Position numbers and translations under genes: made by a program
Shown: positions 1-8,036 of the stretch, one piece after another
Layout: each line of letters begins with the position of its first letter
How positions within the stretch are numbered: position 1 is the first letter of the stretch
The notes under the pieces: generated by a model
The model's input: only the letters and a program-made list of their open reading frames with translations
The model's database searches: none
What the model was told of the DNA's origin: nothing
IMG/VR virus record: IMGVR_UViG_2534682255_000011
Span: 1-8,036 of that record
Source: a virus
Lineage: Duplodnaviria; Heunggongvirae; Uroviricota; Caudoviricetes
Length of the DNA: 8,036 bases
Direction: 5' to 3' (one strand)

Positions 1-1531
1 TTACCGACGACATGAGATAGCCGCAGAAGTCCACCAGCGAATCCCCCTCACGCTTTATCGCCAGTGCTTCTTCTGATTTCTGCTGCTCATATAAAAGGCG
101 TCTGGCTTCGTCCTGATCAGCAAACCGTGTAAGCAGATGACGAATCACTACAGCAAGCTCACCTTCTATTTTTTCCGGCAGCATCGGATCGCGTTCGTTT
201 TCCGGTACAACCTCCGAAAAATTGAATATCACACGACGACGTGAGATCCCCCCGCTGCGGTCACTGAATGACATGGCGCTGTTGTTAACCGCCAGCACAA
301 CCGCCGGAATACGCGTTGAGTATGGCGCTTTGTGTTTCGGGTCAATTGCCACCTTGTCACCGCCCGTAATGGCCTTTATCCCTGCACCATCACCCGCGTA
401 GCGGGTCATATCCGGCAGAATAATCAGTGAAAAGCCAACCACTAATGCGCGTTCCCTTGCATCCTCCAGTGCCTTCATGCTTGCCGATACCGTGTTGGCC
501 TTACCTGCCAGCATGGTACAAATCTCCGCCATAACACTTTTACCGCTTCCACCAGGACCTGTTACCTCAATGAATAACTGCCAGTCGTACCGGTTCGCCA
601 GCACCATGAATAACGCCGCCAGTACGCGATCTGCCTTGCGGTCATTCTCAGCCACCGAACGGCGCAACCACTTCCAGAAATTCGGCGCATGTGTTGCCAG
701 CGTTTCCCCCTCTGCTGGTGGGCTGAAAGGTAATTCACTGGCAATTAACAACCAGTCGTTTTTGTTATGCTCCCGAAAATTACCAGTTCTGGTATCAAAT
801 ACCCCGTTACTGAATCCAATCAGGTTACGGGCTGCATTCCCCATTACGGGCAAACTTAACTTCATGGTATCGACCGCCGATTTGATGGCGTTCTGCGAAT
901 AGCTGATTTCCGCATCAATAAAAATCTGCGCCATAGTCCGCTGTAACTCTTTATCCTGTACCGGCTCCCATACAACACCGTTGTAGTGGTGAACGGTGTC
1001 AGAATCCGCATTGATTGCCAGTTCACCGCCATAATGTGCCAGGAGAACTTCGCCGCGCTGGCTTGCTCCCATCTGGTTAAGTGCCAGTGGTGTCGCGCTG
1101 TCTTCTGTTTTTTTCTTTGCCGGAAACCGGATAATCAGTCCGTCATCAATGTTTTTACGCTCACGGGCAAGGTATTCACGCCAGTTCTCACACTTCTGGC
1201 TGTGCATGCCATCAGGGTAATAATTCGCATTCTGTATACTTGCCGCCGCCAGCTTCTGACCAATTGCCTTAACCATTACAGGATCTAACTGTCCGGCTCT
1301 GAATATGCGCGCGGATGTGCGCCCATCAGGCACTATTTGCAGATTTCCGATCTCTTTCAGTTGTTCATCAGCCAGCACAACAGGTGGCTCATTATCTCCA
1401 GCCATACGCGCATCGTGTTCCTGCCATTGTTTCGCGTGTGCCCAGGCATCACTACCCGCGAAAATAATTACCTCTGTGTCTTTGTGTTTTATTCCGCGTG
1501 GCTGTTTTTTTACGTTCGGTGCCAGTTTCAT
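1..1531 (-). CDS. Replication protein, P4-family primase C-terminal domain with SF3-type helicase P-loop (P4 alpha-like); partial, C-terminus lies beyond window start
   Basis: Minus-strand frame is open from the ATG at 1531..1529 to position 1 with no stop; the ORF track omits it because it is incomplete. The translation contains a Walker A motif (VTGPGGSGKS) and the motifs LIGFSNGVFD, ITGGDKVAIDPKHK and RRRVIFNF, which are typical of the phage/plasmid primase P4-type C-terminal domain. The start overlaps the upstream ORF stop (ATGA at 1528-1531). An upstream G-rich run (GGGGGG) could serve as RBS. Confidence 0.8.
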   Translation of the reverse strand, partial: MKLAPNVKKQPRGIKHKDTEVIIFAGSDAWAHAKQWQEHDARMAGDNEPPVVLADEQLKEIGNLQIVPDGRTSARIFRAGQLDPVMVKAIGQKLAAASIQNANYYPDGMHSQKCENWREYLARERKNIDDGLIIRFPAKKKTEDSATPLALNQMGASQRGEVLLAHYGGELAINADSDTVHHYNGVVWEPVQDKELQRTMAQIFIDAEISYSQNAIKSAVDTMKLSLPVMGNAARNLIGFSNGVFDTRTGNFREHNKNDWLLIASELPFSPPAEGETLATHAPNFWKWLRRSVAENDRKADRVLAALFMVLANRYDWQLFIEVTGPGGSGKSVMAEICTMLAGKANTVSASMKALEDARERALVVGFSLIILPDMTRYAGDGAGIKAITGGDKVAIDPKHKAPYSTRIPAVVLAVNNSAMSFSDRSGGISRRRVIFNFSEVVPENERDPMLPEKIEGELAVVIRHLLTRFADQDEARRLLYEQQKSEEALAIKREGDSLVDFCGYLMSSV

Positions 1532-1770
1532 TTTTTCCCCCCTGCAACCAGCATTTCACGGATTTTGCGGATATAGCTTGCTGCACGTTTTTGATTTACG
1601 GCTTTATAATGGTCCACCAGCGTAAAATCACGGCGGTAGGTGATATTGCCTGGCGTAACGTGACGAATAACCACTCGTCCCCCACGTCTGGTGTCGCGGT
1701 AAATATCTCCGAGTCTGATTTCAGGCCGAGAGAGACCGCTGGCAGTAAAGCCAGAATTTTTCTTTTTCAT
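1528..1770 (-). CDS. Hypothetical small basic protein (80 aa), translationally coupled to the primase gene
   Basis: Complete ORF in the track. ATG at 1770 is preceded by AGGAAA about 8 nt upstream. Its stop overlaps the primase start (ATGA). No recognisable motif. Confidence 0.5.
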   Translation of the reverse strand: MKKKNSGFTASGLSRPEIRLGDIYRDTRRGGRVVIRHVTPGNITYRRDFTLVDHYKAVNQKRAASYIRKIREMLVAGGKK

Positions 1771-1800
1771 AGTTTTATTTTCCTGTCAGCAGTTCCGGTT

Positions 1801-1974
1801 TTATTTCCGCACGAATACAGAGTTCAGAAAAAATTCAGGAGAACCAACAATCTCATTACTTTTCAGTCGGCATTGTGATTTCACTTTCCCTTTATCCAGG
1901 TAAACCAGTACGCGTCCGGTGAAATCATCTGGCACATTAAGCACTACGGGTACATGCGCTTCATGATTATGCAT
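1801..1974 (-). CDS. Hypothetical small protein (57 aa)
   Basis: Not in the ORF track (below its length cut-off). Hand translation gives MHNHEAHVPVVLNVPDDFTGRVLVYLDKGKVKSQCRLKSNEIVGSPEFFLNSVFVRK with no internal stop. ATG at 1974 is preceded by GGAGGA with an 8 nt spacer and overlaps the stop of the upstream 197-aa gene (ATGCATAA). Confidence 0.4.
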   Translation of the reverse strand: MHNHEAHVPVVLNVPDDFTGRVLVYLDKGKVKSQCRLKSNEIVGSPEFFLNSVFVRK

Positions 1975-2560
1975 GGCTTACATCCTCCGTGAATTTTCTT
2001 CTGTAACGCGTCTCTGCCACATATTCCGCATAGTCCGACGCAATACTAAGAATCATTTCACCCTCTGACTTGTAGCCACTGGTATTGATAAGAAAATATG
2101 CAGCTTTCATCATGTCAGCAACGCTCAACAATGCGCCCGCTGCATCTTCCGGTGCGCCATCAAATTCCCGTTTCAGGGAATTAAAACGATCATCACGCAT
2201 GTTTACCCCCCCCTGAATGACCTGATAACCGCAACTGGTCAGCAATTCGATAAATTCCGGCAGTGTGCCGAAACAGCAATCATCACGCAGACGTTCGCGG
2301 GATACTTCAACGCCGTTTTCGTAGTGACTCACCATGCGTCCGGTAAAATGCAGATCATCATCGTGATGGCACGTTGACGGCTTAATCAGTCGCGCACGTT
2401 CCGCCAGTTCCAGCAATGCTTCAACGCTTCCGGCAATTGCACCATCCGGCAGGTGATAATTACTTACCACGCGTCCATTCTCCACGTTGACCAGTAGCTG
2501 CCCGGAAAATATCTCGTCAAACTGAATGCTGTTAAGGTCAGAAATTGACAGGTTATGCAT
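1967..2560 (-). CDS. Hypothetical protein (197 aa) of unknown function with Cys/His/Asp-rich segments
   Basis: Track ORF 1967..2578. The internal ATG at 2560 (MHNLSISD...) is preferred because AGGAGG lies 6-7 nt upstream and it overlaps the upstream stop as ATGCATAA. No family recognised by eye. Notable segments are CHHDDDLHF and RDDCCFGTLPEF. Confidence 0.6.
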   Translation of the reverse strand: MHNLSISDLNSIQFDEIFSGQLLVNVENGRVVSNYHLPDGAIAGSVEALLELAERARLIKPSTCHHDDDLHFTGRMVSHYENGVEVSRERLRDDCCFGTLPEFIELLTSCGYQVIQGGVNMRDDRFNSLKREFDGAPEDAAGALLSVADMMKAAYFLINTSGYKSEGEMILSIASDYAEYVAETRYRRKFTEDVSHA

Positions 2561-2777
2561 GGTGCACCTCCTGCACATCAGCCATGATAATTTTTCCGGC
2601 CTTATCCAGTGCCTGATCGGCTTTTAGCTGCACAAATGCTAAATAATGGAAGATGCATTCTGATTCTCTGGCTGCGTGTTTATGCGCCACACCAGCGATA
2701 GCAGAAATCTCAATAAGTGAATCCATCAGCGTTTTGATAGCGTCTACCGCTGCATCAGGCCATGTTGCATTACACAT
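2553..2777 (-). CDS. Hypothetical small protein (74 aa)
   Basis: Complete track ORF. ATG at 2777 overlaps the stop of the upstream 67-aa ORF (ATGTGTAA). A G-rich SD-like sequence (GGGGGTGG) lies just upstream. Its 3' end carries the SD for the next gene. Confidence 0.5.
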   Translation of the reverse strand: MCNATWPDAAVDAIKTLMDSLIEISAIAGVAHKHAARESECIFHYLAFVQLKADQALDKAGKIIMADVQEVHHA

Positions 2778-2973
2778 GTTCCACCCCCTGACGAATACGG
2801 GCGGCGAATACCATCACGCAGCCAACTGGGGATTGCTGGCGTGCTTCCTGTTCGCTGGTGGCCTCAATGGTAATCACGCGCGGTTGTGCCGTGCTCAGGG
2901 CGATAAAACGCCAGGTGAATTTATTCAGGTTGTGCAAGTCCCGCCCTTGCGGGTGTGTGGTATGATTTCTCAT
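2770..2973 (-). CDS. Hypothetical small protein (67 aa), first gene of the early operon; possibly Kil/Icd-like cell-division inhibitor (tentative)
   Basis: This is the C-terminal 67 codons of track ORF 2770..3513. The internal ATG at 2973 (MRNHTTHPQGRDL...) is preferred because GAGGT lies about 5 nt upstream and the long N-terminal extension would run through the promoter/operator region and the antisense of the divergent gene. The Kil/Icd-like call rests only on position (first small ORF of a P4-like early operon) and a vague resemblance (KFTWRFIALS...VMVFAARI). Confidence 0.45.
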   Translation of the reverse strand: MRNHTTHPQGRDLHNLNKFTWRFIALSTAQPRVITIEATSEQEARQQSPVGCVMVFAARIRQGVEHV

Positions 2974-3008
2974 AGCTACCTCGATACTGTTGCTATCGTT
3001 GGTGGTCA

Positions 3009-3043
3009 GAGGCTGCGAAAGGACGGCAATCCTTTTCAGCCTC
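3009..3043 (-). promoter_or_regulatory. Stable imperfect hairpin in the 5' leader of the early operon
   Basis: GAGGCTG-cg-AAAGGA-cggcaa-TCCTTT-t-CAGCCTC: a 7 bp outer stem and 6 bp inner stem separated by a small bulge. It lies 36-70 nt upstream of the 67-aa ORF start. No U-tract follows on the minus strand, so it is not a canonical intrinsic terminator. Confidence 0.3.
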
Positions 3044-3068
3044 GTTTGCATTGAGTGATAAACACTCA

Positions 3069-3150
3069 ACTGGATTCCAGTATAATCACTAAGTGGAATC
3101 CACTTCAAGCGTTTTGTTTTGGTCTTTTTCGTGTATACTGGATTCCAGTA
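3069..3150. promoter_or_regulatory. Divergent promoter region with three related palindromic operator-like sites
   Basis: Perfect inverted repeats at 3069-3081 (ACTGGA-T-TCCAGT), 3091-3105 (AAGTGGA-A-TCCACTT) and 3136-3150 (TACTGGA-T-TCCAGTA), sharing the core TGGA-W-TCCA. Candidate -10 hexamers overlap them: TATAAT at 3081-3086 and TATACT at 3134-3139 on the plus strand, and on the minus strand TTGAAG (complement of 3104-3109), an 18 nt spacer, then TATACT (complement of 3079-3084). Confidence 0.5.
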
Positions 3151-3169
3151 ATCACAAAGGGAACCAGAA

Positions 3170-3349
3170 ATGGAAAGAGACCATATCAATAACAAATCAC
3201 AGAAATTACAGGCTCGCGCCCCGCATGAAGTTGTTGAGGCTATGGAGCAAGTAAAAGAAACAGGCGAGAGCACTGCGCAATTTATCGTTACAGCCATGCG
3301 AGGCGAGATCAAACGCCGCCAGCGCCGCAAGGCCAAAGAAGCGGAATAG
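3170..3349 (+). CDS. Small DNA-binding protein, ribbon-helix-helix-like (59 aa); putative regulator of the divergent promoters
   Basis: Not in the ORF track (below cut-off). ATG at 3170 with AAGGGA 7 nt upstream; TAG at 3347-3349. Translation is MERDHINNKSQKLQARAPHEVVEAMEQVKETGESTAQFIVTAMRGEIKRRQRRKAKEAE. The pattern fits a beta-strand, helix, turn, helix Arc/CopG-type layout with a basic tail. It is the only plus-strand gene and diverges from the operator region. Confidence 0.55.
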   Translation: MERDHINNKSQKLQARAPHEVVEAMEQVKETGESTAQFIVTAMRGEIKRRQRRKAKEAE

Positions 3350-3437
3350 TCCACCAGCAAGCCAGCACACTGATCACATTGCCCACCAGCCAACAAATCG
3401 CTATGATGTTTGGGCTTATGTTTAGTGTTTTCCCATT

Positions 3438-3470
3438 GGCGACCTCTGATCCGGGTCGCCTTTGTTTTGT
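3438..3470 (+). terminator. Rho-independent terminator downstream of the RHH-like gene
   Basis: GGCGACC / GGTCGCC 7 bp stem (3438-3444 and 3454-3460) with a 9 nt loop, followed by TTTGTTTTGT. The minus-strand orientation lacks a U-tract. Confidence 0.5.
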
Positions 3471-4051
3471 CACTGAATGCGGTTGCCAAAGTAAAACTCA
3501 GGCTGATATTCACGTATCAGCCTTTTTTCTTCTTCCTCCAGCTCACGCTTTTTGCGCTTACATGCCTGTAGCTCCCTCCCCTTCTGACTGGCACTTAACT
3601 GATATTGCTCTTTACGGCGAGAAAAGTCCTGTAATGCGCCCCACGGGATACCATAAGCCCCCGTTTTTCTGATTCCTGGTATCACATTCCTGAATACCCA
3701 GTTACTGAAACGATGGGCGAACGTGCCAGGAGTAACAGCTTTCCGACTTCTGGCGATCAGCTTGTAAAAACCGGATTCAGAAATGAGGCTATGATTTGGA
3801 TTTCCTCGAATACCGTAGCTTAAAGCGACGGTTTTCTTTTCATCCGCATCTAGTGCTTTTAGAGCATCGCGTGAGTTACTTATTTCCAGAGCAACACAAA
3901 CATCCTTTGCAACAAACCACGGATCGCCGTTCAGATACACCACGCGAACGTTCACACTATCAAAGCGCAGAACGACCAGATCACGAAAATCACAGAATTT
4001 TTTTACATGACGTGCGTCACCCTTGCCCGTCACGGCAATATTTTTATTCAT
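3470..4051 (-). CDS. Bro-N domain protein (phage antirepressor-like), 193 aa, with charged coiled-coil-like C-terminus
   Basis: Complete track ORF. The N-terminal region VRVVYLNGDPWFVAKDVCVALEI...ALKALDADEK matches the Bro-N signature. The C-terminal about 50 aa is K/E/R-rich. Confidence 0.8.
   Translation of the reverse strand: MNKNIAVTGKGDARHVKKFCDFRDLVVLRFDSVNVRVVYLNGDPWFVAKDVCVALEISNSRDALKALDADEKKTVALSYGIRGNPNHSLISESGFYKLIARSRKAVTPGTFAHRFSNWVFRNVIPGIRKTGAYGIPWGALQDFSRRKEQYQLSASQKGRELQACKRKKRELEEEEKRLIREYQPEFYFGNRIQ
3500..3530 (+). terminator. Second plus-strand intrinsic terminator-like hairpin, embedded in the 3' coding end of the Bro-N gene
   Basis: AGGCTGATA / TATCAGCCT 9 bp perfect stem (3500-3508 and 3515-3523) with a 6 nt loop, followed by TTTTTTCTTCTT. 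Confidence 0.4.
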
Positions 4052-4071
4052 TTCTTTTTTACCTCACATAC

Positions 4072-4096
4072 AAAAAACCCCGCATTGCACGCGGGG
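4072..4096 (-). terminator. Rho-independent terminator after the int-alpA unit
   Basis: On the minus strand, CCCCGC-gtgcaat-GCGGGG is followed by TTTTTTG (plus-strand 4078-4096 hairpin preceded by an A-run at 4072-4077). It lies 15 nt downstream of the AlpA stop. Confidence 0.6.
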
Positions 4097-4110
4097 TATG
4101 AAAGATATTA

Positions 4111-4314
4111 TTAGTGGGGATTGGCCTGTTCTCGTTGTTTATCTAACCATGCTTCTACATCTCTACGGTGCCAGGTATGTCGTCGTCCAATTCTGAACGG
4201 CTGAGGAAAACCATTATTCTCATCTTTCCAGAAATTGATGAATGCACTCATTGCTCCATATCGCAAGATTTTCATTACGTCTTTAGTAAATAAAATATCT
4301 TCATTGGTATTCAT
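4111..4314 (-). CDS. alpA: AlpA-family (Vis/excisionase-like) small DNA-binding regulator
   Basis: Track ORF 4111..4335. The ATG at 4314 (MNTNEDILFTKDV...) is preferred because GAGGAGG lies 8 nt upstream; the 4335 start would overlap the int stop and has a weak RBS. Small size, position immediately downstream of a P4-type integrase, and a basic/aromatic C-terminal half fit AlpA-like regulators. Confidence 0.7.
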   Translation of the reverse strand: MNTNEDILFTKDVMKILRYGAMSAFINFWKDENNGFPQPFRIGRRHTWHRRDVEAWLDKQREQANPH

Positions 4315-4327
4315 TTGCTGAACCTCC

Positions 4328-5566
4328 TCAACCATTTACTACTCTTAAACCTTTCATACCACCGGATCTATTAATTACCCCTTTTCTCGCATCATCAAAA
4401 AAATCACCGACCCATTGCATCATGATCTTACGCTGTTCTAGATAAATAGTTCTATTATAAATATCTCTTATTTTATCACCACTTTTATGCGCCAATGCAG
4501 CCTCGATTACATCGGGGTTAAATCCCTCCTCATTTAAAAGCGTACTCCACATTGAACGAAAACCATGTAACGTTACAATCCCTTTGAACTTACTGGCAGC
4601 AATTGGGGTCTTGATAGTATTCCTCCCCATAGGCGCATCTTTTGTTCTGGAGGAAAAAAACACATAACGCCCTCTTTTTATTTCCTGCATTGTTCTGAGG
4701 ATACTAATAGCCTGTGATGACAAGGGAACAACATGTTCACGATGGCATTTCATTTTATGCGCGGGGATAATCCACAAGCCAGAATCAAAATCAATCTCTG
4801 ACCACTCTGCTTTAATCGCCTCACCTGGCCTGACCATTGTCAATATCTGGAATAAAAGTGCATTATGAGCTATTTGATAGGTATGAGGCACACTATCCCA
4901 CCAGCTCAGAAATTCAGGCAATCTTTCAACAGGTAGTGCTGCTAATGATTTATTTTTCTTTCCTGTGAATGCAGTCTTTATCTTAAGTAATGGATTTGCT
5001 TTCAATGCTCCACAATTTACAGCATAATTCATAATTTCATTTAATCTTGATATTAATTTTTTTTGCAACGCATTCTTATCGGATACGGCATCCAGAGCAT
5101 TAATAGCTACTGGTGCTGTAATTTTTTCTATACTGTACTTACCAAAGAAAGGAACAAGATATTTGTATACTTCATATTCGATATTATACAGCGTAGGTTT
5201 CCGCAATTCAGATCCCTTTTTAAAAGCGAACCATGCATTAGCAACAGCTTCAAATGTCTGTAGATTTTTTAGTGACATCTCAATTTTACGATTTTTCTTC
5301 TCCGTCACTGGATCAACTCCACGTGCAATCATTCGCCGAAGTTCATCACGTACTTCCCGTGCTTCCGCGAGTGAGAATTCAGGAAAACGTCCTATCGTGT
5401 ATGTCTGCCGTTTCTTCGTTATCGGATGGCTATAACGGAAACGCCACACTTTCCCACCGGCTTTACTCACATTCAGCAATAAACCGAACCCATCATAAAC
5501 GGCATAGTCCTTTTCACGTGGTTTCATCCCCTTAACTTCAGTCACGGTTAATGGCTTTACCGACAT
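4328..5566 (-). CDS. int: Tyrosine site-specific integrase, P4-like
   Basis: 412 aa. The N-terminus (LTVTEVKGMKPREKDYAVYDGFGLLLNVSKAGGKVWRFRY) matches the arm-binding domain of P4-family integrases. The C-terminus has HGFRSMWST...IRDIYNRTIY, consistent with the catalytic H/R/Y region. GAGGG lies 6 nt upstream of the ATG. The gene is visibly AT-rich compared with its neighbours. Confidence 0.9.
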   Translation of the reverse strand: MSVKPLTVTEVKGMKPREKDYAVYDGFGLLLNVSKAGGKVWRFRYSHPITKKRQTYTIGRFPEFSLAEAREVRDELRRMIARGVDPVTEKKNRKIEMSLKNLQTFEAVANAWFAFKKGSELRKPTLYNIEYEVYKYLVPFFGKYSIEKITAPVAINALDAVSDKNALQKKLISRLNEIMNYAVNCGALKANPLLKIKTAFTGKKNKSLAALPVERLPEFLSWWDSVPHTYQIAHNALLFQILTMVRPGEAIKAEWSEIDFDSGLWIIPAHKMKCHREHVVPLSSQAISILRTMQEIKRGRYVFFSSRTKDAPMGRNTIKTPIAASKFKGIVTLHGFRSMWSTLLNEEGFNPDVIEAALAHKSGDKIRDIYNRTIYLEQRKIMMQWVGDFFDDARKGVINRSGGMKGLRVVNG

Positions 5567-5727
5567 CTATCGCCCTCATTTTTTAGTCCGTCATGTAGTC
5601 CATTCAAGCCAATAACAAGCGATAAACTAACTCATTATCAAGCAAAGAGAGGAAACTCATAAAATCACAACTCATTGAAAAGACTATGAAACGACACCAG
5701 AACATACAAACAGGTAAGAAATGTACC

Positions 5728-6735
5728 CTACATCCAAAATGACGCAATCCGGGAGTTTCGTGGCGTTCCGGTGATACTGCCGTCCGCCGCCGCCCGTTCA
5801 CCTTCACGAAGCCAGATCCCCTGGTTATTCAGTTCGCGTTTCTGCTCAGGGGCAATCAGCCCGCGACAATGCGGACACATCAGACGGGCAGCCTGACCGG
5901 CAGCCACAAAATCCGGGTTATTCCGGTATCCGGTCATGTTATCCATCACCGGCTGAAAATATTCCCCGCAGTGCGGACACGGCCAGTACCACCGGCGGCG
6001 GTCTCCCCGGTTATACAGTGACAGGATCCCCGTTGTTGGCGGTGCCTCATGTGCGCCACCACAACGCCATTTGGTATCGGTGATATCCCGCCCCGGTGAA
6101 CTCTCGACCAGGGTCATCCCCGAGGACATAAAGGTGGTGGTACGCTTTGAGGCCAGCGTGAAGGCATCCCCTTCCCCGTCCACATTTTCAGGGAAACGGT
6201 CATAATCCGTCAGCGCCACACGACGGTAATCCGAAGAGGAAAAGACGGTGATCGACGGCCAGCCAATCTTCAGGAAGGAGCCGTCAAGAAACATTTTATC
6301 GTGGACGTTGTTGTCATTACGGGAAGGACTGAGGCGCTTGCTGACCTCCGGACTGTGGCGAAACGTCCTGGAAAGACGCGTTCTGGAATGCTCACGCGCC
6401 TTCGTCTCAGTCATCTGCACCACCAGCATATCCGCCGGATCACAGATGATGCCGTACACAATCCAGCCATCAATCAGCCCTTCGGTTTTCCCGGTTCGCG
6501 CAGGTCCCACAAACACCACCGCGTCATATTCACGGGCTGATAATGTATTAATGGGGTCAATCATATAGGGCGTCAGCGATGACTCCCACGGACCGGAAGT
6601 ATTGGCTCCCCGTGGAACCCGCATATAACGCCTGATGGCTTCCGCTACTGGTAACCGGCTGGGTGGGCGAAACAGCGAGGCCACTTCGCGCCAGATATCG
6701 GATGCGCGGCTATGGCTCTCGTTCACCTGATTCAC
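5728..6735 (-). pseudogene. Terminase large subunit (lambda gpA-like), N-terminal 335 codons only; truncated
   Basis: The translation aligns by eye with the lambda gpA N-terminus as recalled from memory (SLFRP near the start; CPHCGE zinc-ribbon-like motif; GIWLREG), and VFVGPARTGKTE looks like a P-loop. The ORF stops at 5728 at roughly half the length of lambda gpA, and the 160 bp downstream are AT-rich non-coding sequence running into int. The track start is GTG at 6735, overlapping the Nu1-like stop (GTGA). Confidence 0.8.
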
Positions 6736-7208
6736 ATATCGGCCTCATCACAACAGTCAATGACTGCCTTTTCCAGTGTGTCGCGGATCTCATCAACCAC
6801 AATCTGTACTTCATTCAGTTGTGATGCAGTCCACCCCCTGTCCCTCTCCAGCCGGTCAGGCCAGGTTTCCAGTACCTGAACTATCGCTTTCACCACGACA
6901 GAAAAGGACCGCCTGACATCACTGACTGGCACAAGCTGAACAGTTTCATGCTGAAATTTAAGACGCTCGCGCTCGGACTGATACCATGCCTTACGAGCGT
7001 GAGGATCCATATCCTCATCTTCGGAAGATGGTGGTTTTTCCAGCAACGAAGTTATCAAATCCGTCAGGAGATACAGTTTTTTCTTTTCATTACTGCCTGG
7101 TGCAAGAGGAACATCCGCCATTCTGGCGGCAACAGTCTGCCGGTGCAGACCTGAAAGGGCTGCCAGTTGATTAATATTTAACTTCATATTTTTCAGCTCG
7201 CCGTCCAT
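6732..7208 (-). CDS. Terminase small subunit (lambda Nu1-like)
   Basis: The N-terminal KLNINQLAALSGLHRQTVAARMA resembles the Nu1 HTH region (lambda EVNKKQLADIFGASIRTIQNW, from memory). GGAGGG lies 6 nt upstream of the ATG at 7208; an alternative start at 7187 (MKLNIN...) aligns better with lambda. The stop overlaps the terminase large subunit start. Confidence 0.8.
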   Translation of the reverse strand: MDGELKNMKLNINQLAALSGLHRQTVAARMADVPLAPGSNEKKKLYLLTDLITSLLEKPPSSEDEDMDPHARKAWYQSERERLKFQHETVQLVPVSDVRRSFSVVVKAIVQVLETWPDRLERDRGWTASQLNEVQIVVDEIRDTLEKAVIDCCDEADM

Positions 7209-7384
7209 TTACATCCCTCCACATAAACCGCAGAACAGAAGTGACTCTGTTTTTTTGTAAAGAAATGCCGCCATATAAAGATGTCGAACAAAAAACAACC
7301 ACAATCATCATCTTTTTAATACTAACAGCATTAAAAACAACAAGTTACCATCATGATGATGATGACGATAAAATCACAAAAATG

Positions 7385-7420
7385 CGCCTTTTTCCGCGCC
7401 CGCCCGCCCCGTGTTCAGGC
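7385..7420. other. Candidate lambda-type cos site (cosN-like GC-rich core) upstream of the terminase small subunit gene
   Basis: Minus-strand reading gives GGGGCGGGCGGGCGCGGAAAAAGGCGCATTTTTG, resembling the lambda left end GGGCGGCGACCTCGCGGGTTTTCGC (from memory). It lies about 180 bp upstream of the Nu1-like start and is followed by an AT-rich tract. Exact cut positions are not determinable from sequence. Confidence 0.4.
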
Positions 7421-7669
7421 CCACCCCACCAGGAGGACCCGCAAAAATGATAATGGTTATCATTTGCAACAAAATCCAGTTTCTTCCACCATCGCACCGG
7501 ACTGGCGACTATGAGGGGACAACACCGCGCTCCGTTAACGCGGTAAACCCCGGTGTGTATCGTTTTTGATTATCCCCGCACACTCTCGCAGAGGAGTCTC
7601 CCTGTCGGGCTGCGGTCTCTGTTAATGCAGGAATACGGCGACAATACCGCGCATGAATAATAAGGTCGC

Positions 7670-7894
7670 TCAACACACTGGCTGTAATGCAGCGGATACC
7701 ATGCGGCATTTAGCGGCATTCATCGTACACTCAACGGTTAGCTCTTCATTCGTGGCATTCACCTGAAAGGTCCTGGAGTGTAATTGCGTACATTTACCAC
7801 TGAACGAACCTTCAACAAGAACACGACCACGCTGCAAAATACGGAACGGAATTGTTCCCTGAAAAGGCTTTACGGTTACCAATAATTTCTTCAT
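7670..7894 (-). CDS. Hypothetical small protein (74 aa) between the lysis module and cos
   Basis: Track ORF 7670..7912 begins at TTG. The internal ATG at 7894 (MKKLLVTVKPF...) has GGAGAA 5 nt upstream. Four Cys residues; no recognisable family. Confidence 0.4.
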   Translation of the reverse strand: MKKLLVTVKPFQGTIPFRILQRGRVLVEGSFSGKCTQLHSRTFQVNATNEELTVECTMNAAKCRMVSAALQPVC

Positions 7895-7917
7895 GCATTC
7901 TCCGAATAACAAAAATA

Positions 7918-8036
7918 CTAGTTAATACACTGAGTGCGGATATATTCCTGAAGCATTCTCAATGCTGCCTGGTCGCTGATGATTCCGTCTCTGATACCGA
8001 GAACGTTTCGTCCAGCAACCGGAGAGAGTTCGACGG
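7918..8036 (-). CDS. Rz-like i-spanin, C-terminal fragment (partial; start beyond window end)
   Basis: Minus-strand frame is open from the window end to TAG at 7918-7920. The C-terminus ...AALRMLQEYIRTQCIN resembles the lambda Rz C-terminus ...QKQLEGTQKYINEQCR (from memory). Its position just upstream of cos and Nu1 is as expected for a lambdoid late region. Confidence 0.45.
   Translation of the reverse strand, partial: VELSPVAGRNVLGIRDGIISDQAALRMLQEYIRTQCIN

What the first reader, a model, noticed from the sequence alone, without database searches (positions are those of the whole stretch)
3009..3043. Structured hairpin in the early-operon leader
A 13 bp imperfect stem-loop lies 36-70 nt upstream of the first early ORF. 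It has no U-tract, so it is not a standard terminator. P4 controls its early operon through an RNA-based immunity factor processed from the leader, so a structured leader here could play a comparable role; it could also be an RNase or protein recognition site.
Basis: partly seen in the sequence, partly recalled or inferred. Interest (0 to 1): 0.4.

Follow-up and report, generated by a model that had tools for sequence, protein, structure and literature searches.

The report
Terminator hairpin of a satellite antisense RNA
The hairpin is real, but its shape has been preserved on the opposite strand, where it looks like the 3' end of a small unannotated antisense RNA that covers the ribosome-binding site of the first gene of a phage satellite's replication operon.

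Summary
The stem-loop at 3009-3043 exists as described: 14 pairs, about -18 kcal/mol on either strand, z about -4.

It lies 36-70 nt upstream of the ATG (2973, minus strand) of an Icd-like ORF. That ORF opens the replication operon of a helper-embedded PICI satellite inserted in a prophage terminase gene.

A hairpin sits at this same position in more than 200 related loci, with many different sequences and strong covariation. On 98 aligned loci, 97% of cells are paired and 16 of 19 pairs change on both sides.

The pairing is preserved on the window + strand, antisense to the operon: 167 G.U cells against 4 A.C cells. On that strand the hairpin follows a second conserved stem-loop next to the anti-Shine-Dalgarno CCUC, has a T-rich tail, and lies about 45 nt downstream of a conserved -10-like hexamer inside the ORF's first codons.

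Best reading: it is the terminator stem-loop of an approximately 80-nt cis-antisense RNA (about 2972-3052, +) that blocks translation of the operon's first ORF.

No Rfam family matches, and the papers I searched do not describe it. No transcript data were available. In this window's hairpin class, both the strand bias and the T-tail are weak.

The parts
3009..3043 (+). SL2: the reported hairpin, read here as the terminator stem-loop of the antisense RNA
   Evidence: Folds at -18.7 kcal/mol on +. A positional homologue is present in all related loci. In SL2, 11 of 14 pairs have changes on both sides. G.U cells occur almost only on the + strand.
3044..3052 (+). T-rich tail GTTTGCATT after SL2 (weak U-tract)
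   Evidence: Read directly from the sequence. Relatives carry TTTGCTTTTTT, TTTCGTCGTTTCT or GTTGCTTAATTT. The simple terminator scan does not flag it.
2982..2998 (+). SL1: CGATA-CTGTTGC-TATCG, a 5-bp stem with a 7-nt loop
   Evidence: All 5 pairs show changes on both sides across lineages, for example CGATA/TATCG, CGTTA/TAACG and TGTTA/TAACA, and 99.3% of cells are paired (sequences).
2979..2982 (+). Anti-Shine-Dalgarno CCTC, the complement of the GAGG that lies 5 nt upstream of the Icd-like ATG
   Evidence: Sequence. In lineage 2 the CCTC/CTCC lies inside the SL1 loop.
2999..3008 (+). U/G-rich single-stranded spacer TTGGTGGTCA between SL1 and SL2
   Evidence: Conserved as TTGGTGGTTA, GTTTGGTTA or TTGTGGTTA in relatives.
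2958..2966 (+). Predicted promoter of the antisense RNA: extended -10 TGgTATGAT inside Icd-like codons 3-6
   Evidence: A TAnnnT hexamer is visible at the equivalent place in all 68 unique upstream contexts. The regex window tallied 49; the other 19 show GGGTATGCT or GGGTAGACT just upstream of an offset hit start, and one (the second copy in L032) has only an offset TATGCT. Changes to TATAAT, TATGCT, TAGACT and TACACT keep T1, A2 and T6 and arise through amino-acid-changing substitutions. There is no good -35, and the sigma-70 scan does not flag it.
2972..3052 (+). Predicted ~80-nt cis-antisense RNA (5' and 3' ends inferred, not mapped)
   Evidence: Covariance model R1 hits 2972-3058 + at 84.1 bits. 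The 81-nt stretch folds at -32.1 kcal/mol with z = -4.1 into SL1 and SL2.
2770..2973 (-). Icd-like ORF (67 aa), first gene of the replication operon and the presumed target
   Evidence: ORF list and RefSeq annotation. It overlaps the next ORF (2553-2777) by 8 nt.
2974..3072 (-). Sense leader of the operon; contains the complement of the whole predicted antisense RNA
   Evidence: Inferred from the promoter-like site TTGAAG-18-TATACT at 3108..3079. Fold.
3079..3108 (-). Sigma-70-like promoter of the Icd-like operon
   Evidence: Consensus scan, 9 of 12 matches.
3069..3150 (.). Candidate operator set: ACTGGATTCCAGTA at 3069 and 3137, and TGGAATCCA at 3094, overlapping the divergent promoters
   Evidence: the repeat finder families D1 and I1-I3.
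3170..3349 (+). Divergent 59-aa YlcI/YnfO-family gene, a candidate regulator of the region
   Evidence: RefSeq annotation. No Pfam hit.

Best explanation
The hairpin is the 3' stem-loop (SL2), most likely an intrinsic terminator, of a small RNA of about 80 nt transcribed from the + strand, antisense to the satellite's replication operon. Transcription would start at about 2972, opposite the Icd-like start codon, from a -10 element lying in codons 3-6 of that ORF. The RNA would run through the anti-SD CCUC, stem-loop SL1 and a U/G-rich spacer, and end after SL2 at about 3050. Because it is fully complementary to the operon leader, it would pair with the leader and occlude the Shine-Dalgarno sequence, and probably the AUG, of the Icd-like ORF. 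The downstream ORFs overlap start-to-stop, so loss of translation of the first ORF should reduce expression of the downstream replication genes (DUF4222 and primase). That reduction would come through lost translational coupling, Rho polarity or RNase III cleavage. The expected outcome is that the satellite stays quiescent, or that its copy number is limited. What is shown: the structure, its conservation, its strand, and its position relative to the RBS. What is inferred: the promoter, the exact ends, termination, and the regulatory outcome.
For: 1. Position. A hairpin sits 3-4 nt from the conserved leader in every relative examined, in at least 8 sequence classes in lineage 1 and many more in lineage 2.
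2. Covariation. On alignment A2, 96.1% of cells are paired, 9 pairs change on both sides, and 0 of 500 shuffles reach the observed score. On A4 (97 distinct sequences), 97.1% are paired and 16 of 19 pairs change on both sides. The covariation score is 0.426 against 0.168 in shuffles, and slid controls pair only 38-44%.
3. Strand. In 26 of 29 unique lineage-1 hairpins the + strand fold is 2.5-14 kcal/mol more stable. A2 has 61 G.U cells and 0 A.C cells. A4 has 167 G.U and 4 A.C. Single-base variants such as L038, L041 and L045 keep pairing only on the + strand.
4. Tail. T-rich tails occur only on the + strand side.
5. Promoter. A TAnnnT hexamer is visible at the equivalent place in all 68 unique upstream contexts; the script's window caught 49 and the rest were read by eye. 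Its A2 is the wobble base of a codon that itself changes among His, Tyr, Ser and Cys.
6. Independent detection. A covariance model built only from lineage 1 finds exactly one full-length hit per lineage-2 locus (E 1e-6 to 1e-17). Every hit is placed over the start of the downstream ORF and on the opposite strand.
7. Portable cassette. The unit of RNA, RBS and the first ~13 codons precedes different proteins, including direct primase fusions. This argues that those codons are conserved for a nucleotide-level function.
8. Extent of structure. Structure conservation stops at SL1. The GC hairpin at 2940-2953 is broken by variants.
Against: No transcript, 5' end or 3' end has been observed. The promoter is only a -10-like element: an extended -10 in lineage 1, and a weak -35/-10 in lineage 2. 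The consensus scan does not report it. The simple terminator scan flags neither the window nor relative L009. In this window's own hairpin class the strand preference is almost absent (+ minus - is -0.8 kcal/mol, and +1.2 in variant L050). Its tail GTTTGCATT is the weakest in the family, so assigning it to the + strand rests on positional homology. Loci were collected with sequence anchors next to the element, so the conservation of flanking bases, including part of the promoter region, is partly ascertainment. A4 was fitted to the model's structure.
Confidence: 0.62

Rival explanations
1. The + strand structure is real, but it is not a dedicated regulatory RNA. SL2 would be an attenuator or insulating terminator that stops antisense or read-through transcription from inside the operon before it enters the divergent promoter/operator region. 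Alternatively, it could be a leader/attenuator for the divergent regulator gene (YlcI/YnfO, 3170-3349).
For: It has the same strand evidence as the main model. SL2 ends about 7-15 nt before the + strand promoter-like site TAAACA-16-TATAAT at 3059-3086. The weak tail in this window would allow read-through toward 3170.
Against: The gene to the right differs between classes (YlcI/YnfO, hypothetical, SWIM, or none on that strand), while the SL1-spacer-SL2 unit stays constant. SL1 and the anti-SD placement are conserved with covariation, and a plain insulator would not need them. The cassette also travels with the downstream ORF start, not with the right-hand gene.
Confidence: 0.17
2. One reading: the hairpin forms in the sense leader of the early operon. 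There it would act as a P4-CI-like immunity RNA or processing product, an RNase or protein recognition site, or a stabilising or attenuating leader structure.
For: The sense strand also folds well in this window's class (-17.9 kcal/mol, z -4.2). The hairpin lies inside the predicted sense leader. The sequence after it (CUGACCACCAACGAUAGCAACAG) is C/A-rich and G-poor, as expected for a Rho-loading region (inference from the sequence).
Against: No C4, isrK or other Rfam model matches. In the family, the sense-strand version carries C.A/A.C mismatches where the antisense version has G.U (167 against 4 cells). The sense fold is 2.5-14 kcal/mol weaker in 26 of 29 hairpin variants. There is no U-tract on the sense side.
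Confidence: 0.08
3. A DNA-level element: a single-stranded-DNA hairpin on the + strand, such as a priming or initiation signal for the satellite's primase, or an inverted-repeat protein-binding site.
For: The strand-specific G.T tolerance would also fit an ssDNA hairpin. The operon encodes a primase and an SSB.
Against: The element is tied to the RBS and start of the first ORF, with an anti-SD and a -10-like hexamer in fixed register. It has a T-rich 3' tail, typical of a transcription unit. According to PMC10111431, mapped PICI origins colocalise with the primase/SSB genes, not with this intergenic region. A duplex-DNA operator would not tolerate the complete sequence turnover with compensatory changes seen here.
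Confidence: 0.05

Closest known systems
Sar RNA of phage P22 immI (from my own knowledge: Liao, Wu, Chiang and Susskind, Genes Dev 1987)
   Same: Both are small (~70-80 nt) cis-antisense RNAs whose promoter lies inside the 5' end of the target gene. Both read back across the target's ribosome-binding site and end at a stem-loop terminator in the upstream intergenic region. Both sit in a regulatory region with a divergently transcribed small regulator and palindromic operators.
   Different: There is no sequence or structure similarity: no Rfam hit at E <= 10 on the + strand at 2972-3052. The target here is the first ORF of a satellite's replication operon, not an antirepressor. Expression is not demonstrated.
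CopA/CopT-tap-repA control of plasmid R1, and IS10 RNA-OUT (from my own knowledge)
   Same: An antisense RNA with a recognition stem-loop blocks translation of a short leading ORF or RBS, and downstream replication or transposition genes depend on that translation through coupling. The stems tolerate G.U pairs on the antisense RNA. Loop and stem sequence differences define specificity groups.
   Different: Not homologous. Here the host is an integrated phage satellite rather than a plasmid or IS element. A role in copy-number control or specificity is inferred only.
P1/P7 c4 RNA-icd-ant and P4 CI RNA (Rfam C4 RF01695, isrK RF01394)
   Same: The logic is shared: an RNA prevents translation of a small leading ORF (icd in P1), and the downstream genes are then not expressed. 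Here too the leading ORF is annotated Icd-like. PMC10111431 reports CI/seqA relatives in some PICI Bro zones.
   Different: c4 and CI are encoded on the same strand as their operon, are processed from its leader, and act through short repeated target boxes. This RNA is on the opposite strand and is fully complementary to its target. No C4 or isrK match exists in this window.
Helper-embedded PICI satellites (HE-PICI; PMC10111431)
   Same: The surrounding element fits the description: integrase, HTH/AlpA-like gene, Bro-N gene, replication zone with primase and SSB, and a capsid/protease late gene, all integrated inside the terminase large-subunit gene of a lambdoid prophage.
   Different: This is the host element, not the hairpin. 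The paper does not mention antisense RNA or hairpins anywhere in its text, and its only two uses of 'terminator' refer to P4.

Membership tests
P4 CI / P1-P7 c4 / IsrK immunity RNAs (Rfam C4, isrK) | Match to the family covariance model | tested here: not met
   No hit at gathering score in the whole window. With E <= 10 the only hit is isrK at 10.9 bits (gathering score 50), at 3051-3119 +, outside the hairpin. No hit at the homologous site in 8 related loci.
P4 CI / P1-P7 c4 / IsrK immunity RNAs (Rfam C4, isrK) | RNA encoded on the same strand as the controlled operon and processed from its leader | tested here: not met
   Pairing is maintained on the opposite strand: 167 G.U against 4 A.C cells. 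The + strand is more stable in 26 of 29 variants.
P4 CI / P1-P7 c4 / IsrK immunity RNAs (Rfam C4, isrK) | Short repeated target boxes (seqA/seqC, a2/b2) complementary to loops of the RNA | not tested
   I did not search for such boxes.
Rho-independent (intrinsic) terminator | G+C-rich stem-loop | tested here: met
   14 pairs, -18.7 kcal/mol on +. Relatives range from -14 to -27 kcal/mol.
Rho-independent (intrinsic) terminator | U-tract immediately 3' of the stem | tested here: inconclusive
   The window has GTTTGCAT, 4 T in 8, below the scanner's threshold of 5. Relatives have 4-6 T in 8 in 84 of 98 loci, but the scanner does not flag L009 either.
Rho-independent (intrinsic) terminator | Transcripts end there | not testable with these tools
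   Needs Term-seq, 3' RACE or in vitro transcription.
cis-encoded antisense sRNA of mobile elements (Sar / RNA-OUT / CopA type; functional class) | Secondary structure conserved on the strand opposite the target gene | tested here: met
cis-encoded antisense sRNA of mobile elements (Sar / RNA-OUT / CopA type; functional class) | Overlaps the translation-initiation region of the target | tested here: met
   The conserved structured unit includes the complement of the SD (CCTC 2979-2982). That complement is adjacent to SL1 in lineage 1 and inside the SL1 loop in lineage 2. Coverage of the AUG depends on the unmapped 5' end.
cis-encoded antisense sRNA of mobile elements (Sar / RNA-OUT / CopA type; functional class) | Own promoter on the antisense strand | tested here: inconclusive
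   A TAnnnT hexamer is visible in all 68 upstream contexts (49 tallied by the script, the rest read by eye). TGn is present in lineage 1 only. There is no good -35, the sigma-70 scan does not flag it, and the flanks are partly fixed by the search anchors.
cis-encoded antisense sRNA of mobile elements (Sar / RNA-OUT / CopA type; functional class) | Discrete short transcript detected, with repression of the target | not testable with these tools
   No expression data are held here. Literature searches found none.
Described antisense RNA families (all Rfam release 15 models) | Homology to a described family's covariance model | tested here: not met
   No Rfam family reaches E <= 10 on the + strand over 2972-3052. 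It works like these RNAs but is not a member of any family held in Rfam.
Helper-embedded PICI (context element) | Integration, Bro, Replication and Late zones, inserted in a helper prophage late gene | tested here: met
   RefSeq features and the split terminase gene. Stx-phage terminase homology at 5726-7950. Pfam integrase, Bro-N and a weak HTH_17. Definition taken from PMC10111431.

The most novel reading that the evidence does not exclude
The SL1 loop and the fast-evolving SL2 may be specificity determinants of an RNA-based immunity or incompatibility system for Gram-negative PICI and P4-like satellites. Each satellite's antisense RNA would silence its own replication operon. Because the 5' ~37 nt are nearly identical across lineage 1, it might also silence the operons of related incoming or co-resident satellites. 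Hairpin turnover would then create new specificity groups that allow up to six elements to share one E. coli genome.
Probability: 0.25. Interest if true: 0.65.

Novelty: new member of a known kind. Interest (0 to 1): 0.5.

Why it matters
Regulation of Gram-negative PICI and helper-embedded satellites is currently described in terms of proteins (AlpA, Bro-network proteins) and, for some elements, P4-type CI RNA (PMC10111431).

A conserved antisense RNA placed over the ribosome-binding site of the first replication-operon ORF would add an RNA layer to how these satellites stay silent or limit their replication.

The conserved 5' part of the unit is found in 1245 of 5426 complete E. coli genomes, with up to 6 copies per genome. 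It is also found in Edwardsiella, Hafnia, Rahnella and Tenebrionibacter.

The predicted ends, promoter and pairing are precise enough to test directly, and the covariance model could be used to annotate the RNA.

Tried and rejected
- **Rfam.** I scanned the window at gathering score, the region at E <= 10, and 8 related loci. Nothing matched at the site.
- **Consensus terminator scan.** It flags neither the window hairpin nor the L009 homologue. It requires a simple stem with a 3-8 nt loop and 5 T in 8, so it gives no support either way.
- **Protein-seeded locus search.** The search for related loci with the 67-aa Icd-like protein returned only 6 loci. DNA-pattern scans of viral contigs were far more productive.
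- **Phage collection.** tblastn of the Icd-like protein against the phage collection gave one weak hit and no P4 context.
- **Synonymous-site analysis.** Codons 1-26 of the Icd-like ORF have nearly invariant third positions alongside amino-acid changes, while codons 27-62 look normal. This is suggestive, but the sample was selected on an adjacent 27-nt anchor, so I do not use it as evidence.
- **A + strand protein gene ending at the hairpin (ORF 2653-3054).** Rejected. The frame is closed by TAG in the spacer GGTTAGA in most relatives and is open here only because of GGTCAGA. The open length upstream varies from 0 to 171 codons.
- **GC hairpin CCCGCCCTTGCGGG (2940-2953) as part of the RNA.** Rejected. 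Natural variants break it on both strands.
- **Literature.** Searches for an antisense or small RNA in PICI or P4-like satellites found nothing relevant. The HE-PICI paper and the EcCIMP1 paper do not mention antisense RNA or hairpins.
- **Co-resident elements.** I tried to test whether satellites in the same genome carry different SL2 classes, but the locus files carry no contig names and too few same-genome pairs were available.

Full report
**Observation.** The bases at 3009-3043 (GAGGCTGCGAAAGGACGGCAATCCTTTTCAGCCTC) form a 14-pair stem-loop with one bulge. As RNA it folds at -17.9 kcal/mol on the minus strand (z -4.2) and -18.7 kcal/mol on the plus strand (z -4.4). The nearest gene is on the minus strand: a 67-codon ORF at 2770-2973 that RefSeq annotates as 'host cell division inhibitor Icd-like protein'. 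The hairpin is exactly 36-70 nt upstream of its ATG, and on that strand it has no U-tract.

**Context.** The window is identical to part of E. coli 13E0725 and to many STEC chromosomes. The annotated neighbourhood, given in window coordinates, runs from right to left along the minus strand as follows:
- tyrosine integrase (4328-5566);
- a small HTH gene (4111-4335);
- a Bro-N gene (3470-4051).

Next comes a divergent YlcI/YnfO-family gene on the plus strand (3170-3349). After that comes the leftward operon: Icd-like ORF, small ORFs (several pseudogenised), DUF4222, primase, SSB, and a ClpP-protease/capsid fusion.

The whole ~10.4-kb block splits a lambdoid prophage terminase large-subunit gene. 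Window 5726-7950 matches Stx-phage terminase regions at 96-99% identity. This is the 'helper-embedded PICI' architecture of PMC10111431, with its Integration, Bro, Replication and Late zones. Pfam confirms the integrase and Bro-N and gives a weak HTH_17 hit. The hairpin therefore lies in the leader of the satellite's replication operon. A sigma-70-like promoter (TTGAAG-18-TATACT, 3108..3079, minus strand) would start that leader near 3072.

**The hairpin is a conserved position with a variable sequence.** blastn of 2960-3180 against 5426 complete E. coli genomes matches 1245 of them. In most, homology covers only 2960-3013/3018 and stops at the foot of the hairpin. I aligned four such loci. 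I then collected 119 viral-contig loci using the conserved leader as a pattern. Every locus has a different hairpin at the same place, 3-4 nt from the conserved leader. There were 52 distinct 60-nt upstream contexts and 29 distinct hairpins in at least 8 classes. This window's class (GAGGCTG...CAGCCTC) is rare, seen only in L032, L049, L050 and L054.

A second, more diverse lineage has downstream ORFs beginning MAGTQHTQTHPKF. It was collected with a coding-region pattern and also appears in Hafnia, Rahnella and Tenebrionibacter genomes. It shows the same layout.

**Covariation.** On a 33-sequence MAFFT alignment (A2), the two-helix structure is 96.1% paired and 9 pairs change on both sides. 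No shuffle out of 500 reaches the observed score, and slid controls pair only 33-55%.

I built a covariance model from lineage 1 only (R1). It finds exactly one full-length hit in each lineage-2 locus (E 1e-6 to 1e-17), plus a few weak AT-rich neighbours. On the 98-hit alignment A4, 97.1% of cells pair and 16 of 19 pairs change on both sides, including all 5 pairs of the upstream stem-loop SL1. The covariation score is 0.426 against 0.168 in shuffles, and slid controls pair 38-44%. A4 is fitted to the model, which favours the structure. The MAFFT-based result and the raw sequences agree with it.

**Which strand.** Base pairs that survive as G.U on one strand become C.A mismatches on the other, so the two strands can be told apart.
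- In 26 of 29 lineage-1 hairpins the window + strand fold is 2.5-14 kcal/mol more stable. It has 1-4 G.U pairs there, against 0-1 on the sense strand.
- On A2 there are 61 G.U cells and no A.C cell.
- On A4 there are 167 G.U cells and 4 A.C cells.
- Point variants such as L038, L041 and L045 keep pairing only on the + strand.

The structure is therefore selected on the strand antisense to the operon. This window's class is the exception: the difference is -0.8 kcal/mol, and +1.2 in variant L050. For this particular hairpin the strand call rests on positional homology.

**Anatomy on the + strand.**
- **Promoter-like element.** An extended -10, TGgTATGAT (2958-2966), lies inside Icd-like codons 3-6. 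Relatives have TATAAT, TATGCT, TAGACT or TACACT. T1, A2 and T6 do not vary in any of the 68 distinct upstream contexts; the script tallied 49 and I read the rest by eye. The changes arise through amino-acid substitutions (His/Tyr/Ser/Cys), while the wobble base that forms A2 stays T.
- **Predicted start.** About 6-9 nt further on lies the complement of the start codon (CAT 2971-2973), which is where transcription would begin.
- **Anti-SD.** CCTC at 2979-2982.
- **SL1.** CGATA-N7-TATCG at 2982-2998. In lineage 2 it is CGTTA/TAACG or TGTTA/TAACA, with the anti-SD inside the loop.
- **Spacer.** A U/G-rich stretch at 2999-3008.
- **SL2.** The reported hairpin, 3009-3043.
- **Tail.** T-rich: GTTTGCATT here, and for example TTTGCTTTTTT or TTTCGTCGTTTCT elsewhere. 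There are 4-6 T in the first 8 nt in 84 of 98 loci.

The 81-nt stretch 2972-3052 folds at -32.1 kcal/mol (z -4.1) into SL1 and SL2. Structure conservation does not extend further upstream: the GC hairpin at 2940-2953 is broken by natural variants.

The cassette of RNA, RBS and the first ~13 codons precedes different proteins. These include short and long Icd-like forms and, in L137 and L161, a primase directly. This fits a nucleotide-level function for those first codons.

**Mechanism proposed.** I read the unit as a ~80-nt cis-antisense RNA whose terminator stem-loop is the reported hairpin. It is perfectly complementary to the sense leader, so it would pair with it, perhaps starting through the SL1 or SL2 loops. 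That pairing would occlude the SD and probably the AUG of the Icd-like ORF. The ORFs of the operon overlap: 2770-2973 and 2553-2777 share 8 nt, with further overlaps downstream. Blocking the first ORF should therefore lower expression of the downstream replication genes, through lost coupling, Rho polarity or RNase III cleavage.
- Shown: the structure, its conservation, its strand and its register with the RBS.
- Inferred: transcription from the -10, termination at SL2, and repression.

**Weak points.** I have no transcript evidence. The promoter has no good -35 and is not reported by the sigma-70 scan. The simple terminator scan flags neither the window nor L009. The flanks of the element were partly fixed by my search anchors. 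For that reason I do not rely on the unusual synonymous-site conservation in codons 1-26.

**Rivals.**
- **(a) Attenuator or insulator.** The + strand structure could protect, or feed into, the divergent regulatory region. This is compatible with the strand data. It does not explain the conserved SL1 and anti-SD, or the fact that the unit travels with the ORF start while the right-hand gene changes.
This is contradicted by the wobble asymmetry and by the absence of any C4 or isrK match.
- **(c) An ssDNA or duplex-DNA site.** This is unlikely given the fixed register with the RBS and the -10, the T-rich tail, and the complete sequence turnover with compensation.
- **(d) A + strand ORF, 2653-3054.** It runs through the hairpin here but is not conserved.

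**Comparison with known systems.** By function and layout, the closest systems I know of (from memory, not tested here) are P22 Sar RNA, IS10 RNA-OUT and R1 CopA/tap/repA. In logic it resembles P1 c4-icd-ant. It is not a member of any family held in Rfam: none reaches E <= 10 on the + strand over 2972-3052. P4 CI and P1 c4 differ in being same-strand, processed, trans-acting RNAs. Rfam 15 has no family at this site in the window or in 8 relatives. Four full-text searches and two satellite papers yielded no description of it. I therefore classify it as a new member of a known kind.

**Verdict.** Interest is moderate. The mechanism is conventional. However, the RNA family is well supported by covariation, widespread in Enterobacterales satellites, apparently unannotated, and directly testable.

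Noticed in passing
window 4328-7950 (and L001 484-13036): The satellite (~10.4 kb) is inserted inside the terminase large-subunit gene of a lambdoid, Stx-phage-like prophage. The N-terminal part of that gene is at window 5728-6735, and the C-terminal part lies beyond the far end of the satellite. This matches the 'helper-embedded PICI' configuration of PMC10111431.
   Followed up: partly
window 3069-3150: There are three copies of a 9-bp palindrome: TGGATTCCA at 3071 and 3139, and TGGAATCCA at 3094. They sit inside a 14-nt direct repeat, ACTGGATTCCAGTA. They overlap the -10 elements of the divergent promoter-like sites (TATACT on the minus strand at 3084..3079, TATAAT on the plus strand at 3081-3086). 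They are probably operators of a class-specific repressor.
   Followed up: partly
window 3052-3070: An inverted repeat, TTGAGTG-ATAAA-CACTCAA, lies directly after the T-rich tail, at the predicted start of the sense leader. Other hairpin classes carry a different palindrome at the same place, for example CACCTTG...CAAGGTG or AGGTGTATTTCACCT. It could be an operator or a 5' leader hairpin.
   Followed up: no
window 2940-2953: A GC-rich hairpin, CCCGCCCTTGCGGG, lies inside Icd-like codons 7-12, just upstream of the predicted antisense -10. It is nearly invariant in lineage 1, but its natural variants break the stem and lineage 2 lacks it.
   Followed up: partly
window 2653-3054 (+): A 133-codon + strand ORF runs antisense through the Icd-like gene and the hairpin. 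It is open here only because the spacer reads GGTCAGA instead of the usual GGTTAGA (TAG stop). It is not conserved.
   Followed up: yes
window 2770-2973, codons 1-26: Across relatives the first 26 codons have almost invariant third positions together with several amino-acid changes, while codons 27-62 show the normal pattern of variable third positions. This is confounded by how the loci were collected.
   Followed up: partly
L017 9683-9769 and 10478-10555; L032 3070-3156 and 2326-2403: Some satellites carry two copies of the antisense-RNA module about 750 nt apart in the same orientation. The second copy lies ahead of another ORF in the Bro zone.
   Followed up: no
L137 and L161 (ORF after the module): In these loci the conserved cassette (RNA, RBS and MADIQHTQTHPKF) is fused directly to a P4-alpha-like primase N-terminus (CP.CGGTDRFHF zinc motif) instead of an Icd-like protein.
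   Followed up: no
L169 11672-11739 (-): Rfam int-alpA RNA (RF02996, 45.5 bits) is present in a related satellite. No such match exists in this window, where the int and HTH genes overlap.
   Followed up: no
window 1770-2560 (L001 8076-8861): RefSeq marks three consecutive small ORFs of the replication operon as pseudogenes (frameshift, internal stop, truncation). This copy of the satellite may be decaying.
   Followed up: no

Follow-up and report, generated by a model that had tools for sequence, protein, structure and literature searches.

Three conserved palindromic sites and a small YlcI/YnfO-type protein form a predicted repressor-operator module in a satellite embedded in a lambdoid prophage

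The window analysed here, a stretch of DNA of 8,036 bp, matches many chromosomes of E. coli O157:H7, O145, O121 and O103 at 100% identity, and DNA and protein searches of the phage collection returned no match. In the RefSeq record of strain 13E0725, the element to which it belongs measures ~10.4 kb and carries, in order, genes for an integrase, an AlpA-like helix-turn-helix protein, a Bro-N protein, a 59-aa 'YlcI/YnfO family protein' and an Icd-like protein, then small genes and genes for DUF4222, a primase, SSB and a ClpP-protease/capsid fusion. RefSeq annotation and Pfam place its insertion point in gpA, the terminase large-subunit gene of a lambdoid prophage: the gpA reading frame is interrupted at F-W-M with a junction core of ~CATCCAA, its N-terminal part lying at 5728-6735 of the window and its C-terminal part at 3434-4564 of L001, and the split element sits between a Nu1-like gene and the portal/capsid genes. 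With integrase, AlpA-type and primase genes inside a prophage late gene, the element has the gene content and location of a helper-embedded PICI (HE-PICI), in the arrangement described by Barcia-Cruz et al. 2023 (PMC10111431). The leftward operon continues after its first, Icd-like gene with genes for 74-aa, 203-aa, 57-aa and DUF4222 proteins, followed by the primase gene. The genes around the control region are:

2770..2973, minus strand: Icd-like gene (67 aa), first of the leftward operon, from gene calls and family searches
3170..3349, plus strand: gene of the 59-aa YlcI/YnfO-type protein, a predicted ribbon-helix-helix repressor, from sequence and predicted structure
3470-4051, minus strand: Bro-N gene, from Pfam and annotation
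4111-4335, minus strand: AlpA-like helix-turn-helix gene, from Pfam and annotation
4328-5566, minus strand: integrase gene, from Pfam and annotation

A 196-bp gap separates the gene of the 59-aa protein (plus strand, 3170-3349) from the Icd-like gene (minus strand, start at 2973). An earlier note, made from the letters alone, had described three related perfect palindromes in this gap, and all three were found at its positions (3069-3081, 3091-3105 and 3136-3150), with arms of 6-7 bp:

3069..3081, no strand: predicted operator site 1, ACTGGA-T-TCCAGT, perfect with 6-bp arms, core CTGGATTCCAG at 3070-3080, from palindrome and repeat checks
3091..3105, no strand: predicted operator site 2, AAGTGGA-A-TCCACTT, perfect with 7-bp arms, core GTGGAATCCAC at 3093-3103
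3136..3150, no strand: predicted operator site 3, TACTGGA-T-TCCAGTA, perfect with 7-bp arms, core CTGGATTCCAG at 3138-3148

Sites 1 and 3 share an identical 14-mer. Perfect palindromes with arms of at least 6 bp are called 16 times in the window (~13 distinct sites), and the three sites account for five of these calls. The 8036-bp window contains exactly three copies of the core TGGAWTCCA, all inside the same 82 bp, and the 24.7 kb that comprise the entire satellite and its prophage flanks hold no further copy. By chance 0.07 exact matches would be expected, and three copies were reached in 0 of 200 dinucleotide-preserving shuffles of the window, a count that already speaks against the palindromes being chance matches, a reading whose one argument is the short site length. 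The spacing had been put at two to three helical turns; this holds for sites 1 and 2, which lie 23 bp (~2.2 turns) apart from centre to centre, and fails for sites 2 and 3, which are 45 bp (~4.3 turns) apart.

The sites had also been said to overlap -10 and -35 hexamers in both directions, and a promoter scan together with family conservation confirmed that the overlap is real. The promoters and hairpins of the region are:

3079..3108, minus strand: promoter of the icd-like/primase operon, TTGAAG (3108..3103)-18 bp-TATACT (3084..3079), from the promoter scan
3134..3139, plus strand: -10 hexamer TATACT of the rightward promoter of the 59-aa gene, conserved family-wide
3059..3086, plus strand: second promoter-like site, TAAACA-16-TATAAT, from the promoter scan and comparison of relatives
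3009..3043, plus strand: conserved hairpin between the leftward start codon and site 1, from the consensus fold
3438..3523, no strand: terminator-like hairpins, one at 3438-3460 (plus strand) that ends the 59-aa gene and one at 3500-3523 on both strands

In the leftward promoter, the TTGA of the -35 hexamer hardly varies within the family and the -10 hexamer (AGTATA) is invariant within the close subclade; site 1 overlaps this -10 hexamer and the predicted start, and site 2 lies within the spacer, abutting the -35 hexamer. The rightward TATACT is among the most conserved columns of the region (1.6-2.0 bits per column in 45 distinct sequences), and it went uncalled by the promoter scan because its -35 is poor, a T-rich tract standing ahead of it and a good -35 hexamer being absent. 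Site 3 starts within this -10 hexamer and covers the predicted start site, and is therefore the predicted autoregulatory site. The second rightward promoter-like site is the best consensus match of the region and has site 1 in its spacer, and it is specific to the window, its final T being missing from all close relatives.

The hairpin at 3009-3043 has a plus-strand consensus fold of -24.55 kcal/mol with 14 pairs, ten of them with compensatory changes and many G-U, and folds as the minus strand at -10.64 kcal/mol with A-C mismatches. It thus appears to be selected as plus-strand RNA, opposite to the leftward leader, and would therefore be terminator-like; it may provide a second control layer as an antisense RNA to that leader. 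An Rfam search of the whole window at E<=1 gave no match and no immunity RNA of the C4/isrK type. The hairpins at 3438-3523 separate the 59-aa gene from the convergent Bro-N gene.

The 59-aa protein scores 72.3 bits against NCBIfam NF041551 (YlcI/YnfO) over residues 9-50, with a cut-off of 30, which places it in this family, one that carries no functional assignment; it falls below the Pfam thresholds. We predict a strand at about residues 10-17, a helix at 19-28, a turn at G32-E33-S34 and a second helix at 35-58, with K12, Q14 and R16 probably facing the DNA, and the protein ends in an invariant basic tail, EIKRRQR. In the family alignment residues 13, 15 and 17 are always hydrophobic, and residues 12, 14 and 16 are polar, variable or an invariant Arg. 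The turn and strand end of ribbon-helix-helix proteins are both recognizable: G32 is nearly invariant and E33 invariant, followed by S34, the strand ends in R16-A-P18, and hhalign aligns R16-A-P18 and G32-E33-S34 with R13-W-P15 and G30-R-S32 of Arc. The AlphaFold model, of the monomer only, gives the helices 19-28 and 35-58 at pLDDT above 90 and draws residues 8-16 as short helices (pLDDT 64-81), not as an extended strand. Structural similarity to solved ribbon-helix-helix members was found; Foldseek against the PDB with the monomer model returned noise, as did a sequence search of the PDB, and curated ribbon-helix-helix sequence models gave no significant match, with PSK_trans_fac, CB_ParB_C and HicB of Pfam below threshold (best E ~0.01). 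The possibility of a type II antitoxin was considered and rejected, the gene being followed by no annotated partner gene and instead by the terminator-like hairpins and the convergent Bro-N gene.

A search of related elements for the palindromes showed that their layout is conserved across 58 Enterobacterales relatives. The comparison covered 58 loci encoding relatives of the 59-aa protein, and subsets of 57, 55 and 46 non-identical loci and of 45 distinct sequences were used where indicated. In all of them the protein occupies the same place, its gene (plus strand) and the leftward operon (minus strand) diverging from the intergenic region; the side of the protein's gene usually has an integrase, and most loci carry an icd-like gene or a primase at the opposite side. 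A scan for perfect palindromes had at first confined the sites to the closest subclade, a result overturned by alignment and a mismatch-tolerant motif search: the general site is an 11-bp (G/C)TG-N5-CA(C/G), present three times at ~31, 76 and 99-112 bp upstream of the ATG of the protein, and the perfect symmetry is a property of the window's centre, GATTC, other classes usually being asymmetric there. A blind search for the most-repeated 9-mer recovered a thrice-repeated motif at these positions in ~45 of 57 loci. Of the 55 loci examined, 53 have the 9-bp core of site 3 beginning 31 bp upstream of the ATG and 47 have that of site 2 beginning 76 bp upstream, most others placing it within 3 bp of this position; the counterpart of site 1 lies at about -99 to -112, often in the opposite orientation to sites 2 and 3. 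The upstream region is collinear in nearly all relatives, with, from the leftward operon, a GC-rich hairpin, site 1, TATA(A/G), site 2, (G/T)TCAA, a T-rich tract, GTATACTG running into site 3, a ribosome-binding site and the ATG. Site 3 is conserved as GTATACTG-N5-CAC and site 2, to a high degree, as GTG..CAC followed by TCAA. Sites 2 and 3 stand a fixed 45 bp apart, a distance that reflects the back-to-back promoters; sites 1 and 2 are 22 to 36 bp apart, depending on the element, and strict phasing is therefore unlikely there. Subtypes other than that of the window place site 1 immediately after the leftward start. The genes convergent with the repressor gene have antirepressor-type domains (AntA, Bro-N, ANT, ORF6N) in about one third of cases, and the remainder include AlpA or the integrase itself; these genes differ between elements, and therefore no single partner is universal.

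The central 5 bp are alike at all sites of one element and different between elements: among 46 non-identical loci, sites 2 and 3 differ at 0.63 of the central 5 nt within an element versus 3.36 between elements. In the close subclade, the outer CTGG...CCA is invariant and the inner bases shift together at the three sites: the window, L002 and L004 read ATT (apart from an ATG at site 1 of L004), L005 reads mostly AGT (with CCA replaced by ACA), and L006, L011 and L012 read CAC (apart from one CGC in L012). Since the centres change in concert between elements, even between elements within one genome, a fixed host factor cannot explain them, and together with the three exact cores against 0.07 expected this effectively refutes the reading of the palindromes as chance matches or host-factor sites. 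Co-resident elements differ in operator class in all ten pairs available from six genomes, a pattern that fits heteroimmunity and, on a rough estimate, is not statistically decisive.

The changes in the sites are accompanied by changes in the predicted DNA-facing strand of the 59-aa protein. In the 46 non-identical loci, operator distance correlates with residues 12 and 14 at a Mantel r=0.70; with the rest of the protein removed in a partial Mantel test r is 0.60, a value reached by 0 of 5000 permutations, and neighbouring spacer DNA correlates only at 0.26. The information about operator class per residue peaks at residue 14 (0.72), followed by residue 12 (0.66), and R16 is invariant, as are the outer bases of the site. 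Because protein and operators are adjacent, part of the covariation reflects shared descent, which inflates its raw value; the partial Mantel test, a chimera and module swaps served as controls for it and reduce this objection, which is still present. One strand motif pairs with one core across different genera, and at least nine operator specificity classes were distinguished among Enterobacterales satellites, with the following pairs of strand motif and core:

KSQQLNARFP with GAATCGC
KSQMTTVRIP with GAAATAC
KS(L/I)Q.SVRLP with GAACACC
KSKKLEARVP with GTCAGCC
KSQALKARVP with GTGGCCC
KSQKMSARVP with GGCACCC
KSQK(L/V/I)QARAP with GGA(T/C)TCC in most carriers
Exceptions to KSQK(L/V/I)QARAP: L005 with GGAGTAC/GGATTAC, and site 3 of L003, L008 and L009 with GTACTCC

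Loci outside the sample followed the same pairing. The island EcCICFT073 (NC_004431.1 1377930-1388654), which encodes a homologous YlcI/YnfO protein with the strand motif KSQALKARVP, has an operator set composed of GGTGTGGCCCAC twice and CTGTCCCCCAC; P0086, with KSKKLEARVP (E. coli contig L064), has GTGTCAGCCAC at three of three positions, as predicted, P0075, with KSQKMSARVP (a Serratia contig), has (C/G)TGGCACCCAC three times, as predicted, and P0106 showed a near match to the closest class.

L064 is in addition a natural chimera, sharing 98.2% identity with the window from ~3210 (uninterrupted from ~3280) to 4549, a stretch that takes in the protein's C-terminal half, Bro-N, AlpA and the beginning of the integrase gene. 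Identity is only ~60-70% across the protein's N-terminal half, the operators and the hairpin, so that a different N-terminal half goes together with a different, matching operator set. From this break it follows that operator type goes with the N-terminal half of the 59-aa-type protein. The chimera also bears on whether the sites could instead be bound by another protein of the element, namely AlpA, Bro-N or the integrase. AlpA is an established regulator of Gram-negative PICIs, and Vibrio PLE has a Bro-family protein that acts as a repressor, according to a citation in PMC10111431, which is what such a reading can draw on. In L064, however, Bro-N and AlpA genes and an integrase gene start 98% identical to those of the window stand beside a different operator set. 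Conversely, L002, L004 and L005 have the operator class of the window or a near variant, no AlpA or Bro-N homolog detected at E<=1 and integrases that are 25-35% identical, and across the family the genes next to the module vary greatly, AntA, Bro-N, AlpA and integrase being among them. We thus regard a different binder from the element as very unlikely; none of AlpA, Bro-N, integrase and primase tracks the sites. The earlier note had named the adjacent ribbon-helix-helix-like protein as the best candidate, and the covariation, the out-of-sample matches and the L064 chimera together argue for this choice.

Short repeated sites within a primase-encoding satellite could also be replication-origin iterons for a primase/helicase, as in the ori/crr of P4, and one operator class, GGTGAACA, is the reverse complement of TGTTCACC, which we take to be the P4 iteron. 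The replication genes, though, do not go with the sites. L021 is 96.7% identical to the window over these genes (1628-2926) and yet has another protein and operator class; more generally, the primases closest to that of the window (64-77% identity; L021, L037, L051, L053 and L058) are paired with other operator classes, and in the two loci of the window's class with a primase hit, L004 and L005, the primases are ~50% identical. The sites moreover stand at fixed distances from the promoter hexamers and the start codon of the protein, and a role as iterons is, in our estimate, as improbable as binding by one of the other proteins.

Still less probable is that the protein is a packaging-specificity factor acting on a cosB-like array. 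This idea starts from E. coli K-12, where YlcI (DLP12), like YnfO (Qin) a member of the same sequence family (NCBIfam NF041551 / Pfam DUF3950), adjoins cos/nohD, and from the small terminase subunit of L065, which has a weak DUF3950 N-terminus. The K-12 YlcI is, however, a distant relative whose upstream region is without the three-site array, no cos-like sequence was found near the sites, and the satellite's copies of the cos-proximal segment of the helper lie elsewhere (L001 5244-5446 and 7890-7983). A 9-mer at 3438, GGCGACCTC, which is common to lambda cosN, was dismissed as being at chance level (E=2.2).

The sites, their positional conservation, their concerted change, their covariation with the protein and their overlap with the promoters are computational observations, and in our judgement the three palindromes are probably operators of the 59-aa protein, through which it would keep the satellite silent. 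Most likely the protein is a ribbon-helix-helix repressor that regulates its own gene and acts through three operators, a logic like that of Arc/Mnt. We infer binding, its stoichiometry, the sign of regulation and the route of induction from sequence, and picture them as follows. One dimer would occupy each 11-bp site and insert a two-stranded sheet into the major groove. There the outer G/C pairs of (G/C)TG...CA(C/G), which do not vary, would be read by R16, which does not vary either, and the central 5 bp (GATTC in the window) by the two variable positions 12 and 14, occupied by K and Q in the window. Occupation of sites 1 and 2 would block RNA polymerase and turn off the icd-like/replication operon, and occupation of site 3 would provide negative autoregulation of the 59-aa protein; protein and operators would form a swappable immunity cassette. 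The likeliest routes of induction would be helper-triggered, AlpA-driven transcription that enters at the alpA/bro end and runs antisense through the gene of the repressor, or a Bro/Ant-type antirepressor.

The locus had earlier been read as a bistable switch. A two-regulator switch of the CI/Cro type does not agree with the genes, as the first leftward genes, which across elements encode Icd-like or unrelated small proteins, have no DNA-binding family match and a single protein covaries with the sites. A serious residual alternative, unlikely and yet well ahead of the others weighed here, is that the 59-aa protein does bind the sites and is not the maintenance repressor, acting instead as a Cro-like or transient regulator, a fine-tuner, an activator or an autoregulator only. 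AlpA expression alone is reported to induce excision and replication of EcCICFT073, which carries the module (PMC6092414), and the YlcI/YnfO protein is therefore no insurmountable block; the rightward promoter, without a -35 hexamer, might need activation, and no second regulator or lysogeny-type phenotype is known. On the other hand, sites 1 and 2 of the window are placed on the spacer, -10 and start of the leftward promoter, and site 1 of other subtypes directly after the start, which are positions of repression and not of activation, and the 59-aa gene stands alone with its own promoter and terminator, in a direction opposite to all else, as maintenance repressors do.

Taken as a repressor-operator module, the locus is closest in logic to the Arc/Mnt region of P22 and closest in niche to Stl/Rpr, and in sequence it is a member of neither. 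In the immI region of P22, the ribbon-helix-helix repressors Arc and Mnt act at the overlapping divergent promoters Pant and Pmnt, with the sar antisense RNA. The 59-aa protein resembles Arc in being a small, predicted ribbon-helix-helix protein whose strand residues align with Q9, N11 and R13 of Arc, and the locus resembles immI in its operator between -35 and -10, its divergent overlapping promoters, the autoregulation proposed here, a possible antisense RNA beside it and Bro/Ant antirepressor-type genes nearby. Unlike in P22, there is no significant sequence similarity to Arc/Mnt (hhalign probability 11-17%), three separate 11-bp sites stand in place of one 21-bp tetramer operator, one regulator in place of two, and the target is a satellite replication operon rather than an antirepressor gene. 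Repressors of the MetJ, CopG and omega type place one dimer on each short repeated site, as proposed here for the 59-aa protein; in contrast to their contiguous arrays, the spacing of the sites here is set by promoter geometry. With P4 immunity the locus shares the predicted control of a leftward early/replication operon, an integrase-AlpA-primase satellite and a structured RNA in the leader region; unlike the CI RNA of P4 (seqA/seqC; Rfam C4/isrK), it has no C4/isrK match, its predicted control is centred on a protein and operators, and its hairpin appears to be under selection as RNA of the other strand than the leader. Stl/Rpr of SaPIs and Gram-positive PICIs offer the same arrangement of a lone regulator gene divergent from the excision/replication operon (PMC6092414). 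They differ in being larger, unrelated helix-turn-helix proteins for which derepression by a helper-phage protein has been demonstrated, and in that AlpA activation coexists with the YlcI/YnfO module.

The satellite of the window belongs to the same class as the AlpA-dependent Gram-negative PICIs (EcCICFT073, EcCIEDL933, EcCIMP1) and the helper-embedded PICIs. EcCICFT073 carries, in order, genes for an integrase, a helix-turn-helix regulator and a small hypothetical protein, the YlcI/YnfO gene on the opposite strand, an Icd-like gene, and genes for DUF4222, primase, SSB, PerC, and capsid and decoration proteins. As judged from its sequence, the same unrecognised protein-plus-sites module is present in this island. 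The high-numbered RefSeq locus tags of its two small genes suggest that both were likely added after the original annotation. A 57-aa hypothetical gene follows the YlcI/YnfO gene of EcCICFT073 (C_RS30120) on the same strand.

Fillol-Salom et al. called a global repressor of Gram-negative PICIs 'unclear' and the contrast with the Stl/Rpr repressor of Gram-positive islands a mystery (PMC6092414). The papers on HE-PICIs (PMC10111431), cf-PICIs and EcCIMP1 treat only AlpA, Bro proteins and immunity RNAs, and a 2026 survey lists YlcI/YnfO as a 'prophage-associated protein' in cf-PICIs (E. cloacae). Full-text literature searches on the YlcI/YnfO family and on ribbon-helix-helix proteins of PICIs, whose coverage included only a minor share of the papers in subscription journals, found no description of its role or operators, and no repressor phenotype is reported for the YlcI/YnfO protein of EcCICFT073. 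We put forward tentatively, and as a whole with somewhat less than even confidence, a wider reading in which the YlcI/YnfO-type protein would fill the place of the 'missing' master repressor in Gram-negative PICIs (EcCICFT073, capsid-forming and helper-embedded) and determine their immunity, with at least nine mutually non-cross-reacting classes set by a code of two strand residues, a second layer consisting of a cis-antisense RNA that ends at the conserved hairpin, and AlpA overriding or silencing the repressor. Since the module occurs in EcCICFT073 and in Enterobacterales relatives, strains and reporters that already exist allow the repressor question to be tested directly.

Ribbon-helix-helix repressors that use several operators are known devices, and the interest of the present one lies in its location and in its clean natural specificity series. 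The matched protein and operator variants form a natural series of at least nine classes in which two residues hold most of the information, which makes the family a compact model for the recognition of DNA by ribbon-helix-helix proteins, and the YlcI/YnfO variants could supply orthogonal repressor/operator pairs. In E. coli O157 and other Shiga-toxin-producing strains, the module would control a satellite that sits in the terminase gene of a resident lambdoid prophage, and it may thereby influence whether this prophage can complete packaging.

Conservation in the 59-aa YlcI/YnfO-type protein, the inferred ribbon-helix-helix repressor, was highest in a basic tail that closes its helix 2, E-I-K-R-R-Q-R (residues 46-52, window 3305-3325), which was invariant among 36 aligned homologs, almost so among the 58 loci, and more conserved than the predicted DNA-reading strand. 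This tail may touch the backbone of the DNA, hold dimers together or serve as the target of an inducer. In another E. coli element (L065 1879-2241), the gene that follows the YlcI/YnfO homolog encodes a small terminase (Terminase_2) of 120 aa that matches DUF3950 weakly, hinting that the predicted DNA-binding module also serves in packaging proteins.

The same combination of protein, operators and Icd-like gene was found in the model PICI EcCICFT073 (L063 25242-26052, corresponding to NC_004431.1 1380242-1381052), where its two small genes carry the late RefSeq locus tags C_RS30120 and C_RS30125 and the YlcI/YnfO gene is followed on the same strand by a gene for a 57-aa hypothetical protein. 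No description of this module was found in the accessible PICI literature.

Between the start codon of the leftward operon and the first operator site lies a further conserved element:

3009-3043, + strand: conserved hairpin (consensus fold), followed by GTTTGCATT to 3052

Across 21 diverse relatives, the + strand consensus fold of this terminator-like hairpin reached -24.55 kcal/mol with 14 pairs, 10 of which showed compensatory changes, and with many G-U, while the - strand fold was far weaker (-10.64 kcal/mol), the same pairs becoming A-C mismatches. Given this difference between the strands, the hairpin is apparently selected as a rightward RNA, which seems to oppose, as an antisense, the leftward operon's leader and ribosome-binding site. 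The sequence TGgTATGAT at 2958-2966 may be an extended -10, and a start there might yield a predicted RNA of ~75 nt, but the motif falls within coding sequence. Rfam gave no match to the hairpin. A second short transcription unit could lie immediately 3' of the 59-aa gene, within the 'Bro zone', a region from which immunity RNAs have been reported in other satellites; here, 3379-3470 (+) might encode a separate short RNA, judging by two features:

3379-3407, + strand: promoter-like site (TTGCCC-17-TATGAT), from sequence
3438-3460, + strand: terminator-like hairpin and T run, ~30 nt past the promoter-like site

The 59-aa gene is also where a natural recombinant, L064 (GCA_025946005.1 ABJCOY010000140.1), changes class when compared with window 2770-4549. 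Its crossover falls somewhere from about codon 14 to codon 37 of the gene; to the right it is 98% identical to the window throughout, and its N-terminal half of the protein, its operators and its hairpin are of another class than the window's. Elements of this kind occur two or three to a genome in six genomes (L004/L043, L005/L011/L045, L023/L041, L025/L028, L031/L044 and L035/L040/L054), and operator classes differed in all 10 of the within-genome pairs, a small and not decisive sample that agrees with what would be expected if cross-repression between co-resident elements were disallowed. The operators of L052, L056, L058 and L059 (GGTGAACACCAC) form one class and contain GGTGAACA, the reverse complement of the P4 origin iteron, TGTTCACC; with four of the eight bases constant throughout the family, this likeness is possibly accidental.

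The helper prophage carries a segment that recurs inside the satellite:

7245-7447: helper segment upstream of the Nu1-like gene (cos-proximal region)

In L001, further DNA of the same element and prophage, a 204-bp copy (5244-5446, 85% identical) and a partial 95-bp copy (7890-7983, 83% identical), both outside the window, lie on either side of the protease/capsid fusion gene of the satellite and probably represent the satellite's packaging site or sites. The longest perfect palindrome of the window, AAATGATAATGGTTATCATTT (7445-7465, 9-bp arms), also lies in the helper, upstream of the Nu1-like gene; DLP12 has a similar AAATGATAATAATTATCAT in the cos-proximal region adjoining ylcI. The satellite itself splits the prophage gpA gene, encoding the terminase large subunit, at codons F-W-M (window 5567-5730 and 5728-6735; L001 3434-4564), and a short common core, about CATCCAA, marks the junction at about 5724-5730. 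An intact terminase is beyond the helper's reach before the satellite excises.

Follow-up and report, generated by a model that had tools for sequence, protein, structure and literature searches.

The window, which is the whole stretch of 8,036 nucleotides analysed here, harbours a bro gene between an int-alpA pair and a convergent ylcI gene, in a satellite that cuts a terminase gene. The genes and the predicted promoter region needed for its description are the following:

5728 to 6735, minus strand: helper terminase large subunit (gpA), N-terminal fragment cut by the satellite (Pfam GpA_ATPase, E 6e-82)
4328 to 5566, minus strand: satellite tyrosine integrase (Pfam Arm-DNA-bind_3, Phage_int_M and Phage_integrase)
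4111 to 4335, minus strand: alpA-like HTH gene (phrog_66, 'excisionase and transcriptional regulator'; weak HTH_17 match; RefSeq start at 4314)
3470 to 4051, minus strand: bro coding sequence of 193 aa, ATG at 4051 and TGA at 3472 to 3470 (ORF list, Pfam, RefSeq, dN/dS)
3170 to 3349, plus strand: ylcI/ynfO-family gene of 59 aa, convergent on bro (NCBIfam YlcI_YnfO_N, E 2e-20; phrog_949)
3059 to 3108, both strands: divergent promoter-like sites for ylcI (plus) and for the icd-to-primase operon (minus) (consensus scan, prediction)

The satellite belongs to the helper-embedded PICIs (HE-PICIs) and splits terL of a Stx1-phage-like lambdoid prophage of E. coli O157:H7. RefSeq flags the terminase fragment as 'missing C-terminus'; the N-terminal part comprises 335 codons and the C-terminal part lies 10.4 kb away. 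The genes for Q, lysis and terS as well as int, alpA and bro are all encoded on one strand, the satellite being co-oriented with the helper late genes. The helper carries its own CI-type repressor of the S24-peptidase type, cro, O/P, and Q. The first-pass annotation had described the element as satellite-like, which its HE-PICI organisation within the split terL confirms.

HE-PICIs comprise Integration, Bro, Replication and Late zones; the Bro zone follows the int/AlpA zone, precedes the replication zone and has been characterised as a site of domain swapping (Tommasini, Mageeney & Williams 2023, NAR Genom Bioinform, PMC10111431). The same order was found here, as int and alpA are followed by a Bro-network gene, by primase and SSB, and by captured late genes. 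An Icd-like gene is located at 2770 to 2973, DUF4222 and primase genes lie below 1770, and the genes for SSB and a ClpP-protease/capsid fusion are outside the window. The gene bro therefore belongs to the variable Bro zone known from HE-PICIs.

The ylcI gene, also found at the same position in relatives as a DUF3950/YlcI gene, may code for a small satellite repressor. The predicted ylcI and icd promoters show 10/12 and 9/12 consensus matches, and their -10 hexamers overlap. It is this divergent pair, at about 3059 to 3108, that corresponds to the 'regulatory region' of the first-pass annotation, which is also corrected in that bro is on the minus strand. A search for C4/isrK immunity RNA (P4 CI type) gave no Rfam match in the window at E <= 1. 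PADLOC-DB yielded no match at E <= 0.01 for Bro and five of the six neighbours scanned; the remaining one, alpA, has one weak match to the candidate-system model PDC-M06B (E 2.4e-4).

The bro product corresponds to RefSeq entry WP_001038670.1, a BRO-N domain-containing protein. The earlier identification as a Bro-N protein is supported by the Pfam Bro-N profile (PF02498), which covers residues 34 to 125 with its positions 1 to 96 of 96 (E 1.1e-18; score 68.1 bits, gathering cut-off 25.6), and by phrog_2593 'anti-repressor', which matches at E 1e-85 in the PHROG profile search. Two parts of the protein were distinguished:

3662 to 3979, minus strand: Bro-N domain, residues about 25 to 130 (AF2, Foldseek, identity to phage proteins)
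3506 to 3625, minus strand: long charged C-terminal helix, residues 143 to 182 (AF2 model, composition)

In the AF2 model, with a mean pLDDT of 84, the Bro-N domain mostly reaches values of 84 to 97. The best PDB match in Foldseek is 4ye7, the N-domain of baculovirus Orf22, followed by APSES (Mbp1) and SKI/Dachshund folds; a sequence search found no solved structure of a close Bro relative. Foldseek also gave 152 BFVD matches at E <= 1e-3, and among the best 50 of the 152 those with a name are for the most part labelled Bro-N or 'Repressor domain'. The modelled Bro-N fold matches DNA-binding folds, and together with the literature on the superfamily this similarity suggests that the predicted domain may bind DNA.

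The tail (residues 131 to 193) contains 14 K/R and 10 D/E, in agreement with its earlier description as long and charged. Residues 143 to 182 are modelled as one helix (13 K/R and 8 D/E per 40 residues) with a block pLDDT of about 93 over residues 150 to 180 and of 78 or less at both ends. This helix is kept in full-length Bro relatives across Enterobacterales (175 to 226 aa) and is missing from phage Bro-N proteins. Pfam detects Bro-N alone, and none of ANT/KilAC (PF03374), AntA (PF08346) or P22_AR_N/P22_AR_C was found in Bro, although the same scan detects P22_AR_C in the Ant protein of phage Kapi1 and AntA plus ANT in a gene neighbouring bro at another locus (L020). Since phrog_2593 has 255 positions and the match covers only 1 to 192, a truncation of a longer antirepressor was suspected. 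This was rejected, as the close homologues listed have 193 to 194 aa, a few partial entries aside, and as the full-length relatives in Enterobacterales are of comparable size (175 to 226 aa).

Homologues of Bro occur on hundreds of E. coli contigs. Among the E. coli bro alleles dN/dS is 0.14 to 0.22, and Bro is under purifying selection. The allelic differences concentrate at residues 53 to 90, a patch that occurs in forms similar to different phage Bro-N proteins.

On both sides of bro, signals for translation and termination were detected:

4071 to 4097, minus strand: intrinsic terminator in the alpA-bro junction, its stem running from 4097 to 4077 with a T6 run behind it (terminator scan, fold)
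4062 to 4065, minus strand: Shine-Dalgarno sequence GAGG, 10 nt ahead of the bro ATG (sequence reading)
3500 to 3533, plus strand: second (antisense) terminator, within the last bro codons (-13.8 kcal/mol, z -7.5)
3438 to 3470, plus strand: terminator of the convergent ylcI transcript (-15.8 kcal/mol, z -4.2)

The alpA-bro terminator (-14.8 kcal/mol, z -3.2) starts 14 nt past the alpA stop codon and ends about 20 nt ahead of the bro ATG, so that bro indeed lies directly after the int-alpA terminator as first described. It was seen at all E. coli bro loci read, where it follows at least four unrelated alpA 3' ends, and its stem shows a compensatory pair change from CCCCGC/GCGGGG to CCCCTC/GAGGGG. 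A GAGGTA or AAGGTA motif is retained in all junction variants. The hairpin of the ylcI terminator has loop variants on a conserved stem in five further loci (L005, L006, L104, L105 and L114), and has no T run on the bro strand. Loci of the E. coli clade share the second antisense terminator, which other genera lack.

According to the first-pass annotation, bro would need its own promoter or read-through. No sigma-70-like promoter with at least 9/12 matches was found on the minus strand upstream of bro, and weak 8/12 matches occur only within alpA, 5' of the terminator. The first option was thus dropped, and read-through is what remains. The best LexA-like sites in the whole window match at 9/16 (1200 to 1215 and 1739 to 1754), and no LexA box (CTG-N10-CAG) is present within 1.7 kb of bro, for which reason SOS control of the gene was rejected. 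A LexA box at the promoter marks SOS-controlled trans-acting antirepressors such as those of the Gifsy GfoA/GfhA and N15 AntC type.

Comparison with related loci supports the earlier view that bro is inserted between alpA and the regulatory region. At the bro position, the bro strand is empty in L002 and L004, and L003 encodes an ORF6N protein there; 'inserted' is therefore a fair description. The G+C content also rises, from 0.39 in int/alpA to 0.46 in bro. Bro shares no similar C-terminal module with the ORF6N protein of L003 or with the AntA-type protein of the lysis cassette of the helper. E. coli-clade bro genes are found at five or more late-gene targets, together with at least four int/alpA types. 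All sampled contexts of this clade are helper-embedded except L011, where the identical int-alpA-bro module is located at a chromosomal site. E. coli bro is hence a swappable, terminator-insulated cassette that occupies a variable slot flanked by int-alpA and the convergent ylcI; the sense-strand terminator forms the 5' edge of the cassette, and two antisense terminators shield its other side.

In contrast, outside E. coli bro is coupled to alpA. In 39 of the 46 cross-genus loci bro starts -14 to +21 nt from the preceding co-directional ORF, with a junction terminator in none; gaps of 95 to 308 nt occur in six others, and the upstream ORF was uncalled in one. From this tight spacing, bro in other genera is part of the alpA transcription unit. 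In Xenorhabdus (L056) bro is helper-embedded in a tail-tube gene and lies 11 nt behind an HTH gene with no terminator, which weakens a strict link between terminator and helper-embedding. The association between the two may reflect common descent of one cassette.

We tentatively read bro as an accessory regulator of the Bro zone that is transcribed by read-through only, probably in helper-Q late transcription, and acts after helper induction; the probability of this reading is put at about 45%. The gene would be silent in the quiescent state and expressed solely by read-through from int-alpA transcription, as the scan revealed no promoter for it. Helper Q-modified RNA polymerase would, judging from lambdoid biology, be the most plausible terminator-resistant source, since the whole satellite is co-oriented inside the Q-dependent late operon of the helper. 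AlpA-driven transcription with some leak may be an alternative source. In the PICI EcCICFT073, AlpA expression requires helper induction, and AlpA in turn activates PICI genes located further downstream (PMC6092414). As bro is downstream of the helper late operon and behind a terminator, Bro would most likely be produced, along with Int and AlpA, once the helper is already derepressed. Acting in trans by way of its Bro-N domain, it would target DNA or a regulator of helper or satellite and thereby adjust the gene expression of either in the lytic phase. Bro would accordingly be an accessory, specificity-bearing factor, and neither a component of the satellite core cycle nor the trigger of helper induction. 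Were the read-through model true, the embedded satellite would use helper antitermination as a timing signal for its accessory genes.

The first-pass annotation had suggested a possible role in derepressing the helper, analogous to P4 epsilon. In that case Bro would bind the CI-type repressor of the helper, or that of lambdoid prophages in the same cell, and inactivate it, either inducing these prophages or committing an infecting helper to lytic growth, in the manner of epsilon and the P2 C repressor. Both the PHROG and the NCBI family names read 'anti-repressor', and the nearest phage Bro-N relatives sit in anti-immunity modules, namely immA of N15/phiKO2 and arc-ant of Kapi1. The Bro-N domain is 63% identical to that of phiKO2 gp27, an 'auxiliary anti-repressor' of the icd-antA-antB operon, and 51% identical to that of the Kapi1 protein at the P22 'ant' position behind Arc. 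However, the homology stops at the end of Bro-N, where ANT/KilAC, AntA and P22_AR_C are missing, and the antirepressor proper of N15/phiKO2 is the 76-aa AntA rather than the Bro-N protein; the ORFs adjoining bro include no AntA-like gene of 76 aa. Terminators on both sides of bro would fit a product that is harmful if expressed at the wrong time, and helper lysis benefits the satellite. Nevertheless, the likely time of expression follows helper derepression, and the helper CI belongs to the S24 peptidases, which cleave themselves during the SOS response. Besides the absence of a LexA box, the BLASTP comparison of Bro with P4 epsilon revealed no similarity (best E of 0.15 over 19 residues). The identical Bro allele P0024 was also found with helpers of differing lysis regions, which is a weak argument against a repressor-specific partner. 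Several sequence features thus argue against Bro as the trigger of helper induction, and P4-epsilon-like derepression is unsupported by the tests made here. The antirepressor explanation is unlikely, and within it a lock of infecting or co-resident lambdoid phages into lytic growth is a possible action of Bro. If it were true, prophage induction would be under the influence of a satellite that is common in Shiga-toxin-producing E. coli, and the activity of toxin phages could be affected.

An interfering role, as a phage-derived Bro-N domain without effector domain that competes for the DNA site or partner of an Ant/AntB-type regulator of the helper or of rival phages, blocks this regulator and so confers immunity or tames the helper, is improbable. 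The Bro-N domain is 47 to 63% identical to that of phage proteins of 260 to 314 aa, and here it is followed by a 60-aa helix alone. Such competition would also suit the variable patch at residues 53 to 90 and the domain swapping described for the Bro zone (PMC10111431). Nonetheless, no known defence family was matched in PADLOC, a Bro-N decoy has no experimental precedent, and the C-terminal helix is conserved across orders, therefore Bro is no simple truncation.

Quite improbable, too, is that Bro serves the switch of the satellite itself, where it would be made together with AlpA and would antagonise the YlcI-type repressor or bind the ylcI/icd promoter region, and thereby open the icd-to-primase operon. 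The gene lies between alpA and the convergent ylcI, an arrangement with a similarity-detected DUF3950/YlcI gene in 20 of the 46 cross-genus loci, and the overlapping divergent promoters predicted for ylcI and icd resemble a switch. No terminator is present on the bro strand 3' of bro, so read-through would cross ylcI antisense into the icd operon. However, the same ylcI-icd-primase module occurs without bro (L002 and L004) or with the unrelated ORF6N gene (L003), and Bro is therefore not required for that switch; the repressor role of YlcI is itself putative.

Least probable of all is that the bro cassette forms a sensor and effector of the helper late phase, held silent by three terminators and switched on, in cis only, by the Q-antiterminated polymerase of the helper, and that the bro product overcomes in trans the immunity of further lambdoid prophages in the cell, including Stx phages, and so couples their induction to that of the helper prophage in polylysogenic EHEC.

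Among known systems, phiKO2 gp27, the homologue of N15 AntB, is the nearest phage relative of Bro, and is annotated merely as an 'auxiliary' anti-repressor. Its BLASTP alignment spans only Bro residues 35 to 134; the Bro-N domain of N15 gp30 is 47% identical. Similar to N15 and phiKO2, the satellite possesses an Icd-like gene. AntB and gp27 differ from Bro in having 260 to 264 aa with another C-terminal half, and their genes lie 3' of icd and antA in one operon, whereas bro is located upstream of icd with a convergent gene between. Kapi1, with a P22-type Ant (Bro-N plus P22_AR_C, behind Arc), serves a related E. coli PICI, EcCIMP1, as helper; EcCIMP1 likewise carries an 'antirepressor' gene. 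Unlike Kapi1 ant, bro of the satellite has neither P22_AR_C nor an Arc/Mnt-controlled promoter.

In P4, epsilon and vis-eta/kil are likewise satellite genes flanked by an AlpA-type gene and the primase gene, and epsilon is a satellite-encoded helper antirepressor. However, epsilon is positioned after cI/kil and before orf151-alpha, which differs from the bro position, and P4 is not embedded in its helper. The kil/eta slot corresponds to the Icd-like gene and not to bro, although kil/eta and the Icd-like gene have no BLASTP similarity; Bro has no sequence similarity to eta/kil either. CapR of the V. cholerae satellite PLE (Netter et al. 2021, PMC8096241) is a satellite DNA-binding protein of the wider Bro/KilA/T5orf172 network which represses the late (capsid) promoter of the helper, and is the only satellite protein of this network whose function has been tested. 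CapR differs in that it is not a Bro-N protein and its helper is lytic; it has been likened to Bro by description, with no homology claimed.

The closest agreement is with the Bro zone of HE-PICIs (PMC10111431). The elements share their location inside a helper late gene, co-oriented with it, and the order of int, AlpA, Bro-network gene, primase/SSB and captured capsid gene, as well as a dynamic slot that holds Bro-N, ORF6N and similar proteins. The Rfam C4/isrK immunity-RNA matches of that study have no counterpart in the window; conversely, the study gives no function for Bro-zone proteins, and does not include the alpA-bro terminator, the antisense terminators, and the contrast with alpA-coupled relatives. 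With bro, a frequent, uncharacterised E. coli protein family is now assigned to a specific slot in a satellite type that was known before.

The product of bro was characterised together with the arrangement of the surrounding genes:

3470-4051, minus strand: bro, 193 codons

Bro-N is the sole Pfam domain in Bro (68.1 bits, gathering score 25.6, residues 34-125). In PHROGs the entire protein matched phrog_2593 'anti-repressor' (E 1e-85), and the identical CDS is labelled BRO-N domain-containing protein in RefSeq. A homologue search of 5.8 billion proteins revealed close homologues on hundreds of contigs, nearly all of them from E. coli. Except for a few marked as partial, the matches listed have a length of 193-194 aa, and a truncation of bro was therefore rejected. 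The dN/dS among E. coli bro alleles is 0.14-0.22. Amino-acid changes concentrate at residues 53-90, with three recurrent patch types, some of which look like the matching stretch of different phage Bro-N proteins; this patch is a likely specificity surface. Judged by its sequence, Bro is a functional, conserved Bro-N protein.

The AlphaFold2 model of Bro (alignment of 83 sequences, mean pLDDT 84) comprises a disordered N-terminus, a compact domain at 25-130 and a single long helix at 143-182. The 63 residues C-terminal of the Bro-N domain include 14 K/R and 10 D/E which, together with the helix, agrees with the long charged tail reported in the first-pass annotation. The top match among solved structures was the baculovirus Orf22 N-domain (4ye7), and the best matches also included the DNA-binding APSES domains of Mbp1 and PCG2, as well as the SKI/Dachshund DNA-binding fold. 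Matches among viral models were Bro-N proteins from phages, baculoviruses, and giant viruses. These structural matches are in line with the literature, where Bro-N is regarded as a DNA-binding superfamily. A search by sequence found no solved relative of Bro.

E. coli O157:H7 chromosomes match the window with 99% identity. In NZ_CP038416.1 the genes are ordered as follows:

One strand: Q, tRNAs, holin-lysozyme-Rz, terS (DUF1441)
Same strand: terL (gpA) N-terminal 335 codons, then int, alpA, bro
Opposite strand: ylcI
Q/bro strand: icd-like gene, three small ORFs, DUF4222, primase, SSB
Q/bro strand: ClpP-protease/major-capsid fusion gene
Q/bro strand: remaining terL, then portal, capsid, and tail genes

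From this order, a 10.4-kb satellite lies inside the terminase gene of a lambdoid prophage and is co-oriented with it. On the attL side (window 5567-6735) the window includes just the first 335 codons of terL, and the remainder is found 10.4 kb away. In L001, the longer stretch with the satellite, the two parts of the helper gene are:

L001 6183-7313 and 17731-18735: split helper terL

The helper is unable to package DNA before the satellite is excised. It is located at mlrA (yehV), possesses its own integrase, S24-peptidase CI-type repressor, cro, O/P, and Q genes, and its terS/terL region is 99.7% identical to that of phage VT1-Sakai; it is a Stx1-phage-like prophage at mlrA/yehV. No stx gene was found between Q and the lysis genes among the annotated features of the stretch shown. 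The nesting of the satellite in its helper is the 'helper-embedded PICI' configuration of Tommasini, Mageeney & Williams (PMC10111431), who split such satellites into Integration (int and AlpA), Bro, Replication, and Late zones. In their account the Bro zone is dynamic and has many domain-swapping 'Bro network' proteins, to which no function was given, and bro is the Bro-zone gene of such an element. The satellite also encodes its own ClpP-protease/major-capsid fusion (L001 8218-10107, outside the window), which is 52% identical to that of the helper, hence a captured late gene; it may redirect capsid assembly.

On the minus strand, the alpA stop codon (4113-4111) is followed by the hairpin ACCCCGCGTGCAATGCGGGGT, T6, 19 nt including GAGG, and the bro ATG. 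The hairpin was detected by the terminator scan, with a fold of -14.8 kcal/mol and z -3.2. A consensus scan found no sigma-70-like site of at least 9/12 upstream of bro on the same strand, and no LexA-type site was found near the gene. Behind bro, the opposite strand carries:

3438-3460, plus strand: terminator directly past the bro stop
3500-3533, plus strand: second terminator for ylcI-sense transcription, within the last bro codons; perfect 10-bp hairpin with a T run after it, z -7.5

Other genera lack the second of these, which the E. coli clade keeps with a single G-U-preserving change. No promoter belonging to bro itself was detected; the gene has a strong terminator ahead and antisense terminators behind, and the cassette is guarded from the far side too. 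On the bro strand no T run follows the hairpins at 3438-3460 and 3500-3523, so sense transcription would go on antisense over ylcI toward the icd-primase operon.

The 119 nt 3' of bro, the ylcI terminator region, recur in many E. coli satellites lacking bro. In two relatives at cspD/yljB (L002 and L004), this region or a small opposite-strand ORF stands directly behind alpA, and in a relative at gcd (L003) the slot is occupied by an ORF6N-domain protein. The G+C content increases from int/alpA (0.39) to bro (0.46), and in satellites with unrelated alpA genes the shared DNA homology begins within the terminator hairpin. Therefore, bro is an accessory, swappable cassette in a variable slot. The first-pass annotation had proposed that bro was inserted between alpA and the regulatory region, follows directly after the int-alpA terminator and needs its own promoter or read-through, and the slot and junction data uphold this description.

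Promoter-like sites for ylcI (plus strand) and the icd-primase operon (minus strand) are present at 3059-3108; their -10 hexamers overlap. RNA polymerase could occupy only one of the two at a time, an arrangement suggestive of a switch. To our reading, the 59-aa YlcI resembles a ribbon-helix-helix protein. The replication operon is headed by the Icd-like gene (2770-2973, minus strand; NCBIfam phage_ICD_like, E 2e-19), in a position like that of icd in P1 immI and N15 immA, and kil/eta in P4. No C4/isrK-type RNA was found upstream of it with Rfam. RefSeq flags a frameshifted small ORF at 1775-2578 (minus strand), where ORFs of 57 and 203 aa both match phrog_340 N-terminally, suggesting a duplicated or decayed module.

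All E. coli-clade loci read (Bro at least 86% identical) possess a 46-59 nt spacer with a hairpin and T6, ending 21-26 nt before the ATG. The junction comes in several variants ahead of at least four unrelated alpA 3' ends, and a compensatory change occurs once in the stem. The contexts sampled are helper-embedded, in at least five late-gene targets (gpA-type terL, lambda-A-type terL, portal, P27/HK97-type terL, and a tail-region gene after FII/Z), with the single exception of L011, whose int-alpA-bro module is identical but sits at a chromosomal site. An embedded Xenorhabdus relative in a tail-tube gene (L056) lacks the terminator, so the link between terminator and embedding may reflect common descent and not adaptation.

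The Bro-N domain was found in 21,724 clusters (E <= 1e-3) in a profile-free scan of 1.84 billion representatives; unlike the domain itself, the full architecture with the tail of Bro is narrowly distributed. A scan of one genome per species revealed 46 cross-genus loci in which the match continues along the C-terminal tail as far as about residue 165-192 (193 in all), with 47-67% identity, in Providencia, Xenorhabdus, Pantoea, Erwinia, Serratia, Proteus, Klebsiella, Yersinia, Gilliamella, Aeromonas, and others. These loci keep the tail motif YG-P-G-L-D...R...Y...AS..G..LQ.CK..K..L..EE..L...YQP. By similarity to a reference panel, on which detection hinged, an integrase is present upstream in 43/46, an alpA-like gene in 31/46, a convergent DUF3950/YlcI gene in 20/46, and a primase in 13/46. 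In most loci a housekeeping-like gene is the longest ORF in the 2.6 kb ahead of int, and these loci are therefore ordinary chromosomal PICIs; from reading the sequences, we take these neighbours to include mgsA, yicC, rph, prfC, lysS, folD, cysS, proA, and smpB. Among these PICIs, L018 belongs to the capsid-forming type.

For 39 of the 46 loci, the bro start is no more than about 20 nt (-14 to +21) from the preceding co-directional ORF, which is alpA or a conserved ORF some 140 aa long. In six the gap is 95-308 nt, and in one no upstream ORF was called. None of the 46 junctions contains a terminator, and together with the close spacing this places bro in the alpA transcription unit. Many PICIs of other genera (L025, L029, L036, L045, and others) have this ORF between alpA and bro, in the approximately 430 nt upstream of bro and separated from it by 12-18 nt; it has the motif KPAPKKHRAR...GFTENEIL.YCRLSSGRNY and no Pfam match. 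In a metagenomic relative (L020), an AntA and ANT/KilAC protein is encoded directly behind bro (8679-9443), so in some satellites alpA is followed by a tandem pair of Bro-network genes. Elements of this kind and their Bro zone have already been published, and Bro-N genes are very common. The terminator-insulated cassette of E. coli helper-embedded satellites, and its contrast with alpA-coupled relatives elsewhere, appear previously undescribed; both are modest observations, directly testable.

In lambdoid phages, Q-modified polymerase passes intrinsic terminators along the late operon. Both bro and the satellite are co-oriented with the helper late operon, and bro is tightly coupled to alpA in most distant relatives. 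We propose, with a probability of roughly 0.45, that bro would be silent in the embedded state and that, in the helper late phase, Q-modified polymerase would read int, alpA, the terminator and bro. Bro would then come with Int and AlpA, when the helper is already derepressed, and would act in trans as an accessory regulator. Helper late transcription entering the embedded satellite was proposed in PMC10111431, where terminators and antitermination are not discussed. In the E. coli PICI EcCICFT073, alpA expression is up only in induced lysogens, and AlpA switches on both its own promoter and PICI genes downstream (PMC6092414).

That Bro is a helper-directed antirepressor is rather unlikely. 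The nearest phage relatives have an anti-immunity context and bro is tightly silenced; however, Bro lacks the effector domains, the timing of expression and the absence of SOS control do not fit, and the helper has its own S24-peptidase-type CI repressor. We consider it improbable that Bro is a Bro-N decoy or interference factor. Least probable is an antagonist of the satellite's own YlcI switch, as bro is missing from close relatives that have the same switch.

As for known systems, Bro matched no defence-system model, and no similarity was found to P4 epsilon or eta/kil, to the ORF6N protein of L003, or to the AntA-type protein of the helper. Similarity to annotated phages is confined to residues ~24-134, and the C-terminal domains of the phiKO2, N15, and Kapi1 proteins are absent from Bro. 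In the shared region Bro is 47% identical to N15 gp30 and 51% identical to the 'anti-repressor' of Kapi1, a Bro-N and P22_AR_C protein encoded behind Arc. The highest of these identities, 63%, is to phiKO2 gp27, whose record reads 'similar to auxiliary anti-repressor N15 AntB' and in which the AntA antirepressor homologue is the 76-aa gp28.

Follow-up and report, generated by a model that had tools for sequence, protein, structure and literature searches.

The stretch of DNA analysed here (the window, 8,036 nt) is 98.5-99.1% identical to E. coli chromosomes, including those of O157:H7, O103:H2 and other strains. As reference we used the corresponding locus of E. coli O157:H7 strain 3-5-1 (L001), in which the window position equals the L001 position minus 20000. 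Every gene of the window is on the minus strand, with the single exception of the YlcI/YnfO gene. The features are as follows.

1 to 1531, minus: replication gene of the D5_N / DUF5906 / Pox_D5 'DNA primase family', N-terminal ~510 codons, leaving the window at its left edge (whole gene L001 19717-21531 by annotation, with Pfam and PHROG DNA primase matches)
1528 to 1770, minus: DUF4222 gene (Pfam PF13973), which precedes the replication gene in these satellites
1775 to 1974: small frameshifted ORF adjoining the next pair of genes
1967 to 2777, minus: two small genes, phrog_2512 and phrog_5146 (PHROG)
2770 to 2973, minus: Icd-like gene, a host cell division inhibitor in RefSeq and a transcriptional repressor by phrog_6196
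3170 to 3349, plus: YlcI/YnfO family gene (no other gene of the element is on this strand), with a counterpart at the same place in Eco567.11capE (11capE)
3470 to 4051, minus: anti-repressor-like gene with a BRO-N domain (Pfam Bro-N, E 1e-18; phrog_2593, anti-repressor)
4077 to 4097, minus: terminator-like hairpin (consensus match only) of 9 pairs followed by a T-run, directly 3' of alpA
4111 to 4335, minus: AlpA/Vis-like helix-turn-helix gene (RefSeq start 4314, annotated as helix-turn-helix regulator)
4328 to 5566, minus: tyrosine integrase of the P4/CP4-57 family, 412 aa (Pfam Arm-DNA-bind_3, Phage_int_M and Phage_integrase)
5567 to 5727: non-coding spacer
5584 to 5601, minus: int-proximal att arm, in which GGACTA occurs twice in one orientation with a 12-bp spacing (plus-strand TAGTCC at 5584-5589 and 5596-5601)
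5726 to 5737: att core, attL copy, CCCTACATCCAA, with a second copy at the far end of the element
5728 to 6735, minus: 5' fragment of terL, 335 aa, ending in FWM and a stop codon that comes from the satellite
6732 to 7208, minus: DUF1441 gene (Pfam, E 4e-48), in the small-terminase (terS) position of the helper by gene order
7246 to 7455, minus: cos-like region of the helper, upstream of the terS-position gene and with a putative cos function, including ACGGGGCGGGCGGGCGCGG, similar to lambda cosN

The catalytic residues of the integrase (R, HxxR, H and Y) are visible in the alignment and its N-terminal arm-binding domain matches solved domains of CP4-like integrases. The AlpA-like product gives a weak match to Pfam HTH_17 (E 0.005); its position directly after int is common to 11capE and nearly all the relatives described below, and it is presumed to act as excision directionality factor and regulator. 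The BRO-N gene corresponds to the 'Bro zone' of Gram-negative PICIs. The DUF4222 gene is found at the same place in 11capE and in the loci of 10 out of 12 relatives, being missing in L087 and L101.

An earlier note, made from the letters alone, had described a gpA-like ORF that stops at 5728 after 335 codons, about 160 bp of AT-rich non-coding DNA and then a P4-type integrase on the strand of the terminase, with a visible change in composition. All of this holds. The 335-aa fragment contains the full GpA_ATPase profile (Pfam, E 6e-82) and no nuclease domain was found in it by the Pfam scan, the spacer has 161 bp and 36.6% GC, the integrase has the P4-type Arm-DNA-bind_3 domain, and the GC content falls from 57.2% in the terminase fragment to 39.4% in int. 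ARAGORN detected no tRNA or tmRNA in the window, also in agreement with the note, which had suspected an unusual target; the site turns out to be codons 333-337 of terL.

The missing half of terL is located at L001 14183-15313, on the same strand and 10.4 kb past the N-terminal fragment (L001 25731-26735). RefSeq annotates it as 'terminase gpA endonuclease subunit, missing N-terminus' and it matches GpA_nuclease in Pfam (E 2e-82). A 12-bp core, CCCT[C/A]CATCCAA, is found at both junctions (the attL copy given above and CCCTCCATCCAA at L001 15297-15308); both copies are 10,429 bp apart and the far one adjoins the other terL half. In-silico removal of L001 15309-25737 (10,429 bp with one core copy) produced a single ORF of 707 aa with no internal stop, carrying both GpA_ATPase and GpA_nuclease domains (Pfam). 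The core codes for FWMEG, between the two domains. Accordingly, both the far-end direct repeat and the 3' half of the terminase that the earlier note had proposed to look for are present, and so is the unoccupied site: a 612-bp reconstruction was covered over at least 80% in 495 E. coli genomes and was at least 99% identical in 417 matching records. Intact terminase genes of other E. coli genomes match the restored junction at 100% identity, and their homology to the window starts exactly at 5726. The exact junction, the repeat and the restorable ORF exclude a deletion and indicate site-specific insertion of a separate integrative element, as the note had argued; a point mutation with no att repeat at the far end is excluded by the repeat and by the far terL half. 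Among the related genomes none was seen in which the terL halves could not be joined in frame or were parted by unrelated DNA.

On the minus strand the sites read TTGGATG-G-AGGG followed by GCC in attB and TTGGATG-T-AGGG followed by TAC in attP, with T at the mismatch of the core in attL and G in attR, which places the crossover within or next to TTGGATG (CATCCAA, 5731-5737). The reconstructed junctions are TTGGATGGAGGGGCC for attB, inside terL, and CTTCTTCTTGGATGTAGGGTAC for attP. The T derived from the satellite creates a TAG stop one codon past the crossover, so that no replacement sequence is supplied and terL is truly split. In two IMG/VR loci (L109 and L137) the attL carries G at the mismatch position, as would be expected if the exchanged region sometimes includes the mismatch, and this indicates separate insertion events. 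In the reconstructed attP, GGACTA-type repeats occur four times in one orientation, as two pairs with a 12-bp spacing (-82.5/-70.5 and +135.5/+147.5 relative to the crossover), when only 0.29 would be expected (none of 2000 shuffles reached four). This arm geometry matches both the annotation of the P4 attP and the published spacing of helper-embedded PICIs (HE-PICIs). The interval 5567-5740 of the window is the attL site, made of the 12-bp core and an arm with two GGACTA repeats.

The complete insert contains, in this order, int, the AlpA-like gene, BRO-N, YlcI, the Icd-like gene, the two small genes, DUF4222 and the primase, followed by a small ORF, SSB, a first cos-like block, a 64-aa ORF, a fusion of ClpP protease and major capsid protein, a second cos-like block and a 93-aa ORF. 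Iteron-like GGTGAACAGT repeats lie immediately 3' of the primase. The ClpP-capsid fusion is 52% identical to the helper's own. Of the cos-like blocks, the one adjoining the 93-aa gene (L001 ~15990-16215) shares 81% identity with the helper DNA that precedes the terS-position gene, and the other (L001 ~18560-18750) shares 69% with it. No tail, lysis, portal or terminase genes were found in the 10.4-kb element, the Pfam and PHROG scans of its proteins gave no members of the psu, sid or delta families, and an Rfam scan (E up to 0.1) gave no P4-type immunity RNAs C4 or isrK. We also considered the 93-aa gene as a relative of a known packaging-redirecting protein; it has no solved-structure homologue and no Pfam family, its only match being phrog_1561. 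The genes for int, alpA, primase, SSB and capsid are intact, and the four zones of Gram-negative PICIs are present, namely integration (int and alpA), Bro, replication (primase/SSB) and late. A PICI-type phage satellite of 10,429 bp has its int-proximal 5.7 kb in the window, at positions 1-5737. Judged by its gene content, the element is organised like a Gram-negative PICI and not like P4 or a capsid-forming PICI, and the configuration is that of an HE-PICI, a kind published in 2023 (PMC10111431). The P4/PICI-like reading of the earlier note needs refinement in this respect: the integrase and attP are of the P4 type, but the element as a whole is a PICI by its organisation, without psu, sid and delta and with a lambdoid helper.

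The occupied junction was found in 74 of 5426 complete E. coli genomes (O157:H7, O103:H2, O111 and others), and the helper prophages carrying it are of three different builds with distinct early regions; the one in L001 keeps a full lambdoid gene set. A variant in O111:H21 has a RepA-type helicase replacing the primase and the same late zone. In O111 strains a two-piece match at the empty site was considered as an excision scar and turned out to be an unrelated tandem duplication of 44 bp, located 200 bp away from the core. A rival reading is that an ordinary P4-like island which targets tRNA genes entered the prophage gene by accident, at a secondary site. The integrase is of the P4/CP4-57 type, with distant relatives beside tRNA/tmRNA genes, and one IMG/VR locus (L112) carries the same element beside a chromosomal LysR gene, at an intergenic site sharing TTTTGGATG, which indicates that off-target insertions do occur. 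Against this, of the 37 IMG/VR loci whose integrase has at least 76% identity, 36 are at the terL junction, in six clearly different terL alleles, and 74 complete E. coli genomes have the occupied junction. Furthermore, the same terL codon with the same core is used in Salmonella (Int 76% identical) and Rahnella (68%), and the equivalent position of the lambda-type gpA, with a different core, in Klebsiella quasipneumoniae (Int 55%) and Buttiauxella (58%). No tRNA-associated copy of the window integrase was found, and all the examined relatives with at least 44% identity are in late-gene clusters. Insertion by accident is thus largely refuted and we consider it very improbable; the terL site is the true specificity of the integrase.

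The composite might also be a fossil, inserted site-specifically and no longer able to excise or transfer, with the split terL as a pseudogene of a decaying prophage. No circular junction was found in public contigs, the exact 36-nt attP junction being missing from the viral and metagenome contigs searched, and the element is absent from sequenced phage records save for the cos block and a distant primase match. One small ORF of the satellite is frameshifted, many O157 prophages are defective (PMC2669165) and many helpers look truncated (Tommasini et al., PMC10111431). However, the main satellite genes listed above are intact, the terL halves join without an internal stop, the helper of L001 is complete in its lambdoid gene set and several independent insertions are visible; the 100% identity of the 612-bp junction to intact terminase genes indicates that the junction has not decayed. 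We regard the fossil as unlikely. Even less probable is a chimeric phage that arose when a lambdoid prophage and a P4-like element recombined illegitimately or were joined by a deletion, as once proposed for Sp7 of O157 Sakai. The captured helper-type capsid gene and cos block of the element would fit such an origin, but the insert has exact ends with a direct repeat on either side, the helper is missing nothing since its terL halves join perfectly, and the identical junction appears on different helper backgrounds. For the junction itself this origin is refuted; capture of late genes by recombination may explain the capsid and cos segment of the satellite. What we consider very likely is a PICI-type satellite inserted in a lambdoid terL, with the proposed read-through and excision described below and an integrase from a separate late-gene lineage.

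The satellite has the orientation of the late operon of the prophage, and in L001 all the late genes around it share one strand with the key satellite genes. Between the stop of the terL fragment and int, a crude consensus scan of the minus strand detected neither a promoter-like nor a terminator-like site, and the terminator-like hairpin after alpA is a strong one, so late transcription of the helper would run into int and alpA, whose products would not be made until a late stage of induction. The following steps of excision and packaging are modelled on the experiments in which 11capE was induced (PMC10111431). By this analogy the helper would have no complete terminase while the satellite is integrated and could express only an ATPase-only terminase fragment before excision. 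Upon induction, anti-terminated late transcription would pass from the terS-position gene and the terL fragment into int and alpA; Int and AlpA would appear late, excise the satellite and restore terL. The satellite would then replicate from its own origin and be packaged by the helper terminase through its own cos copy; the capsid protein of the satellite may build or modify the heads used. The earlier note had stated that the insertion would cripple the prophage. The terL gene is indeed split, but excision would restore it exactly and the disruption is probably reversible and regulatory rather than permanent. In annotation, 'terminase pseudogenes' beside an integrase should not be taken as prophage decay.

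The empty site is also found in sequenced Shiga-toxin phages. It was 100% identical in the Stx1 phage VT1-Sakai, in CP-1639 and in one Stx2a phage, and 95.3-99.8% identical in nine more records (six Stx2a phages, one Stx2d phage, ASU11 and 1720a-02), giving 12 sequenced phages with an unoccupied site in addition to the E. coli genomes. A cos-like block matching that of the satellite is present in 11 of these 12 records. No stx gene was found in the helpers seen. Going by these matches, the natural target range of the satellite would include Stx phages, and the satellite family could inactivate the packaging enzyme of these phages and then restore it.

We examined 12 relatives of the integrase (44-76% identity, from eight genera besides Escherichia) obtained by a protein search with graded matches. 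In all 12 int lies directly after phage late genes and co-oriented with them, and in several the upstream gene is clearly shortened; several were seen at the int-proximal junction only, where a split target is suggested by the truncation or the position. The gene preceding int is a truncated gpA ATPase fragment in Salmonella and Klebsiella, and the terS-position gene with an uncalled terL fragment in Rahnella and Buttiauxella. Elsewhere int follows a protease-capsid fusion (393 of 626 profile positions, PHROG) in Salmonella, a major capsid fragment (140/321, PHROG) in Raoultella, a tail-tip protein (252/903, PHROG) in Providencia, a baseplate gene in Enterobacter and a portal gene in Pantoea, while in E. 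coli it was found after a gene behind a tail-completion gene (131/174, PHROG), after a complete gene similar to a head maturation protease (Pa193_gp24) and after a Terminase_2 terS.

The late-gene targets of this group would comprise the ATPase/nuclease boundary of gpA-type terL, the region after Terminase_2 terS, and portal, protease-capsid fusion, major capsid, tail-completion-region, baseplate and tail-tip genes.

A scan of one genome per species gave no close relatives, all its matches being at or below 40% identity, and these were used as outgroup; 20 out of 22 such distant relatives (34-40% identity) are located just downstream of a tRNA or tmRNA gene. In a neighbour-joining tree of 30 sequences, built without support values, the late-gene group forms one cluster nested among the integrases of tRNA/tmRNA sites and P4. 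The integrase of 11capE is the most distant (21-24% identity to all others), with P4 and the tRNA/tmRNA-site integrases in between. The window integrase is ~40% identical to tmRNA-site integrases, 32% to P4 Int and 23% to that of 11capE in the tree data (25%, 86 bits, by alignment). GGACTA occurs at least once, 23-74 nt ahead of int, in each of the 13 clade members checked. In five of them two exact copies are present, and in most others the second copy, 12 bp downstream, is degenerate. A second lineage of integrases, separate from the published HE-PICI clade and sharing its late-gene preference, is probable, and given the small sampling and the tree without support values it is not established. 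For a second late-gene integrase group or a gpA site, the part of the literature covered by our search yielded only PMC10111431 and papers citing it.

We would lean, with some reserve, towards helper embedding having arisen at least twice. The second origin would be a P4/CP4-57-type clade (roughly at least 44% identity) spread over at least nine Enterobacterales genera, with varied late-gene targets and its own doubled GGACTA motif; its terL branch, for which Stx1 and Stx2 phages carry the empty target and the cos block, could gate their packaging in EHEC. If a second and unrelated clade is confirmed, the late-gene habit would have been selected for its consequences (the satellite controls a helper gene and profits at no cost from the replication and the late transcription of the helper) and would not be the inherited quirk of one enzyme. 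HE-PICIs have been estimated in about 5% of E. coli genomes (PMC10111431); with a second clade such satellites would be commoner than that, since surveys seeded with one integrase miss the others and undercount them.

The closest known systems are the HE-PICIs described by Tommasini, Mageeney and Williams in 2023 (PMC10111431), whose founder is Eco567.11capE of E. coli NRG857c. On induction of 11capE the composite was excised and replicated first, then the satellite was excised and the gene restored; no virions were recovered in that system (PMC10111431). The element described here shares with 11capE the gene order (int, alpA, Bro zone, YlcI, Icd-like, DUF4222, primase, small ORF, SSB, capsid) and a primase that is 82% identical. 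It also shares with HE-PICIs in general a short att identity block, the split target with no replacement sequence, the uninterrupted attB in relatives, a block in common with the cos region of the helper and rare off-target chromosomal copies. The survey in that paper used a cut-off of 400 bits to the 11capE integrase, found 14 sites and ascribed late-gene targeting to a single clade of integrases having a unique attP motif (PMC10111431). The 86 bits of the window integrase fall well below this cut-off. Both of the terminase sites in that paper belong to Terminase_1-family genes (positions 132 and 246), whereas here the target is the GpA_ATPase/GpA_nuclease boundary. The published 'HE-PICI-unique' doubled attP motif TGTATTGC (at about -81 and +132) was not found in L001 with up to 3 mismatches, its place being taken by the doubled GGACTA, and the captured capsid is a ClpP-capsid fusion instead of the lambda E/D pair.

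Similarity is also clear to the EcCICFT073-type PICIs (O-island 51 / CP-933C / Sp7 of O157; Fillol-Salom et al. 2018, PMC6092414), with int, alpA, a primase-type gene with origin, one-way transcription, a lambdoid cos helper, a capsid homologue, a cos site and a size of about 10-15 kb. These are inserted at chromosomal sites away from the helper, whereas the element described here is inside it; PICI attachment sites are, according to PMC6092414, never used by prophages. Identity with Sp10 or another known Sakai island was considered and discarded: the paper of Asadulghani gives no such description, mentioning only Sp7 as a lambdoid/P4-like chimera, and Sp7 is an EcCICFT073-type island at a chromosomal site and not the terL element. 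With P4 the element has in common the integrase family (Arm-DNA-bind_3 N-terminus, 32% identity), an attP with tandem arm repeats spaced by 12 bp on both sides of the core at similar distances, a small Vis/AlpA-type HTH gene, a D5-type replication protein and an Icd-like gene. It differs in having no psu, sid, delta or epsilon homologues, in a helper that is lambdoid and not P2, and in a target that is a phage protein-coding gene and not tRNA-Leu. Like cf-PICIs it has its own major capsid protein and protease, but no terminase, portal or head-tail connector of its own, and with the ClpP-capsid fusion as its only head gene it cannot build and fill a head unaided. In the text and supplements of PMC10111431, including the accessible part of its largest table, neither 'GpA' nor the core sequence nor four carrier-genome accessions occur, and within this material the target site has not been reported before. 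What is new with respect to the published systems is the integrase lineage, the gpA-type terL target at a domain boundary and the arm motif.

The packaging-related part of the PICI-type satellite lies beyond the window, and its features are given here by their positions in L001, the reference locus from E. coli O157:H7 3-5-1 (window position equals L001 position minus 20000), together with the other features considered.

L001 15679-15960: 93-aa ORF (WP_000133409.1), directly after the better of the satellite cos-like copies
L001 15990-16215: satellite cos-like block, beyond the window
L001 18560-18750: another satellite cos-like block, beyond the window and in the same orientation as the preceding one
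L001 19526-19699: four GGTGAACAGT-type repeats, just past the left edge of the window and directly after the primase gene
Window 4077-4097, minus strand: terminator-like hairpin directly after alpA (9 pairs, 6 of them G-C, then a T-run)
Window 7246-7455: helper copy of the cos-like block
L005 9026-10426 (E. coli O111:H21 strain 15A): sister element with a RepA-family helicase replacing the D5-type primase

Compared with the helper copy, the satellite blocks showed 81% (L001 15990-16215) and 69% (L001 18560-18750) identity, and a 64-aa ORF and the protease-capsid gene of the satellite sit between them. The weaker block may be left over from capture of the capsid gene. Such a pair of cos-like blocks, 2.5 kb apart within a single replicon, is odd. 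The 93-aa ORF occupies the slot expected for a small terminase gene, and its protein is identical across three different carriers; no Pfam family or solved-structure relative was found for it, phrog_1561 being the sole match. We consider it a candidate packaging-specificity factor.

In PICIs, replication origins have been reported just downstream of the primase gene and, because the array of GGTGAACAGT-type repeats is found at this position, it is likely the satellite origin. The hairpin following alpA is strong and separates int and alpA, as a unit, from the remaining satellite genes. The sister element in L005 sits at the same terL codon as the satellite and keeps both the same AlpA-like protein and the same 93-aa ORF, together with a near-identical capsid gene and 88% DNA identity in the att-int junction region; its replication module has been swapped.

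On the helper side, a mosaic joint lies within window 7655-8036, in the lysis region, because the match to O157:H7 relatives ends at 7654 and that to O103:H2 relatives at 7950. The unoccupied terL of E. coli O111:NM FWSEC0005 carries a 44-bp tandem duplication (L004 2004-2047), 200 bp from the att core, that frameshifts an otherwise intact gene and is the same in three O111:H8 strains. We rejected it as an excision scar; it is unrelated to the satellite.

In two IMG/VR contigs (L109 and L137), the attL core has G, not T, at its single mismatch position (TTGGATGGAGGGTAC), and therefore the terL fragment lacks the TAG stop there. This implies either independent insertions or a crossover region spanning the mismatch. 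In a third contig (L112 1100-1330) the satellite's integrase, with its attL arm, runs into chromosomal intergenic DNA at a junction (...TTTTGGATG) adjoining a LysR-type regulator gene. This copy is an off-target integration, similar to those reported for published helper-embedded PICIs.

Follow-up and report, generated by a model that had tools for sequence, protein, structure and literature searches.

The stretch of DNA that was analysed (8,036 nt, hereafter the window) carries all of its main genes on the minus strand and is read from position 8036 to position 1. The end of a lysis module is followed by a cos site, by the gene of the small terminase subunit (terS) and by the N-terminal half of the gene of the large subunit (terL), which ends at the attL junction of an inserted element, referred to here as the satellite. 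The prophage that contains the insertion is referred to as the helper. Within the satellite, genes for an integrase (int), an AlpA-like protein, a Bro-N domain protein and several small proteins lead to the gene of a primase-helicase, within which the window ends. The YlcI/YnfO gene is the sole plus-strand gene of the satellite. A tRNA scan of the window returned no tRNA gene and no tRNA attachment site, the att site being situated within terL, and a scan of the window for P4-like CI, seqA or other RNAs gave no Rfam match at E ≤ 0.1. The small satellite ORF at 1775-1974, between a 203-aa ORF and the DUF4222 gene, is annotated with a frameshift in the O157 and O103 relatives. The coordinates of the features are collected in Table 1.

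Table 1. Features of the window and cos copies at the far end of the satellite. Positions refer to the window, except for those marked L001 (O157 relative).
Feature	Position	Strand	Remarks
Lysis-module end and small ORF	7670-8036	minus	
cosQ-like heptamer GGGTCCT, helper prophage cos	7434-7440	minus	Identical to lambda 48473-48479
cosN core CACG/GGGCGGGCGGG/CGCGG	7394-7413	minus	Aligns with lambda ACG/GGGCGGCGACCT/CGCGG
cosB-like region, cosN to terS	7209-7393	minus	Inverted GATGATGAT repeats, block TTGTTTTTTGTTC
terS, small terminase subunit, 158 aa, DUF1441 family	6732-7208	minus	PF07278, E = 3.8e-48; phrog_141 'terminase small subunit', E = 6e-66
terL, N-terminal (ATPase) half, 335 aa, gpA-type	5728-6735	minus	PF05876 GpA_ATPase, E = 6e-82
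attL crossover core TTGGATG (minus-strand reading)	5731-5737		Same heptamer at attR, L001 15302-15308
Satellite attL arm, between core and int	5567-5730	minus	Same arm adjoins the Mu-like terL in L019
Satellite tyrosine integrase, 412 aa, P4-type arm-binding domain	4328-5566	minus	Pfam Arm-DNA-bind_3, Phage_int_M, Phage_integrase
AlpA-like HTH protein, putative excision/activator role	4111-4335	minus	Weak HTH_17 match below the Pfam cut-off; RefSeq: HTH regulator
Bro-N domain protein, satellite 'Bro zone'	3470-4051	minus	PF02498, E = 1e-18; phrog_2593 anti-repressor
YlcI/YnfO-family small protein	3170-3349	plus	RefSeq label of identical gene; no Pfam match
Icd-like protein	2770-2973	minus	Within zone 1528-2973
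Small ORFs between Icd-like and DUF4222 genes	within 1528-2973	minus	
DUF4222 protein	1528-1770	minus	Same zone as the Icd-like gene
Satellite primase-helicase, N-terminal 510 aa, runs off the window end	1-1531	minus	D5_N and DUF5906 domains
Proximal satellite cos	L001 18678-18697	co-oriented	Between SSB and small ORF plus protease-capsid fusion
Distal satellite cos	L001 16142-16160	co-oriented	Between protease-capsid fusion and 93-aa ORF, near attR

A GC-rich stretch at 7385-7420 had been described in a sequence-only reading as a cosN-like core. It proved to be the core of a larger site on the minus strand, in which cosQ, cosN and a cosB-like part follow one another in the lambda order. Judged by its sequence, the segment 7394-7440 is the cosQ–cosN portion of a lambda-type cos that belongs to a lambdoid helper prophage, the cosB-like part reaching as far as terS. 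The site is located between the lysis module (7670-8036) and terS (7208), upstream of terS–terL. Its minus strand reads ...AATGATAACCATTATCATTTTTGC-GGGTCCT-CCTGGTGGGGTGGGCCTGAACACG-GGGCGGGCGGG-CGCGGAAAAAGGCGC..., and the lambda junction reads ...GATGATAATCATTATCACTTTAC-GGGTCCT-TTCCGGTGATCCGACAGGTTACG/GGGCGGCGACCT/CGCGGGTTTTCGC.... The GGGTCCT of lambda at 48473-48479 is the cosQ of that phage, an assignment ascribed to Wieczorek and Feiss.

Homology with lambda places the predicted nick between 7410 and 7409, which would leave a cohesive end of about 11 nt; a lambda-type cosN gives 5' cohesive ends of 12 nt. The distance from cosQ to this nick is 24 nt in the window versus 23 nt in lambda, and the terS ATG (7208) lies 201 nt past it, the corresponding position of lambda Nu1 being +191. 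The spacer between GGGGCGG and CGCGG comprises 5 nt in the window versus 6 nt in lambda and in most relatives. Between cosN and terS, a 190-nt AT-rich stretch contains inverted GATGATGAT/ATCATCATC repeats at 7355-7363 and 7304-7312. The GATGATGAT repeats flank an AT-rich palindrome and, by analogy with the R3-I1-R2 layout of lambda, may act as R elements. A consensus search of the cosB-like region gave no match to the perfect IHF consensus (WATCAANNNNTTR).

The site thus resembles lambda cos in its location between lysis genes and terS, in the cosQ heptamer, in ACG/GGGCGG and CGCGG, in its polarity and in its association with a TerL of the gpA family. It differs from lambda cos in the central cosN sequence, which is unlike that of lambda and 1 nt shorter, and in the cosB-like part, in which the repeats are of the GATGATGAT type rather than lambda R elements and a consensus IHF site is absent. 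A further difference concerns TerS. The gene behind cos had been called Nu1-like, and this is correct with respect to its position after cos, whereas the protein is assigned to DUF1441/phrog_141 and not to the Pfam family Phage_Nu1. In lambda, packaging runs from cos toward the small and then the large terminase gene. The packaging direction through terS and terL into the element, which had been proposed for the window, is fixed by the order cosQ–cosN–cosB–terS, with packaging toward decreasing coordinates. The suggested location of cos about 1.7 kb upstream of the element also holds (1,672 bp from the predicted nick at 7409 to the attL core at 5737). This distance results from terL being the second gene after cos and not from a need of the satellite for that site.

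A Fur-box-like palindrome (GCAAATGATAACCATTATC; 7449-7467, minus strand) is located just upstream of cosQ; it agrees with the consensus at 16 of 19 positions and was obtained in 0 of 200 shuffles. Inspection by eye indicates a corresponding element in lambda, again with agreement at 16 of 19 positions, and apparently also in mEp213, phi458, Flotzy and Kp4865-4.

It is extremely improbable that the GC-rich stretch is no cos at all and represents a small coding gene, a terminator or a chance GC island. RefSeq does list a plus-strand hypothetical protein across the site in the O103:H2 relative (L014, 20249-20521, equivalent to window positions 7241-7513), and several phage records are annotated likewise. 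Close relatives differ, however, by indels of 1-2 nt inside the core; these are incompatible with a conserved reading frame and render a coding role very unlikely. Conservation tracks the cosQ and cosN blocks of lambda. The lambda-derived pattern GGGTCCT-N(20-26)-ACGGGGCGG has a single occurrence in the window, and none of 200 shuffles contained it. With regard to a terminator or an RNA, a promoter/terminator scan of 5500-8036 gave no terminator-like site at 7385-7420, and no Rfam matches were obtained.

The conserved blocks can be followed through related phages. Those designated cosQ, CACGGGGCGG, CGCGG, TCATCATCATCAT and TG(A/T)(T/C)GA are common to eight phages with the same TerS/TerL type and are partly present in lambda; an alignment showed that TCATCATCATCAT and TG(A/T)(T/C)GA are kept across phages with a DUF1441-type TerS. 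The cosQ heptamer is kept in eight of ten related cos regions, the remaining ones carrying GGTACT. Over the 70-nt cosQ–cosN core, the window is identical to VT1-Sakai/Sp15, and 141 nt are 99.3% identical to VT1-Sakai. The TerS and TerL types are also those of VT1-Sakai/Sp15 and of related EHEC Stx prophages. Unlike the gene in the window, terL of VT1-Sakai is uninterrupted, and other Stx2 prophages differ by a cosN spacer allele that is 1 nt shorter (GCGG). A cosN spacer of 6 nt is present in most isolated phages and in the O121 helper, one of 5 nt in the window, in VT1-Sakai and in the proximal satellite copy, and one of 4 nt in Stx2 prophages, in the O103 helper and in the distal satellite copy. 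Spacers of 4, 5 and 6 nt in otherwise near-identical cos sites point to cohesive ends of variable length or to flexible nicking.

The linear record of the relative mEp460_4F5 starts 5 nt upstream of the point that corresponds to the nick and lends weak but independent support to virion ends near the predicted nick. The end of the mEp460 record was also considered as a physical DNA end and was rejected, because this record is not cos-permuted; only mEp460_4F5 breaks near the predicted nick. A full-text literature search with the cos core sequence returned unrelated papers only.

The structure of terL was derived from close relatives of the window, namely E. coli O157:H7 strain 3-5-1 (99.1% identity over 7.65 kb) and O103:H2 strain 129 (98.5% identity over 7.95 kb). 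In the O157, O103 and O121 relatives, the C-terminal (nuclease) half of terL is located on the far side of the element and is followed by the portal, protease-capsid and tail genes; such a split terL, with the C-terminal half beyond the insert, was found in four genomes. The insert comprises 10,429 bp and has the core TTGGATG at both junctions. Joining of the flanks gives a continuous, in-frame TerL ORF of 707 aa, and many other E. coli prophages have an uninterrupted terL that matches the reconstructed attB (507 bp) with 100% identity. The precise insertion and the identity of the rejoined site show that terL is interrupted, not decayed, and that excision would restore it; the earlier description of the gene as truncated has to be replaced by that of an intact gene split by the insertion.

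The attL junction was detected in 57 of 5,426 complete E. coli genomes and in six IMG/VR contigs, and the junction of the satellite late zone with the C-terminal half of terL in 121 genomes. About 470 further E. coli genomes matched the probe used, mostly with the uninterrupted terL allele alone. The insertion point (5728-5740) coincides with the boundary of the gpA ATPase and nuclease halves. The N-terminal fragment (terL') ends cleanly, its stop codon (TAG) directly after the core being supplied by the satellite arm, and the ATG of the core is in frame and forms the first codon of the C-terminal half. Given the clean stop and the in-frame ATG, the composite of helper and satellite might express separate ATPase and nuclease fragments. 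A promoter/terminator scan predicted no terminator between terL' and int, that is, in the attL arm.

The insert is a phage-inducible chromosomal island (PICI) of 10.4 kb that is located in terL in the same orientation as the late operon, and it is therefore a helper-embedded PICI. The PICI architecture is present, with int, an alpA-like gene, a Bro zone, primase and SSB genes, and a late zone that includes a capsid homologue. No terS was found within the 10.4-kb element. The ClpP-protease/major-capsid fusion of the satellite (L001, 16218-18107) is 52% identical to that of the helper (10503-12482); with this degree of divergence it is regarded as a diverged homologue and not as recently captured, and the protein could affect head assembly or head size. 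Several copies of GGTGAACAGT-type repeats are present at L001 19526-19700, just downstream of the primase gene, which is the reported site of PICI replication origins.

A copy of the satellite was also found, co-oriented, in a Mu-like prophage (L019, E. coli OkiPb01677; 1513-3075, 3241-13400 and 13421-13534). It is inserted in the gene of a gp28-like large terminase, about 36 codons short of the gene's end, and the satellite integrase is identical at 410 of 412 positions (99%). The attB of this prophage (GGCTTCATCCTGGATGAATCAGCC) is identical to the gpA-type site at 16 of 23 positions, and the site is either a secondary one or another terminase target. The integrase appears to represent a second and independent lineage that is directed at prophage terminase genes, namely the gpA-type terL and a secondary site in a Mu-like terL.

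The window ends within the primase gene, and the satellite cos copies were seen in relatives with 98.5-99.1% identity to it. A second cos at the far end of the element had been anticipated; in the closest genomes, two were found there. They have the orientation of the helper cos, from which they are separated by 8,716 and 11,253 bp, and each of the four satellite copies examined contains the pair. Compared with the window, the distal copy shows 98% identity over cosQ–cosN and 81.5% over the cosB-like part. For the proximal copy, the identity to the window in cosB is about 60%; this copy is nearer to the mEp460 type (about 70% vs 60%), and in three of the four satellites it has AGGTACT as cosQ. 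In place of the Fur-box-like palindrome, both copies have a GC hairpin with a T-run.

The agreement between helper and satellite sites varies with the strain. In the O157 relative L001, the helper cos core equals that of the window, and its spacer (GCGGG) contrasts with those of the satellite copies (GCGG and AGGGG), so that helper and satellite cores are unlike in length, by 1 nt, or in sequence. The helper cos of O103:H2 is identical to the distal satellite cos from cosQ through the first R-like block. The cosB-like region of the O121 helper (L018, 1986-2241) resembles neither satellite copy (10514-10769 and 13052-13307), so that a match of helper and satellite cos is not universal. A dual specificity, with two satellite cos copies for two helper types, was considered as well and found to be weakly supported, since the O121 helper cosB fits neither copy. 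Two cos sites around a capsid gene are also the layout of EcCICFT073; the satellite cos copies are thus to be regarded as standard equipment and not as evidence of packaging in situ.

Behind the distal satellite cos, an ORF of 93 aa (L001, 15679-15960; phrog_1561) starts 196 nt past the site. It occupies the position equivalent to terS, and the ATGs of the two genes align. All of its 842 homologues are labelled 'hypothetical', and its AlphaFold model consists of three helices (pLDDT 72.6). The assignment of this ORF as TerS or Rpp was rejected: BLASTP against TerS gave no similarity, and a Foldseek search of the PDB gave nothing below E = 1.9. PDB sequence searches for an Rpp homologue with the 75-, 81- and 93-aa ORFs of the late zone and with TerS returned noise only; in PICIs of the EcCICFT073 type, Rpp steers TerS to a satellite cosB that has diverged.

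One of the IMG/VR contigs with the attL junction (L027, a UViG of 10,904 bp) has its start about 93 nt past the helper cos nick and its end about 256 nt short of the distal satellite cos, as calculated from the position of the junction. The location of its ends inside cos-like repeats suggests an assembly break rather than virion ends; cos repeats of about 190 bp probably break short-read assemblies, and such breaks could pass for virion ends.

It is concluded that the satellite probably excises, replicates and is packaged from its own cos. Two cos sites, the packaging of multimers into heads of full size and an embedding in helper late genes are already known for PICIs, which makes this cycle the likely one. 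In EcCICFT073, two cos sites are functional, the packaged DNA is phage-sized, and cos sites are skipped until the head is full (PMC6092414); for 11capE, precise excision after replication of the composite has been described (PMC10111431). In the proposed cycle, the composite would be induced and would replicate, and late transcription would proceed through cos, terS and the N-terminal fragment of terL into int and alpA. The satellite would then excise at TTGGATG, and terL would be rebuilt. The DUF1441-type TerS and the gpA-type TerL would bind the helper cos, nick it with formation of cohesive ends of about 11 nt, and package helper DNA from this site toward terS. The satellite would be packaged from its own cos copies, one of which duplicates the helper-type cos of EHEC, probably as multimers of about four units in full-size heads. 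The composite of strain 3-5-1, located at yehV/mlrA, spans about 57.5 kb, and the helper is therefore about 47 kb in size; four satellite units (4 x 10.43 kb) amount to 41.7 kb, or 89% of this length. If the capsid fusion changed the head size, the prediction of multimers would be altered.

A different route had been put forward in the sequence-only reading, in which terminase supplied in trans would cut the helper cos, package terS, terL' and the unexcised satellite, and stop at a satellite cos. The product would be an island-bearing chromosome of 8.7 or 11.25 kb. The geometry permits this route: two co-oriented cos copies are present at the predicted far end, the helper and distal satellite cos of O103:H2 match as described above, and a product of 11.25 kb would come near the 10.43 kb of the satellite itself. 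Carriers have several homologous prophage places (seven in the H33 record; up to five copies of the terL region in other genomes), which makes terminase in trans plausible, and amplification of the composite before excision has been reported (PMC10111431). The route is nevertheless not parsimonious, and its probability is judged to be low. Its product would correspond to 18-24% of the helper of about 47 kb, far under the needs of a lambda-type head, for which termination requires a near-full head (about 75-105% of the genome length). The phage-sized particle DNA and the skipping of cos sites in EcCICFT073 (PMC6092414) also argue against such short products. Being equipped with attL and lacking attR, the product could form no attP for integration. 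In L001, cohesive ends derived from one helper and one satellite site would mismatch, the spacer being GCGGG in the helper cos and GCGG or AGGGG in the satellite copies. The same satellite, with both cos copies, resides in the Mu-like prophage without an upstream cos, and it has the full set of int, alpA, primase and ori for a cycle of excision, replication and packaging. Furthermore, it is stated that phages of the cos type do not carry out lateral transduction (PMC12829572).

It is equally improbable that unexcised composites are cut at mixed pairs of helper and satellite cos, for which the near-exact and co-oriented copy of the helper-type cos in the satellite would provide the basis. If this were the case, the segment from helper cos to satellite cos would form a mini-chromosome of 11.25 kb with terS, terL' and all satellite genes, and the segment from satellite cos to the next helper cos a head-filling chromosome of about 46 kb without terS, the N-terminal half of terL and the satellite body. 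Such cutting would amount to an undescribed form of cis-acting helper interference or hitch-hiking.

The locus could also be a relic, that is, a decayed prophage with a cos and an embedded satellite that are no longer mobilised; this is regarded as unlikely. Prophages of EHEC are frequently defective, and the majority of those in O157 have defects (PMC2669165), one satellite ORF is frameshifted (1775-1974), the cosN spacer is below the 6 nt usual in isolated phages, scans of public viral (IMG/VR) and metagenome contigs gave no excised attP junction, and no particles were obtained for the published pair of helper and embedded PICI (PMC10111431). On the other hand, the halves of terL are intact, form one reading frame when joined and show 100% identity with the uninterrupted alleles. 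The int, alpA-like, primase and SSB genes and both cos sites are also intact and near-identical in the O157, O103, O121 and Mu-like contexts, and near-identical intact copies in four prophage contexts indicate recent mobility. Finally, an identical cos core is present in Sp15, a prophage with a marker that was transferred in lysates (PMC2669165).

Of 5,426 complete E. coli genomes, 57-121 (about 1-2%) contain the satellite. The carriers encountered were mainly O157:H7, O103, O121 and other strains of the EHEC type, in which the spread of Shiga-toxin and effector genes is governed by the mobility of prophages. A satellite that silences the helper terminase until excision and carries the helper packaging signal would affect which prophage DNA leaves such strains.

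In comparison with P4/P2, the satellite is of similar size (about 10-11 kb) and has an integrase of the P4-type fold, a D5/alpha-like primase-helicase and a helper-type cos. It differs in its site, P4 being integrated in a tRNA gene, and in that P4 redirects capsid size via Sid; homologues of Sid, Psu and delta and the P4 CI RNA were not detected in the satellite (CI RNA: no Rfam matches).

The PICIs of the EcCICFT073 type with cos sites (Fillol-Salom 2018 and 2019; PMC6092414, PMC6739421) correspond to the satellite in the lack of an own terS, in the two cos sites that flank a capsid-gene homologue, in the reliance on helper terminase and in the int–alpA–primase architecture. They differ from it in three respects: a PDB sequence search of the three small late-zone ORFs revealed no Rpp here, one satellite cos here is a copy of the helper cosB-like region (81.5%) rather than a diverged one, and the satellite here is integrated in its helper and not at a chromosomal site.

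The closest counterparts are the 491 helper-embedded PICIs reported by Tommasini, Mageeney and Williams in 2023, which reside at 14 sites within the late genes of prophages, have the orientation of the late operon and excise after replication of the composite (PMC10111431). The position of the AlpA-like gene after int is as in PICIs of Gram-negative bacteria (PMC10111431). The founding member, 11capE in prophage 50icd (PMC10111431), agrees with the satellite in gene order (int, HTH, Bro/YlcI/Icd zone, DUF4222, primase, SSB and capsid homologue), in the primase (604 aa in full length, 82% identical) and in a cos-like sequence common to satellite and helper. The integrase is 25% identical to that of 11capE, and the doubled attP motif TGTATTGC-N4-TGTATTGC, which was recovered in both arms of 11capE as a positive control, was not found in the satellite. 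The target differs from those of the 11capE clade as well: it is a gpA-type terL, whereas every published 'A' site belongs to Terminase_1, and the accessible supplementary text of PMC10111431 has no mention of 'GpA'. The cos site itself is an ordinary, textbook one, and the embedded arrangement was already described in 2023; the new target, the divergent integrase and the missing att motif identify the satellite as a new site with a distinct integrase lineage within this known kind, and the combination of a gpA-type terL target with a distant integrase suggests more than one origin of the embedding in helper late genes.
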